Below, one piece after another: positions 1 to 24,000 of a stretch of DNA of 24,000 nucleotides. Numbering within the stretch: the first letter of the stretch is position 1; each line of letters begins with the position of its first letter. The stretch is taken from contig NZ_AYPQ01000007.1 in NCBI RefSeq assembly GCF_000633635.1, positions 109,194-133,193 on the forward strand, read 5' to 3'. The position numbers and the translations under genes were made by a program. The stretch comes from Enterococcus crotali. GTDB lineage: Bacteria > Bacillota > Bacilli > Lactobacillales > Enterococcaceae. A model generated the notes under the pieces. The model made no database searches and was not told the origin of the DNA. It worked only from the letters and a program-made list of their open reading frames with translations.

Positions 1-126
1 GTTTCAAAAAAAACGATTGACGAAGCACCAAAAGCGTATAAGCCGATGAAACAATTAATGAAAGATGTGAAGGATACGATGGATATTCAAGAGGTGATCC
101 GTCCTTTGTATAATTTTAAAGGATAA
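1..126 (+). CDS. 3' end of an unidentified protein-coding gene (5' part lies outside the window)
   Basis: Frame 1 is open from the window edge to TAA at 124-126 (...KAYKPMKQLMKDVKDTMDIQEVIRPLYNFKG*). I could not recognise the family from 41 residues. Confidence 0.4.
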   Translation, partial: VSKKTIDEAPKAYKPMKQLMKDVKDTMDIQEVIRPLYNFKG

Positions 127-302
127 GAGGCGTGGATTTGAACAGATAGTTTTATTCAAAAGAACGAAATGAGAGAAAATTTTAGGGTTGACATGATCAA
201 AAGCGTTGCTTTTTCAAAAAAATCATTTGATGTATATAATGGGGGGACAGTATCAGTGTTTACTGAAATAGAAAAGCCTATTTAAGAAAGGATGGTTCGA
301 AG

Positions 303-1162
303 ATGCCTAAATTTTCTCCCTGTTTATGGTTTGATGGAAAAGTAGAAGAAGCAGCTGAGTTTTATGTGAATGCATTTGAAGAGGGAAAAGTTAATAAGAT
401 TGATTACTATGTAGATAGTGAACATCAGCCCAAAGGATCAGTACTGACGATAGCTTTGACACTTGCAGGACAAGAATTTATTTTACTAAATGGTGGGCCA
501 GAATTCCAGTTGACCCCTGCAATTTCATTTTTCGTAGAATGTGAGACAGAAGAGCAAATCAATAAGTTATGGGAAACCTTAAGTCACAATGGTGAAGTCT
601 TGATGGAATTTGGTGAGTACCCATTTAGCAAAAAATATGGTTGGTTGAATGATCGATATGGTGTTTCATGGCAATTAGTTTTAGCAGGTACACCGCAATC
701 GATTGCTCCTAGCTTTTTGTTTGCTGGAGAACAATTTGGCAATGCAGAAGAAGCGATGCATCAGTGGATCGATATTTTCGGTGAAGGGCAGGTAGAATAT
801 GTTCAAAAAAATCCTGATGGCACGCTAGCCCAAGCTTTATTTACGATGCATGGACAACCGTTTCGTGTCATGGATAGTGGTGAAGCACATGATTTTACTT
901 TTACGATGGCGACGTCATTTTACATCTATTGTAAGGATCAAACAGAGATTAATCAATTGTGGGAGCAGTCACTGCCAAAGGAAAAGAATGGCCATGCGGC
1001 TGGATGGAAGATGAGTATGGTGTCTGTTGGCAGACAGTGACCAATGATTTAGAAGAGCTATTGGATAATTCTGATCCTGATAGAGCGTATCGCGTGATGC
1101 AAGAATTGTATAAAATGAAACGAATCGATATATCTGCGTTGAAGAAAGCGTATGAAGGATAA
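303..1162 (+). pseudogene. Two-domain PhnB/VOC-superfamily protein (3-demethylubiquinone-9 3-methyltransferase-like domains), frameshifted as sequenced
   Basis: ORF 303-1040 starts MPKFSPCLWFDGKVEEAAEFY, and its first domain ends ...KKYGWLNDRYGVSWQLV. The equivalent ending of the second domain (TAKGKEWPCGWMEDEYGVCWQTV) is only readable in the frame of ORF 959-1162. One base appears to be missing near 966-968. The repaired length would be about 286 aa. A weak SD (AAAGGA) sits about 10 nt upstream of ATG 303. Confidence 0.7.
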
Positions 1163-1250
1163 GAAATATTCTAAGATTAGAGGTTGGTTTCGTTCTCACT
1201 TATTTCCGAAAGGATTGCTTCTGCTCCCACCGTTTATCCAGATTCCACAT

Positions 1251-1285
1251 GAGTGGGACATGACTCGAAGAGTTATGTCCCACTC
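1251..1285. terminator. Hairpin between convergent genes (candidate bidirectional terminator)
   Basis: GAGTGGGACAT (1251-1261) pairs perfectly with ATGTCCCACTC (1275-1285) around a 13-nt loop. A T-rich tract follows on the + strand. The hairpin lies between the stop at 1162 (+) and the fni stop at 1295 (-). Confidence 0.45.
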
Positions 1286-1294
1286 ACTCTTTCT

Positions 1295-2341
1295 TTATTT
1301 ACTTCTCTTAGCAAATGGCTGATAAGCAATTCCACGGCTTTCACACCAATGAATAATCTCACTAGAAAAAATAATATCCGTTGTGGTAAGCTCAGTTGTG
1401 GTTGTTTTGCCAAGCAAGGTATATAACATTTTAAGTTCATCTTCCCATTGCTGAACAAGCTCGATTGTTTCATCTACCCCATTTGTCATCAGGTGATTTA
1501 AAATAGTTCCTGCGACGCCCACACTTTTAGCCCCAAGACTAAGAGCTTTGACGATATCCAACGACTGACGAACACCACCTGAAGCTAAAACAGTTATGTC
1601 TCGTTGCCAGTTCACTGACTCTAACAAGGAAAGAACAGTAGATTGTCCCCAATCAGTTAAAAATCCTAATTCTCGTTTTTTTCGACGGGCATTTTCAATT
1701 TGTGTAAAGCTCGTTCCGCCTTGACCGCTGACGTCGACCGCTTTTACACCGCGCCAGACTAATTGTTCGATCGTTTCACTACTCATGCCAAAGCCAACTT
1801 CTTTTACAATAACTGGAATAGACAATTGCGAAACAATATCTTCAATATTGTCCAGCCAGCCATGGAAATTTCGATCTCCTTCTGGCATGACCAACTCTTG
1901 TGGTACATTCACATGAATTTGCAGTCCATCAGCATGAAAAAGCTCGACCGCTCTTTTGGCCTTTTCTAAAGAAAGTCCAGCACCAATATTTGCCAAAATC
2001 ACACCGTCTGGATTTTCTTTGCGCATGATTTGATAACTCTCTGCTAAGTCAGGGTTTTTCAAAGCTGCATTGACTGATCCTGTGGCCACCATCACGCCAG
2101 TTTCTTTTGCGATGATGCCAAGCTTTTGATTGATGTCTTTCGCACGCTCACTGCCGCCTGTCATAGCATTGATATAAAAAGGTTGTTTCAAGGAAAAACC
2201 AAGAAAAGACGCTGAAATATCGACATCATCCATTGCTATTTCTGGAAAGGAATGATGGACGAAACGAATTTGATCAAAGTCGTTGGTTTTATCTTTATGA
2301 AAGGCTTTTGCTAACGAAATGTGTTCATCTTTTCGATTCAT
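1295..2341 (-). CDS. fni: Type 2 (FMN-dependent) isopentenyl-diphosphate delta-isomerase
   Basis: The translation has TIM-barrel IDI-2 hallmarks ([22 protein letters not shown]) and the gene is the last in the mevalonate operon. I prefer the ATG at 2341 ([10 protein letters not shown]...), which is preceded by AGGAAAAAG. The longer ORF start at 2371 would sit deep inside mvaK2. Confidence 0.9.
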
Positions 2342-3422
2342 CTTTTTCCTGCTTTCCGTAAAAGTATACATGCAATGGTAAAGGAGTGATTCCTTCTTTT
2401 TCCCAAGAACTCATCAAAGGTAAAATGCCGGATTTTTGTTTAAACAAGACGATACCGCAATCACCGCCACCTGCACCAGAAGATTTCGCTGCACCACCAC
2501 AAGTTTGTGCTAAATTACATAATTTTTTTAAGGCAGGTGTTTCGATCGTAACGCCTGTGATCGATGTTAGCTGTTGGAGTAATTGTCGATTTTTTCGTAT
2601 TTGCGTTTGGATCAAAGAAATATTTTCCGTATTAAAACCTGTAATCATTGTTTCGACACACGTTTTACTGTCATCTAGAAATTGTTGATAGGCTGTTTCT
2701 TGCACTTCTTTGGACTGGTTGACTTGATCTACTAGATCAGAAGTGGAAGCAGGGCTGCCTGTCCAACCAATTAAAAGACGTAGTTTTTTTGGAACAGTCA
2801 ACGGTTGGATCATTAATTTTGGCCAAGTTGCTTGAAGCAACGCTGTTAGCGCTTGTTTTTGGACTTGTTCTGAAACCCAGTCATGGTCGAAAGTTGAAAA
2901 AGCGATCCATCCTCCGTAGCAGCTTGCTGCGATATCACCACAAGAACCATTTCCTTGAACCTCTAAATGAGCTAGTGCAGAAAGTTTGAAGATCTCTTCT
3001 TCCGTGAGATTTAAACCATAAAAGAGCCCCAATGCTTTTACAGTTGCCACAGTGACCGCACCGCTGGAACCTAAACCGTATTTGCGTCCGTTTGAACTAT
3101 CTAACTCACTAGTAACTTTCAAGTGATAAAAAGACAACTCTTTATTTTGCTCTTGCGCATATTTTTCAGTTAAACGAATCGCTGCTAAAACATAGTGAAA
3201 AGGATTTTCTCGAATATCAAGAACTAGTTCGTTGTTTCTTCTAGTCCAGCGCACAGGTAGCGAGCTGTATTGAGCAGACTGAATACTACCGACATTTTCT
3301 GCTGTTTCTAGAGTGACCATTACAAATTGATCCACGGCTACGATAATCGCTGGGTGTCCTGGTTCAACAACAGCATACTCGCCAGCAATAAACAGTTTAC
3401 CTGGTGTAGAAACTTCTATCAT
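2325..3422 (-). CDS. mvaK2: Phosphomevalonate kinase (GHMP kinase family)
   Basis: 365-aa ORF starting [27 protein letters not shown], with the GHMP motif GLGSSGAV. Its ATG overlaps the mvaD stop (ATGA at 3419-3422). Confidence 0.9.
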
Positions 3423-4417
3423 AATTCTTCCGACCTTTCTATAGGCATCAAGGTAATTCCTGGTCCAGCGTACGCTGTGATCAGCTTTTGCTCAGACAAA
3501 TGATCTGCTAAAAAATTCTTTAAAGCAGTCAGGTTTTTCTTTTCGACTAAAATTTTAACATTTGGTCCAGCATCCATCGTAAAGTAACAAGGCAAACCTT
3601 CTTGACGAGCTAAACGTACGCATTGCATGACTTTTAAACTTTCAGGTGACCAATAAGTAAATGGTGGAACGGCCGCCAAAGTAGTGCCATGCATGCGTAA
3701 CCCATTGGCTTCAGTAACTTCACCTAACGTATTAAAATCTTTTTCCTTGATTGCTTGTTTGGCTGCTGTTAAATCGGGTTCAACATTGTCTAACCAACCA
3801 GAATAAAAGCTTGATGTTTCAACTGTTCGTTTCATACCATCGCGGCTGGAAATATCTTTTACACCATCATCGACTAAAACGAATATCATGGCTAGTTCAT
3901 CCTCCCAATTATCCGAAGGAACCGTTTGAGCAAATGAGGTCTGATCGGAGTCGCCTTTTTGCCATTCGGCAAATCCCCCGAAAATACTGCGGCAGGCAGA
4001 TCCTGAACCGCGTCTAGCCAAGCGAGATAACTCTGTTTCAGTTAATTGTAAATCTAATGCTTCGCTACAGGCACCAGCTAGAGCAGCTAAACCGCTAGCA
4101 GAAGAGGCAAGTCCTGCTGCTGTAGGTACAAAGTTTTGACTGTCAACTTTTGCAAATAACGATAAATTTTTCTGTTTGCGAACCATATCTAAAAAGTTGG
4201 AAATTTTTTCTGTTTGCTTAGAATCTTGTTTTTTCCCATCTAAAAAGAAGATATCTTCAGTTAATGTTTCATCAAAATGAACACTGGTTTCCGTATAAAA
4301 AGCATCTAGTGTCAAAGAAAGACTGCTGTTCATTGGTAGTATCAACTGTTCATTTTTTTTACCCCAGTATTTAATTAGCGCAATGTTTGTATAGGCTCGT
4401 GCTTTTCCAGCGTACAT
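3419..4417 (-). CDS. mvaD: Diphosphomevalonate decarboxylase
   Basis: Translation from ATG 4417 (MYAGKARAYTNIALIKYWGKKNE...GLASSASG...) is typical MVD. The SD GGAG sits upstream. The start overlaps the mvaK1 stop as TAATG (4415-4419). The ORF-track start at 4498 lies inside mvaK1. Confidence 0.9.
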   Translation of the reverse strand: MYAGKARAYTNIALIKYWGKKNEQLILPMNSSLSLTLDAFYTETSVHFDETLTEDIFFLDGKKQDSKQTEKISNFLDMVRKQKNLSLFAKVDSQNFVPTAAGLASSASGLAALAGACSEALDLQLTETELSRLARRGSGSACRSIFGGFAEWQKGDSDQTSFAQTVPSDNWEDELAMIFVLVDDGVKDISSRDGMKRTVETSSFYSGWLDNVEPDLTAAKQAIKEKDFNTLGEVTEANGLRMHGTTLAAVPPFTYWSPESLKVMQCVRLARQEGLPCYFTMDAGPNVKILVEKKNLTALKNFLADHLSEQKLITAYAGPGITLMPIERSEEL

Positions 4418-5361
4418 TAATTTTTCACTCCTAATGATTGAATCCAAGTGGCTTTTGCGCCAGCTGCTCCTAATGCGGCAGCAATTTTTCCTGCGCATGC
4501 TTTAGAATCAGCCAAAGCGATCATACAACCGCCACGGCCGCCACCTGTTAATTTTGCTCCTAAAGCGCCGTTTTCTAGAGCAGCGGCAACTAATTGATCT
4601 AATTGGTCATTGCTAACGGTCAATGCTTTAAGTTGTTCTTGTGCTTGATTCATGACATTTCCTAATGTATGAACATCATCTGCTAAAATAACCTGTTTGG
4701 CACGTTTAGTCAAGCGGCCTAGCTCAGTAATATGTCGAGCGACTGCTGGTCTATTTTCATCAAAAAGATGAGCAACATCACGAACAGCAGCTCTTGTTTG
4801 ACCTTTGATGCCCGTATCAGCAACGATCAAAAAAGCATTGGAAACATTCATTGGGAACGTTTCTAATGGATGGCCTTTTATGAAAAATAGTGGTTCATTT
4901 CCGCTAGTGGCCGCTGCATCAATTCCGCTAGGATTGCCGTGAGCTATTTTTTCTGCACGATTGACTAACTGTAGCAAGGTATCTGGCGCACAAAAAGTAT
5001 TGAAATAATCAAATAGTCCACGAACGATAGCAACAGCAGTTGCAGCACTCGATCCCATACCACGCTCTGCGGGAATCGTACTAGTAATAGTAATCTTTAA
5101 CGTCGCATCTTCTTGATGAAGTGTCATCAAGGTTTGGCTGATGGCTTCTTTGATACTTTTTAATTGGGGAGGAATTTCCGAAAGTCTCCCTGAAAAATAA
5201 TCACAATCTAAAATCATGGTAGGATTAGCTTCAACTTTTGTTGAAACAAAGGTCTCTTGAAACGGAAAAGCAATCGCTGGTTCACCGTAAACAACAGAAT
5301 GTTCCCCCATCAATATAATTTTTCCAGAGGCTTGCCCATGACCGATTTTTTCTTTATTCAT
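4417..5361 (-). CDS. mvaK1: Mevalonate kinase
   Basis: 314-aa ORF with GKIILMGEHSVVYG and GMGSSAATAV GHMP motifs. It is the first gene of the operon, downstream of a 440-nt AT-rich intergenic region. Confidence 0.9.
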   Translation of the reverse strand: MNKEKIGHGQASGKIILMGEHSVVYGEPAIAFPFQETFVSTKVEANPTMILDCDYFSGRLSEIPPQLKSIKEAISQTLMTLHQEDATLKITITSTIPAERGMGSSAATAVAIVRGLFDYFNTFCAPDTLLQLVNRAEKIAHGNPSGIDAAATSGNEPLFFIKGHPLETFPMNVSNAFLIVADTGIKGQTRAAVRDVAHLFDENRPAVARHITELGRLTKRAKQVILADDVHTLGNVMNQAQEQLKALTVSNDQLDQLVAAALENGALGAKLTGGGRGGCMIALADSKACAGKIAAALGAAGAKATWIQSLGVKN

Positions 5362-5761
5362 TTTAATAAACAGTCCTTTTATTTAAAATATCAGATGCGT
5401 GATGATCCAAGGGATAAGATAAAAAATCATGGATTGAACACCTTAATTTACGTTTATTTTATTAAGAGTACTATAAACGATTCTTACCAGTAAAACACCC
5501 AAAACAGTCTAGTTATAAGCAAATAGTAGAATAAAACCAACAAATAAACCTGGTAGTACCCTATGAGAAATATTTTTTTAGCTAAGATCCGCATTTGGCG
5601 GTCATAGTTCATGATAATAAAGTATGTAGTAGTATGGAAGTTCATGTACCTGAGAAATGTTCTCAACCTACACTAGTTTACCAAAAAAAGATATGAAGTA
5701 AAATTTATAGTTTCTATATTAAGGAAAAAATTAATTTCTTATTAATATCTGTAAACAAATA

Positions 5762-5795
5762 ACTTAGAGCAAAAATCTTAAATTTAGCTCTAAGT
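5762..5795 (-). terminator. Candidate intrinsic terminator after the pentapeptide-repeat gene
   Basis: ACTTAGAGC (5762-5770) pairs with GCTCTAAGT (5787-5795). On the minus strand the hairpin is followed by TTATTTGTTT. Confidence 0.45.
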
Positions 5796-5805
5796 ATACT
5801 TTCTC

Positions 5806-6441
5806 TTATTCTTCAATAACTAAGCCTAAGCCAGCAGCAATCGTAATTGCTTGCTCTTGTGTTACTTTTAACCCTTTGAGTAACTCTTGAGAAAAAGCAA
5901 TTCTTTCAAAGGTACTCTTGGTCAAATCAAGACCAGCTAATTTTGTATGAAACCAATTACTACCAGTCACTGAACAGCCATCAAGCAAAAGGTTATTCCA
6001 AGCAACTTCAACAAATTCTGTATCATTTAAACTTGTTTGTTTGAATTGAACCACTTTTTGATTGGTTGCACTGAAAGAAGTATAGTCTGCTAAACAATCT
6101 TCAAAGAGACAATCCCGCAAATAACTTTCGGCAAAGTTTGTACCAGTTAATTTACATTGGCGAAAATGGACTTGATGAAAGCTTGCGCCGATCCATTCTG
6201 TATTTGAAAGATCACAATGATCAAAAATAACATTGCTACATTCAAAACGCTCCAAATGATTCCGATTCATCGTCAATTTTTCAAACTGACATTCTCTAAA
6301 AACTAAATTACGGACATCTTGATAACTTAAATCTTGTTCTTTTACAAATAGACCCTCAATGATTACTTCATCATCTAAAGAAATAAAATCTGTTTCAGTC
6401 AGTTTAGGTAACAATGGGGCAATCGGCTGCTTGATTTTCAT
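5806..6441 (-). CDS. Pentapeptide-repeat protein
   Basis: Runs of A(D/N)LXX-like pentapeptides (CDLSNTEWIGASFHQVHFRQCKLTGTNFAESYLRDCLFEDCLADYTSF...). I prefer the ATG at 6441 (MKIKQPIAP), 7 nt after GGAGGG. The ORF-track start at 6456 lies upstream of that SD, so the longer ORF would read through it. Confidence 0.75.
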   Translation of the reverse strand: MKIKQPIAPLLPKLTETDFISLDDEVIIEGLFVKEQDLSYQDVRNLVFRECQFEKLTMNRNHLERFECSNVIFDHCDLSNTEWIGASFHQVHFRQCKLTGTNFAESYLRDCLFEDCLADYTSFSATNQKVVQFKQTSLNDTEFVEVAWNNLLLDGCSVTGSNWFHTKLAGLDLTKSTFERIAFSQELLKGLKVTQEQAITIAAGLGLVIEE

Positions 6442-6470
6442 AAATAAACCCTCCAATAAATGTGATAGAA

Positions 6471-7529
6471 CTATTCTGTTTCTTTATCCAAATTTTCATT
6501 TAATTGATACGCACGATTATAAAATTTTAAACAGGTCGTTAAAACATAAGCCCCTAAAAGCCCTAAAAGACTGCCCAAAACAATCCCAATCAAACGATAA
6601 TTCAACAAACTCACTAAATATTGATGACGAGCTAAGTTAGCGAGTAATAAAGACATAGGTGTGGTAAAAAAGTTTGCGATCGCATAATTTCTTTTGATGA
6701 AAAATTCGACAGTCACAAAGAAAAAACAAATGAGAAAAATTGTTTCTAAAGAACTAAATGAAATGCTCAACAACAAAGCTGCAATCAACAATCCGATCAT
6801 TGTACCTAAGATCCTCTGAATATTCCGGTGCATGACGGCTCGTAAATTATCCCCTTGTAAAACCGCCGCACACGAAACGATCATCCAATAAGCATTTGTC
6901 AGATGTAAAGATTGGCTGATGTAGGTTGCTAAAAATAAAATTGCAGCGTAGTGCAATGCATCTAGAAGTGCCGCTGGATCTGTATAAAGTCGCTCTTGTA
7001 AGGAAACCTTTTTTTCTGGTGCGGCCGTTTCTCCTTCAATGAAGTATAAGCCGACTGCTACTAAAAGAGACGTCAATATGCCCAGTAAAACATAACTCAT
7101 CATGATGGGCACTCTATCCAAAGGAATCTTAGTCCCGCTGCCCATGGCGGTTACCATGACAATAAAAAAAGCCCCCGGCTTAGCAATTCTGTATAACCTA
7201 AATATAATTCTGGCGAAAAAAGCAACCAACGCTATAACGATAGGAATAGTCCAAGGAATATGTGTACTCAAGACACCGACTAAATTACCAAAAAGTAAAA
7301 AACCACCAACTGAACTTAGGCGGATCAGCAGCTCCTTTAATGGAAGAGTTTGGTAATAGAGAAAAGTAAAGATCCCAAGTGAGCCGAAGCTGCCAATCAG
7401 TAAGTTGTTTGAAAAATAACCAATGAATAGGGGTACAGCCATACAGATACCAGCACCAATCAAACGAAAAGGTGCTTTTTGAGGTTTATGAAACGTAGTT
7501 AATTCTTTGAAAAATGCTGAACGATGCAT
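6471..7529 (-). CDS. Polytopic membrane protein, FUSC / aromatic-acid-exporter-like
   Basis: 352 aa and almost entirely hydrophobic helices, with a general resemblance to FUSC-family proteins. SD AAGGAGTG lies upstream of the ATG at 7529. Probably co-transcribed with the pentapeptide gene, 29 nt downstream. Confidence 0.5.
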   Translation of the reverse strand: MHRSAFFKELTTFHKPQKAPFRLIGAGICMAVPLFIGYFSNNLLIGSFGSLGIFTFLYYQTLPLKELLIRLSSVGGFLLFGNLVGVLSTHIPWTIPIVIALVAFFARIIFRLYRIAKPGAFFIVMVTAMGSGTKIPLDRVPIMMSYVLLGILTSLLVAVGLYFIEGETAAPEKKVSLQERLYTDPAALLDALHYAAILFLATYISQSLHLTNAYWMIVSCAAVLQGDNLRAVMHRNIQRILGTMIGLLIAALLLSISFSSLETIFLICFFFVTVEFFIKRNYAIANFFTTPMSLLLANLARHQYLVSLLNYRLIGIVLGSLLGLLGAYVLTTCLKFYNRAYQLNENLDKETE

Positions 7530-7879
7530 CTAATCACTCCTTATAATTGATAAGAAATACGTGAACGACCTTTCAACCAGCGGATACGAGATCGTTCCAT
7601 GTTTAAAAGTGCTGAGGTTAGAGTCTATTTCTTCTTATACTAATCTAACATACTCTTTTATAAGAAGACAATCGCTTTTTAACTAATCTAGTTTTACGGT
7701 CTAGTCATGACTGAAAAAAAATAAATAGGATTGGGAGCAAAAACACCACCCTCATTTCTTTCTATTTTTTAGCCTTGGCTAAACGAGCTTGTCCAACTGT
7801 TTATAGTCATTTCTAAGAAACAGCTTCTAATGAAGATATAATTTAATGATGGAAGTATTAAGAAAAAATAAGATTATTC

Positions 7880-7908
7880 TTGATTTTTTAATTTAAAAAT
7901 TGTAAACT
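7880..7908 (+). promoter_or_regulatory. Predicted sigma-A promoter of oppA
   Basis: -35 TTGATT (7880-7885), a 17-nt spacer, then -10 TAAACT (7903-7908) with TG immediately upstream. This is the best promoter-like match in the 455-nt region upstream of oppA. Confidence 0.45.
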
Positions 7909-7942
7909 ATACCTCAGTACAATAAATAATTATTAAATTCTG

Positions 7943-7957
7943 ATTTTTCAGAAAATA
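7943..7957 (+). promoter_or_regulatory. CodY-box-like operator
   Basis: ATTTTTCAGAAAATA matches the 15-nt CodY consensus AATTTTCWGAAAATT at 13 of 15 positions. It lies between the predicted -10 and the oppA SD (GGGAGG, 7972-7977). Confidence 0.5.
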
Positions 7958-7985
7958 CTTAGGGCATTTTAGGGAGGAAAAAAAA

Positions 7986-9662
7986 ATGAAGTTAAAGAAG
8001 TCATTTGCTTTTGGATTCATCACTTTATTTAGTTTAACACTAGCAGCATGTGGTAATGGCGGCGGAAAAACAGACGATTCAGGCAGCTCGAAATCAGCTG
8101 ACGGAAAGCCTAGCGGAGAACAAATTTTCCGTGTTAATGAATTACAAGAAATGCCAAGTGCTGATTTATCAGTAGCAACAGATCAAATCAGTTTTATTGC
8201 CTTAAACAATGTGTATGAAGGAATCTATCGTTTGAATTTAGATAATGAAGCTGAACCTGCGGGCGCTGCTGAAAAAGCAGAAGTCAGCGAAGACGGAATT
8301 ACTTATAAAATTAAGTTAAACGAAAAAGCTAAATGGACTGATGGCAAACCAGTAAAAGCAGAAGACTATGTCTATGGATGGCAACGAACGGTTGACCCTG
8401 CGACAGCTTCAGAATATGCTTACTTGTATGAATCTGTAAAAAATGGTGCAGATGTCGCTGCAGGTAAAAAAGATAAAGAAGAATTAGGAATCAAAGCAGT
8501 AGGCGATTATGAATTAGAGATTACTTTAGAAAAGGCTACTCCTTATTTTGATTATCTACTAGCATTCCCATCGTTCTTCCCTCAAAGAAAAGATATTGTG
8601 GAAAAATATGGTAAAGATTATGCTGCAAACAGTGAAAATTCAGTTTATAATGGACCATTCGTATTAGACGGATTTGATGGACCTGGAACAGATACAAAAT
8701 GGTCATACAAGAAAAATAAAGAATATTGGGATGCAGATGCTGTAAAATTGGATGAAGTACAGGTGAATGTTGTAAAAGAAGCACCAACTTCATATAATCT
8801 ATTCCAAGACGGACAAGTAGATGATGTTCAATTAACTGGTGAATTAGCACAACAAGCAGCTAACGATCCACAGCTTGTAATTTTAAAAACAGCATCGACT
8901 CAATATATGGAATTAAATCAAATCGATGACAATTCACCATTTAGAAATGAAAACTTAAGAAAAGCTATCTCTTATTCAATCGATCGTAAATCATTGGTTG
9001 AGCAGATCCTAGGTGACGGTTCTGTAGAACCTAAAGGCTTAGTTCCAGCTGATATGTCTAAATCTCCAGATGGAAAAGAAGACTTTACAGAAGCTGCTGA
9101 GGATAAAATTTCTTATGATAAAGACAAAGCAAAAGAATATTGGGAAAAAGCGAAGAAAGAGTTGGGTATCAAAACATTAGATATTGATATCTTATCTTCT
9201 GATGCTGATTCATCTAAGAAAACAGTAGAATATATCCAAGGTGCGATTCAAGATAGCTTAGAAGGAACAAAAGTAACAGTAAGTCCAGTACCATTTGCTG
9301 TCCGTTTAGACCGTTCTAACAAAGGTGACTTTAAAGCAGTTATCGGCGGCTGGGGAGCTGACTATGTAGATCCAAGTAGCTTCTTAGATCTATTCCAGAC
9401 AGGGGTTCCATATAACCGTGGACACTACAGCAATGCTGACTATGACAAAGCATTAAAAGCTGCTTCAACAACCAATGCCAATGATCCTGAAAAACGTTGG
9501 GATAATTTAGTTGATGCAGAGAAAATAATCATGGGTGACATGGGTGTGATTCCACTTTACCAAAAAGCAGAAGCTCACTTACGTGCTGAAAAAGTTAAAG
9601 ATGTTGCTTTCCATCCAGCAGGCGCACAATACGATTATAAATGGACATACATTTCAGAATAA
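7986..9662 (+). CDS. oppA: Oligopeptide ABC transporter substrate-binding lipoprotein (family 5 SBP)
   Basis: 558 aa with a signal peptide and lipobox LTLAAC (Cys22), followed by a Gly/Ser-rich linker. OppA/DppA-like body, next to oppBCDF. Confidence 0.9.
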   Translation: MKLKKSFAFGFITLFSLTLAACGNGGGKTDDSGSSKSADGKPSGEQIFRVNELQEMPSADLSVATDQISFIALNNVYEGIYRLNLDNEAEPAGAAEKAEVSEDGITYKIKLNEKAKWTDGKPVKAEDYVYGWQRTVDPATASEYAYLYESVKNGADVAAGKKDKEELGIKAVGDYELEITLEKATPYFDYLLAFPSFFPQRKDIVEKYGKDYAANSENSVYNGPFVLDGFDGPGTDTKWSYKKNKEYWDADAVKLDEVQVNVVKEAPTSYNLFQDGQVDDVQLTGELAQQAANDPQLVILKTASTQYMELNQIDDNSPFRNENLRKAISYSIDRKSLVEQILGDGSVEPKGLVPADMSKSPDGKEDFTEAAEDKISYDKDKAKEYWEKAKKELGIKTLDIDILSSDADSSKKTVEYIQGAIQDSLEGTKVTVSPVPFAVRLDRSNKGDFKAVIGGWGADYVDPSSFLDLFQTGVPYNRGHYSNADYDKALKAASTTNANDPEKRWDNLVDAEKIIMGDMGVIPLYQKAEAHLRAEKVKDVAFHPAGAQYDYKWTYISE

Positions 9663-9741
9663 TCTGAACTAGTCCTAATCATAAAAATGATTGATACAGA
9701 AGCATACACCTCCAGGAACCGAATGGTTATGGGAATAAAAA

Positions 9742-9781
9742 GAAATTCACGAAAATTGGGTTTCCAAATTTCGTGAATTTC
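9742..9781 (+). terminator. Hairpin after oppA (possible attenuating terminator)
   Basis: GAAATTCACGAAA (9742-9754) pairs perfectly with TTTCGTGAATTTC (9769-9781). The downstream T tract is weak. Confidence 0.4.
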
Positions 9782-9878
9782 AACTTGTTTCTAAAGGAGC
9801 TGCTTCTGTTTCGCCATTTATTCAGCGTTTGAGCAAGTTAACAGAGAACTTTATATTTCTCTCTCTTGCTATCTTTGC

Positions 9879-10226
9879 TCATAAAAAGTAAAATAATAAA
9901 GAAACAATAGAGACAATCAGTAAAATACCTCCAGTTTCAAGCCAGTAAAGCTGATGTGCTTTACCAATCTCTGAAAATGGGATGAATTCTTTTGGTTCAT
10001 TTTTCTTTCTAAAGCGAATATGCATTTTCATAAAACGTTGGAAATTATCAAAAAATCCTGAGGACATGATCCATAAGGCCAAGCCGATAATTAAAAAGAA
10101 GAGTGAAACAATGAAGAAGGTATCAGATACAGAACGGATAGTCAGTGACTGTTTTATTATTAGGTAAGTAAAAATACCGATGCTTGAGACCGCTGAAGTA
10201 ATCAAGGGCCATTTAAAATTTTTCAT
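9879..10226 (-). CDS. Small membrane protein, DUF3899-like
   Basis: 115 aa with three or four hydrophobic segments and an SSGFFDNFQRF...RFRKK motif, which as I recall is typical of DUF3899 proteins. It lies antisense between oppA and oppB. Confidence 0.5.
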   Translation of the reverse strand: MKNFKWPLITSAVSSIGIFTYLIIKQSLTIRSVSDTFFIVSLFFLIIGLALWIMSSGFFDNFQRFMKMHIRFRKKNEPKEFIPFSEIGKAHQLYWLETGGILLIVSIVSLLFYFL

Positions 10227-10307
10227 ATGCTCATCCTTACTTAATTTTCTATCCTTACTTTATCGAAAAAAACTGATGAAGTCAAAATAATCTCGGAGGT
10301 GTCATTC

Positions 10308-11249
10308 TTGAACAGTTTTGGAAAATATTTTCTTAAACGGGTCTTCTTTATGATCATCACATTGTGGCTGATCGCAACGATTACGTTTTTCTTAATGCAA
10401 TTATTACCAGGTACTCCTTATACCAACCAAGAAAAACTTAGTCCAGAAACAATCGCTATGTTGAACAAGCAATCAGGTTTAGATAAACCGGTGATCGTTC
10501 AATATGGAATTTACTTAAAAAATCTGCTAGTGGGCGATTTTGGAATTTCTTTCCAATTTAAAAACCAACCAGTAGCAAAACTTTTAGCAGGCCGTATCGG
10601 ACCTTCAGTACAATTAGGTGCGCAGGCAATCATCTTTGGTACGCTAGTAGGGATTTTACTAGGGATCATTGCAGCGATGCGCCAAAATACATGGGTGGAT
10701 ACATTAGCAACTTTAATGGCAATCTTAGGGCGTTCGATTCCTAACTTTGTTTTTGCGGTATTACTGCAATATATCTTTGCTATGAAATTAAAAGTATTAC
10801 CAATCGCAATGTGGAATGGGTTTGCTTATACGATTTTACCAACGATCGCGTTAGCAATGAGTCCAATGGCCGATTCCGCCAGGTTTATACGAACCGAGAT
10901 GGTCGAAGTTTTACATAGTGACTATGTAGAGTTGGCGCGTGCCAAAGGCTTGAGTCGCTGGCAAGTGGCCGTAAGACATGGACTTAGAAATAGTTTGATT
11001 CCTTTGATTACATTACTTGGTCCATTAGCTGTTGGTTTGATGACTGGATCTTTAGTTGTTGAAAATATTTTTGCTATCCCAGGTATTGGGGAGCAATTTG
11101 TAAAATCGATCATGACCAATGACTACCCAACAATTATGGCAGTAACTATTCTATATTCTGCTTTATTAGTATTTGTAATCTTGATCGTTGATTTACTTTA
11201 TGGATTGATCGATCCAAGAATTCGTGTTTCAGGAGGTGCCAAAGGTTAA
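10308..11249 (+). CDS. oppB: Oligopeptide ABC transporter permease
   Basis: BPD-type permease with the EAA-like loop (SDYVELARAKGLS). I prefer the TTG at 10308, 8 nt after GGAGG (10295-10299). The ORF-track GTG at 10299 overlaps the SD itself. Confidence 0.85.
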   Translation: MNSFGKYFLKRVFFMIITLWLIATITFFLMQLLPGTPYTNQEKLSPETIAMLNKQSGLDKPVIVQYGIYLKNLLVGDFGISFQFKNQPVAKLLAGRIGPSVQLGAQAIIFGTLVGILLGIIAAMRQNTWVDTLATLMAILGRSIPNFVFAVLLQYIFAMKLKVLPIAMWNGFAYTILPTIALAMSPMADSARFIRTEMVEVLHSDYVELARAKGLSRWQVAVRHGLRNSLIPLITLLGPLAVGLMTGSLVVENIFAIPGIGEQFVKSIMTNDYPTIMAVTILYSALLVFVILIVDLLYGLIDPRIRVSGGAKG

Positions 11250-12301
11250 TGGAAACAGTTGACTTAAACAATGTCCCAGAAAAAATCAAAAAGATACCTG
11301 CAAATGACTTCCAGCCTTTGGATACATCAACAACAAAGGAACGTGAACGAATTGCGACACCGTCATTAAGCTTCTTACAAGATTCTTGGCGTCGTTTGAA
11401 AAAAAATAAAGCAGCTGTGATTTCCTTGATTCTTTTAGGGATCATCATCTTTATTTCAATTATTACTATTTGGGTTTCACCTCATGACCCAACCCAACAA
11501 AATGTAGCTTATATCAATTTACCACCGCGTATTCCGATTTTAGACAGTATCAATGGCTTCAATGGAACAGCCACAGTCGCTGGAAAAGTTGTTGATAAAT
11601 ACGCACAAGCCAATGTTCCTGATAATGTAAACTTCTTCCTAGGAACAGACGGATTAGGCCGTGATGTATTGAGCCGTTTATTCATGGGAACACGTATCTC
11701 ATTATTGATCGCATTTATCGCAGCCTTACTTGATATTACGATCGGTGTAACATACGGTTTGATTTCAGGACTATTAGGCGGACGTGTGGATACAGTGATG
11801 CAACGTATCTTAGAAGTTCTTTCAGGAATTCCTAACCTTGTTGTGATGATCTTGATGCTGACTGTTTTTGATCCAGGTATTTTATCAATCGTGTTAGCGA
11901 TGGTTATTACCAACTGGATTTCGATGGCCAGGATCGTTCGGGCTCAGACCTTGAAATTAAAAGATCAAGAGTTCGTTTTAGCCGCCCAAACATTAGGTGA
12001 ATCTCGTTTGAAGATCGCCGTAAAACATATTTTGCCGAATATCTCAAGTGTGATCATCGTTCAAATGATGTTCAGTATTCCATCGGCAATTTTCTTCGAA
12101 GCGTTTCTAAGTTTCATCGGTTTAGGATTAAGACCGCCGACCGCTTCTCTTGGAACATTATTAAATGAAGGATATAAAACGTTCCGTTTCCTTCCATATT
12201 TGATGTGGATTCCTGCCGTAACTTTGTCAGTCGTAATGATTTGTTTCAACTTGTTAGCTGACGGACTACGTGATGCCTTCGATCCTAAGATGAAAGAGTA
12301 G
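11249..12301 (+). CDS. oppC: Oligopeptide ABC transporter permease
   Basis: 350 aa, OppC/DppC-like, with an N-terminal extension followed by six TM segments. The start overlaps the oppB stop (TAATG, 11247-11251). Confidence 0.9.
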   Translation: METVDLNNVPEKIKKIPANDFQPLDTSTTKERERIATPSLSFLQDSWRRLKKNKAAVISLILLGIIIFISIITIWVSPHDPTQQNVAYINLPPRIPILDSINGFNGTATVAGKVVDKYAQANVPDNVNFFLGTDGLGRDVLSRLFMGTRISLLIAFIAALLDITIGVTYGLISGLLGGRVDTVMQRILEVLSGIPNLVVMILMLTVFDPGILSIVLAMVITNWISMARIVRAQTLKLKDQEFVLAAQTLGESRLKIAVKHILPNISSVIIVQMMFSIPSAIFFEAFLSFIGLGLRPPTASLGTLLNEGYKTFRFLPYLMWIPAVTLSVVMICFNLLADGLRDAFDPKMKE

Positions 12302-12306
12302 AGTGA

Positions 12307-13368
12307 ATGACTATGGAAAAAGTATTAGAAGTAAAAGACTTACAGATTTCTTTTGATACGTTTGCTGGAAAAGTAAATGCTATTCGTGGTGTTAGCTTTG
12401 AGCTGTTCAAAGGGGAAACTCTTGCAATCGTAGGAGAATCTGGTAGTGGTAAATCAGTTACTACTAGAAGTATCATGCGATTATTGAGCAGCAATGCAAA
12501 CATCGATAATGGAGAAATTCTGTTTAAAGGTGAAGATATCGTACACAAAACGGAAAAACAAATGCAAACCATTCGTGGGAAAGAAATTGCAATGATTTTC
12601 CAAGATCCAATGACCTCATTGGACCCAACGATGCCGATCGGCAAACAAGTTGCGGAATCGTTGATCAAACACAATAAAGTTTCTAAAAAAGAAGGCTTAG
12701 ATCAAGCATTAGAATTATTAAAATTAGTAGGGATTCCAAACGCTGAAAAACGTTTGAAAAACTATCCTCACCAATTTTCAGGTGGACAACGTCAACGGAT
12801 CGTTATTGCGATCGCTTTGATTTGTTACCCAGAAGTTCTAATTGCAGATGAGCCGACAACAGCCTTGGATGTTACGATCCAAGCGCAAATTTTAGAGCTA
12901 TTAAAAGATTTACAACAAAAAATCAGCACATCGATTATTTTTATCACCCATGATTTAGGAGTGGTAGCCAATGTGGCTGATCGTGTAGCTGTTATGTATG
13001 GCGGACGTTTAGTGGAAGTGGGAACATCAGAAGAGATTTTCTACAATCCACAACATCCATATACATGGGGATTACTTGGTTCTATGCCAACAATGGAAGG
13101 AACGGAAGATAAGCTATATGCGATTCCAGGTTCACCTCCAGATTTGTTAGATCCGCCAAAAGGCGATGCTTTCTATCCGCGTAATGAGTTTGCAATGAAG
13201 ATCGACGCAGAAGAAGCACCACCGTATTTTGAAGTATCACCAACTCATAAAGCTGCAACGTGGTTATTAGCGCCACAAGCGCCAAAAATCACCCCTCCAG
13301 CTGAAATTGTAAGACGTTGGGCAATTTATGCTGAACGCCATAATACGACTGCAGGAGGCGTTAAATAA
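12307..13368 (+). CDS. oppD: Oligopeptide ABC transporter ATP-binding protein
   Basis: Walker A GESGSGKS, signature FSGGQRQR, Walker B LIADEPTTALD, and an OppD-type C-terminal extension. Confidence 0.9.
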   Translation: MTMEKVLEVKDLQISFDTFAGKVNAIRGVSFELFKGETLAIVGESGSGKSVTTRSIMRLLSSNANIDNGEILFKGEDIVHKTEKQMQTIRGKEIAMIFQDPMTSLDPTMPIGKQVAESLIKHNKVSKKEGLDQALELLKLVGIPNAEKRLKNYPHQFSGGQRQRIVIAIALICYPEVLIADEPTTALDVTIQAQILELLKDLQQKISTSIIFITHDLGVVANVADRVAVMYGGRLVEVGTSEEIFYNPQHPYTWGLLGSMPTMEGTEDKLYAIPGSPPDLLDPPKGDAFYPRNEFAMKIDAEEAPPYFEVSPTHKAATWLLAPQAPKITPPAEIVRRWAIYAERHNTTAGGVK

Positions 13369-14327
13369 TGAGTGAAAAAAGAAAAGTACTTTTAGATGTT
13401 AAAGGACTAAAACAATACTTTAACGTTGGGCGCCCTGACGAAGTTAGAGCAGTTGACGACATCAGTTTTCATATCTACGAAGGTGAAACATTTGGACTAG
13501 TAGGAGAATCTGGTAGTGGTAAATCAACAACTGGACGTAGTGTGATCCGTTTATACGATCCGACTGGTGGAGAAATCATTTTCAATGGTGACGATATCAG
13601 TAAAATTCGTTCAAAATCAGGAATGCAAGCATTCCGTCGTGAAGTACAAATGATCTTCCAAGATCCTTATGCTTCATTGAACCCAAGAATGAAAGTCAAC
13701 GATATCATTGCTGAAGGGATTGACATTAACCATTTAGCGAAAGATGCTGCTGAACGTGAAGCTAAGGTCAACGAATTACTAAAAGTCGTTGGACTTGATC
13801 CGAGCCATGGTACACGTTATCCGCATGAATTTTCAGGTGGACAACGTCAACGGATCGGAATCGCCAGAGCCTTAGCTGTTGATCCTCGTTTCATCATCTG
13901 TGATGAGCCGATTTCAGCGTTGGATGTATCGATTCAAGCGCAAGTAGTTAACTTATTGCAAGACTTACAAAAAGATGCTGGTCTGACTTATTTGTTTATT
14001 GCCCATGATTTATCAATGGTAAAACATATAAGTGACCGTATCGGTGTAATGCATAGCGGTAGATTATTGGAAATGGGTTCAAGTGATGATGTGTATAACT
14101 TTGGTGTGCATCCGTATACTGAAAGTTTACTATCAGCTATCCCATTGCCTGATCCAGATTATGAACGGACACGTAAACGTATCGTTTATAAACCACAACC
14201 TGAAGACAATAAAGAACGTAAACTAAGAGAAATCACTCCTGAACATTATGTTTATTGTTCTGAAGACGAAGTTGAAGGGTACCGTAAAAAAATCGAAGAG
14301 AAAAAAGCCAGAGCGAATCACGCATAG
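13368..14327 (+). CDS. oppF: Oligopeptide ABC transporter ATP-binding protein
   Basis: Walker A GESGSGKST, signature FSGGQRQR, Walker B IICDEPISALD. The start overlaps the oppD stop (TAATG, 13366-13370). Confidence 0.9.
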   Translation: MSEKRKVLLDVKGLKQYFNVGRPDEVRAVDDISFHIYEGETFGLVGESGSGKSTTGRSVIRLYDPTGGEIIFNGDDISKIRSKSGMQAFRREVQMIFQDPYASLNPRMKVNDIIAEGIDINHLAKDAAEREAKVNELLKVVGLDPSHGTRYPHEFSGGQRQRIGIARALAVDPRFIICDEPISALDVSIQAQVVNLLQDLQKDAGLTYLFIAHDLSMVKHISDRIGVMHSGRLLEMGSSDDVYNFGVHPYTESLLSAIPLPDPDYERTRKRIVYKPQPEDNKERKLREITPEHYVYCSEDEVEGYRKKIEEKKARANHA

Positions 14328-14346
14328 TCGTTTTGCAAACTAAATC

Positions 14347-14387
14347 CTAGCTAGGAAAAAGACTATTTTTTCTTAGCTAGAATTTTT
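14347..14387 (+). terminator. Intrinsic terminator of the opp operon
   Basis: A 14-bp stem (CTAGCTAGGAAAAA pairing with TTTTTCTTAGCTAG, one G-U pair) with a 6-nt loop, followed by AATTTTT. Confidence 0.7.
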
Positions 14388-14475
14388 AAAAAATGGGATG
14401 AAAAAAATGAAATGACTAGTAGAACTATTTCTTCTTTGAAAGAGTTCATAACTTACTTGTCAAGGTGGTCAAATA

Positions 14476-15603
14476 ATGAAGGTATTAAAGGCGTATAAAT
14501 ACAGACTTTACCCTACTTCATTGCAAGAGGAGTTCATTAAAAAAACTTTTTCTTGTGTACGGCTTGTGTATAACCTTTTATTACAGGAGAGAATTCAGCT
14601 GTATAAAGAACTGAAAGAAAATCCAGATTTAAAAGTAAAAATGCCAACACCAGCTCAATATAAAAAAGAGTATCCTTGTTTAAAGGAAGTGGATAGTTTA
14701 GCATTGGCAAATGCACAGGTTTACTTGGATCGAGCGTTCAAAAAATTTCATAGAGAAAAAGCAGTTGGTTTTCCTAAGCTAAAGCAAAAGAAAAACGCTG
14801 TTTGCTCCTACACAACGAATAATCAAAATGGTACAATTAAAATCATTGATGAGAAGTATTTAAAAGTGCCTAAGCTAAAATCGTTGATGAAAATGAAGAT
14901 GCATCGTCCAGTAATAGGGAAAATAAAGTCAGCGACAATTTCTTTGACTCCCAGCAATAAGTATTTCGTTTCAATCTTGTGTGAAGAAGAAATTCCGGCA
15001 GTTGAGAAGACGCATTTTGCAATCGGGATCACATTAGGCGCTTCTGAATTTGCTGTATTATCAAATGGCAGACGTTTTGACAATGATAAATATACAAAGG
15101 AATTTGAACGGCGGATCACGAGAGAAGAAAGAAAACTGAGGCGACGTAAAGAAATTGCAAAAATAAAAGGAACAGATCTTTCTCAGCAAAAAAACTACCA
15201 GAAACAAAAAGTGAAAGTTGTAAAAATGCGGGAAAAGTTGATGAATCAACGAATTGATTTTCTAAATAAAATCACGACAGAAATCGTTAGAAAGTATGAC
15301 TTGATTTGTATAGAAGATATTCATCAAGCAGATTTTTATAGAAATAATAAACTACATCGAGGCGTTACGGATGTTTCTTGGGCCTTGTTTGTTTCAAAGT
15401 TAGAATATAAAGCATCGTGGTATAACAAAAGATTGATTAAGGTTTCCGTGTGCCACAAATGTTCTGAACATTCAGATAATACCCGGATAAGTAAACTATT
15501 TTTTCATGAGATAAACGAAAAAAAGGGCAGGCAAGATCCAGAAACAGCGGCCAGTATTCAGGTACTGACACAGGGATTAAAAGAAGCAACTGTCAATGAC
15601 TAA
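14476..15603 (+). CDS. tldR: TnpB-like protein (IS200/IS605 OrfB lineage) with a degenerate RuvC/zinc-finger region; candidate nuclease-dead RNA-guided regulator (TldR-type)
   Basis: 375 aa. The N-terminus (KAYKYRLYPTSLQEEFIKKTFSCVRLVYN) and core are TnpB-like. The RuvC-I motif reads GITLG instead of GIDLG (Thr186, ACA at 15031-15033). RuvC-II Glu is retained (ICIED, Glu280). Only the first CxxC is present (CHKC, residues 326-329). The RuvC-III DRDxNAAxNI motif is degenerate (RQDPETAASIQV). SD GGTGG lies 7 nt before the ATG. No tnpA or IS ends are nearby. Confidence 0.75.
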   Translation: MKVLKAYKYRLYPTSLQEEFIKKTFSCVRLVYNLLLQERIQLYKELKENPDLKVKMPTPAQYKKEYPCLKEVDSLALANAQVYLDRAFKKFHREKAVGFPKLKQKKNAVCSYTTNNQNGTIKIIDEKYLKVPKLKSLMKMKMHRPVIGKIKSATISLTPSNKYFVSILCEEEIPAVEKTHFAIGITLGASEFAVLSNGRRFDNDKYTKEFERRITREERKLRRRKEIAKIKGTDLSQQKNYQKQKVKVVKMREKLMNQRIDFLNKITTEIVRKYDLICIEDIHQADFYRNNKLHRGVTDVSWALFVSKLEYKASWYNKRLIKVSVCHKCSEHSDNTRISKLFFHEINEKKGRQDPETAASIQVLTQGLKEATVND

Positions 15604-15748
15604 GTAAAAAAAACTGTAGGGACTACAGGGTTAGCCTAGGGCATATAAGATAGATATAGCGTTTAGTCGATCATTTGTCTTTTTCTAGGAAATTTCTAGT
15701 TAATAGAAATAGTTCACTAATTATTAGTTGATAAAAAATCAAACTTTG
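15560..15748 (+). ncRNA. Candidate omega-RNA-like guide RNA (scaffold plus short guide); boundaries approximate
   Basis: Stem-loops at 15614-15628, 15685-15710 and 15716-15728 are followed by TAAAAAATCAA (15732-15742), the exact complement of the oppA -35 region (7880-7890). The position is where a TnpB scaffold would be expected to end. There is no direct evidence of transcription, and the 5' end is unknown. Confidence 0.35.
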
Positions 15749-15865
15749 TTCTACTTATTCAAGTAAGTAATCTTCTTGGGTAAATAGAATGAAGTTTTTT
15801 GCCGTCTTTGATGAAATATATAGTACAATAATATTAAGTAAACTGATCCAAAAGGAGGATGATCA

Positions 15866-16651
15866 ATGAGAGAGTATAAAGCACTTGTGTTTTTTGATTT
15901 AGACGGTACATTATTAGGGACAGACTCAAAAATTTCCAAAGAAAACCATCAAGCAATTATGGCGTTGAAGCAAAATAAGATTCTACCACTGATTGCAAGC
16001 GGACGTTCACCAAAAGAAATCAGACAAATCACTACTGGAACTGCAATCGATTCTTATGTAAGTTTGAATGGTCAATTTAATGTGGTTGAAAATCAAGTGG
16101 TTTCAAAGCACCCGATCCCCTTAAAATTGATTCAAGAATTGATGGCGTTTTCTAAAGTACAAGGTCATTCGCTCGCTTGTTACACAGAAAATGACTATGC
16201 TACGCGCTATACAAACGCCAGTATGGAAAAATTGTATCAATTAGATAATGCACCATTGCCCCAAATTTCAAAAGACTTCCACCAAGAAAATGAGATCTAC
16301 ATGCTGTATCTTTTTTCAGAGGACGAAAGCAAAGATCCGCTGTATATAACAGAATTCTCCGATAAGTTGACTTTTTTCAGAGACAGTCCTTACTCGTTGG
16401 CCATCGTATTAAACGGACAATCAAAAAAAGCTGGTATTCAAGAAGTCATAAAAGCATTGGATTTAGTTGGGTTACCAACCTATGCCTTTGGCGATGGCAA
16501 TAACGATCTAGGGATGTTTGAAGCGGTAGAAACAGCCATAGCTATGGATAACGCAGGAGATCATGTAAAGAGCCAAGCAGATTTTATTACAAAGTCTCAT
16601 ATGGATGATGGTATTCGTTTTGCCTTAAAGCATTTTGAATTAATTGATTGA
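15866..16651 (+). CDS. Cof-type HAD-IIB family hydrolase (sugar-phosphatase-like)
   Basis: 261 aa with motif I FFDLDGTLL, motif III/IV ...K..GI...FGDGNNDLGMF. SD AAGGAGG lies upstream. Confidence 0.85.
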   Translation: MREYKALVFFDLDGTLLGTDSKISKENHQAIMALKQNKILPLIASGRSPKEIRQITTGTAIDSYVSLNGQFNVVENQVVSKHPIPLKLIQELMAFSKVQGHSLACYTENDYATRYTNASMEKLYQLDNAPLPQISKDFHQENEIYMLYLFSEDESKDPLYITEFSDKLTFFRDSPYSLAIVLNGQSKKAGIQEVIKALDLVGLPTYAFGDGNNDLGMFEAVETAIAMDNAGDHVKSQADFITKSHMDDGIRFALKHFELID

Positions 16652-16669
16652 TTGAAAGGAAGCGAGAAA

Positions 16670-17470
16670 ATGACAGTAAAAATGATTGCAGTAGATATGG
16701 ACGGCACGTTTTTAAATAGCCAGCAAGAGTATGACCGAGAAAGATTCGATGACTTGTACAAAAAAATGAAGCAGAAAAATGTTCGGTTTGTTGTAGCAAG
16801 TGGTAATCAGTATTACCAACTTAAATCTTTTTTTCCAGAAATCGAGACGGAATTATCCTTTGTGGCTGAAAATGGTGCGTATGTGGTTAGTGAAGGCCAA
16901 GAAGTTTTTACAGGTGAGATCGATCCAGAAGTCGTGCAAGATGTTCTGACTATTTTAGCGAACTTTGAGCATGGGCATATCATTCTTTGTGGGAAAAACA
17001 GCGCGTATGTTGCTGAGGATGAGCCTACTTCATTTATTGAACATGGCAGTAAATATTATCATCGTTTGAAAAAAGTACCAAGTTTATTCGATGTAAAAGA
17101 CGATACTTTGTTCAAGTTCGCCTTGAGTTTTCCTGTTGAGCAAGTAGCAGAAGTACTGGAGCAGTTGCATGAAGCATTAGGTGATAAAGTCATCCCAGTA
17201 TCAAGTGGGCATGGCGATGTAGATTTGATCATTCCGGGCATCCACAAAGCGCATGGATTGATGAAACTACAAGAATTATGGGGAATCAAAAATCATGAAA
17301 TAGCCGCGTTTGGAGACAGCGGTAATGATATAGAGATGCTAAAACATGCTGGATTTAGTTATGTCATGAGTAATGGGCAACCTAATGTCAAGGTAGCTGC
17401 TAAAGAAATCATCTTATCTAACGATGAAAATGGTGTGTTAGTGAAGATCGCAGAGTTATTAGAACAATAA
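16670..17470 (+). CDS. Cof-type HAD-IIB family hydrolase (paralog)
   Basis: Motifs AVDMDGTFLN and FGDSGNDIEML. I prefer the ATG at 16670 (MTVKMIAVDMDG), 7 nt after AAGGAAG. The ORF-track TTG at 16652 directly abuts the upstream stop. Confidence 0.85.
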   Translation: MTVKMIAVDMDGTFLNSQQEYDRERFDDLYKKMKQKNVRFVVASGNQYYQLKSFFPEIETELSFVAENGAYVVSEGQEVFTGEIDPEVVQDVLTILANFEHGHIILCGKNSAYVAEDEPTSFIEHGSKYYHRLKKVPSLFDVKDDTLFKFALSFPVEQVAEVLEQLHEALGDKVIPVSSGHGDVDLIIPGIHKAHGLMKLQELWGIKNHEIAAFGDSGNDIEMLKHAGFSYVMSNGQPNVKVAAKEIILSNDENGVLVKIAELLEQ

Positions 17471-17472
17471 GC

Positions 17473-17563
17473 AATCAAGACGAGCATGAGACAAAACTAA
17501 AGGTTAGTTCCGATTTGCGCTCTAAACGCGAATAAACGCTTTTGTCTCGGCCTTGTCTTGATT
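17473..17563. repeat. Long imperfect inverted repeat
   Basis: AATCAAGAC...GAGACAAAA (17473-17496) pairs with TTTTGTCTC...GTCTTGATT (17540-17563), with a small internal GCG/CGC stem. An A-run rather than a T-run follows. Confidence 0.5.
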
Positions 17564-17573
17564 AAAAAAAGTG

Positions 17574-17602
17574 TTGACAAAAATGAATTAATATCATATA
17601 CT
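17574..17602 (+). promoter_or_regulatory. Sigma-A promoter of the infC-rpmI-rplT operon
   Basis: Consensus -35 TTGACA (17574-17579), a 17-nt spacer, then -10 TATACT (17597-17602). Confidence 0.7.
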
Positions 17603-17741
17603 ATTAAAGTTGAGAAATGAAAGCAGAAGCACCCGCTTCTCGCCTTAGCTGACAGTGTCACTGGGCTGGATATAGGATTCCTTATGTCAATTGATATAAG
17701 TCTGAATCATTCGCGGGGTCTGTATACAGAGCCTGTTTTTT
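17603..17741 (+). promoter_or_regulatory. L20-leader-type ribosomal-protein leader with attenuator terminator
   Basis: A leader of about 215 nt lies between the promoter and infC, as in Firmicutes where L20 controls the operon by attenuation. A terminator hairpin (CGGGGTCTGTATACAGAGCCTG, 17714-17735) is followed by TTTTTT. The L20-binding fold itself was not verified. Confidence 0.55.
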
Positions 17742-17816
17742 ATTGTATTTTTTACAATAGCAGACTTTGAAGAAAAGGTTTCAGCAATGATTTTCTCTTA
17801 AAAAACTTGGAGGTGA

Positions 17817-18338
17817 ATGACCATAGCAAAGGATATGATGGTGAACGACGGCATTCGTGCACGCGAGTTACGTTTGATCGGACAAGACGGTGAACAATTA
17901 GGTGTAAAAACAAAAGTGGAAGCATTGCAGATCGCTGAAACAGCTAACCTAGATTTAGTTTTAGTAGCACCTACTGCGAAACCTCCTGTTGCGCGAATTA
18001 TGGATTACGGGAAATTCCGTTTCGAGACGCAAAAGAAAGAGCGTGAAGCTCGTAAGAAACAAAAAGTGATCAACGTAAAAGAAGTTCGTTTAAGTCCAAC
18101 AATTGACGTAAATGACTTCAATACAAAACTTCGTAATGCACGTAAATTCTTAGAAAAAGGCGACAAAGTGAAAGCTTCGATCCGTTTCAAAGGCCGTGCC
18201 ATTACCCACAAAGAAATTGGTCAGAAAGTTCTTGATCGCTTAGCAGAAGAAACTGCAGATATCGCTACAGTGGAACAAAAAGCGAAAATGGACGGACGCA
18301 GCATGTTTCTAACGCTGGCACCGAAGAATGAAAATTAA
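17817..18338 (+). CDS. infC: Translation initiation factor IF-3
   Basis: [28 protein letters not shown]... is canonical IF-3. The start is ambiguous: ATG 17817 lies only 1 nt after GGAGGTG, while the in-frame ATA at 17823 is at better spacing. Confidence 0.9.
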
Positions 18339-18449
18339 GCTAACAAGCTGATAACTAGTTAATGAAAATTTTTGAGGATGCTAGTTCAACTTTTTCAACT
18401 AATTTAGTTGAACTGTATACGAAATGAAAATGTAGGAGGAAAATTAGTC

Positions 18450-18650
18450 ATGCCAAAACAAAAAACACACCGCGGATCAGCAAAACGTTTCAAACGTACT
18501 GGTAACGGCGGGTTAAAAAGATTCCGTGCGTTTACAAGTCACCGTTTCCACGGCAAAACAAAAAAACAACGCCGTCAATTGCGTAAAGCAAGCATGGTTT
18601 CATCAGGCGATTTCAAACGTATTCGTCAACAATTAGCAAGAATGAAGTAA
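18450..18650 (+). CDS. rpmI: 50S ribosomal protein L35
   Basis: [33 protein letters not shown]..., 66 aa, with SD AGGAGG upstream of ATG 18450. The ORF-track start at 18408 is upstream read-through. Confidence 0.95.
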
Positions 18651-18782
18651 AAAAGCTTTTAGGATGATTTCCTTAAGCGTTTAGTAACAAAGCTTGCTGA
18701 ATTTGAGAATGAAATAATTCATGCAATAACTTAGCAATTAAAATAACTCATAGAGACAATAGATATTTAGGAGGAATTAACC

Positions 18783-19141
18783 ATGGCACGTGTTAAAGGT
18801 GGCGTAGTAGCCGTAAACGTCGTAAAAAGATTCTTAAGTTAGCGAAAGGCTATTATGGATCAAAACATACATTATTTAAAACAGCACAAGAACAAGTAAT
18901 GAAATCATACAGTTATGCATACAGAGATCGTCGTCAAAAGAAACGTGATTTCCGTAAATTATGGATTGCACGTATCAACGCAGCAGCTCGTATGAATGGC
19001 TTGAGCTATTCTAAATTAATGCACGGTTTGAAATTGGCAGAGATTGATATCAACCGCAAAATGCTAGCAGAATTAGCTGTTAACGATGCAGCAGCATTTA
19101 CTGCATTAGCTGACCAAGCTAAAACAGCGTTAAATAAATAG
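18783..19141 (+). pseudogene. rplT: 50S ribosomal protein L20, interrupted by a 1-nt frameshift as sequenced (probably intact in vivo)
   Basis: ATG 18783 follows AGGAGG and encodes MARVKGGVV, then the frame breaks near 18807-18810. The remainder ([48 protein letters not shown]...) continues in the frame of ORF 18899-19141. The repaired length is 119 aa. Confidence 0.9.
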
Positions 19142-19169
19142 TCTTACAAACCTTGATATAGCAACGTTT

Positions 19170-19200
19170 ATCCCTACTCATTTGAGTGGGGATTTTTTTT
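19170..19200 (+). terminator. Intrinsic terminator of rplT
   Basis: Stem ATCCCTACTC pairing with GAGTGGGGAT (one G-U pair), a 4-nt loop, and a T8 run. Confidence 0.8.
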
Positions 19201-19492
19201 GACCCAGATTTTGACCCAGAGATTTACCTTGCTCCATAAAAGCTGCAAAGATGTCAGCTGTTTCCTCTTCATCTTCCTTTTTGTATTTTCTTTTTTTAGG
19301 TTTTGATTGTATTCCATTTTCTTGTATTTCAACTTCTAAGCGTGAGAGCGCAATTTTTGCTTCCTTTATTGTTTTGAAGCCACGACGAGTGGTTTCTTTT
19401 TGTTTACCAGTTAATAGATCTATTCCTAAATATTTTTTTAACATGTATGCAGTAGTACCATTTTTTTTAGTATATTTTTTTATTGAGAGGAA
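19178..19492 (-). pseudogene. Tyrosine-integrase remnant (N-terminal arm-binding domain only)
   Basis: The open frame reads ...IKKYTKKNGTTAYMLKKYLGIDLLTGKQKETTRRGFKTIKEAKIALSRLEVEIQENG..., matching the N-terminus of phage/ICE integrases of Lactobacillales. There is no in-frame start after the stop at 19493-19495 until an internal ATG at 19444. The core-binding and catalytic domains are absent, and the frame runs into the rplT terminator. Confidence 0.65.
19197..19220. repeat. Perfect tandem duplication TTTTGACCCAGA x2 at the island junction
   Basis: 19197-19208 and 19209-19220 are identical. The duplication lies between the rplT terminator and the truncated end of the integrase remnant. Confidence 0.8.
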
Positions 19493-19515
19493 TCATCGTT
19501 TGACTCTAGCTTAAA

Positions 19516-19531
19516 CTGATATCAATATCAG
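19516..19531. promoter_or_regulatory. 16-bp palindrome (operator-like) between divergent island genes
   Basis: CTGATAT-CA-ATATCAG has perfect 7-bp arms. It lies 12 nt upstream of the GTG start at 19544. Confidence 0.35.
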
Positions 19532-19543
19532 AGAGGATTCGCG

Positions 19544-19753
19544 GTGATACAAGCCATTTACTTTTTGATTAATCATGGATTACCTATCCAACCAAAACTT
19601 ATAGGCAAAAAAGAACATTATGTTTGGTCTCCAGAATTGGCTGAGAAGTTAATTGATTTTGTCACACAGCATCAACGAATGGACTTAATCCCATTGATTC
19701 AGAACAAAACAAAAAATCGCTCCATCAAAAAGATGGAACGATCACCAAAATAA
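19544..19753 (+). CDS. Hypothetical small protein (island gene)
   Basis: 69-aa ORF with a GTG start 7 nt after GAGAGG. No family recognised. Confidence 0.35.
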   Translation: MIQAIYFLINHGLPIQPKLIGKKEHYVWSPELAEKLIDFVTQHQRMDLIPLIQNKTKNRSIKKMERSPK

Positions 19754-19794
19754 ACTAAACTAATTATAGCAAATATGAAAGGAAATGATTATAC

Positions 19795-20217
19795 ATGGCA
19801 AAAATGTTGAATATGAGAGACTTTGATTTTACAGCAATTGGCACTATTTTTGAATTAGATGAGGTGACACCAAAGTTTGCGACAGAAGAACGAACAAATG
19901 ATCAAGGAAAAACAATTATGGGACAAGATGGGCAACCAAGAAAATTCAATACGGATGAAATCGTTGGATATAAATACTCAGTGACGATCACAGAAGGCAA
20001 TTACAGAAAGCAATTACAGAAAGCAATTACAGAAAGCAATTACAGAAAGAAAGCGACTCAAGTGACAGTGAATAGTTTAGACAATCCGATTACGAACAAA
20101 GAAATTTTGAAACGAGAGAGTGTGAAATGCAAATTTGTGAATTTGGAGCCTTCTATGATTGGAAATCCGATGTATTTTAAAGCAGATAAAATTCAATTGA
20201 TTGAAATAGGGAAATAA
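19795..20217 (+). CDS. Hypothetical protein, possibly DUF961-like (conjugative-element associated); contains an internal 13-nt tandem repeat
   Basis: 140-aa ORF with SD AAAGGAAA upstream. It loosely resembles Tn916-type DUF961 proteins (VGYKYSV...VTV...KCKFVNLEPSMIG...YFKADKIQLI). A strong terminator follows. Confidence 0.45.
   Translation: MAKMLNMRDFDFTAIGTIFELDEVTPKFATEERTNDQGKTIMGQDGQPRKFNTDEIVGYKYSVTITEGNYRKQLQKAITESNYRKKATQVTVNSLDNPITNKEILKRESVKCKFVNLEPSMIGNPMYFKADKIQLIEIGK
19997..20048 (+). repeat. Tandem repeat GCAATTACAGAAA x4 (13-nt unit) inside a CDS
   Basis: Four perfect copies at 19997-20009, 20010-20022, 20023-20035 and 20036-20048, with a partial match (ACAGAAG) just upstream. 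Confidence 0.9.
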
Positions 20218-20222
20218 AATTT

Positions 20223-20254
20223 AGCAGATGATTGTATGGTCATCTGCTTTTTTT
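20223..20254 (+). terminator. Intrinsic terminator
   Basis: AGCAGATGA (20223-20231) pairs with TCATCTGCT (20240-20248) around an 8-nt loop, followed by a T7 run. Confidence 0.8.
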
Positions 20255-20312
20255 ATTTGATAAAAAATATTATCTTCTTTTACTAGTTTCTAAATATAAA
20301 ACATTAAAAAAA

Positions 20313-20353
20313 TGTCAACTTTGACAGGATTCCGAAAGAATTGTGTCAACTTT
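20313..20353 (+). promoter_or_regulatory. Direct repeats TGTCAACTTT x2 (31-nt pitch), the first forming the palindrome TGTCAA-CT-TTGACA; candidate regulator site/promoter of the rSAM operon
   Basis: Identical 10-mers at 20313-20322 and 20344-20353. TTGACA (20321-20326) lies within the first site. The repeats are 40-80 nt upstream of the rSAM start. Confidence 0.35.
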
Positions 20354-20390
20354 TTTTGATATTCTTATGTTAAATGGAGGAATTTTATTT

Positions 20391-21633
20391 ATGAAAAAAG
20401 AAATAGGCAACCATGTTGAAATTGTATCTAGTAAAGCAAACGGATATGTATTATTGGCTAATACTGTAAATGATCAGTGGATAAGAATATCGAAAGAAAC
20501 ATTTGATATTCTAAAGCAGTTACTCGAAGCAGATTTAGTAGATGATTTAGAATCAAATTTTTTCAATCCTTAGAAGATTTTCAATTTATAAAAAATACAA
20601 TTGAAGAACTTGAAAAAATGAATTTAATTAGTCGTTCAGGCGAGAAGTATGGAGTTGTTAATGAAACGGTATCGATAGAAACAACCCATCGATGTAATTT
20701 ACACTGTGCCCACTGCTGTATGAATGCGTCAAATAATATGAAAGAAGAATCTGATTTGTCTTTAGAGCAAATGAAAGAAATGTTAAATAAGATAATTGAA
20801 TGGAAACCTAAAAGAATTATGCTTAGTGGTGGAGAACCAATGCTTAGAAAAGATTTTTTCTTGATTCTTTCTTATTTACGGAGTAGATATAACGGAACGA
20901 TTATTTTATCCACGAATGGTACGTTTATAAATTCCAAAAATGCTAGTCAACTCGTTAAATGGTAGATCAATTTGAGATAAGTATAGATGGAATAGATGAA
21001 GAAACGTGTTCGGTAGTAAGAGGACGAGGAGTTTTCAAAAAAGTGATTAGAAGTATTGAAATATTGAAAAATTATAACGCTACTGTCATTAATTTATCTA
21101 TGATTTTCTCAGATAAAACCGAACATTTATTAGAACCATTTTACCAGTTAAATGAAAAATTGGAAACAAACCCTATTTGTCGGCTCTTCTCGCCAACTGG
21201 AAGAGGAGAAGAAAATAAGCAATTATTTACAGATAAAACAGAATTTGAAACGTATATTCCCTCTGATTATATGGTTGAGCACTCGGATAAGCCTTTGTCT
21301 ATTTGTTCTTGTACCGCAGGGAAAAAGGAAATATTCATAGATTATCAAGGGAACGTTTATCCCTGCCCTAGTTATATTCGTAGTGAACTCAAAATGGGAA
21401 ATATTTTTAAAATTGACAAATTGACAGATTTAACCGAAAATGGAAGTAGAAAAATATCCTTAACATTAGATAAAATAGATCCTAAGAATTCAGAAAATTG
21501 TTCTGAGTGTGAAGTGAAACTTTTTTGTTGGACATGCCCAGCTTCTATAGATGATTTTAAGTCAAAAGAAGCTTTGGATGATAATTGTCGGCGAATTAAA
21601 CCAGTGTTAATGAAACGGGTTTGGAATTCTTAA
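20391..21633 (+). pseudogene. Radical SAM / SPASM-domain peptide maturase with an N-terminal PqqD-like RRE; two 1-nt frameshifts as sequenced
   Basis: Three ORF pieces (20343-20573, 20618-20965, 20959-21633) join into one protein of about 414 aa if one T is added to the T6 run at 20558-20563 and one base is added at 20957-20961. The CX3CX2C motif (CNLHCAHC) is at 20693-20716. SPASM-type Cys clusters are present (CSCTAGKKEIFIDYQGNVYPCP; CSECEVKLFCWTCP). The N-terminal ~60 aa (VEIVSSKANGYVLLANTVNDQWIRISKETFDILKQLL) resembles a RiPP recognition element. Confidence 0.75.
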
Positions 21634-21648
21634 AAAAGAGGTGATTAT

Positions 21649-22335
21649 TTGTTGGTTAGAAAAATTCTTGTTGTGGAAGATGATATAGACTTAAATGAAG
21701 GAATAAAGTTTGTTCTAGAAAATGATACAACTGAGATTTTTCAAGCGTATTCTCTGACAGAAGCAAAAAAACAAATTAATCAAACATTCGATTTGATACT
21801 ACTTGATATCAACTTACCAGATGGAAATGGTATTGAATTTTGTAAAATAGTCAAACTTCGTTCAAGTAATAGTCCAGTTATTTTTATTAGTGCAAATGAT
21901 ACTGATATAGATGTTATTCGTGGATTAGAATTAGGAGGAGATGACTATATCATAAAACCCTTTAATTTAATGGTGCTCAGAGCAAGAGTGGAAACGGTAA
22001 TTAAAAGATACCATACTCCTATTACTGATGAAAATTATAGTGATCAAAATTATTGTTTTGATTTTGAGACAATGAATTATACTTGCAAAGGACAGGCTGT
22101 ATTTTTAAGTAATGCAGAGCAAAAATTATTAAAAGTATTAGTTAGTAATAGAGGGCAAATAGTGCAAAAAGAAAAGATAATTGAGTTTGTCTGGGGAATA
22201 GATGGAGATTATGTTGAAGAGAACGCTTTGGCGGTTGTAATTAAACGGCTTCGAAAAAAATTGGAAATGGATTCTGGCTCAAAAAATATTAAGAGCATTT
22301 ATGGCATTGGCTATAAATGGGAGAATTTTGAATGA
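21649..22335 (+). CDS. OmpR/PhoB-family response regulator
   Basis: Receiver domain (ILVVEDD, LLDINLPDGNG, IKPF) plus a winged-helix output domain (LLKVLVSNRGQIVQKEKI...GIGYKW). TTG start 6 nt after GAGGTG. Confidence 0.85.
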   Translation: MLVRKILVVEDDIDLNEGIKFVLENDTTEIFQAYSLTEAKKQINQTFDLILLDINLPDGNGIEFCKIVKLRSSNSPVIFISANDTDIDVIRGLELGGDDYIIKPFNLMVLRARVETVIKRYHTPITDENYSDQNYCFDFETMNYTCKGQAVFLSNAEQKLLKVLVSNRGQIVQKEKIIEFVWGIDGDYVEENALAVVIKRLRKKLEMDSGSKNIKSIYGIGYKWENFE

Positions 22336-23314
22336 GTATGAAAAAAAAGTTTCTCATTTTGTTGAATGTTGGCATAGTTTTAACACTAGGAATAAGCATC
22401 TATTATGAAACTACAAAAGCAATTATCTTTTTAGAATTATTTATTTTAGTAGCTATTCAACTAGTATCTTATTATTTTTTTTCAAGAAGTGTATATAATT
22501 TATTAGGAGATTTACATGAGTTACTGTCTACTCCAAATCTTAGCCAATTAGAAATAGAAACAGAAACTGAATTTTCTTCGTTAAAGAACAGATTGATTAA
22601 GTATACAAAAATCGAAGAGTTAAAGCGTGTTGAGAATGAACAATCAAAAAACAGATCGAAAAATTAATTTCAGATATTTCACATCAAACTAAAACCCCGA
22701 TTGCTAATATTATTTTATATAGTGAATTGTTATTAGAAAAAGAGCTAAAAGAAAAAAAATACGTTCAAACTATTACTAATCAAGCTGAGAAATTGCAATG
22801 GCTGATACAGAATTTACTACATCTTTCAAGATTAGAAAATGGGATTATACAATGTAGAAAAGAAGTTTACATGATTAACGATATAATTGTGCCGTGTTTA
22901 GAGCAATATAGAGTAGCATCTGATAATAAAAATTTAGATTTAATCTATGATCAGTTAAAAAATACATCTACATCAATATTTGCAGATCTCAAATGGACTC
23001 AAGAAGCTTTATCAAATATCATTGAAAACAGTGTGAAATACACTGTCGAAGGAAGTGTTCTAGTAGAAGTAGAAGTACAAGATTTATTTGTTTGTATTAT
23101 CGTTTCAGATACTGGGATTGGTATTGATGAAATAGATATGGCACACATTTTTCAAAGGTTTTACCGAAGTCAAAAAGTAAAACACATTCAAGGTGTTGGT
23201 ATAGGTTTGAGTTTAGCCAGAGAAATTATTGAAAAGCAAGAAGGGTATATGATAATTGAGTCTAAAATTGATAACGGAACAAAGGTTAAATTATTTTTAC
23301 CAAAGGAGGAATAA
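22332..23314 (+). pseudogene. Intramembrane-sensing histidine kinase (BceS-like architecture), 1-nt frameshift as sequenced
   Basis: ORFs 22332-22667 and 22727-23314 join if the A6 run at 22646-22651 is read as A7, giving ...NEQSKKQIEKLISDISHQTKTPIANI (H-box). N, G1 and G2 boxes follow (IENSVKYT, DTGIGI, GVGIGLSLA). The N-terminus has two TM helices separated by about 4 residues. The start overlaps the response-regulator stop (ATGA). Confidence 0.8.
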
Positions 23315-23425
23315 TGAGTTCGATTTTTGGGACTTATTATTCCTCTTTATGTCAATTTTGATAGAATTCTAACATAAGCTCGAAAGAATTATTTAATATA
23401 ATTGTTTTAGATAGGAGTGGGAAAT

Positions 23426-24000
23426 ATGAACTCGGTAAAAGTAGTAGATGTATTTAAAAAGTATGATAATGGAATTTTGAAGGTAAATGCTTTGAGAAAC
23501 ATTAATTTAACTATTCAATCTAGTGAATTTGTATCAATAGTAGGCACTTCAGGTAGTGGAAAATCAACTCTTTTAAATTTAATTGGAGGATTAGATTATC
23601 CTTCAAGTGGAGATGTTTTTGTCGATGATGTAAATTTTAAAGATATGAATGAAGAAGAGTTAACTATTTTTAGAAGAAGAAATATCGGTTTTATTTTTCA
23701 AGATTTCAATTTATTACCGTTGTTGAATGTTTATGAAAATATTGTATTACCTATTCAACTGGATGGAAAAAAAATCGATTGCGAATTTATTGATCAAATT
23801 ACTAGACAAATTGGCATACAGGATAAACTTGAATTCTATCCGAGTCAATTATCTGGAGGACAGCAACAAAGAGTAGCGATAGCACGCGCAATTGCTACGA
23901 AACCAGCCATTATTTTAGCAGATGAACCAACAGGGAACTTAGACTCAAAAACAAGTCAAGATGTTCTAGGCCTATTAAAAATGACTGGAAAAAAATATAA
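23426..24000 (+). CDS. ABC transporter ATP-binding protein, MacB/FtsE/BceA-like (3' end outside the window)
   Basis: This gene is not in the ORF track because no stop lies in the window. ATG 23426 follows AGGAGTGG. Walker [11 protein letters not shown]-loop FQDFNLLP, signature [14 protein letters not shown], Walker [12 protein letters not shown]. Confidence 0.85.

Follow-up and report, generated by a model that had tools for sequence, protein, structure and literature searches.

Nuclease-dead TnpB homologs (TldR) associated with oppF were discovered in 2023–2024 (10.1101/2023.11.30.569447) and were analysed in detail for E. faecalis in 2026 (10.64898/2026.09.22.753285). Members of this clade use guides of 9–11 nt with a 6-nt seed. 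Their genes adjoin oppF on its 3′ side, in Enterococcus ABC transporter loci of 5–6 genes, and their guides match a site next to TTTAA or TTTAT, 5′ of the linked oppA. Those that were tested, for which ChIP and RIP data exist, exhibited neither plasmid interference nor cleavage (10.1101/2023.11.30.569447). In E. faecalis V583, overexpression of TldR together with its guide RNA (gRNA) repressed oppA about 40-fold (10.64898/2026.09.22.753285). Efa1TldR from E. faecalis isolate WE0851, which has a homolog in V583, has the TAM TTTAA and the 9-nt target string TAATTATTT. The same clade includes oppF-associated TldR from E. faecium and E. cecorum (EceTldR), whose target is likewise found upstream of oppA. 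The TldR associated with fliC_P in Enterobacteriaceae prophages is also a TnpB that was domesticated independently, again into an RNA-guided repressor whose single guide is fixed. Unlike the E. crotali protein described here it is phage-borne, originates from a different TnpB lineage and is directed by a 16-nt guide to the host fliC promoter.

We analysed a 24 kb stretch of E. crotali DNA (the window, i.e. the whole stretch), for which an initial annotation had proposed a TldR-type gene next to the opp genes, pointing to such an oppF-associated group in Enterococcus. This group is the published one (10.1101/2023.11.30.569447; 10.64898/2026.09.22.753285). The system is thus already known as an RNA-guided oppA repressor, and the E. 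crotali locus is a further ortholog. We consider it very probable that its gene, as an ortholog of the oppF-associated TldR, represses oppA via a guide RNA. All elements of the expected architecture were found, namely an eroded nuclease, adjacency to oppF, a guide RNA, and a TAM with a target. The guide RNA and the target in the oppA leader had been absent from the initial annotation and were found in this follow-up. The order of the locus is oppA, antisense DUF3899 gene, oppBCDF, tldR and guide RNA, a layout that it shares with Efa1TldR. Its features are:

7880–7908, plus strand: likely oppA promoter with invariant hexamers, −35 TTGATT (7880–7885), 17-nt spacer, −10 TAAACT (7903–7908)
7920–7932, minus strand: putative guide RNA target TAATTATTTATTG, the first 9 nt of which (7932–7924) equal the published target string
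7933–7937, minus strand: TAM 5′-TTTAA-3′, identical to the published Efa1TldR TAM and invariant in 13 species
7986–9662, plus strand: oppA, substrate-binding protein and putative regulated gene (Pfam SBP_bac_5, 1e-76; identical to WP_025873235.1 of E. crotali)
9879–10226, minus strand: antisense DUF3899 gene that breaks up the operon (Pfam DUF3899, 1e-7; conserved in 12 loci)
10299–11249, plus strand: oppB (this and the next three from ORFs, with Pfam BPD_transp_1 and ABC_tran/oligo_HPY across oppBCDF)
11249–12301, plus strand: oppC
12307–13368, plus strand: oppD
13368–14327, plus strand: oppF
14347–14380, plus strand: terminator-like hairpin of oppF, with a stem of 15 bp and a T-rich tail behind it (inverted-repeat search)
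14476–15603, plus strand: tldR, putatively nuclease-dead TnpB homolog of 375 aa (ORF, profile matches, AF2 model, dN/dS)
15608–15717, plus strand: putative guide RNA scaffold ending in ...AUAGUUCAC (Rfam RF02841 Ref70 match, conservation, predicted stems)
15718–15729, plus strand: putative guide UAAUUAUUAGUU (comparison with the oppA target, conservation)

The opp locus of V583 also carries the antisense DUF3899 gene (Xiao et al., 10.64898/2026.09.22.753285). A survey of synteny placed tldR behind oppF in the opp locus of 12 other Enterococcus species, with the same gene order from oppA to infC and the same guide RNA and target. Across the orthologous loci oppBCDF were 89–100% identical. The terminator hairpin of oppF was found in the four species with a short spacer between oppF and tldR, and the remaining species contain repeat elements between both genes. 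A match to MIR5267 at 14336–14396 was discarded as a below-threshold chance match on this hairpin. Downstream of the guide RNA the E. crotali locus continues with two HAD hydrolase genes, which distinguishes it from that of Efa1TldR.

As initially annotated, the tldR frame has its own Shine-Dalgarno sequence (AGGTGG, 7 nt before the ATG). It starts 96 nt downstream of the oppF terminator hairpin, in agreement with an earlier estimate of about 90 nt. The product is identical to WP_025873239.1 of E. crotali and colinear with 12 orthologs of 370–374 aa, such that a frameshift artefact, already doubted before, can be dismissed. Elsewhere in the window frameshifts are present in rplT, a radical SAM gene and a histidine kinase gene. 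The accompanying claim that no alternative frame encodes a canonical C-terminus held as well: between 15400 and 15700 no canonical TnpB C-terminus was found in the other frames, and a hidden one was therefore rejected. We also rejected a conserved promoter proper to tldR, since upstream of the gene conservation is confined to the Shine-Dalgarno sequence.

The putative guide RNA begins directly after the tldR stop codon. Scaffold and guide together (15608–15729) match the Rfam family RF02841 Ref70 over the full length of the model (1–122) with 135 bits vs a gathering score of 115 (E 1.4e-27). Rfam describes Ref70 (Enterococcus sRNA 70) merely as an sRNA. From position and sequence we infer that Ref70 is the guide RNA of TldR, by which this orphan family would gain a protein partner as well as a DNA target. 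Neither Rfam nor Ref70 is mentioned in the two TldR papers (10.1101/2023.11.30.569447; 10.64898/2026.09.22.753285), and the origin of Ref70 was not found in the 2015 5′-end mapping paper. In the 13 species the guide RNA has a mean column identity of 88%, compared to a dS near 1.4 for adjacent genes, and conservation drops beyond about 12 nt of the guide. Three stems were predicted, with compensatory changes at three pairs. The guide itself is spanned by a predicted hairpin, in agreement with the stem-loop that the guide forms in the published Efa1TldR binary complex.

The two promoter hexamers of oppA do not vary among the 13 Enterococcus species; a simple consensus scan did not call the promoter. 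Judged from these hexamers, transcription would start at about 7915. Using TACAAT (7918–7923) as −10 element was rejected, as its position 2 varies in five species while TTGATT-N17-TAAACT is invariant. The TAM followed by the published 9-nt string occurs a single time in the window, on the minus strand at 7937–7924 and 49 nt before the oppA ATG. By chance 0.0055 occurrences would be expected per window and 2e-4 in the 150 nt upstream, and simulations of a TAM with an 8-nt seed within 150 nt provided a P of about 6e-4. In 12/12 orthologous loci the site has a position between −46 and −51 relative to the oppA start. Guide positions 1–8 match the target, positions 9–10 mismatch and positions 11–12 match again, together with the G that follows at 15730, such that the contiguous pairing comprises 8 nt. 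The mismatches at positions 9–10 are seen in most species. As for Efa1TldR, the guide is short and the target lies 3′ of the oppA promoter. For E. faecium and EceTldR, the TAM and its target either overlap with the promoter or occupy the other strand, whereas in E. crotali they are found on the minus strand within the leader that is transcribed.

A second candidate target, TTTAT followed by a 12-nt match (20252–20268) that pairs with 15728–15739, was rejected despite a frequency of 1/300 in Markov simulations. Its register does not fit the scaffold/guide junction, and it is located in the T-tail of a terminator hairpin, on a strain-specific island that none of the orthologous loci possess. The gRNA-distal segment that it matches is unconserved.

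Some 80 nt surrounding the oppA target, including the promoter and a CodY-like palindrome, are wholly invariant, such that a conserved target does not argue specifically for binding by TldR. A functional TldR could accordingly have its main natural target elsewhere, guided by the 8-nt seed to other genome sites, while the match at oppA is kept for the promoter or a CodY-type operator. The short pairing and the conserved mismatches at guide positions 9–10 would fit such a protein, as would the extra candidate targets and the high mismatch tolerance reported for the clade (10.1101/2023.11.30.569447). However, in V583 oppA_T was repressed most strongly, and TAM-adjacent matches were lacking from all other differentially expressed genes (10.64898/2026.09.22.753285). 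In the window a TAM with a 6-nt seed is present at oppA only, and the linkage between tldR and opp is conserved across the genus. A main target other than oppA appears quite improbable in view of these data.

Still less probable is that TldR is an inert relic, with Ref70 alone acting as a base-pairing sRNA or representing a transcript 3′ end, without RNA-guided DNA binding. Ref70 is catalogued as a stand-alone Enterococcus sRNA, and the last 50 residues of TldR, i.e. its eroded tail, evolve faster (dN/dS 0.19) than residues 1–325 (0.054). In V583, furthermore, deletion of tldR-gRNA remained without effect in laboratory conditions, and repression required overexpression (10.64898/2026.09.22.753285). 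Against a relic stands an ORF that is intact in 13 species, with an overall dN/dS of about 0.07 at a near-saturated dS. This is indicative of a gene under selection that is neither mobile nor decaying. The RNA is placed as a TnpB right-end RNA would be, and every species has a TAM-flanked seed match at the oppA leader. RIP-seq and cryo-EM demonstrated binding of the guide RNA by the E. faecalis ortholog (10.1101/2023.11.30.569447; 10.64898/2026.09.22.753285).

[quoted passage not shown] For the contacts named in the text of the publication, on which this comparison rests, all 11 Efa1TldR TAM/heteroduplex residues are present in E. crotali TldR, and most are invariant in a 36-sequence alignment. 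L4, S74, L75, N79, Q81 and V82 keep their numbering. Indels shift it by +1 for N114, Q116 and L167 (N115, Q117 and L168 in E. crotali) and then by +4 for Y307 and W311 (Y311 and W315). The PDB entries searched did not include the Efa1TldR cryo-EM structure.

The descent of TldR from TnpB, recognized already in the initial annotation, was confirmed by profile matches and by the predicted fold. In Pfam the protein matched HTH_OrfB_IS605 (9e-19) and OrfB_IS605 (1e-13), while its TNB/zinc-ribbon domain reached 18.9 bits and thus stayed under the cutoff of 26.3 bits. The NCBIfam match to guided_TnpB (209 bits) stops at residue 324, and that to IS200_TnpB (330 bits) did not pass the curated cutoff of 425. 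A phmmer comparison with ISDra2 TnpB gave an E of 2e-49. The AF2 model (pLDDT 82.6; 54 for residues 331–340) shares the fold of ISDra2 TnpB (PDB 8bf8, 8h1j, 8exa; TM 0.67–0.69), with 8h1j as the closest structural match (E 2e-22).

To locate the erosion, we anchored the alignment on residues D191/E278/D361 of ISDra2 TnpB and on active TnpBs from E. cecorum (53–54% identical, intact motifs). The catalytic triad of TldR then reads T186/E280/E356 in place of D/E/D, a pattern common to the five oppF-linked orthologs aligned with it. At RuvC-I, T186 takes the place of D191 (GITLG, codon ACA at 15031–15033), just as initially read. Efa1TldR has Cys185 at this position, i.e. the published D185C corresponds to T186. 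The Glu of RuvC-II is kept (E280, aligned with E278). For RuvC-III the initial claim of erosion was right in that the motif reads QDPETAAS and the Asn of NAA is gone, but a carboxylate persists, with E356 in the column of D361, the second D of DRD. Judged by sequence, this Glu might conceivably leave TldR some residual catalysis. As also claimed initially, CHKC (326–329) is all that is left of the zinc ribbon: where active relatives have their second CxxC, TldR has I...K, and the conserved 7-residue segment TWFPSSQ that precedes the first CxxC in these relatives is deleted. An eroded C-terminal ZnF/RuvC is also found in Efa1TldR. Active E. cecorum TnpBs (P0035 and others) are 53–55% identical to TldR. 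Like ISDra2 TnpB, they can be aligned over HTH, WED, REC and RuvC core up to residue ~328, and have a right-end-derived RNA behind the gene as well. These active nucleases, ISDra2 TnpB included, differ from TldR by a D/E/D triad and an intact zinc ribbon (in E. cecorum GIDLG, CxxC...CxxC and DRD), by tnpA and transposon ends, by multiple copies and by a 16-nt guide.

Neither tnpA nor a Y1 transposase nor a second tnpB copy was found in the 24 kb window, and tldR is not flanked by a terminal hairpin pair of IS type, in agreement with the initial annotation. Besides the terminator hairpin of oppF, the inverted-repeat search gave only weak pairs rich in AT, such that IS ends were rejected.

It is hardly conceivable that tldR encodes an active IS200/IS605-type TnpB, i.e. 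an RNA-guided nuclease maintaining a transposon that chances to adjoin oppF, since the strong TnpB homology and fold, the Glu at the RuvC-II and RuvC-III columns and the NCBI label of the exact protein ('RNA-guided endonuclease TnpB family protein') are opposed by the Thr at RuvC-I in all orthologs, the loss of the second CxxC together with the 7-aa deletion, the sub-cutoff TNB and IS200_TnpB scores, the lack of tnpA, ends and a second copy in the window, the single chromosomal position in 13 species and the absence of cleavage by tested clade members (10.1101/2023.11.30.569447). The endonuclease label of WP_025873239.1 thus appears functionally misleading.

For a TldR that represses oppA, we infer by analogy with the E. 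faecalis experiments that loss of the nuclease, RNA-guided DNA binding and oppA repression also apply in E. crotali. The protein would keep the RNA- and DNA-binding architecture of TnpB but be unable to cut, consistent with the T/E/E triad, the collapsed zinc ribbon and a lid region predicted with low confidence. It would be made at low level, probably through read-through of the oppF terminator because no conserved tldR promoter was found. TldR would then bind a guide RNA of roughly 110–120 nt, Ref70, transcribed from DNA right behind its stop codon that presumably was a transposon right end. The complex would recognise the TAM TTTAA, and at least the first 8 nt of the guide would pair with the oppA coding strand 49–62 nt 5′ of the ATG, about +10 to +23 from the likely transcription start. 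Once bound, it would sterically block RNA polymerase and lower the expression of oppA alone, while oppBCDF remain available to other OppA paralogs. A transposon nuclease would in this way have become a CRISPRi-like repressor with a single guide, by which the choice of the peptide-binding protein that supplies the Opp transporter is adjusted. Regulation of peptide uptake by an exapted nuclease, as initially suggested, has been shown in E. faecalis, but the precise target is oppA alone rather than the opp operon as a whole.

In E. crotali the heteroduplex would point with its TAM-distal end towards the oppA promoter, an orientation that gave poor repression in heterologous 5′-UTR reporter assays (10.1101/2023.11.30.569447). 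At +10 to +23 the site may still be able to clash with an initiating polymerase.

TldR-type systems appear recognisable from raw sequence alone. In the 13-species data the guide, the target and the promoter block are invariant, mismatches are conserved at positions 9–10 of the guide, and RuvC-I contains a Thr. This comparison could aid experiments on the specificity of 8–9-nt guides and on the induction of the system. New leads are minor and comprise Ref70 as guide RNA, a CodY-like box abutting the target, and Thr in place of the Cys of Efa1TldR at RuvC-I.

It seems rather unlikely that the TldR roadblock forms half of a two-input, nutrition-sensing oppA switch, with CodY or a similar regulator at two palindromes. 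A literature search yielded no statement on CodY control of this opp locus. If such a switch existed, a CodY-type regulator could control oppA directly, gate the production of the guide RNA and supply the natural signal for TldR activity. The first palindrome, the CodY-box-like ATTTTTCAGAAAATA at 7943–7957 in the oppA leader, is invariant and located 6 nt from the TAM. The second, AATGTTCTGAACATT at 15458–15472, is of the same type. It belongs to the 3′ end of the tldR frame, some 150 nt 5′ of the guide RNA, and is conserved even at synonymous sites of the gene.

The 375-aa open reading frame at 14476-15603 (plus strand), hereafter tldR, is preceded by a Shine-Dalgarno sequence of good quality, and its descent from TnpB, proposed in the initial annotation together with this ribosome-binding site, was confirmed at the level of domains, sequence and structure. 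Pfam models for HTH_OrfB_IS605 (9e-19) and OrfB_IS605 (1e-13) matched, a phmmer search of PDB sequences aligned residues 5-328 with the active nuclease ISDra2 TnpB (E 2e-49), and the best structural match of the AlphaFold2 model (mean pLDDT 82.6, dips at residues 291-300 and 331-340) was the ISDra2 TnpB ternary complex 8h1j (E 2e-22, TM 0.67-0.69). The Cas12f1-like TNB (zinc-ribbon) domain of Pfam reached 18.9 bits, under its cutoff of 26.3, and the curated NCBIfam model IS200_TnpB 330 bits, under its 425-bit cutoff. The match to the broader NCBIfam model guided_TnpB stopped at residue 324.

In the phmmer alignment the RuvC-I residue D191 of ISDra2 TnpB corresponds to T186 (GITLG; codon ACA, 15031-15033) and E278 to E280. 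The C-terminus was aligned using active TnpBs of E. cecorum (53-55% identical) as a bridge, which keep GIDLG, CSECG...CPIC and HDRDINAS intact. Here D359-R360-D361 of ISDra2 and the E. cecorum D-R-D correspond to D354-P355-E356 of tldR. Given the alignments at T186, E280 and E356, the triad thus reads T/E/E. In the zinc ribbon only the first CxxC is left, the second being replaced by I...K, and the conserved stretch TWFPSSQ ahead of the first CxxC is deleted. The erosion of RuvC-I, zinc ribbon and RuvC-III had therefore been read correctly beforehand, as had the absence of a frameshift artefact: no canonical C-terminus was found in another reading frame of tldR, and since the protein has the same sequence as Enterococcus crotali WP_025873239.1 and 12 orthologs (370-374 aa) are colinear with it, tldR is free of the frameshifts seen elsewhere in the window. 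NCBI lists WP_025873239.1 under the name 'RNA-guided endonuclease TnpB family protein'; the orthologs carry the label 'transposase'. In view of the T/E/E triad and the collapsed zinc ribbon, this naming is functionally misleading.

The neighbourhood of tldR comprises the following features:

7986-9662: oppA (SBP_bac_5), 5' of tldR
9879-10226, antisense: DUF3899 gene
10299-14327: oppB, oppC, oppD and oppF, 5' of tldR
14347-14380: terminator-like hairpin between oppF and tldR
3' of tldR: two HAD hydrolase genes, then infC
19181-19444, minus strand: integrase Arm-DNA-binding fragment

As initially annotated, the window holds neither a tnpA (Y1 transposase) nor an IS-type terminal hairpin pair; a second tnpB-like sequence and a second copy of the RNA 3' of tldR were likewise absent from it. 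We compared the locus with those of 12 other species (E. moraviensis, ureilyticus, ureasiticus, caccae, plantarum, quebecensis, termitis, rivorum, Ca. E. ikei and 3 further strains). In all 12, tldR lies 3' of oppF in the order oppA-DUF3899-oppBCDF-tldR-gRNA-HAD genes-infC, with one HAD gene instead of two in E. rivorum. The pairwise dN/dS of tldR was 0.07 (0.054 for residues 1-325, 0.19 for the eroded tail), compared to 0.096 for oppA and 0.097 for a neighbouring HAD gene. The fixed gene order and the low dN/dS show that selection keeps tldR, at a constant place in the chromosome; the gene is neither mobile nor decaying.

The 122 nt directly past the tldR stop (15608-15729) match the full Rfam model RF02841, 'Ref70, Enterococcus sRNA 70', scoring 135 bits (E 1.4e-27), where the gathering score is 115. 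Over the 13 species the mean column identity of this segment is 88%; in the flanking genes, by comparison, synonymous substitution approaches saturation (dS ~0.7-1.8). The consensus fold contains three scaffold stems with compensatory changes at three pairs, and there is scant further variation to test. The scaffold ends with ...AUAGUUCAC and is followed by a conserved 12-nt guide, UAAUUAUUAGUU, beyond which conservation decays. A predicted hairpin (ACUAA/UUAGU) spans the guide and agrees with the stem-loop that the guide forms in the published binary complex of Efa1TldR, the oppF-associated TldR of E. faecalis. By position and sequence, Ref70 is the putative guide RNA of TldR, comprising scaffold and guide. 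Neither Rfam nor Ref70 is mentioned in the TldR papers of Wiegand et al. or Xiao et al.; with this assignment an sRNA family that is listed with no function would gain a partner protein and a target site in DNA.

The genome search string of Xiao et al. (bioRxiv 10.64898/2026.09.22.753285), 5'-TTTAA-3' followed by 5'-TAATTATTT-3', occurs once in the window (0.0055 expected), on the minus strand at 7937-7924, 49 nt ahead of the oppA ATG. For the TAM plus 8-nt seed within 150 nt of leader-like sequence the chance probability is ~6e-4. The site lies at -46 to -51 in 12/12 orthologous loci, E. rivorum being the sole variant. Since the whole leader block is invariant, this conservation is not specific to TldR. 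The block includes an invariant promoter, TTGATT-N17-TAAACT (7880-7908), from whose inferred start the target lies at about +10 to +23, the same arrangement as in E. faecalis, where the target is 'downstream of the TSS'.

Guide and target match at positions 1-8 and 11-13. Positions 9-10 (A, G at 15726-15727 versus T, A at 7924-7923) are mismatched in most species, although guide and target are otherwise conserved. In E. rivorum an A at target position 9 lengthens the match to 9 nt, and the E. plantarum guide differs at position 8 as well. The pairing that is effective in nature seems to span 7-9 nt. This short pairing, 8 contiguous nt, is a caveat on the mechanism. Orientation also bears on it: the TAM of the target (7920-7937) is on the ATG-proximal side, so that RNA polymerase would reach the TAM-distal R-loop end first. 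Of the two orientations assayed in a heterologous 5'-UTR, efficient repression came only from the opposite one; with the TAM-distal end toward the promoter, repression was weak (Wiegand et al., bioRxiv 10.1101/2023.11.30.569447). A target at +10 to +23 may nonetheless interfere with initiation. A second candidate target at 20252-20268 (TTTAT plus 12-nt identity to 15728-15739) was rejected as a chance match, as it falls within a terminator T-tail, in strain-specific DNA and out of register with the guide.

Wiegand et al. (bioRxiv 10.1101/2023.11.30.569447) described TldRs, among them an oppF-associated clade 'mainly present in Enterococci', with a 100-nt scaffold and a 9-11-nt guide from RIP-seq, ChIP-seq data, no cleavage in plasmid interference and repression in reporter assays. 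For E. faecalis V583, Xiao et al. reported ~40-fold repression of oppA_T upon overexpression, no effect of a tldR-gRNA deletion and low read-through expression of tldR. Cryo-EM structures come from their study, too. The Efa1TldR contact residues they name are all present in E. crotali tldR (11/11, offsets consistent). The Efa1TldR D185C position corresponds to T186, so the substituted RuvC-I residue differs between lineages. We tested all sequence-level defining features of the clade and found each of them here, which supports the initial TldR-type, oppF-associated reading; the system itself is already known. Leads beyond the TldR papers are the Ref70 assignment, the 9-10 mismatches, a CodY-like box adjoining the target and a palindrome in the tldR 3' part conserved at synonymous sites.

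The CodY-box-like palindrome ATTTTTCAGAAAATA (7943-7957; 2 mismatches to AATTTTCWGAAAATT) lies in the oppA leader, 6 nt from the TAM, within the perfect inverted repeat TTCTGAttttTCAGAA. It is identical in 12/13 species, with one base differing in E. rivorum. With 0.84 such boxes expected per window, its mere occurrence is not significant. CodY is not mentioned by Xiao et al.

Within tldR the codons AAA TGT TCT GAA CAT TCA GAT AAT (15455-15480) are near-invariant in 12/13 species including third positions, while neighbouring codons vary. Among them are the palindrome AATGTTCTGAACATT and GATAAT, a possible -10 element, ~130-150 nt 5' of the gRNA. This segment, which is missing in E. rivorum, could be a gRNA promoter or operator.

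The species comparison revealed no conserved promoter of tldR itself. Among the species, the length of the oppF-tldR spacer ranges from ~150 to 900 nt. The E. ureasiticus spacer (orthologous locus L003, 8235-8981) is a 122-bp tandem repeat (6.1 copies, 92% identity), and related units adjoin the tldR Shine-Dalgarno in most species (also L001, L004-L007, L009 and L010). A hairpin terminator alone is found in E. crotali, E. ureilyticus, sp. 5H and Ca. E. ikei. A tldR without conserved promoter and with repeats in most spacers fits the low expression by read-through described for V583.

Apparent single-base frameshifts affect rplT (18780-18900; MARVKGG... goes on in another frame), a radical SAM/SPASM gene at 20959-20965 (pieces 20618-20965 and 20959-21633) and a histidine kinase at 22660-22730 (pieces 22332-22667 and 22727-23314). 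Because rplT is essential, a frameshift in it suggests sequence errors rather than biology. Past rplT, 19180-24000 is mostly strain-specific; only ~19770-20240 recurs, ~75-77% identical, in two loci (L009, L012). Besides the integrase fragment this region holds an unknown 140-aa ORF, the radical SAM/SPASM enzyme and a two-component system, and possibly represents a small island that codes for a modified-peptide system.

Follow-up and report, generated by a model that had tools for sequence, protein, structure and literature searches.

An oppF-associated TldR locus in Enterococcus crotali: a probable guide-RNA gene and its predicted site upstream of oppA

The best described relative of the locus studied here is the oppF-associated TldR-gRNA system of E. 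faecalis (Efa1TldR / V583; Wiegand et al. 2023, bioRxiv 10.1101/2023.11.30.569447; Xiao et al. 2026, bioRxiv 10.64898/2026.09.22.753285). For this orthologue the RNA boundaries, the binding of TldR and gRNA (RIP-seq, ChIP-seq), the TAM and the seed have been established. Its guide, for which RIP-seq gives 9 nt and V583 RNA-seq about 11 nt, forms a 9-bp heteroduplex. The TAM is TTTAA, as determined by cryo-EM and ChIP-seq, and the target string TAATTATTT lies downstream of the oppA transcription start (Wiegand 2023; Xiao 2026). This start is placed 7 bp downstream of the predicted -10 element and upstream of the TldR target (Xiao 2026). Upon overexpression, oppA is repressed about 40-fold in a guide-dependent manner (Wiegand 2023; Xiao 2026). 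When tldR-gRNA was deleted in V583, oppA was not derepressed under laboratory conditions, and repression was seen only on overexpression. In heterologous assays, guide swaps retarget TldR repression (published TldR work).

We analysed a stretch of 24,000 nucleotides from Enterococcus crotali, referred to as the window, together with 16 orthologous loci from the E. faecalis species group and its relatives, all of which carry the same guide and the same target position. A preliminary description of the window had proposed an 11-mer at 15732-15742 as a guide against the -35 region of oppA. With a probability of roughly 93%, we read 15604-15800 instead as the guide-RNA gene of an oppF-associated TldR, composed of scaffold, short guide, linker and terminator, that represses oppA via a TTTAA-flanked site, its function being assigned by orthology.

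The opp locus and its TnpB-like gene

The gene under presumed control, oppA (7986-9662, plus strand), encodes the substrate-binding protein (PF00496 SBP_bac_5, E 1e-76; OppA-type binding proteins in NCBIfam). It is followed by an antisense gene with a Pfam DUF3899 domain (9879-10226, minus strand) and by oppB (10299-11249), oppC (11249-12301), oppD (12307-13368) and oppF (13368-14327) on the plus strand, with the Pfam domains BPD_transp_1, OppC_N and ABC_tran plus oligo_HPY. The opp gene order is the same in loci L014-L017 and corresponds, down to the antisense DUF3899 gene, to that in the literature on oppF-associated TldRs, V583 included (Wiegand 2023; Xiao 2026). Directly 3' of oppF lies tldR (14476-15603, plus strand, 375 aa), and a gene for a HAD hydrolase, assigned by domain search (15866-16651, plus strand), comes after tldR-gRNA. 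This synteny is shared by the 16 other loci.

Between the oppF stop and the tldR start, a terminator-like hairpin of 15 pairs is followed by a T-rich tail (14347-14380). It suggests that tldR-gRNA is transcribed at least partly independently, or through attenuated read-through, either of which would fit the lower TldR expression reported for V583.

The tldR product was identified as TnpB-like by PF12323 (HTH_OrfB_IS605, E 9e-19) and PF01385 (OrfB_IS605, E 1e-13), by a score of 209 bits against the NCBIfam model guided_TnpB (cutoff 100) and by its match to ISDra2 TnpB (E 2e-49). Against IS200_TnpB it reached 330 bits, under the 425 cutoff of that model. The Pfam search gave no match to PF07282, which is present in active relatives, and no Zn-ribbon domain. 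Aligned to E. cecorum TnpB, the RuvC I motif GIDLG has become GITLG, with the aspartate replaced by T186, E280 of RuvC II is kept, and DRDINA of RuvC III reads QDPETA, where E356 replaces the aspartate before xNA. The aspartate before xNA is taken as the catalytic one of the DRD motif, as in TnpB and Cas12f. Of the CxxC motifs present in E. cecorum TnpB, TldR lacks the second through a deletion. The preliminary description had called 14476-15603 a nuclease-dead TnpB derivative beside oppF, and the altered RuvC I and III residues and the lost CxxC bear this out. No Y1 transposase gene lies adjacent to tldR in the window, in contrast to the active E. cecorum copies, nor were transposon ends found there. 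A search of the PDB with TldR returned no TldR structure, the best matches being ISDra2 TnpB and designed nucleases.

The probable guide-RNA gene

An Rfam scan of the RNA 3' of tldR returned a full-length match (model positions 1-122) to RF02841, Ref70, over 15608-15729 with 135 bits (gathering score 115). The scaffold, 110 nt long, occupies 15608-15717 on the plus strand and ends with ...ATAGTTCAC. It is omega-RNA-derived, as judged by the Rfam match, by covariation and by homology to the right ends of active elements, so the suggestion of an omega-RNA-type scaffold made in the preliminary description was correct. RNAalifold, run on 16 loci, yielded 29 consensus pairs, 11 of them with compensatory changes.

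The chain of three hairpins proposed previously, at coordinates which we could confirm for each palindrome, stands in part. Two stems are conserved in the 16-locus consensus, CTGTAG-GGA-CTACAG (15614-15628) and ATTTCTA/TAGAAAT (15692-15698 / 15704-15710), the second with compensatory changes. The local palindrome CTAGGAAATTTCTAG forms no stem; its CTAGG instead pairs long-range with CCTAGGG at 15635-15641, a pairing that shows two compensatory changes. The third palindrome, ACTAAT-T-ATTAGT (15716-15728), was rejected as a scaffold hairpin, being the guide itself together with the preceding AC, the last two bases of the scaffold. It could nevertheless fold on itself, and a guide stem-loop has been reported in the TldR-gRNA binary complex (published TldR work on the E. 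faecalis orthologue).

The gene ends with an intrinsic terminator (15741-15800, plus strand), a hairpin at 15741-15797 followed by six T residues at 15795-15800. The hairpin has a minimum free energy of -23.1 kcal/mol (z -5.3), and none of 200 shuffled sequences was equally stable. A hairpin with a T-run is found at the equivalent place in 16 of the 17 loci, with unrelated sequences in the divergent ones, and a 'predicted gRNA terminator' is mentioned by Xiao 2026. Guide and terminator are separated by an A-rich linker of 12-14 nt.

Just past the terminator, at least 10 of 13 close loci keep TATAGTACAAT (15819-15829), probably the -10 region of the HAD hydrolase promoter. The same element accounts for a 10-nt same-strand match, AGTACAATAA, between 15822 and 7916.

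The boundary between scaffold and guide was read from three active IS200/IS605 copies of E. cecorum. The copies are identical through ...GTAGTTCAC and diverge at the next base, while their left ends adjoin TTTAA. In the TnpB family of IS200/IS605 elements, the flank after the right end serves as the guide. Since ...TAGTTCAC, with which the E. cecorum elements end, stops at 15717 in the window, and since these elements are preceded by TTTAA, the junction falls at 15717|15718, with the guide starting at 15718 and TTTAA as TAM. The guide predicted from these landmarks, directly after ...TAGTTCAC, has the core TAATTATTA (15718-15726) and extends to at most 11 nt, TAATTATTAGT (15718-15728, plus strand); junction, conservation and a TAM-flanked target all agree with this placement.

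The core follows CAC in all 17 loci, at TldR identities of 61-92%, or 61-89% for the 16 orthologues in the protein search, with one single change, at position 8 in L006. Conservation drops from position 10 onward, and further downstream the most divergent loci carry unrelated sequence. The guide also falls inside the unpaired 3' tail of the Ref70 model, whose last 13 matched nucleotides, CUAAUUAUUAGUU, are unpaired.

We conclude that the TldR guide RNA, scaffold and guide together, is what Rfam files under Ref70 as a plain Enterococcus sRNA. Neither Ref70 nor Rfam is mentioned in Wiegand 2023 or Xiao 2026. The names of the Ref-numbered sRNAs go back to Innocenti et al. 2015 (PMC4408782), and these RNAs were discussed as likely trans-acting regulators; Ref70 does not appear by name in the main text of that paper.

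A set of metagenome contigs sharing the 5' scaffold stem AACTGTAGGGACTACAGGG (L021-L032) holds mostly other TnpB omega-RNAs, which end in ...GTAGTTCAC or ...GGTTCAA and continue into unrelated flanks. The TAATTATTA guide of the TldR loci recurs in two of these contigs, L025 and L028.

The site in the oppA leader and the -35 complementarity

The predicted TldR target lies on the minus strand at 7924-7932, where the non-target strand reads 5'-TAATTATTT-3', matching the published string. The TAM, 5'-TTTAA-3', adjoins it on the promoter-distal side (7933-7937, minus strand); it is invariant in 17 of 17 loci and is also the left-end flank of the E. cecorum copies. The guide is complementary to plus-strand 7925-7932 over 8 bp, positions 1-8 being perfect, and position 9 (7924) gives an A:A mismatch. 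All 17 loci carry, on the minus strand, TTTAA followed by TAATTATT, placed 59-64 bp upstream of the ATG of oppA. The guide matches its target at 9 of 9 positions in L011, L014 and L015, at 8 of 9 in thirteen loci and at 7 of 9 in L006. In the 24-kb window this 13-mer, TTTAA+TAATTATT (7925-7937, minus strand), is unique, and between 1e-4 and 1e-3 hits to a TAM plus 8 nt would be expected by chance in the oppA leader.

Guide-target covariation was sought among divergent TldRs of the E. faecium, E. cecorum and E. casseliflavus types. The genome scan gave loci of the E. faecalis-group clade only, and the matches listed by the protein search were taken up by E. cecorum TnpBs. With a guide that does not vary among the 17 loci, the support comes from conservation and TAM adjacency, not from true guide-target covariation.

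Position 9 of the guide, A9, is invariant, although it faces an A:A mismatch in 14 of the 17 loci and pairs only in L011, L014 and L015. Pairing of A9 with T1 within the guide's own hairpin may explain its conservation. Most close relatives show a further match to the target at guide positions 11-13 (TTG), suggestive of a remnant of a once longer guide.

The target is part of a quasi-palindrome (7922-7937), and the plus strand at 7927-7935 reads TAATTATTA, identical to the guide at 9 of 9 positions. We rejected this plus-strand site since its 5' flank is ATAAA rather than TTTAA, and the minus strand has the cognate TAM in all loci. In L015 (3246-3398) the site TTTAATAATTATTAAA is a perfect 16-bp palindrome, so that TAM and a 9/9 target are present there on both strands. 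The window contains only one other near-match to TAM and target, TTTAATAATTTTT (22121-22133, minus strand), which differs at a single base, seed position 6, and falls within a coding region (21649-22335); we regard a TldR site there as unlikely.

The 11-mer that had been put forward as guide, TAAAAAATCAA (15732-15742, plus strand), is indeed the exact reverse complement of TTGATTTTTTA at 7880-7890. Each sequence occurs once in the window, and the pair is the longest reverse-complement word between 15604-15865 and 7530-7985, as had been claimed from inspection by eye. This complementarity could mean that 15732-15742 is a functional guide, or a second, lineage-specific guide on an untrimmed precursor, with TldR at the oppA -35 box occluding RNA polymerase. 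Such a reading gains from the uniqueness of the match, from its overlap with a conserved and probably genuine -35 hexamer, from a TTTAA that stands 2 nt beyond the match on the minus strand, and from reports of some oppF-TldR homologues with guides nearer 16 nt and promoter targets on either strand.

Its position in the transcript, however, argues otherwise. The 11-mer is separated from the junction by 14 nt and does not adjoin the scaffold; it is made up of A-rich linker (+15 to +25 after the junction) and the two opening bases of the terminator stem. Both the published 9-11-nt guide and the Ref70 model end 5' of it, and since the Ref70 match ends at 15729, the catalogued sRNA stops before it. 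The flank of the 7880-7890 site on the minus strand is TAAAT, as the preliminary description had noted, and not TTTAA. Using the offset TTTAA (minus strand, 7893-7897) as TAM, with a guide from 15730, would place mismatches at seed positions 1-2, again without contiguity with the scaffold, and this register was discarded.

The comparison across loci points the same way. Complementarity between the 11-mer and the local -35 region is complete (11/11) in the window alone; it amounts to 10/11 in L002 and L007 and to 6-9/11 in the remaining 14 loci (8-9/11 in nine loci; 6-7/11 in L008 and the divergent L015-L017). Of the 16 orthologous loci, 14 have thus lost the complementarity while their -35 box does not vary, and the 11-mer spans a stretch of the linker that varies by indels. 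A shared word of at least 11 bases arose in 21.9% of 2000 dinucleotide-preserving shuffles of both regions (p ~0.22), in agreement with the earlier estimate of a few tenths, and 15 of 100 other 456-nt pieces of the window share at least 11 bases with 15604-15865.

We conclude that the complementarity is a chance match between two A/T-rich, low-complexity stretches, and consider a guide function of 15732-15742 extremely improbable. The guide starts at 15718, its site is 7924-7937 rather than the -35 box, and the 11-mer does not covary with oppA promoters; a guide mapping elsewhere and a lack of such covariation were two outcomes that the preliminary description itself had named as speaking against its proposal.

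Promoter context and predicted repression of oppA

The hexamer TTGATT (7880-7885, plus strand), suggested previously as the -35 element of oppA, is probably that element. The block TTCTTGATTTTTT is invariant in 17 of 17 loci, as is TTGATTTTTT of the -35 region, and the call rests on this conservation together with the published description of the E. faecalis start site. The putative -10 hexamer, TAAACT (7903-7908, plus strand), is spaced 17 bp from TTGATT and lies in GTA[A/C]ACTATA, nearly invariant among the 17 loci. A simple sigma-70 scan called no plus-strand promoter upstream of oppA, because TTGATT/TAAACT matches at only 8 of 12 positions. TACAAT (7918-7923) was ruled out as -10 element, as other loci read CACAAT or GCAAT at this place.

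From these elements, transcription of oppA would be expected to start near 7915. The target with its TAM (7924-7937), about 44 bp downstream of the -35 box, would then lie in the early transcribed region, with the TldR complex at approximately +10 to +23 and the TAM promoter-distal.

Next to the TAM stands the palindrome ATTTTTCAGAAAATA (7943-7957, plus strand), a 13/15 match to AATTTTCWGAAAATT. The latter is the CodY box consensus, which makes ATTTTTCAGAAAATA a candidate CodY site. In the window alone the match is not significant (2 hits versus 0.84 expected). The block TTCTGAnTTTTCAGAAAA (7938-7957), which adjoins the TAM and holds ATTTTTCAGAAAATA, is conserved in 17 of 17 loci. The CodY-like palindrome may be a second operator, bound by a protein and outside the gRNA system. 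Since the target stands inside a fully conserved block with this palindrome, part of the target conservation may have other causes.

One could go further and regard the oppA leader as a composite operator, where the TldR site and the CodY-like box would join RNA-guided and nutritional protein control, and where A9 of the guide would be kept for an autoinhibitory hairpin and not for pairing. We consider this combined idea rather doubtful. Neither the composite operator nor this role of A9 is proposed in Wiegand 2023 or Xiao 2026, and CodY is not mentioned in Xiao 2026.

The invariant block including the CodY-like palindrome also bears on a different view of the locus. Ref70 might be an ordinary trans-acting sRNA, or a 3'-UTR fragment unrelated to TldR, and TTTAATAATTATT upstream of oppA a protein operator that matches the guide by coincidence. 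The plain sRNA entry in Rfam, the discussion of Ref sRNAs as likely trans-acting regulators (PMC4408782) and the lack of effect of the native tldR-gRNA deletion in V583 would all be compatible with it. Yet the RNA is homologous to the omega-RNAs of active TnpBs up to the exact right-end boundary, TAM and target are present together in 17 of 17 loci, and their occurrence in the oppA leader has the low chance expectation given above. For the orthologue, moreover, RIP-seq, ChIP-seq, cryo-EM and guide-dependent 40-fold repression have been published. An unrelated sRNA with a coincidental match therefore appears most improbable.

Under the preferred reading of a TldR guide RNA, and with expression, trimming, binding and repression in E. 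crotali taken over from E. faecalis by orthology, the following sequence of events would be expected. The tldR-gRNA transcript would end at the terminator (15741-15800). Its 3' tail would be trimmed to the 9-11 nt protected by TldR, whereby the linker and the base of the terminator, and with them the 11-mer, would be removed. The TldR-gRNA complex would recognise the TAM 5'-TTTAA-3' on the minus strand (7933-7937), and the guide TAATTATTA(GT) would pair with plus-strand 7925-7932, about +10 to +23 relative to the predicted oppA start. The bound complex would then block RNA polymerase at open-complex formation, initiation, promoter escape or early elongation, resulting in repression of oppA. 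The preliminary description had likewise expected the system to act on the region upstream of oppA as a repressor; the TAM-flanked site in 17 of 17 loci and the published orthologue lend support to this part of it.

Comparison with known systems

The system in the window is an orthologue of the published oppF-associated TldR-gRNA; it is already known and represents no new kind. All features that define oppF-associated TldR-gRNAs and can be addressed by sequence were found here: the sequence relationships, the scaffold/guide junction, the conservation, the TAM adjacency and the terminator are direct observations in the window and its orthologues. By sequence, the E. faecalis system described in the literature is now extended to 17 loci in which guide and target position are the same, and the orphan Rfam family Ref70 is linked to the TldR guide RNA. 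The analysis also carries a correction, in that searching for the longest complementary word, or searching by eye, misleads the annotation of TldR guides in A/T-rich intergenic DNA of Enterococcus. As a rule, the guide begins at the base after the conserved ...TAGTTCAC, and the target must carry TTTAA.

With the E. faecalis TldR-gRNA, the window shares the order oppA, antisense DUF3899 gene, oppBCDF, tldR, gRNA and terminator, as well as the TAM TTTAA, the target TAATTATTT, a guide of 9-11 nt, a target downstream of the inferred transcription start and a guide able to fold on itself. It differs in belonging to another Enterococcus species, known here by sequence and compared by published description. 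To Ref70 (RF02841) the match is full-length, but the Rfam entry describes a plain sRNA where we find TldR scaffold and guide.

The E. cecorum IS200/IS605 TnpBs (L018-L020) are 53-54% identical to TldR among the matches listed (56% in the alignment), and their elements share with the window the 5' scaffold stem, the terminal ...TAGTTCAC and the TAM TTTAA. The active E. cecorum and ISDra2 elements, in contrast, keep the DED RuvC residues and the zinc ribbon, tnpA and defined ends; they are multi-copy, mobile and DNA-cutting and use variable flanks as guides, whereas tldR of the window, a nuclease-dead gene, occurs as a single copy in conserved synteny and has a fixed guide. Of the three E. cecorum copies, two retain tnpA. 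The third, L018 (900-1560, compared with L019 and L020), has lost the start of tnpA to a 41-bp deletion and has no Y1 transposase gene call, while its tnpB and ends are intact; such a copy lacking tnpA is an intermediate that one would expect in the course of domestication.

More distantly, the fliC_P-associated TldRs of Enterobacteriaceae prophages resemble the present system in that RNA-guided, nuclease-dead binding at or near a promoter blocks RNA polymerase, but they use 16-nt guides and target host fliC. The same likeness holds for CRISPRi with dCas9 or dCas12, which differs in being engineered, with guides of at least 20 nt and PAMs instead of TAMs.

Follow-up and report, generated by a model that had tools for sequence, protein, structure and literature searches.

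The locus considered here raises the question of how to understand a gene for a radical SAM peptide maturase that seems to be broken and lacks a recognisable precursor peptide in its vicinity. The gene, termed rSAM_A, belongs to an Enterococcus termitis DNA stretch of 24,000 nucleotides (the “window”), where it is split into three ORF pieces: 20391 (ATG)–20573, 20618–20965, and 20959–21633. Adding one T to a T6 run and one A to an A3 run joins these pieces into a single gene encoding a protein of 414 aa.

20391..21633, + strand: rSAM_A gene, coding for an RRE–radical SAM–SPASM peptide maturase, 414 aa after repair of two 1-nt assembly deletions
20558..20563, + strand: T6 homopolymer, artefactual frameshift 1 (T7 in the same-strain assembly)
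20957..20959, + strand: A3 homopolymer, artefactual frameshift 2 (A4 in the same-strain assembly)

The repaired protein matches P0001, a protein annotated in two E. termitis assemblies, with 100% identity from end to end. Comparison of the window with the assembly of the same strain (L001) revealed no substitutions over 13.6 kb, and all differences were represented by four single-base homopolymer deletions in the window, one of which breaks the essential rplT gene. Since the differences are limited to homopolymer deletions, with zero substitutions and one deletion in rplT, this comparison indicates that the frameshifts are present in the window sequence, yet are artefacts of that assembly and not traces of decay. 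A decaying cluster was among the explanations offered by the earlier note, and it would agree with the window as it stands, because two frameshifts occur in rSAM_A and one in the downstream kinase gene (a 1-nt deletion in the A-run 22646–22651). Damaged rSAM_A copies also exist in related Vagococcus and Clostridioides-bin loci. However, the pattern of the four indels, together with the intact state of all four sites in a second strain (L002), makes it very improbable that rSAM_A is a truly frameshifted pseudogene, and decay is rejected for the E. termitis strain, as two further assemblies have an unbroken gene.

The repaired protein combines three regions.

20693..20716, + strand: CX3CX2C motif (C102, C106, C109) of the radical SAM [4Fe-4S] cluster, read from the sequence and invariant in 55 homologues
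21310..21588, + strand: SPASM region with seven Cys (C308-x12-G-x4-C326, C371-x2-C374-x5-C380-x2-C383, C400)
20391..20635, + strand: N-terminal RRE-fold domain, residues 1–82 (in the models, four strands followed by helices 35–46 and 61–76)

rSAM_A belongs to the radical SAM superfamily, as indicated by the CX3CX2C motif and by a PF04055 match of 86.6 bits against a gathering score of 29.5. The SPASM region, defined by the pattern CX9-15GX4C ... CX2CX5CX2-3C ... C plus a PF13186 match, was recognised from its seven Cys (C308, C326, C371, C374, C380, C383, and C400, the Gly being G321), which are invariant in the 55 homologues, and from a PF13186 score of 30.9 bits against 21.5; these Cys would hold two auxiliary Fe-S clusters. 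The description in the earlier note of a repaired protein of about 414 aa with a radical SAM motif and SPASM Cys clusters is thus borne out both by the identity to P0001 and by the Pfam scores above cut-off.

The N-terminal domain, which the earlier note had taken for an RRE, behaves differently in structural and sequence comparisons. In the AlphaFold2 model, residues 1–90 have a pLDDT of 92.1 (90.6 for the whole protein, whose closest folds are the RiPP maturases CteB, SkfB, and SuiB). In a Foldseek search of the PDB with this domain, 17 of the top 18 matches were RRE-containing proteins, including TbiB1, lasso B1 6jx3, LynD, TruD, CteB, McbB, and SuiB (TM 0.43–0.62, with modest E values of 3e-3 to 0.3). 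The predicted structure therefore agrees with the RRE fold known from solved structures, a winged helix in which three helices come after a three-stranded sheet. Sequence models miss the domain: neither the rSAM_A protein (E<=0.1) nor any of 33 N-terminal domains (E<=10) matches Pfam PqqD (PF05402), and the N-terminal profile run against PDB sequences gave only spurious beta-hairpin matches. These were designed beta-trefoil proteins with the hairpin “GQW(I/L)RI” in common.

Assignment to a described enzyme family was not obtained, since rSAM_A falls under every curated NCBIfam cut-off. The top match is WgkB of the WgkB/StrB-type Lys–Trp cross-linking maturases (130.1 bits against 650), and it covers only the core, residues 92–285. 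Scores were likewise below cut-off for the sactipeptide maturases of the StsB family (NF045574, 101.3 bits against 625), for the ranthipeptide maturase PapB (NF047865, 65 against 340), and for SCIFF (TIGR03974). The same holds for the non-RiPP types, namely the anaerobic sulfatase maturase TIGR03942 (79 against 349), MftC TIGR03962 (110.6 against 265), and the heme/NirJ types (98.7 against 500); none of the loci read contains genes for sulfatases, mycofactocin, or heme.

The probable answer to the question of the substrate lies outside the window. The full cluster, read in L001 and L002, extends beyond base 24000 and has the order rSAM_A, response regulator, kinase, MacB-type ABC, a second radical SAM gene (rSAM_B), a gene for a 54-aa precursor, an S8 peptidase, and an ABC exporter of 562 aa. 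In E. termitis the precursor (MLKFKKIEDKTLVKVQAQ-KNCTAAGHSYKYEGQGDCLNDCVQWDKPRYYASKTH) starts about 5.75 kb past the rSAM_A stop codon, which is about 3.8 kb beyond the window end. It has the leader M(L)KIKKIxDK and, with three invariant Cys, the core DCLNDC…KPRYY, and in a family of 37 clusters the residues K3, K6, K10, Q18, C21, Y30, C36, D39, C40, and P46 are kept in at least 90%. The precursor is annotated everywhere as “hypothetical protein”, and searches of both Pfam and NCBIfam placed it in no family; a Casein_kappa match in Pfam (E 0.054) is weak and was set aside as due to chance. Our literature search, which covered few subscription papers and therefore amounts to absence of evidence only, found no paper describing the precursor or the enzyme family, and a term search of PMC10288494 did not find the family there.

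These data are in line with the earlier note in that no precursor occurs near rSAM_A in the window: tblastn with four family members (E<=10) returned only noise, and the small-ORF listings of the window contain no precursor. Of the options left by that note, a precursor beyond the window is the one that proved right, and a maturase acting in trans is not needed. One may still ask whether the true substrate is encoded within the window after all, by a tiny or unconventional ORF such as one of the 15-codon ORFs or one in the 19.1–20.4 kb region. A mechanical listing does yield small ORFs with Cys there, and Enterococcus sp. VLC_013 has two Cys-rich ORFs of 34 and 38 aa about 1.3 kb upstream of rSAM_A. 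Nevertheless, the VLC_013 locus also carries the regular 54-aa precursor, the corresponding upstream region of E. termitis is occupied by different DNA (an integrase remnant and ORFs of 69 and 140 aa), and no small ORF of the window is conserved in any related locus, while one conserved precursor family accounts for all nine lineages described below. We therefore give hardly any credence to a substrate encoded in the window. The VLC_013 peptides were also considered as general substrates and dropped, as they are missing from every other locus.

The association of rSAM_A with the precursor family can be seen across a wide range of bacteria. Homologues of rSAM_A with 42–80% identity were examined in nine independent lineages (E. 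termitis, Enterococcus sp., a Eubacterium MAG, Paraclostridium sordellii, C. argentinense, Thermoanaerobacterium, a gut metagenome contig, Clostridioides difficile, and Anaerobutyricum soehngenii), and in all nine the enzyme and the precursor family occur together, at a distance of 0.1–6 kb, as is typical for the co-localisation of RiPP maturases with their substrates. Gene order varies, the precursor being directly upstream of rSAM_A in A. soehngenii, and rSAM_B, the S8 peptidase, and the ABC genes are found beside rSAM_A in most of the nine lineages. The earlier note would have been refuted by a grouping with sulfatase-type enzymes; these loci instead place rSAM_A among RiPP genes, beside a conserved Cys-containing precursor of about 53 aa.

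The partner enzyme differs from rSAM_A in its architecture. rSAM_B begins directly at its CX3CX2C motif and therefore has no RRE. Its top model is the ranthipeptide maturase PapB, aligned end to end, but the score of 185.6 bits falls short of the cut-off (340); with 107 bits against 425 for SCIFF, it stays outside the ranthipeptide maturases as curated. The QhpD model gives 110 bits against 453. The S8 peptidase has QhpE as its top model (102.8 bits against a cut-off of 165).

On the basis of gene content and conservation, we infer that rSAM_A modifies the 54-aa precursor, and it is quite probable that the enzyme is one of a pair of radical SAM/SPASM maturases encoded in a conserved, hitherto uncharacterised RiPP cluster. 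The RRE domain of rSAM_A would bind the conserved M(L)KIKKIxDK leader, after which rSAM_A and the RRE-less, PapB-like rSAM_B would cooperate, possibly as a complex, to cross-link the core using 5'-deoxyadenosyl radical chemistry and the auxiliary clusters. The likeliest products would be thioether rings made by the three invariant Cys; C36 and C40, for example, could be linked to the neighbouring invariant Asp39 and to the D/N of position 44. The leader may then be cut off near the invariant Gln18 by the S8 peptidase, and the product would be secreted by the 562-aa ABC exporter.

Further features flank rSAM_A on both sides, and the genes that follow it may be involved in protection of the producer and in regulation.

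19178..19444, − strand: integrase remnant, 88 aa, Arm DNA-binding domain only (PF14657, 41.5 bits), just past the rplT terminator
20223..20254, + strand: intrinsic-terminator-like hairpin with a T-run, 3' of the upstream 140-aa ORF
20312..20332, + strand: operator-like box ATGTCAACTTTGACAGGATTC with the inverted repeat TGTCA-N4-TGACA, followed by the box CGAAAGAATT, 59 nt 5' of the rSAM_A start codon
21649..22335, + strand: OmpR/PhoB-type response regulator, immediately 3' of rSAM_A, no terminator intervening
22332..23314, + strand: histidine kinase, 327 aa, with TM helices 7–25 and 31–49 and a loop of about 5 aa
23349..23369, + strand: second copy of the operator-like box (ATGTCAATTTTGATAGAATTC), 5' of the ABC ATPase gene
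23426..24000, + strand: gene for a MacB/LolD-type ABC ATPase, 5' part only, as the window ends within it

In E. termitis the cluster lies within an island inserted after rplT, in which the GC content drops from 0.37–0.40 to 0.28–0.31, and the remnant of the site-specific integrase marks the left edge of this low-GC region. The terminator-like hairpin implies that a new transcription unit starts from rSAM_A. The response regulator consists of Response_reg and Trans_reg_C domains and, together with the two-TM kinase with its minimal loop, corresponds to the regulator/kinase part of a BceRS–BceAB-type module. The permease does not correspond to BceB (about 650 aa, 10 TM, one large TM7–TM8 loop): the gene following the ABC ATPase in the full locus encodes a duplicated FtsX permease of 819 aa, for which a crude hydropathy test suggests about 8 TM in two TM–ECD–3TM halves with external domains of about 215–250 aa, and its sole NCBIfam match is the ADOP duplicated permease (37 bits). 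Consequently, from the downstream genes proposed in the earlier note, the OmpR-type regulator, the two-TM kinase, and the MacB-type ATPase are retained, while the Bce type has to be replaced by a duplicated MacB-like permease with 8 TM.

The operator-like box has exactly two matches in the window, with 0 expected by chance; both are located in promoter regions, and the box is kept in related Enterococcus and Vagococcus loci. A generic sigma-70 promoter scan was of no help, with 25 sites against 25.4 expected. From the positions of the two boxes, the regulator would act on a shared operator, TGTCA-N4-TGAYA, fronting the rSAM_A–regulator–kinase and the ABC operons. The MacB-type ABC (the ATPase with its 819-aa permease) may protect the producer and, together with the intramembrane-type kinase and the OmpR-type regulator, may feed back on this operator, which would result in autoinduction of both biosynthesis and immunity.

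The same arrangement can be read in another way: rSAM_A may be a sensing or resistance accessory of the regulator/kinase/MacB-ABC module and not a maturase of the 54-aa peptide. Its substrate could then be a foreign peptide coming in from outside, for example, or the product of a small ORF that has escaped recognition. In the Enterococcus-type loci rSAM_A is indeed the first gene of the regulator–kinase operon and shares its operator box with the ABC operon. Moreover, three loci (L006, L008, and L010) keep rSAM_A, regulator, kinase, and ABC with no rSAM_B or precursor in the stretches examined, P0047 and P0048 are fusions of rSAM_A with the ABC ATPase, and in the gut contig L014, which carries rSAM_A in such a fused form, no rSAM_B occurs in the approximately 18 kb examined; therefore, a role tied to the transporter or regulator instead of the peptide may hold. 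However, in two of the three orphan modules (L008 and L010) rSAM_A is truncated or broken beside intact two-component and ABC genes, which points to a transporter module that can persist in the absence of rSAM_A, and in L006 the contig ends 5 kb upstream. The clostridial loci L011, L012, L013, L015, and L016 have no intervening two-component system; there rSAM_A abuts or overlaps rSAM_B and adjoins the precursor. In addition, it is rSAM_A that has the predicted leader-binding RRE fold, which is absent from rSAM_B. Taking both sides together, we consider an accessory role unlikely and retain the reading of rSAM_A as a maturase of the 54-aa precursor.

The family is uncharacterised and falls within a known kind. 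What seemed to be a broken maturase deprived of its substrate is an intact member of a well-conserved, undescribed RiPP family whose two radical SAM enzymes are of different types, the leader-binding domain being confined to one of them. It offers a defined set of substrate and enzymes for learning the task of the second radical SAM enzyme and the way in which an RRE-less maturase is recruited. The C. difficile form of the precursor occurs in about 1,000 blocks of the assembly collection and that of A. soehngenii in about 930, and therefore the product could be an ecologically relevant gut bacteriocin or signal. The locus is also a caution for genome scans: homopolymer indels left by an assembly can give a false picture of gene decay, and a quick control is to see whether an essential gene nearby is frameshifted as well.

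A more far-reaching suggestion, tentative and rather doubtful at present, is that the RRE-bearing rSAM_A and the RRE-less rSAM_B install an undescribed combination of cross-links on the core NC[T/S]...Y...DCLNDC...KPRYY. The pair would then stand for a new class of RiPPs that is widespread among the Firmicutes of the gut (C. difficile and A. soehngenii being two of them) and, in enterococci, autoinduced via its own kinase/regulator/MacB-ABC sensor.

As an example of such a combination, one can imagine Cys–Asp/Asn thioethers accompanied by a second bond type at the invariant Tyr30 or in the KPRYY tail.

Among the known systems, the best PDB profile and fold matches to rSAM_A are CteB (the SCIFF/ranthipeptide thioether maturase, PDB 5wgg/5why), SkfB, and SuiB, which similarly combine an N-terminal RRE, a radical SAM core, and a seven-Cys SPASM region and act on a leader-bearing peptide. 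However, their identity to rSAM_A is only 17–19%, and the cut-offs of SCIFF and the other curated HMMs are not reached; unlike the CteB system, the precursor here is unrelated to SCIFF peptides and an RRE-less second radical SAM enzyme is an obligate neighbour. The PapB/freyrasin-type systems resemble the present one through the partner enzyme rSAM_B. PapB forms Cys–Asp/Glu thioethers (PMC9413430), and the core of the precursor considered here has the invariant C36-x2-D39 together with C40, to which a D/N at +4 belongs. The PapB-type systems differ in having a CxxxD repeat array, whereas here there are three Cys, a second maturase, and an S8 protease.

The presence of two radical SAM enzymes per cluster is shared with the sactipeptide systems thuricin CD and ruminococcin C (RumMc1/RumMc2). 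The RumC regulon also has a two-component system and immunity ABC genes. In those systems the paired enzymes are paralogues, each with a leader-binding region, while here they belong to different subfamilies and possess one RRE; their precursors are unrelated to ours, and the Calpha-thioether chemistry that marks sactipeptides may not apply here. The enzymes TrnC and TrnD of thuricin CD act synergistically (PMC12093266), and RumC needs two radical SAM enzymes (PMC8188230). The QhpD/QhpE pair of quinohemoprotein amine dehydrogenase maturation likewise combines a radical SAM thioether former with a subtilisin-like protease, but here the scores are below cut-off, Qhp subunits are missing, and the substrate would be a small peptide of the secreted type that has its own exporter.

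Finally, the regulatory part resembles the Bce-type and LanRK–LanFEG-type modules of Firmicutes in its OmpR-type regulator, its nearly loopless two-TM kinase, its adjacent FtsX-family ABC, and its inverted-repeat operator of the 5-N4-5 type; the BceR consensus is TNACA-N4-TGTAA. It differs in its permease, a MacB-like duplication of 819 aa with 8 predicted TM in place of a 10-TM BceB, and in that the whole module is embedded between two maturase genes of a biosynthetic cluster.

The gene for rSAM_A, a radical SAM enzyme, is represented in the window by three successive ORFs in differing frames (20391/20343-20573, 20618-20965 and 20959-21633). The earlier note had taken it for a gene with two frameshifts encoding about 414 aa after repair, and this was borne out: with a T inserted into the T6 run at 20558-20563 and an A into the A3 run at 20957-20959, the ORFs become one, and its 414-aa product has full-length 100% identity to P0001, a "hypothetical protein" of two Enterococcus termitis assemblies, in both of which the gene is unbroken. 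Alignment of positions 10392-24000 with L001, the locus of the same strain in GCA_053761665.1, revealed 0 substitutions and exactly four gaps, each being one homopolymer base absent from the window:

18810, rplT: CC in the window, CCC in L001
20557 (run 20558-20563), first indel in rSAM_A: T6 in the window, T7 in L001
20956 (run 20957-20959), second indel in rSAM_A: A3 in the window, A4 in L001
22645 (run 22646-22651), histidine kinase: A6 in the window, A7 in L001

In L002, the locus of a second strain, all four sites are unbroken. The rplT gene (18783-19141), which is essential and encodes ribosomal protein L20, is frameshifted by the one C missing at 18810, where other assemblies have CCC; being essential yet split, it represents an internal control for homopolymer indel errors in the window's assembly. 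The rSAM_A frameshifts are assembly artefacts. The decaying cluster considered previously is rejected for E. termitis, because the gaps are confined to homopolymers, the essential rplT is split as well and L002 is intact at the four sites. The same data make it very improbable that the gene, broken as it appears in the window, is a true pseudogene.

As had been noticed, regulator, kinase and ABC ATPase genes come directly after rSAM_A; the response regulator is of OmpR type, the kinase is a histidine kinase, and the ATPase gene, of MacB/LolD type, crosses the window end. The order in L001 and L002 is rSAM_A (414 aa), response regulator, histidine kinase, ABC ATPase and an 819-aa FtsX-family permease, after which come rSAM_B, a 54-aa ORF (MLKFKKIEDKTLVKVQAQKNCTAAGHSYKYEGQGDCLNDCVQWDKPRYYASKTH), a subtilisin-like S8 peptidase (closest family, QhpE), a 562-aa ABC exporter and a DUF1643 protein. 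This ORF, the putative precursor, starts ~3.8 kb beyond base 24000, which agrees with one of the earlier suggestions, a precursor outside the window. A tblastn search with four representatives of the precursor family gave no match inside the window, where no recognisable precursor had been seen near rSAM_A, and a precursor hidden there is extremely improbable. The second radical SAM/SPASM enzyme, rSAM_B (332-338 aa), lacks an N-terminal domain, since its sequence opens directly at CX3CX2C. It aligns end to end with the model of the ranthipeptide maturase PapB (185.6 bits, cut-off 340) and also matches CcpM, QhpD and SCIFF maturases.

In rSAM_A, the Pfam models Radical_SAM (86.6 bits), Fer4_12 and SPASM (30.9 bits) each exceed the cut-off. 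In the alignment of 55 homologues, C102, C106 and C109 of the CX3CX2C motif, located at 20693-20716 exactly as first read, are invariant, as are seven SPASM cysteines (C308, C326, C371, C374, C380, C383 and C400). None of the curated NCBIfam families attains its cut-off:

WgkB, 130 bits, cut-off 650
MftC, 110.6 bits, cut-off 265
StsB, 101 bits, cut-off 625
anSME, 79 bits, cut-off 349
PapB, 65 bits, cut-off 340

Grouping with non-RiPP SPASM enzymes, which would have spoken against a RiPP role, was thus not found, anSME and MftC both falling under their cut-offs. The structures nearest to the AlphaFold2 model (55 homologues as input, pLDDT 90.6) are CteB, SkfB, SuiB, anSME and TigE, and a profile search of PDB sequences concurs (CteB, E 9e-26). 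The PqqD-like element proposed for the N-terminus stands in part: sequence models gave no PqqD match for these 82 residues, but modelled separately (pLDDT 92) they have a predicted fold resembling RREs. The top PDB matches (TbiB1, lasso B1 6jx3, LynD, TruD, CteB, McbB and SuiB) are leader-bound RRE domains or RRE-containing RiPP enzymes; although their E-values are modest (3e-3 to 0.3), we accept an RRE fold because the top of the list is almost wholly RRE. The RRE is therefore supported by the predicted fold and not by sequence models.

Profile searching collected 37 sequence clusters of the precursor family, all unnamed or "hypothetical protein"; the Clostridioides difficile member occurs in ~1,000 blocks of the assembly collection and that of Anaerobutyricum soehngenii in ~930. 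In the alignment a conserved leader reads M(L)K-[IVF]-x-K-[ILF]-x-x-K...V..Q and a core reads xNC[T/S]..G....Y.G...CL.DC....KPRYY.S; K3, K6, K10, Q18, C21, Y30, C36, D39, C40 and P46 are each kept in 90% or more of the members. The family is matched by no Pfam or NCBIfam model, and full-text literature searches that included KPRYY as a literal string turned up no paper describing it.

Homologues of rSAM_A with 42-50% identity are common in Clostridia. We compared neighbourhoods from Paraclostridium sordellii (L011), Clostridium argentinense (L012), Thermoanaerobacterium (L013), a Eubacterium MAG (L009), a human-gut contig (L014), C. difficile (L015), A. soehngenii (L016) and a second Enterococcus species (L003/L004/L007). 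Each contains 1-3 copies of the ~53-aa precursor family, all except L014 have an rSAM_B homologue, and most possess the S8 peptidase, the ABC exporter and the ATPase with a large FtsX permease. The expected placement of precursor beside maturase is found in A. soehngenii (precursor, rSAM_A, rSAM_B, S8, exporter, ATPase, FtsX), while gene order varies elsewhere: rSAM_A and rSAM_B adjoin or overlap in P. sordellii, C. argentinense, Thermoanaerobacterium and C. difficile, and in enterococci the regulator-kinase-ABC block sits between them. This co-occurrence over many lineages despite shuffled order is our chief reason for assigning rSAM_A and the peptide to one system.

Several neighbourhoods have peculiarities of their own:

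L012 6403-9248 and L015 7689-10577, a pair of rSAM_A paralogues (414-416 aa) on either side of a precursor gene or precursor-like sequence, with one rSAM_B
L012 7689-7828, second precursor-like sequence between the paralogues, possibly degraded
L014 8001-9956 (P0047, P0048; human gut), in-frame fusion of 645-651 aa between rSAM_A and an ABC ATPase domain
L004 2407-2676 (Enterococcus sp. VLC_013; also L003, L005, L007), two Cys-rich small ORFs on the upstream side of rSAM_A

The fusion gene is followed by a second ATPase, an FtsX permease, a transposase, a precursor and a two-component system, and no rSAM_B was found within the ~18 kb examined. The VLC_013 peptides, MEELSLNIQVDGDVQTPEPYGFICGVLCSSGILC and MEELHVNTEPDPTIGVGVIGVLCGAICIGGVCGVLCAS, are confined to this species and match no Pfam or NCBIfam model; a 235-aa membrane protein gene follows them and a LytTR regulator and kinase flank them, and the set may constitute a bacteriocin or pheromone system of its own that has escaped annotation.

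Modules of rSAM_A, response regulator, kinase, ABC ATPase and FtsX, with 72-97% identity to the E. termitis genes, occur as orphans:

L008 3223-8924, Clostridioides-bin MAG
L010 10001-15817, Vagococcus MAG
L006 5143-11299

In these three loci rSAM_B and the precursor are absent from the DNA examined, which, together with the joining of rSAM_A to an ABC ATPase in P0047/P0048, might suggest that the enzyme works for the two-component-ABC module and not for the peptide. However, rSAM_A is 5'-truncated in L008 and, in L010, broken with an internal deletion, yet both loci have intact two-component and ABC genes, and the clostridial loci have no two-component system between the maturases. We consider this role unlikely and retain rSAM_A as a peptide maturase; the sensing/immunity module may survive as a stand-alone resistance cassette.

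The regulatory elements of the window are as follows:

20223-20254, terminator-like hairpin parting rSAM_A from the upstream ORF
20312-20332, 21-nt box ATGTCAAYTTTGAYAGRATTC, copy 1, ahead of rSAM_A
23349-23369, 21-nt box ATGTCAAYTTTGAYAGRATTC, copy 2, ahead of the ABC ATPase gene

The box occurs exactly twice in the window (0 expected by chance), and its inverted repeat, TGTCA-N4-TGAYA, is kept at equivalent places in related loci of Enterococcus, Vagococcus and the Clostridioides bin. The rSAM_B promoter shares a GAAAGAAT box lying 5' of a TATAAT. We infer that this inverted repeat is the binding site of the regulator, through which the rSAM_A-regulator-kinase and ABC operons would be controlled together. 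The kinase (22332-23314), present in the window as 111-aa and 195-aa ORFs, has 327 aa after repair; its two predicted TM helices are only ~5 residues apart, leaving no external sensor domain. The permease, with ~8 predicted TM segments in two TM-ECD-3TM halves, is by predicted topology duplicated MacB-like, not BceB. The ABC/kinase pair would sense the mature peptide and protect against it.

Other features upstream of rSAM_A include:

14476-15603, IS605-family OrfB/TnpB gene, 375 aa, between the opp oligopeptide ABC operon and HAD-hydrolase genes
19178-19444 (- strand), 88-aa integrase remnant, Arm DNA-binding domain only, just past the rplT terminator
19197-19220, 12-bp direct repeat TTTTGACCCAGA, two copies, overlapping the integrase remnant
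19990-20049, 13-bp tandem repeat ACAGAAAGCAATT, 4.6 copies, within a 140-aa ORF (19795-20217)

From ~19.2 kb the GC content drops from ~0.38 to ~0.29; given this drop and the integrase remnant, the whole RiPP cluster is apparently carried by a degraded integrative island that was inserted 3' of rplT. L002 has one 13-bp unit fewer, which splits the 140-aa ORF, itself without a family match, into 85 and 51 aa; since 13 is not divisible by 3, gain or loss of a unit shifts the frame, in the manner of a phase-variable locus. The OrfB/TnpB gene is unbroken in three of three assemblies.

The intact gene, its Fe-S motifs, the RRE-like predicted fold and the conserved linkage to a precursor, second rSAM, protease and transporters form the basis for a proposed mechanism. 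The RRE of rSAM_A would bind the precursor leader, and the core would be cross-linked radically by rSAM_A and rSAM_B, possibly in a complex, as rSAM_B has no RRE. PapB is described as linking Cys with Asp/Glu (PMC9413430), and Cys-to-Asp/Asn thioethers around DCLNDCxxx(D/N) are the probable rSAM_B product. The S8 peptidase may cleave near Gln18, the exporter would secrete the product and the MacB-type ABC would provide immunity.

The locus is a radical SAM/SPASM RiPP cluster of an ordinary kind, having an RRE, leader peptide, protease, exporter, immunity ABC and two-component system, and uncharacterised rSAM-RiPP families are numerous. The rSAM_A/rSAM_B/precursor family is a well-defined one that is widespread in gut Firmicutes and can be tested at once. 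Four features set it apart from characterised systems: both enzymes fall outside curated families, the precursors have no family annotation, enzymes of two distinct rSAM subfamilies form an obligate pair that has only one RRE, and in enterococci a sensing/immunity module with a shared operator is set between the maturase genes.
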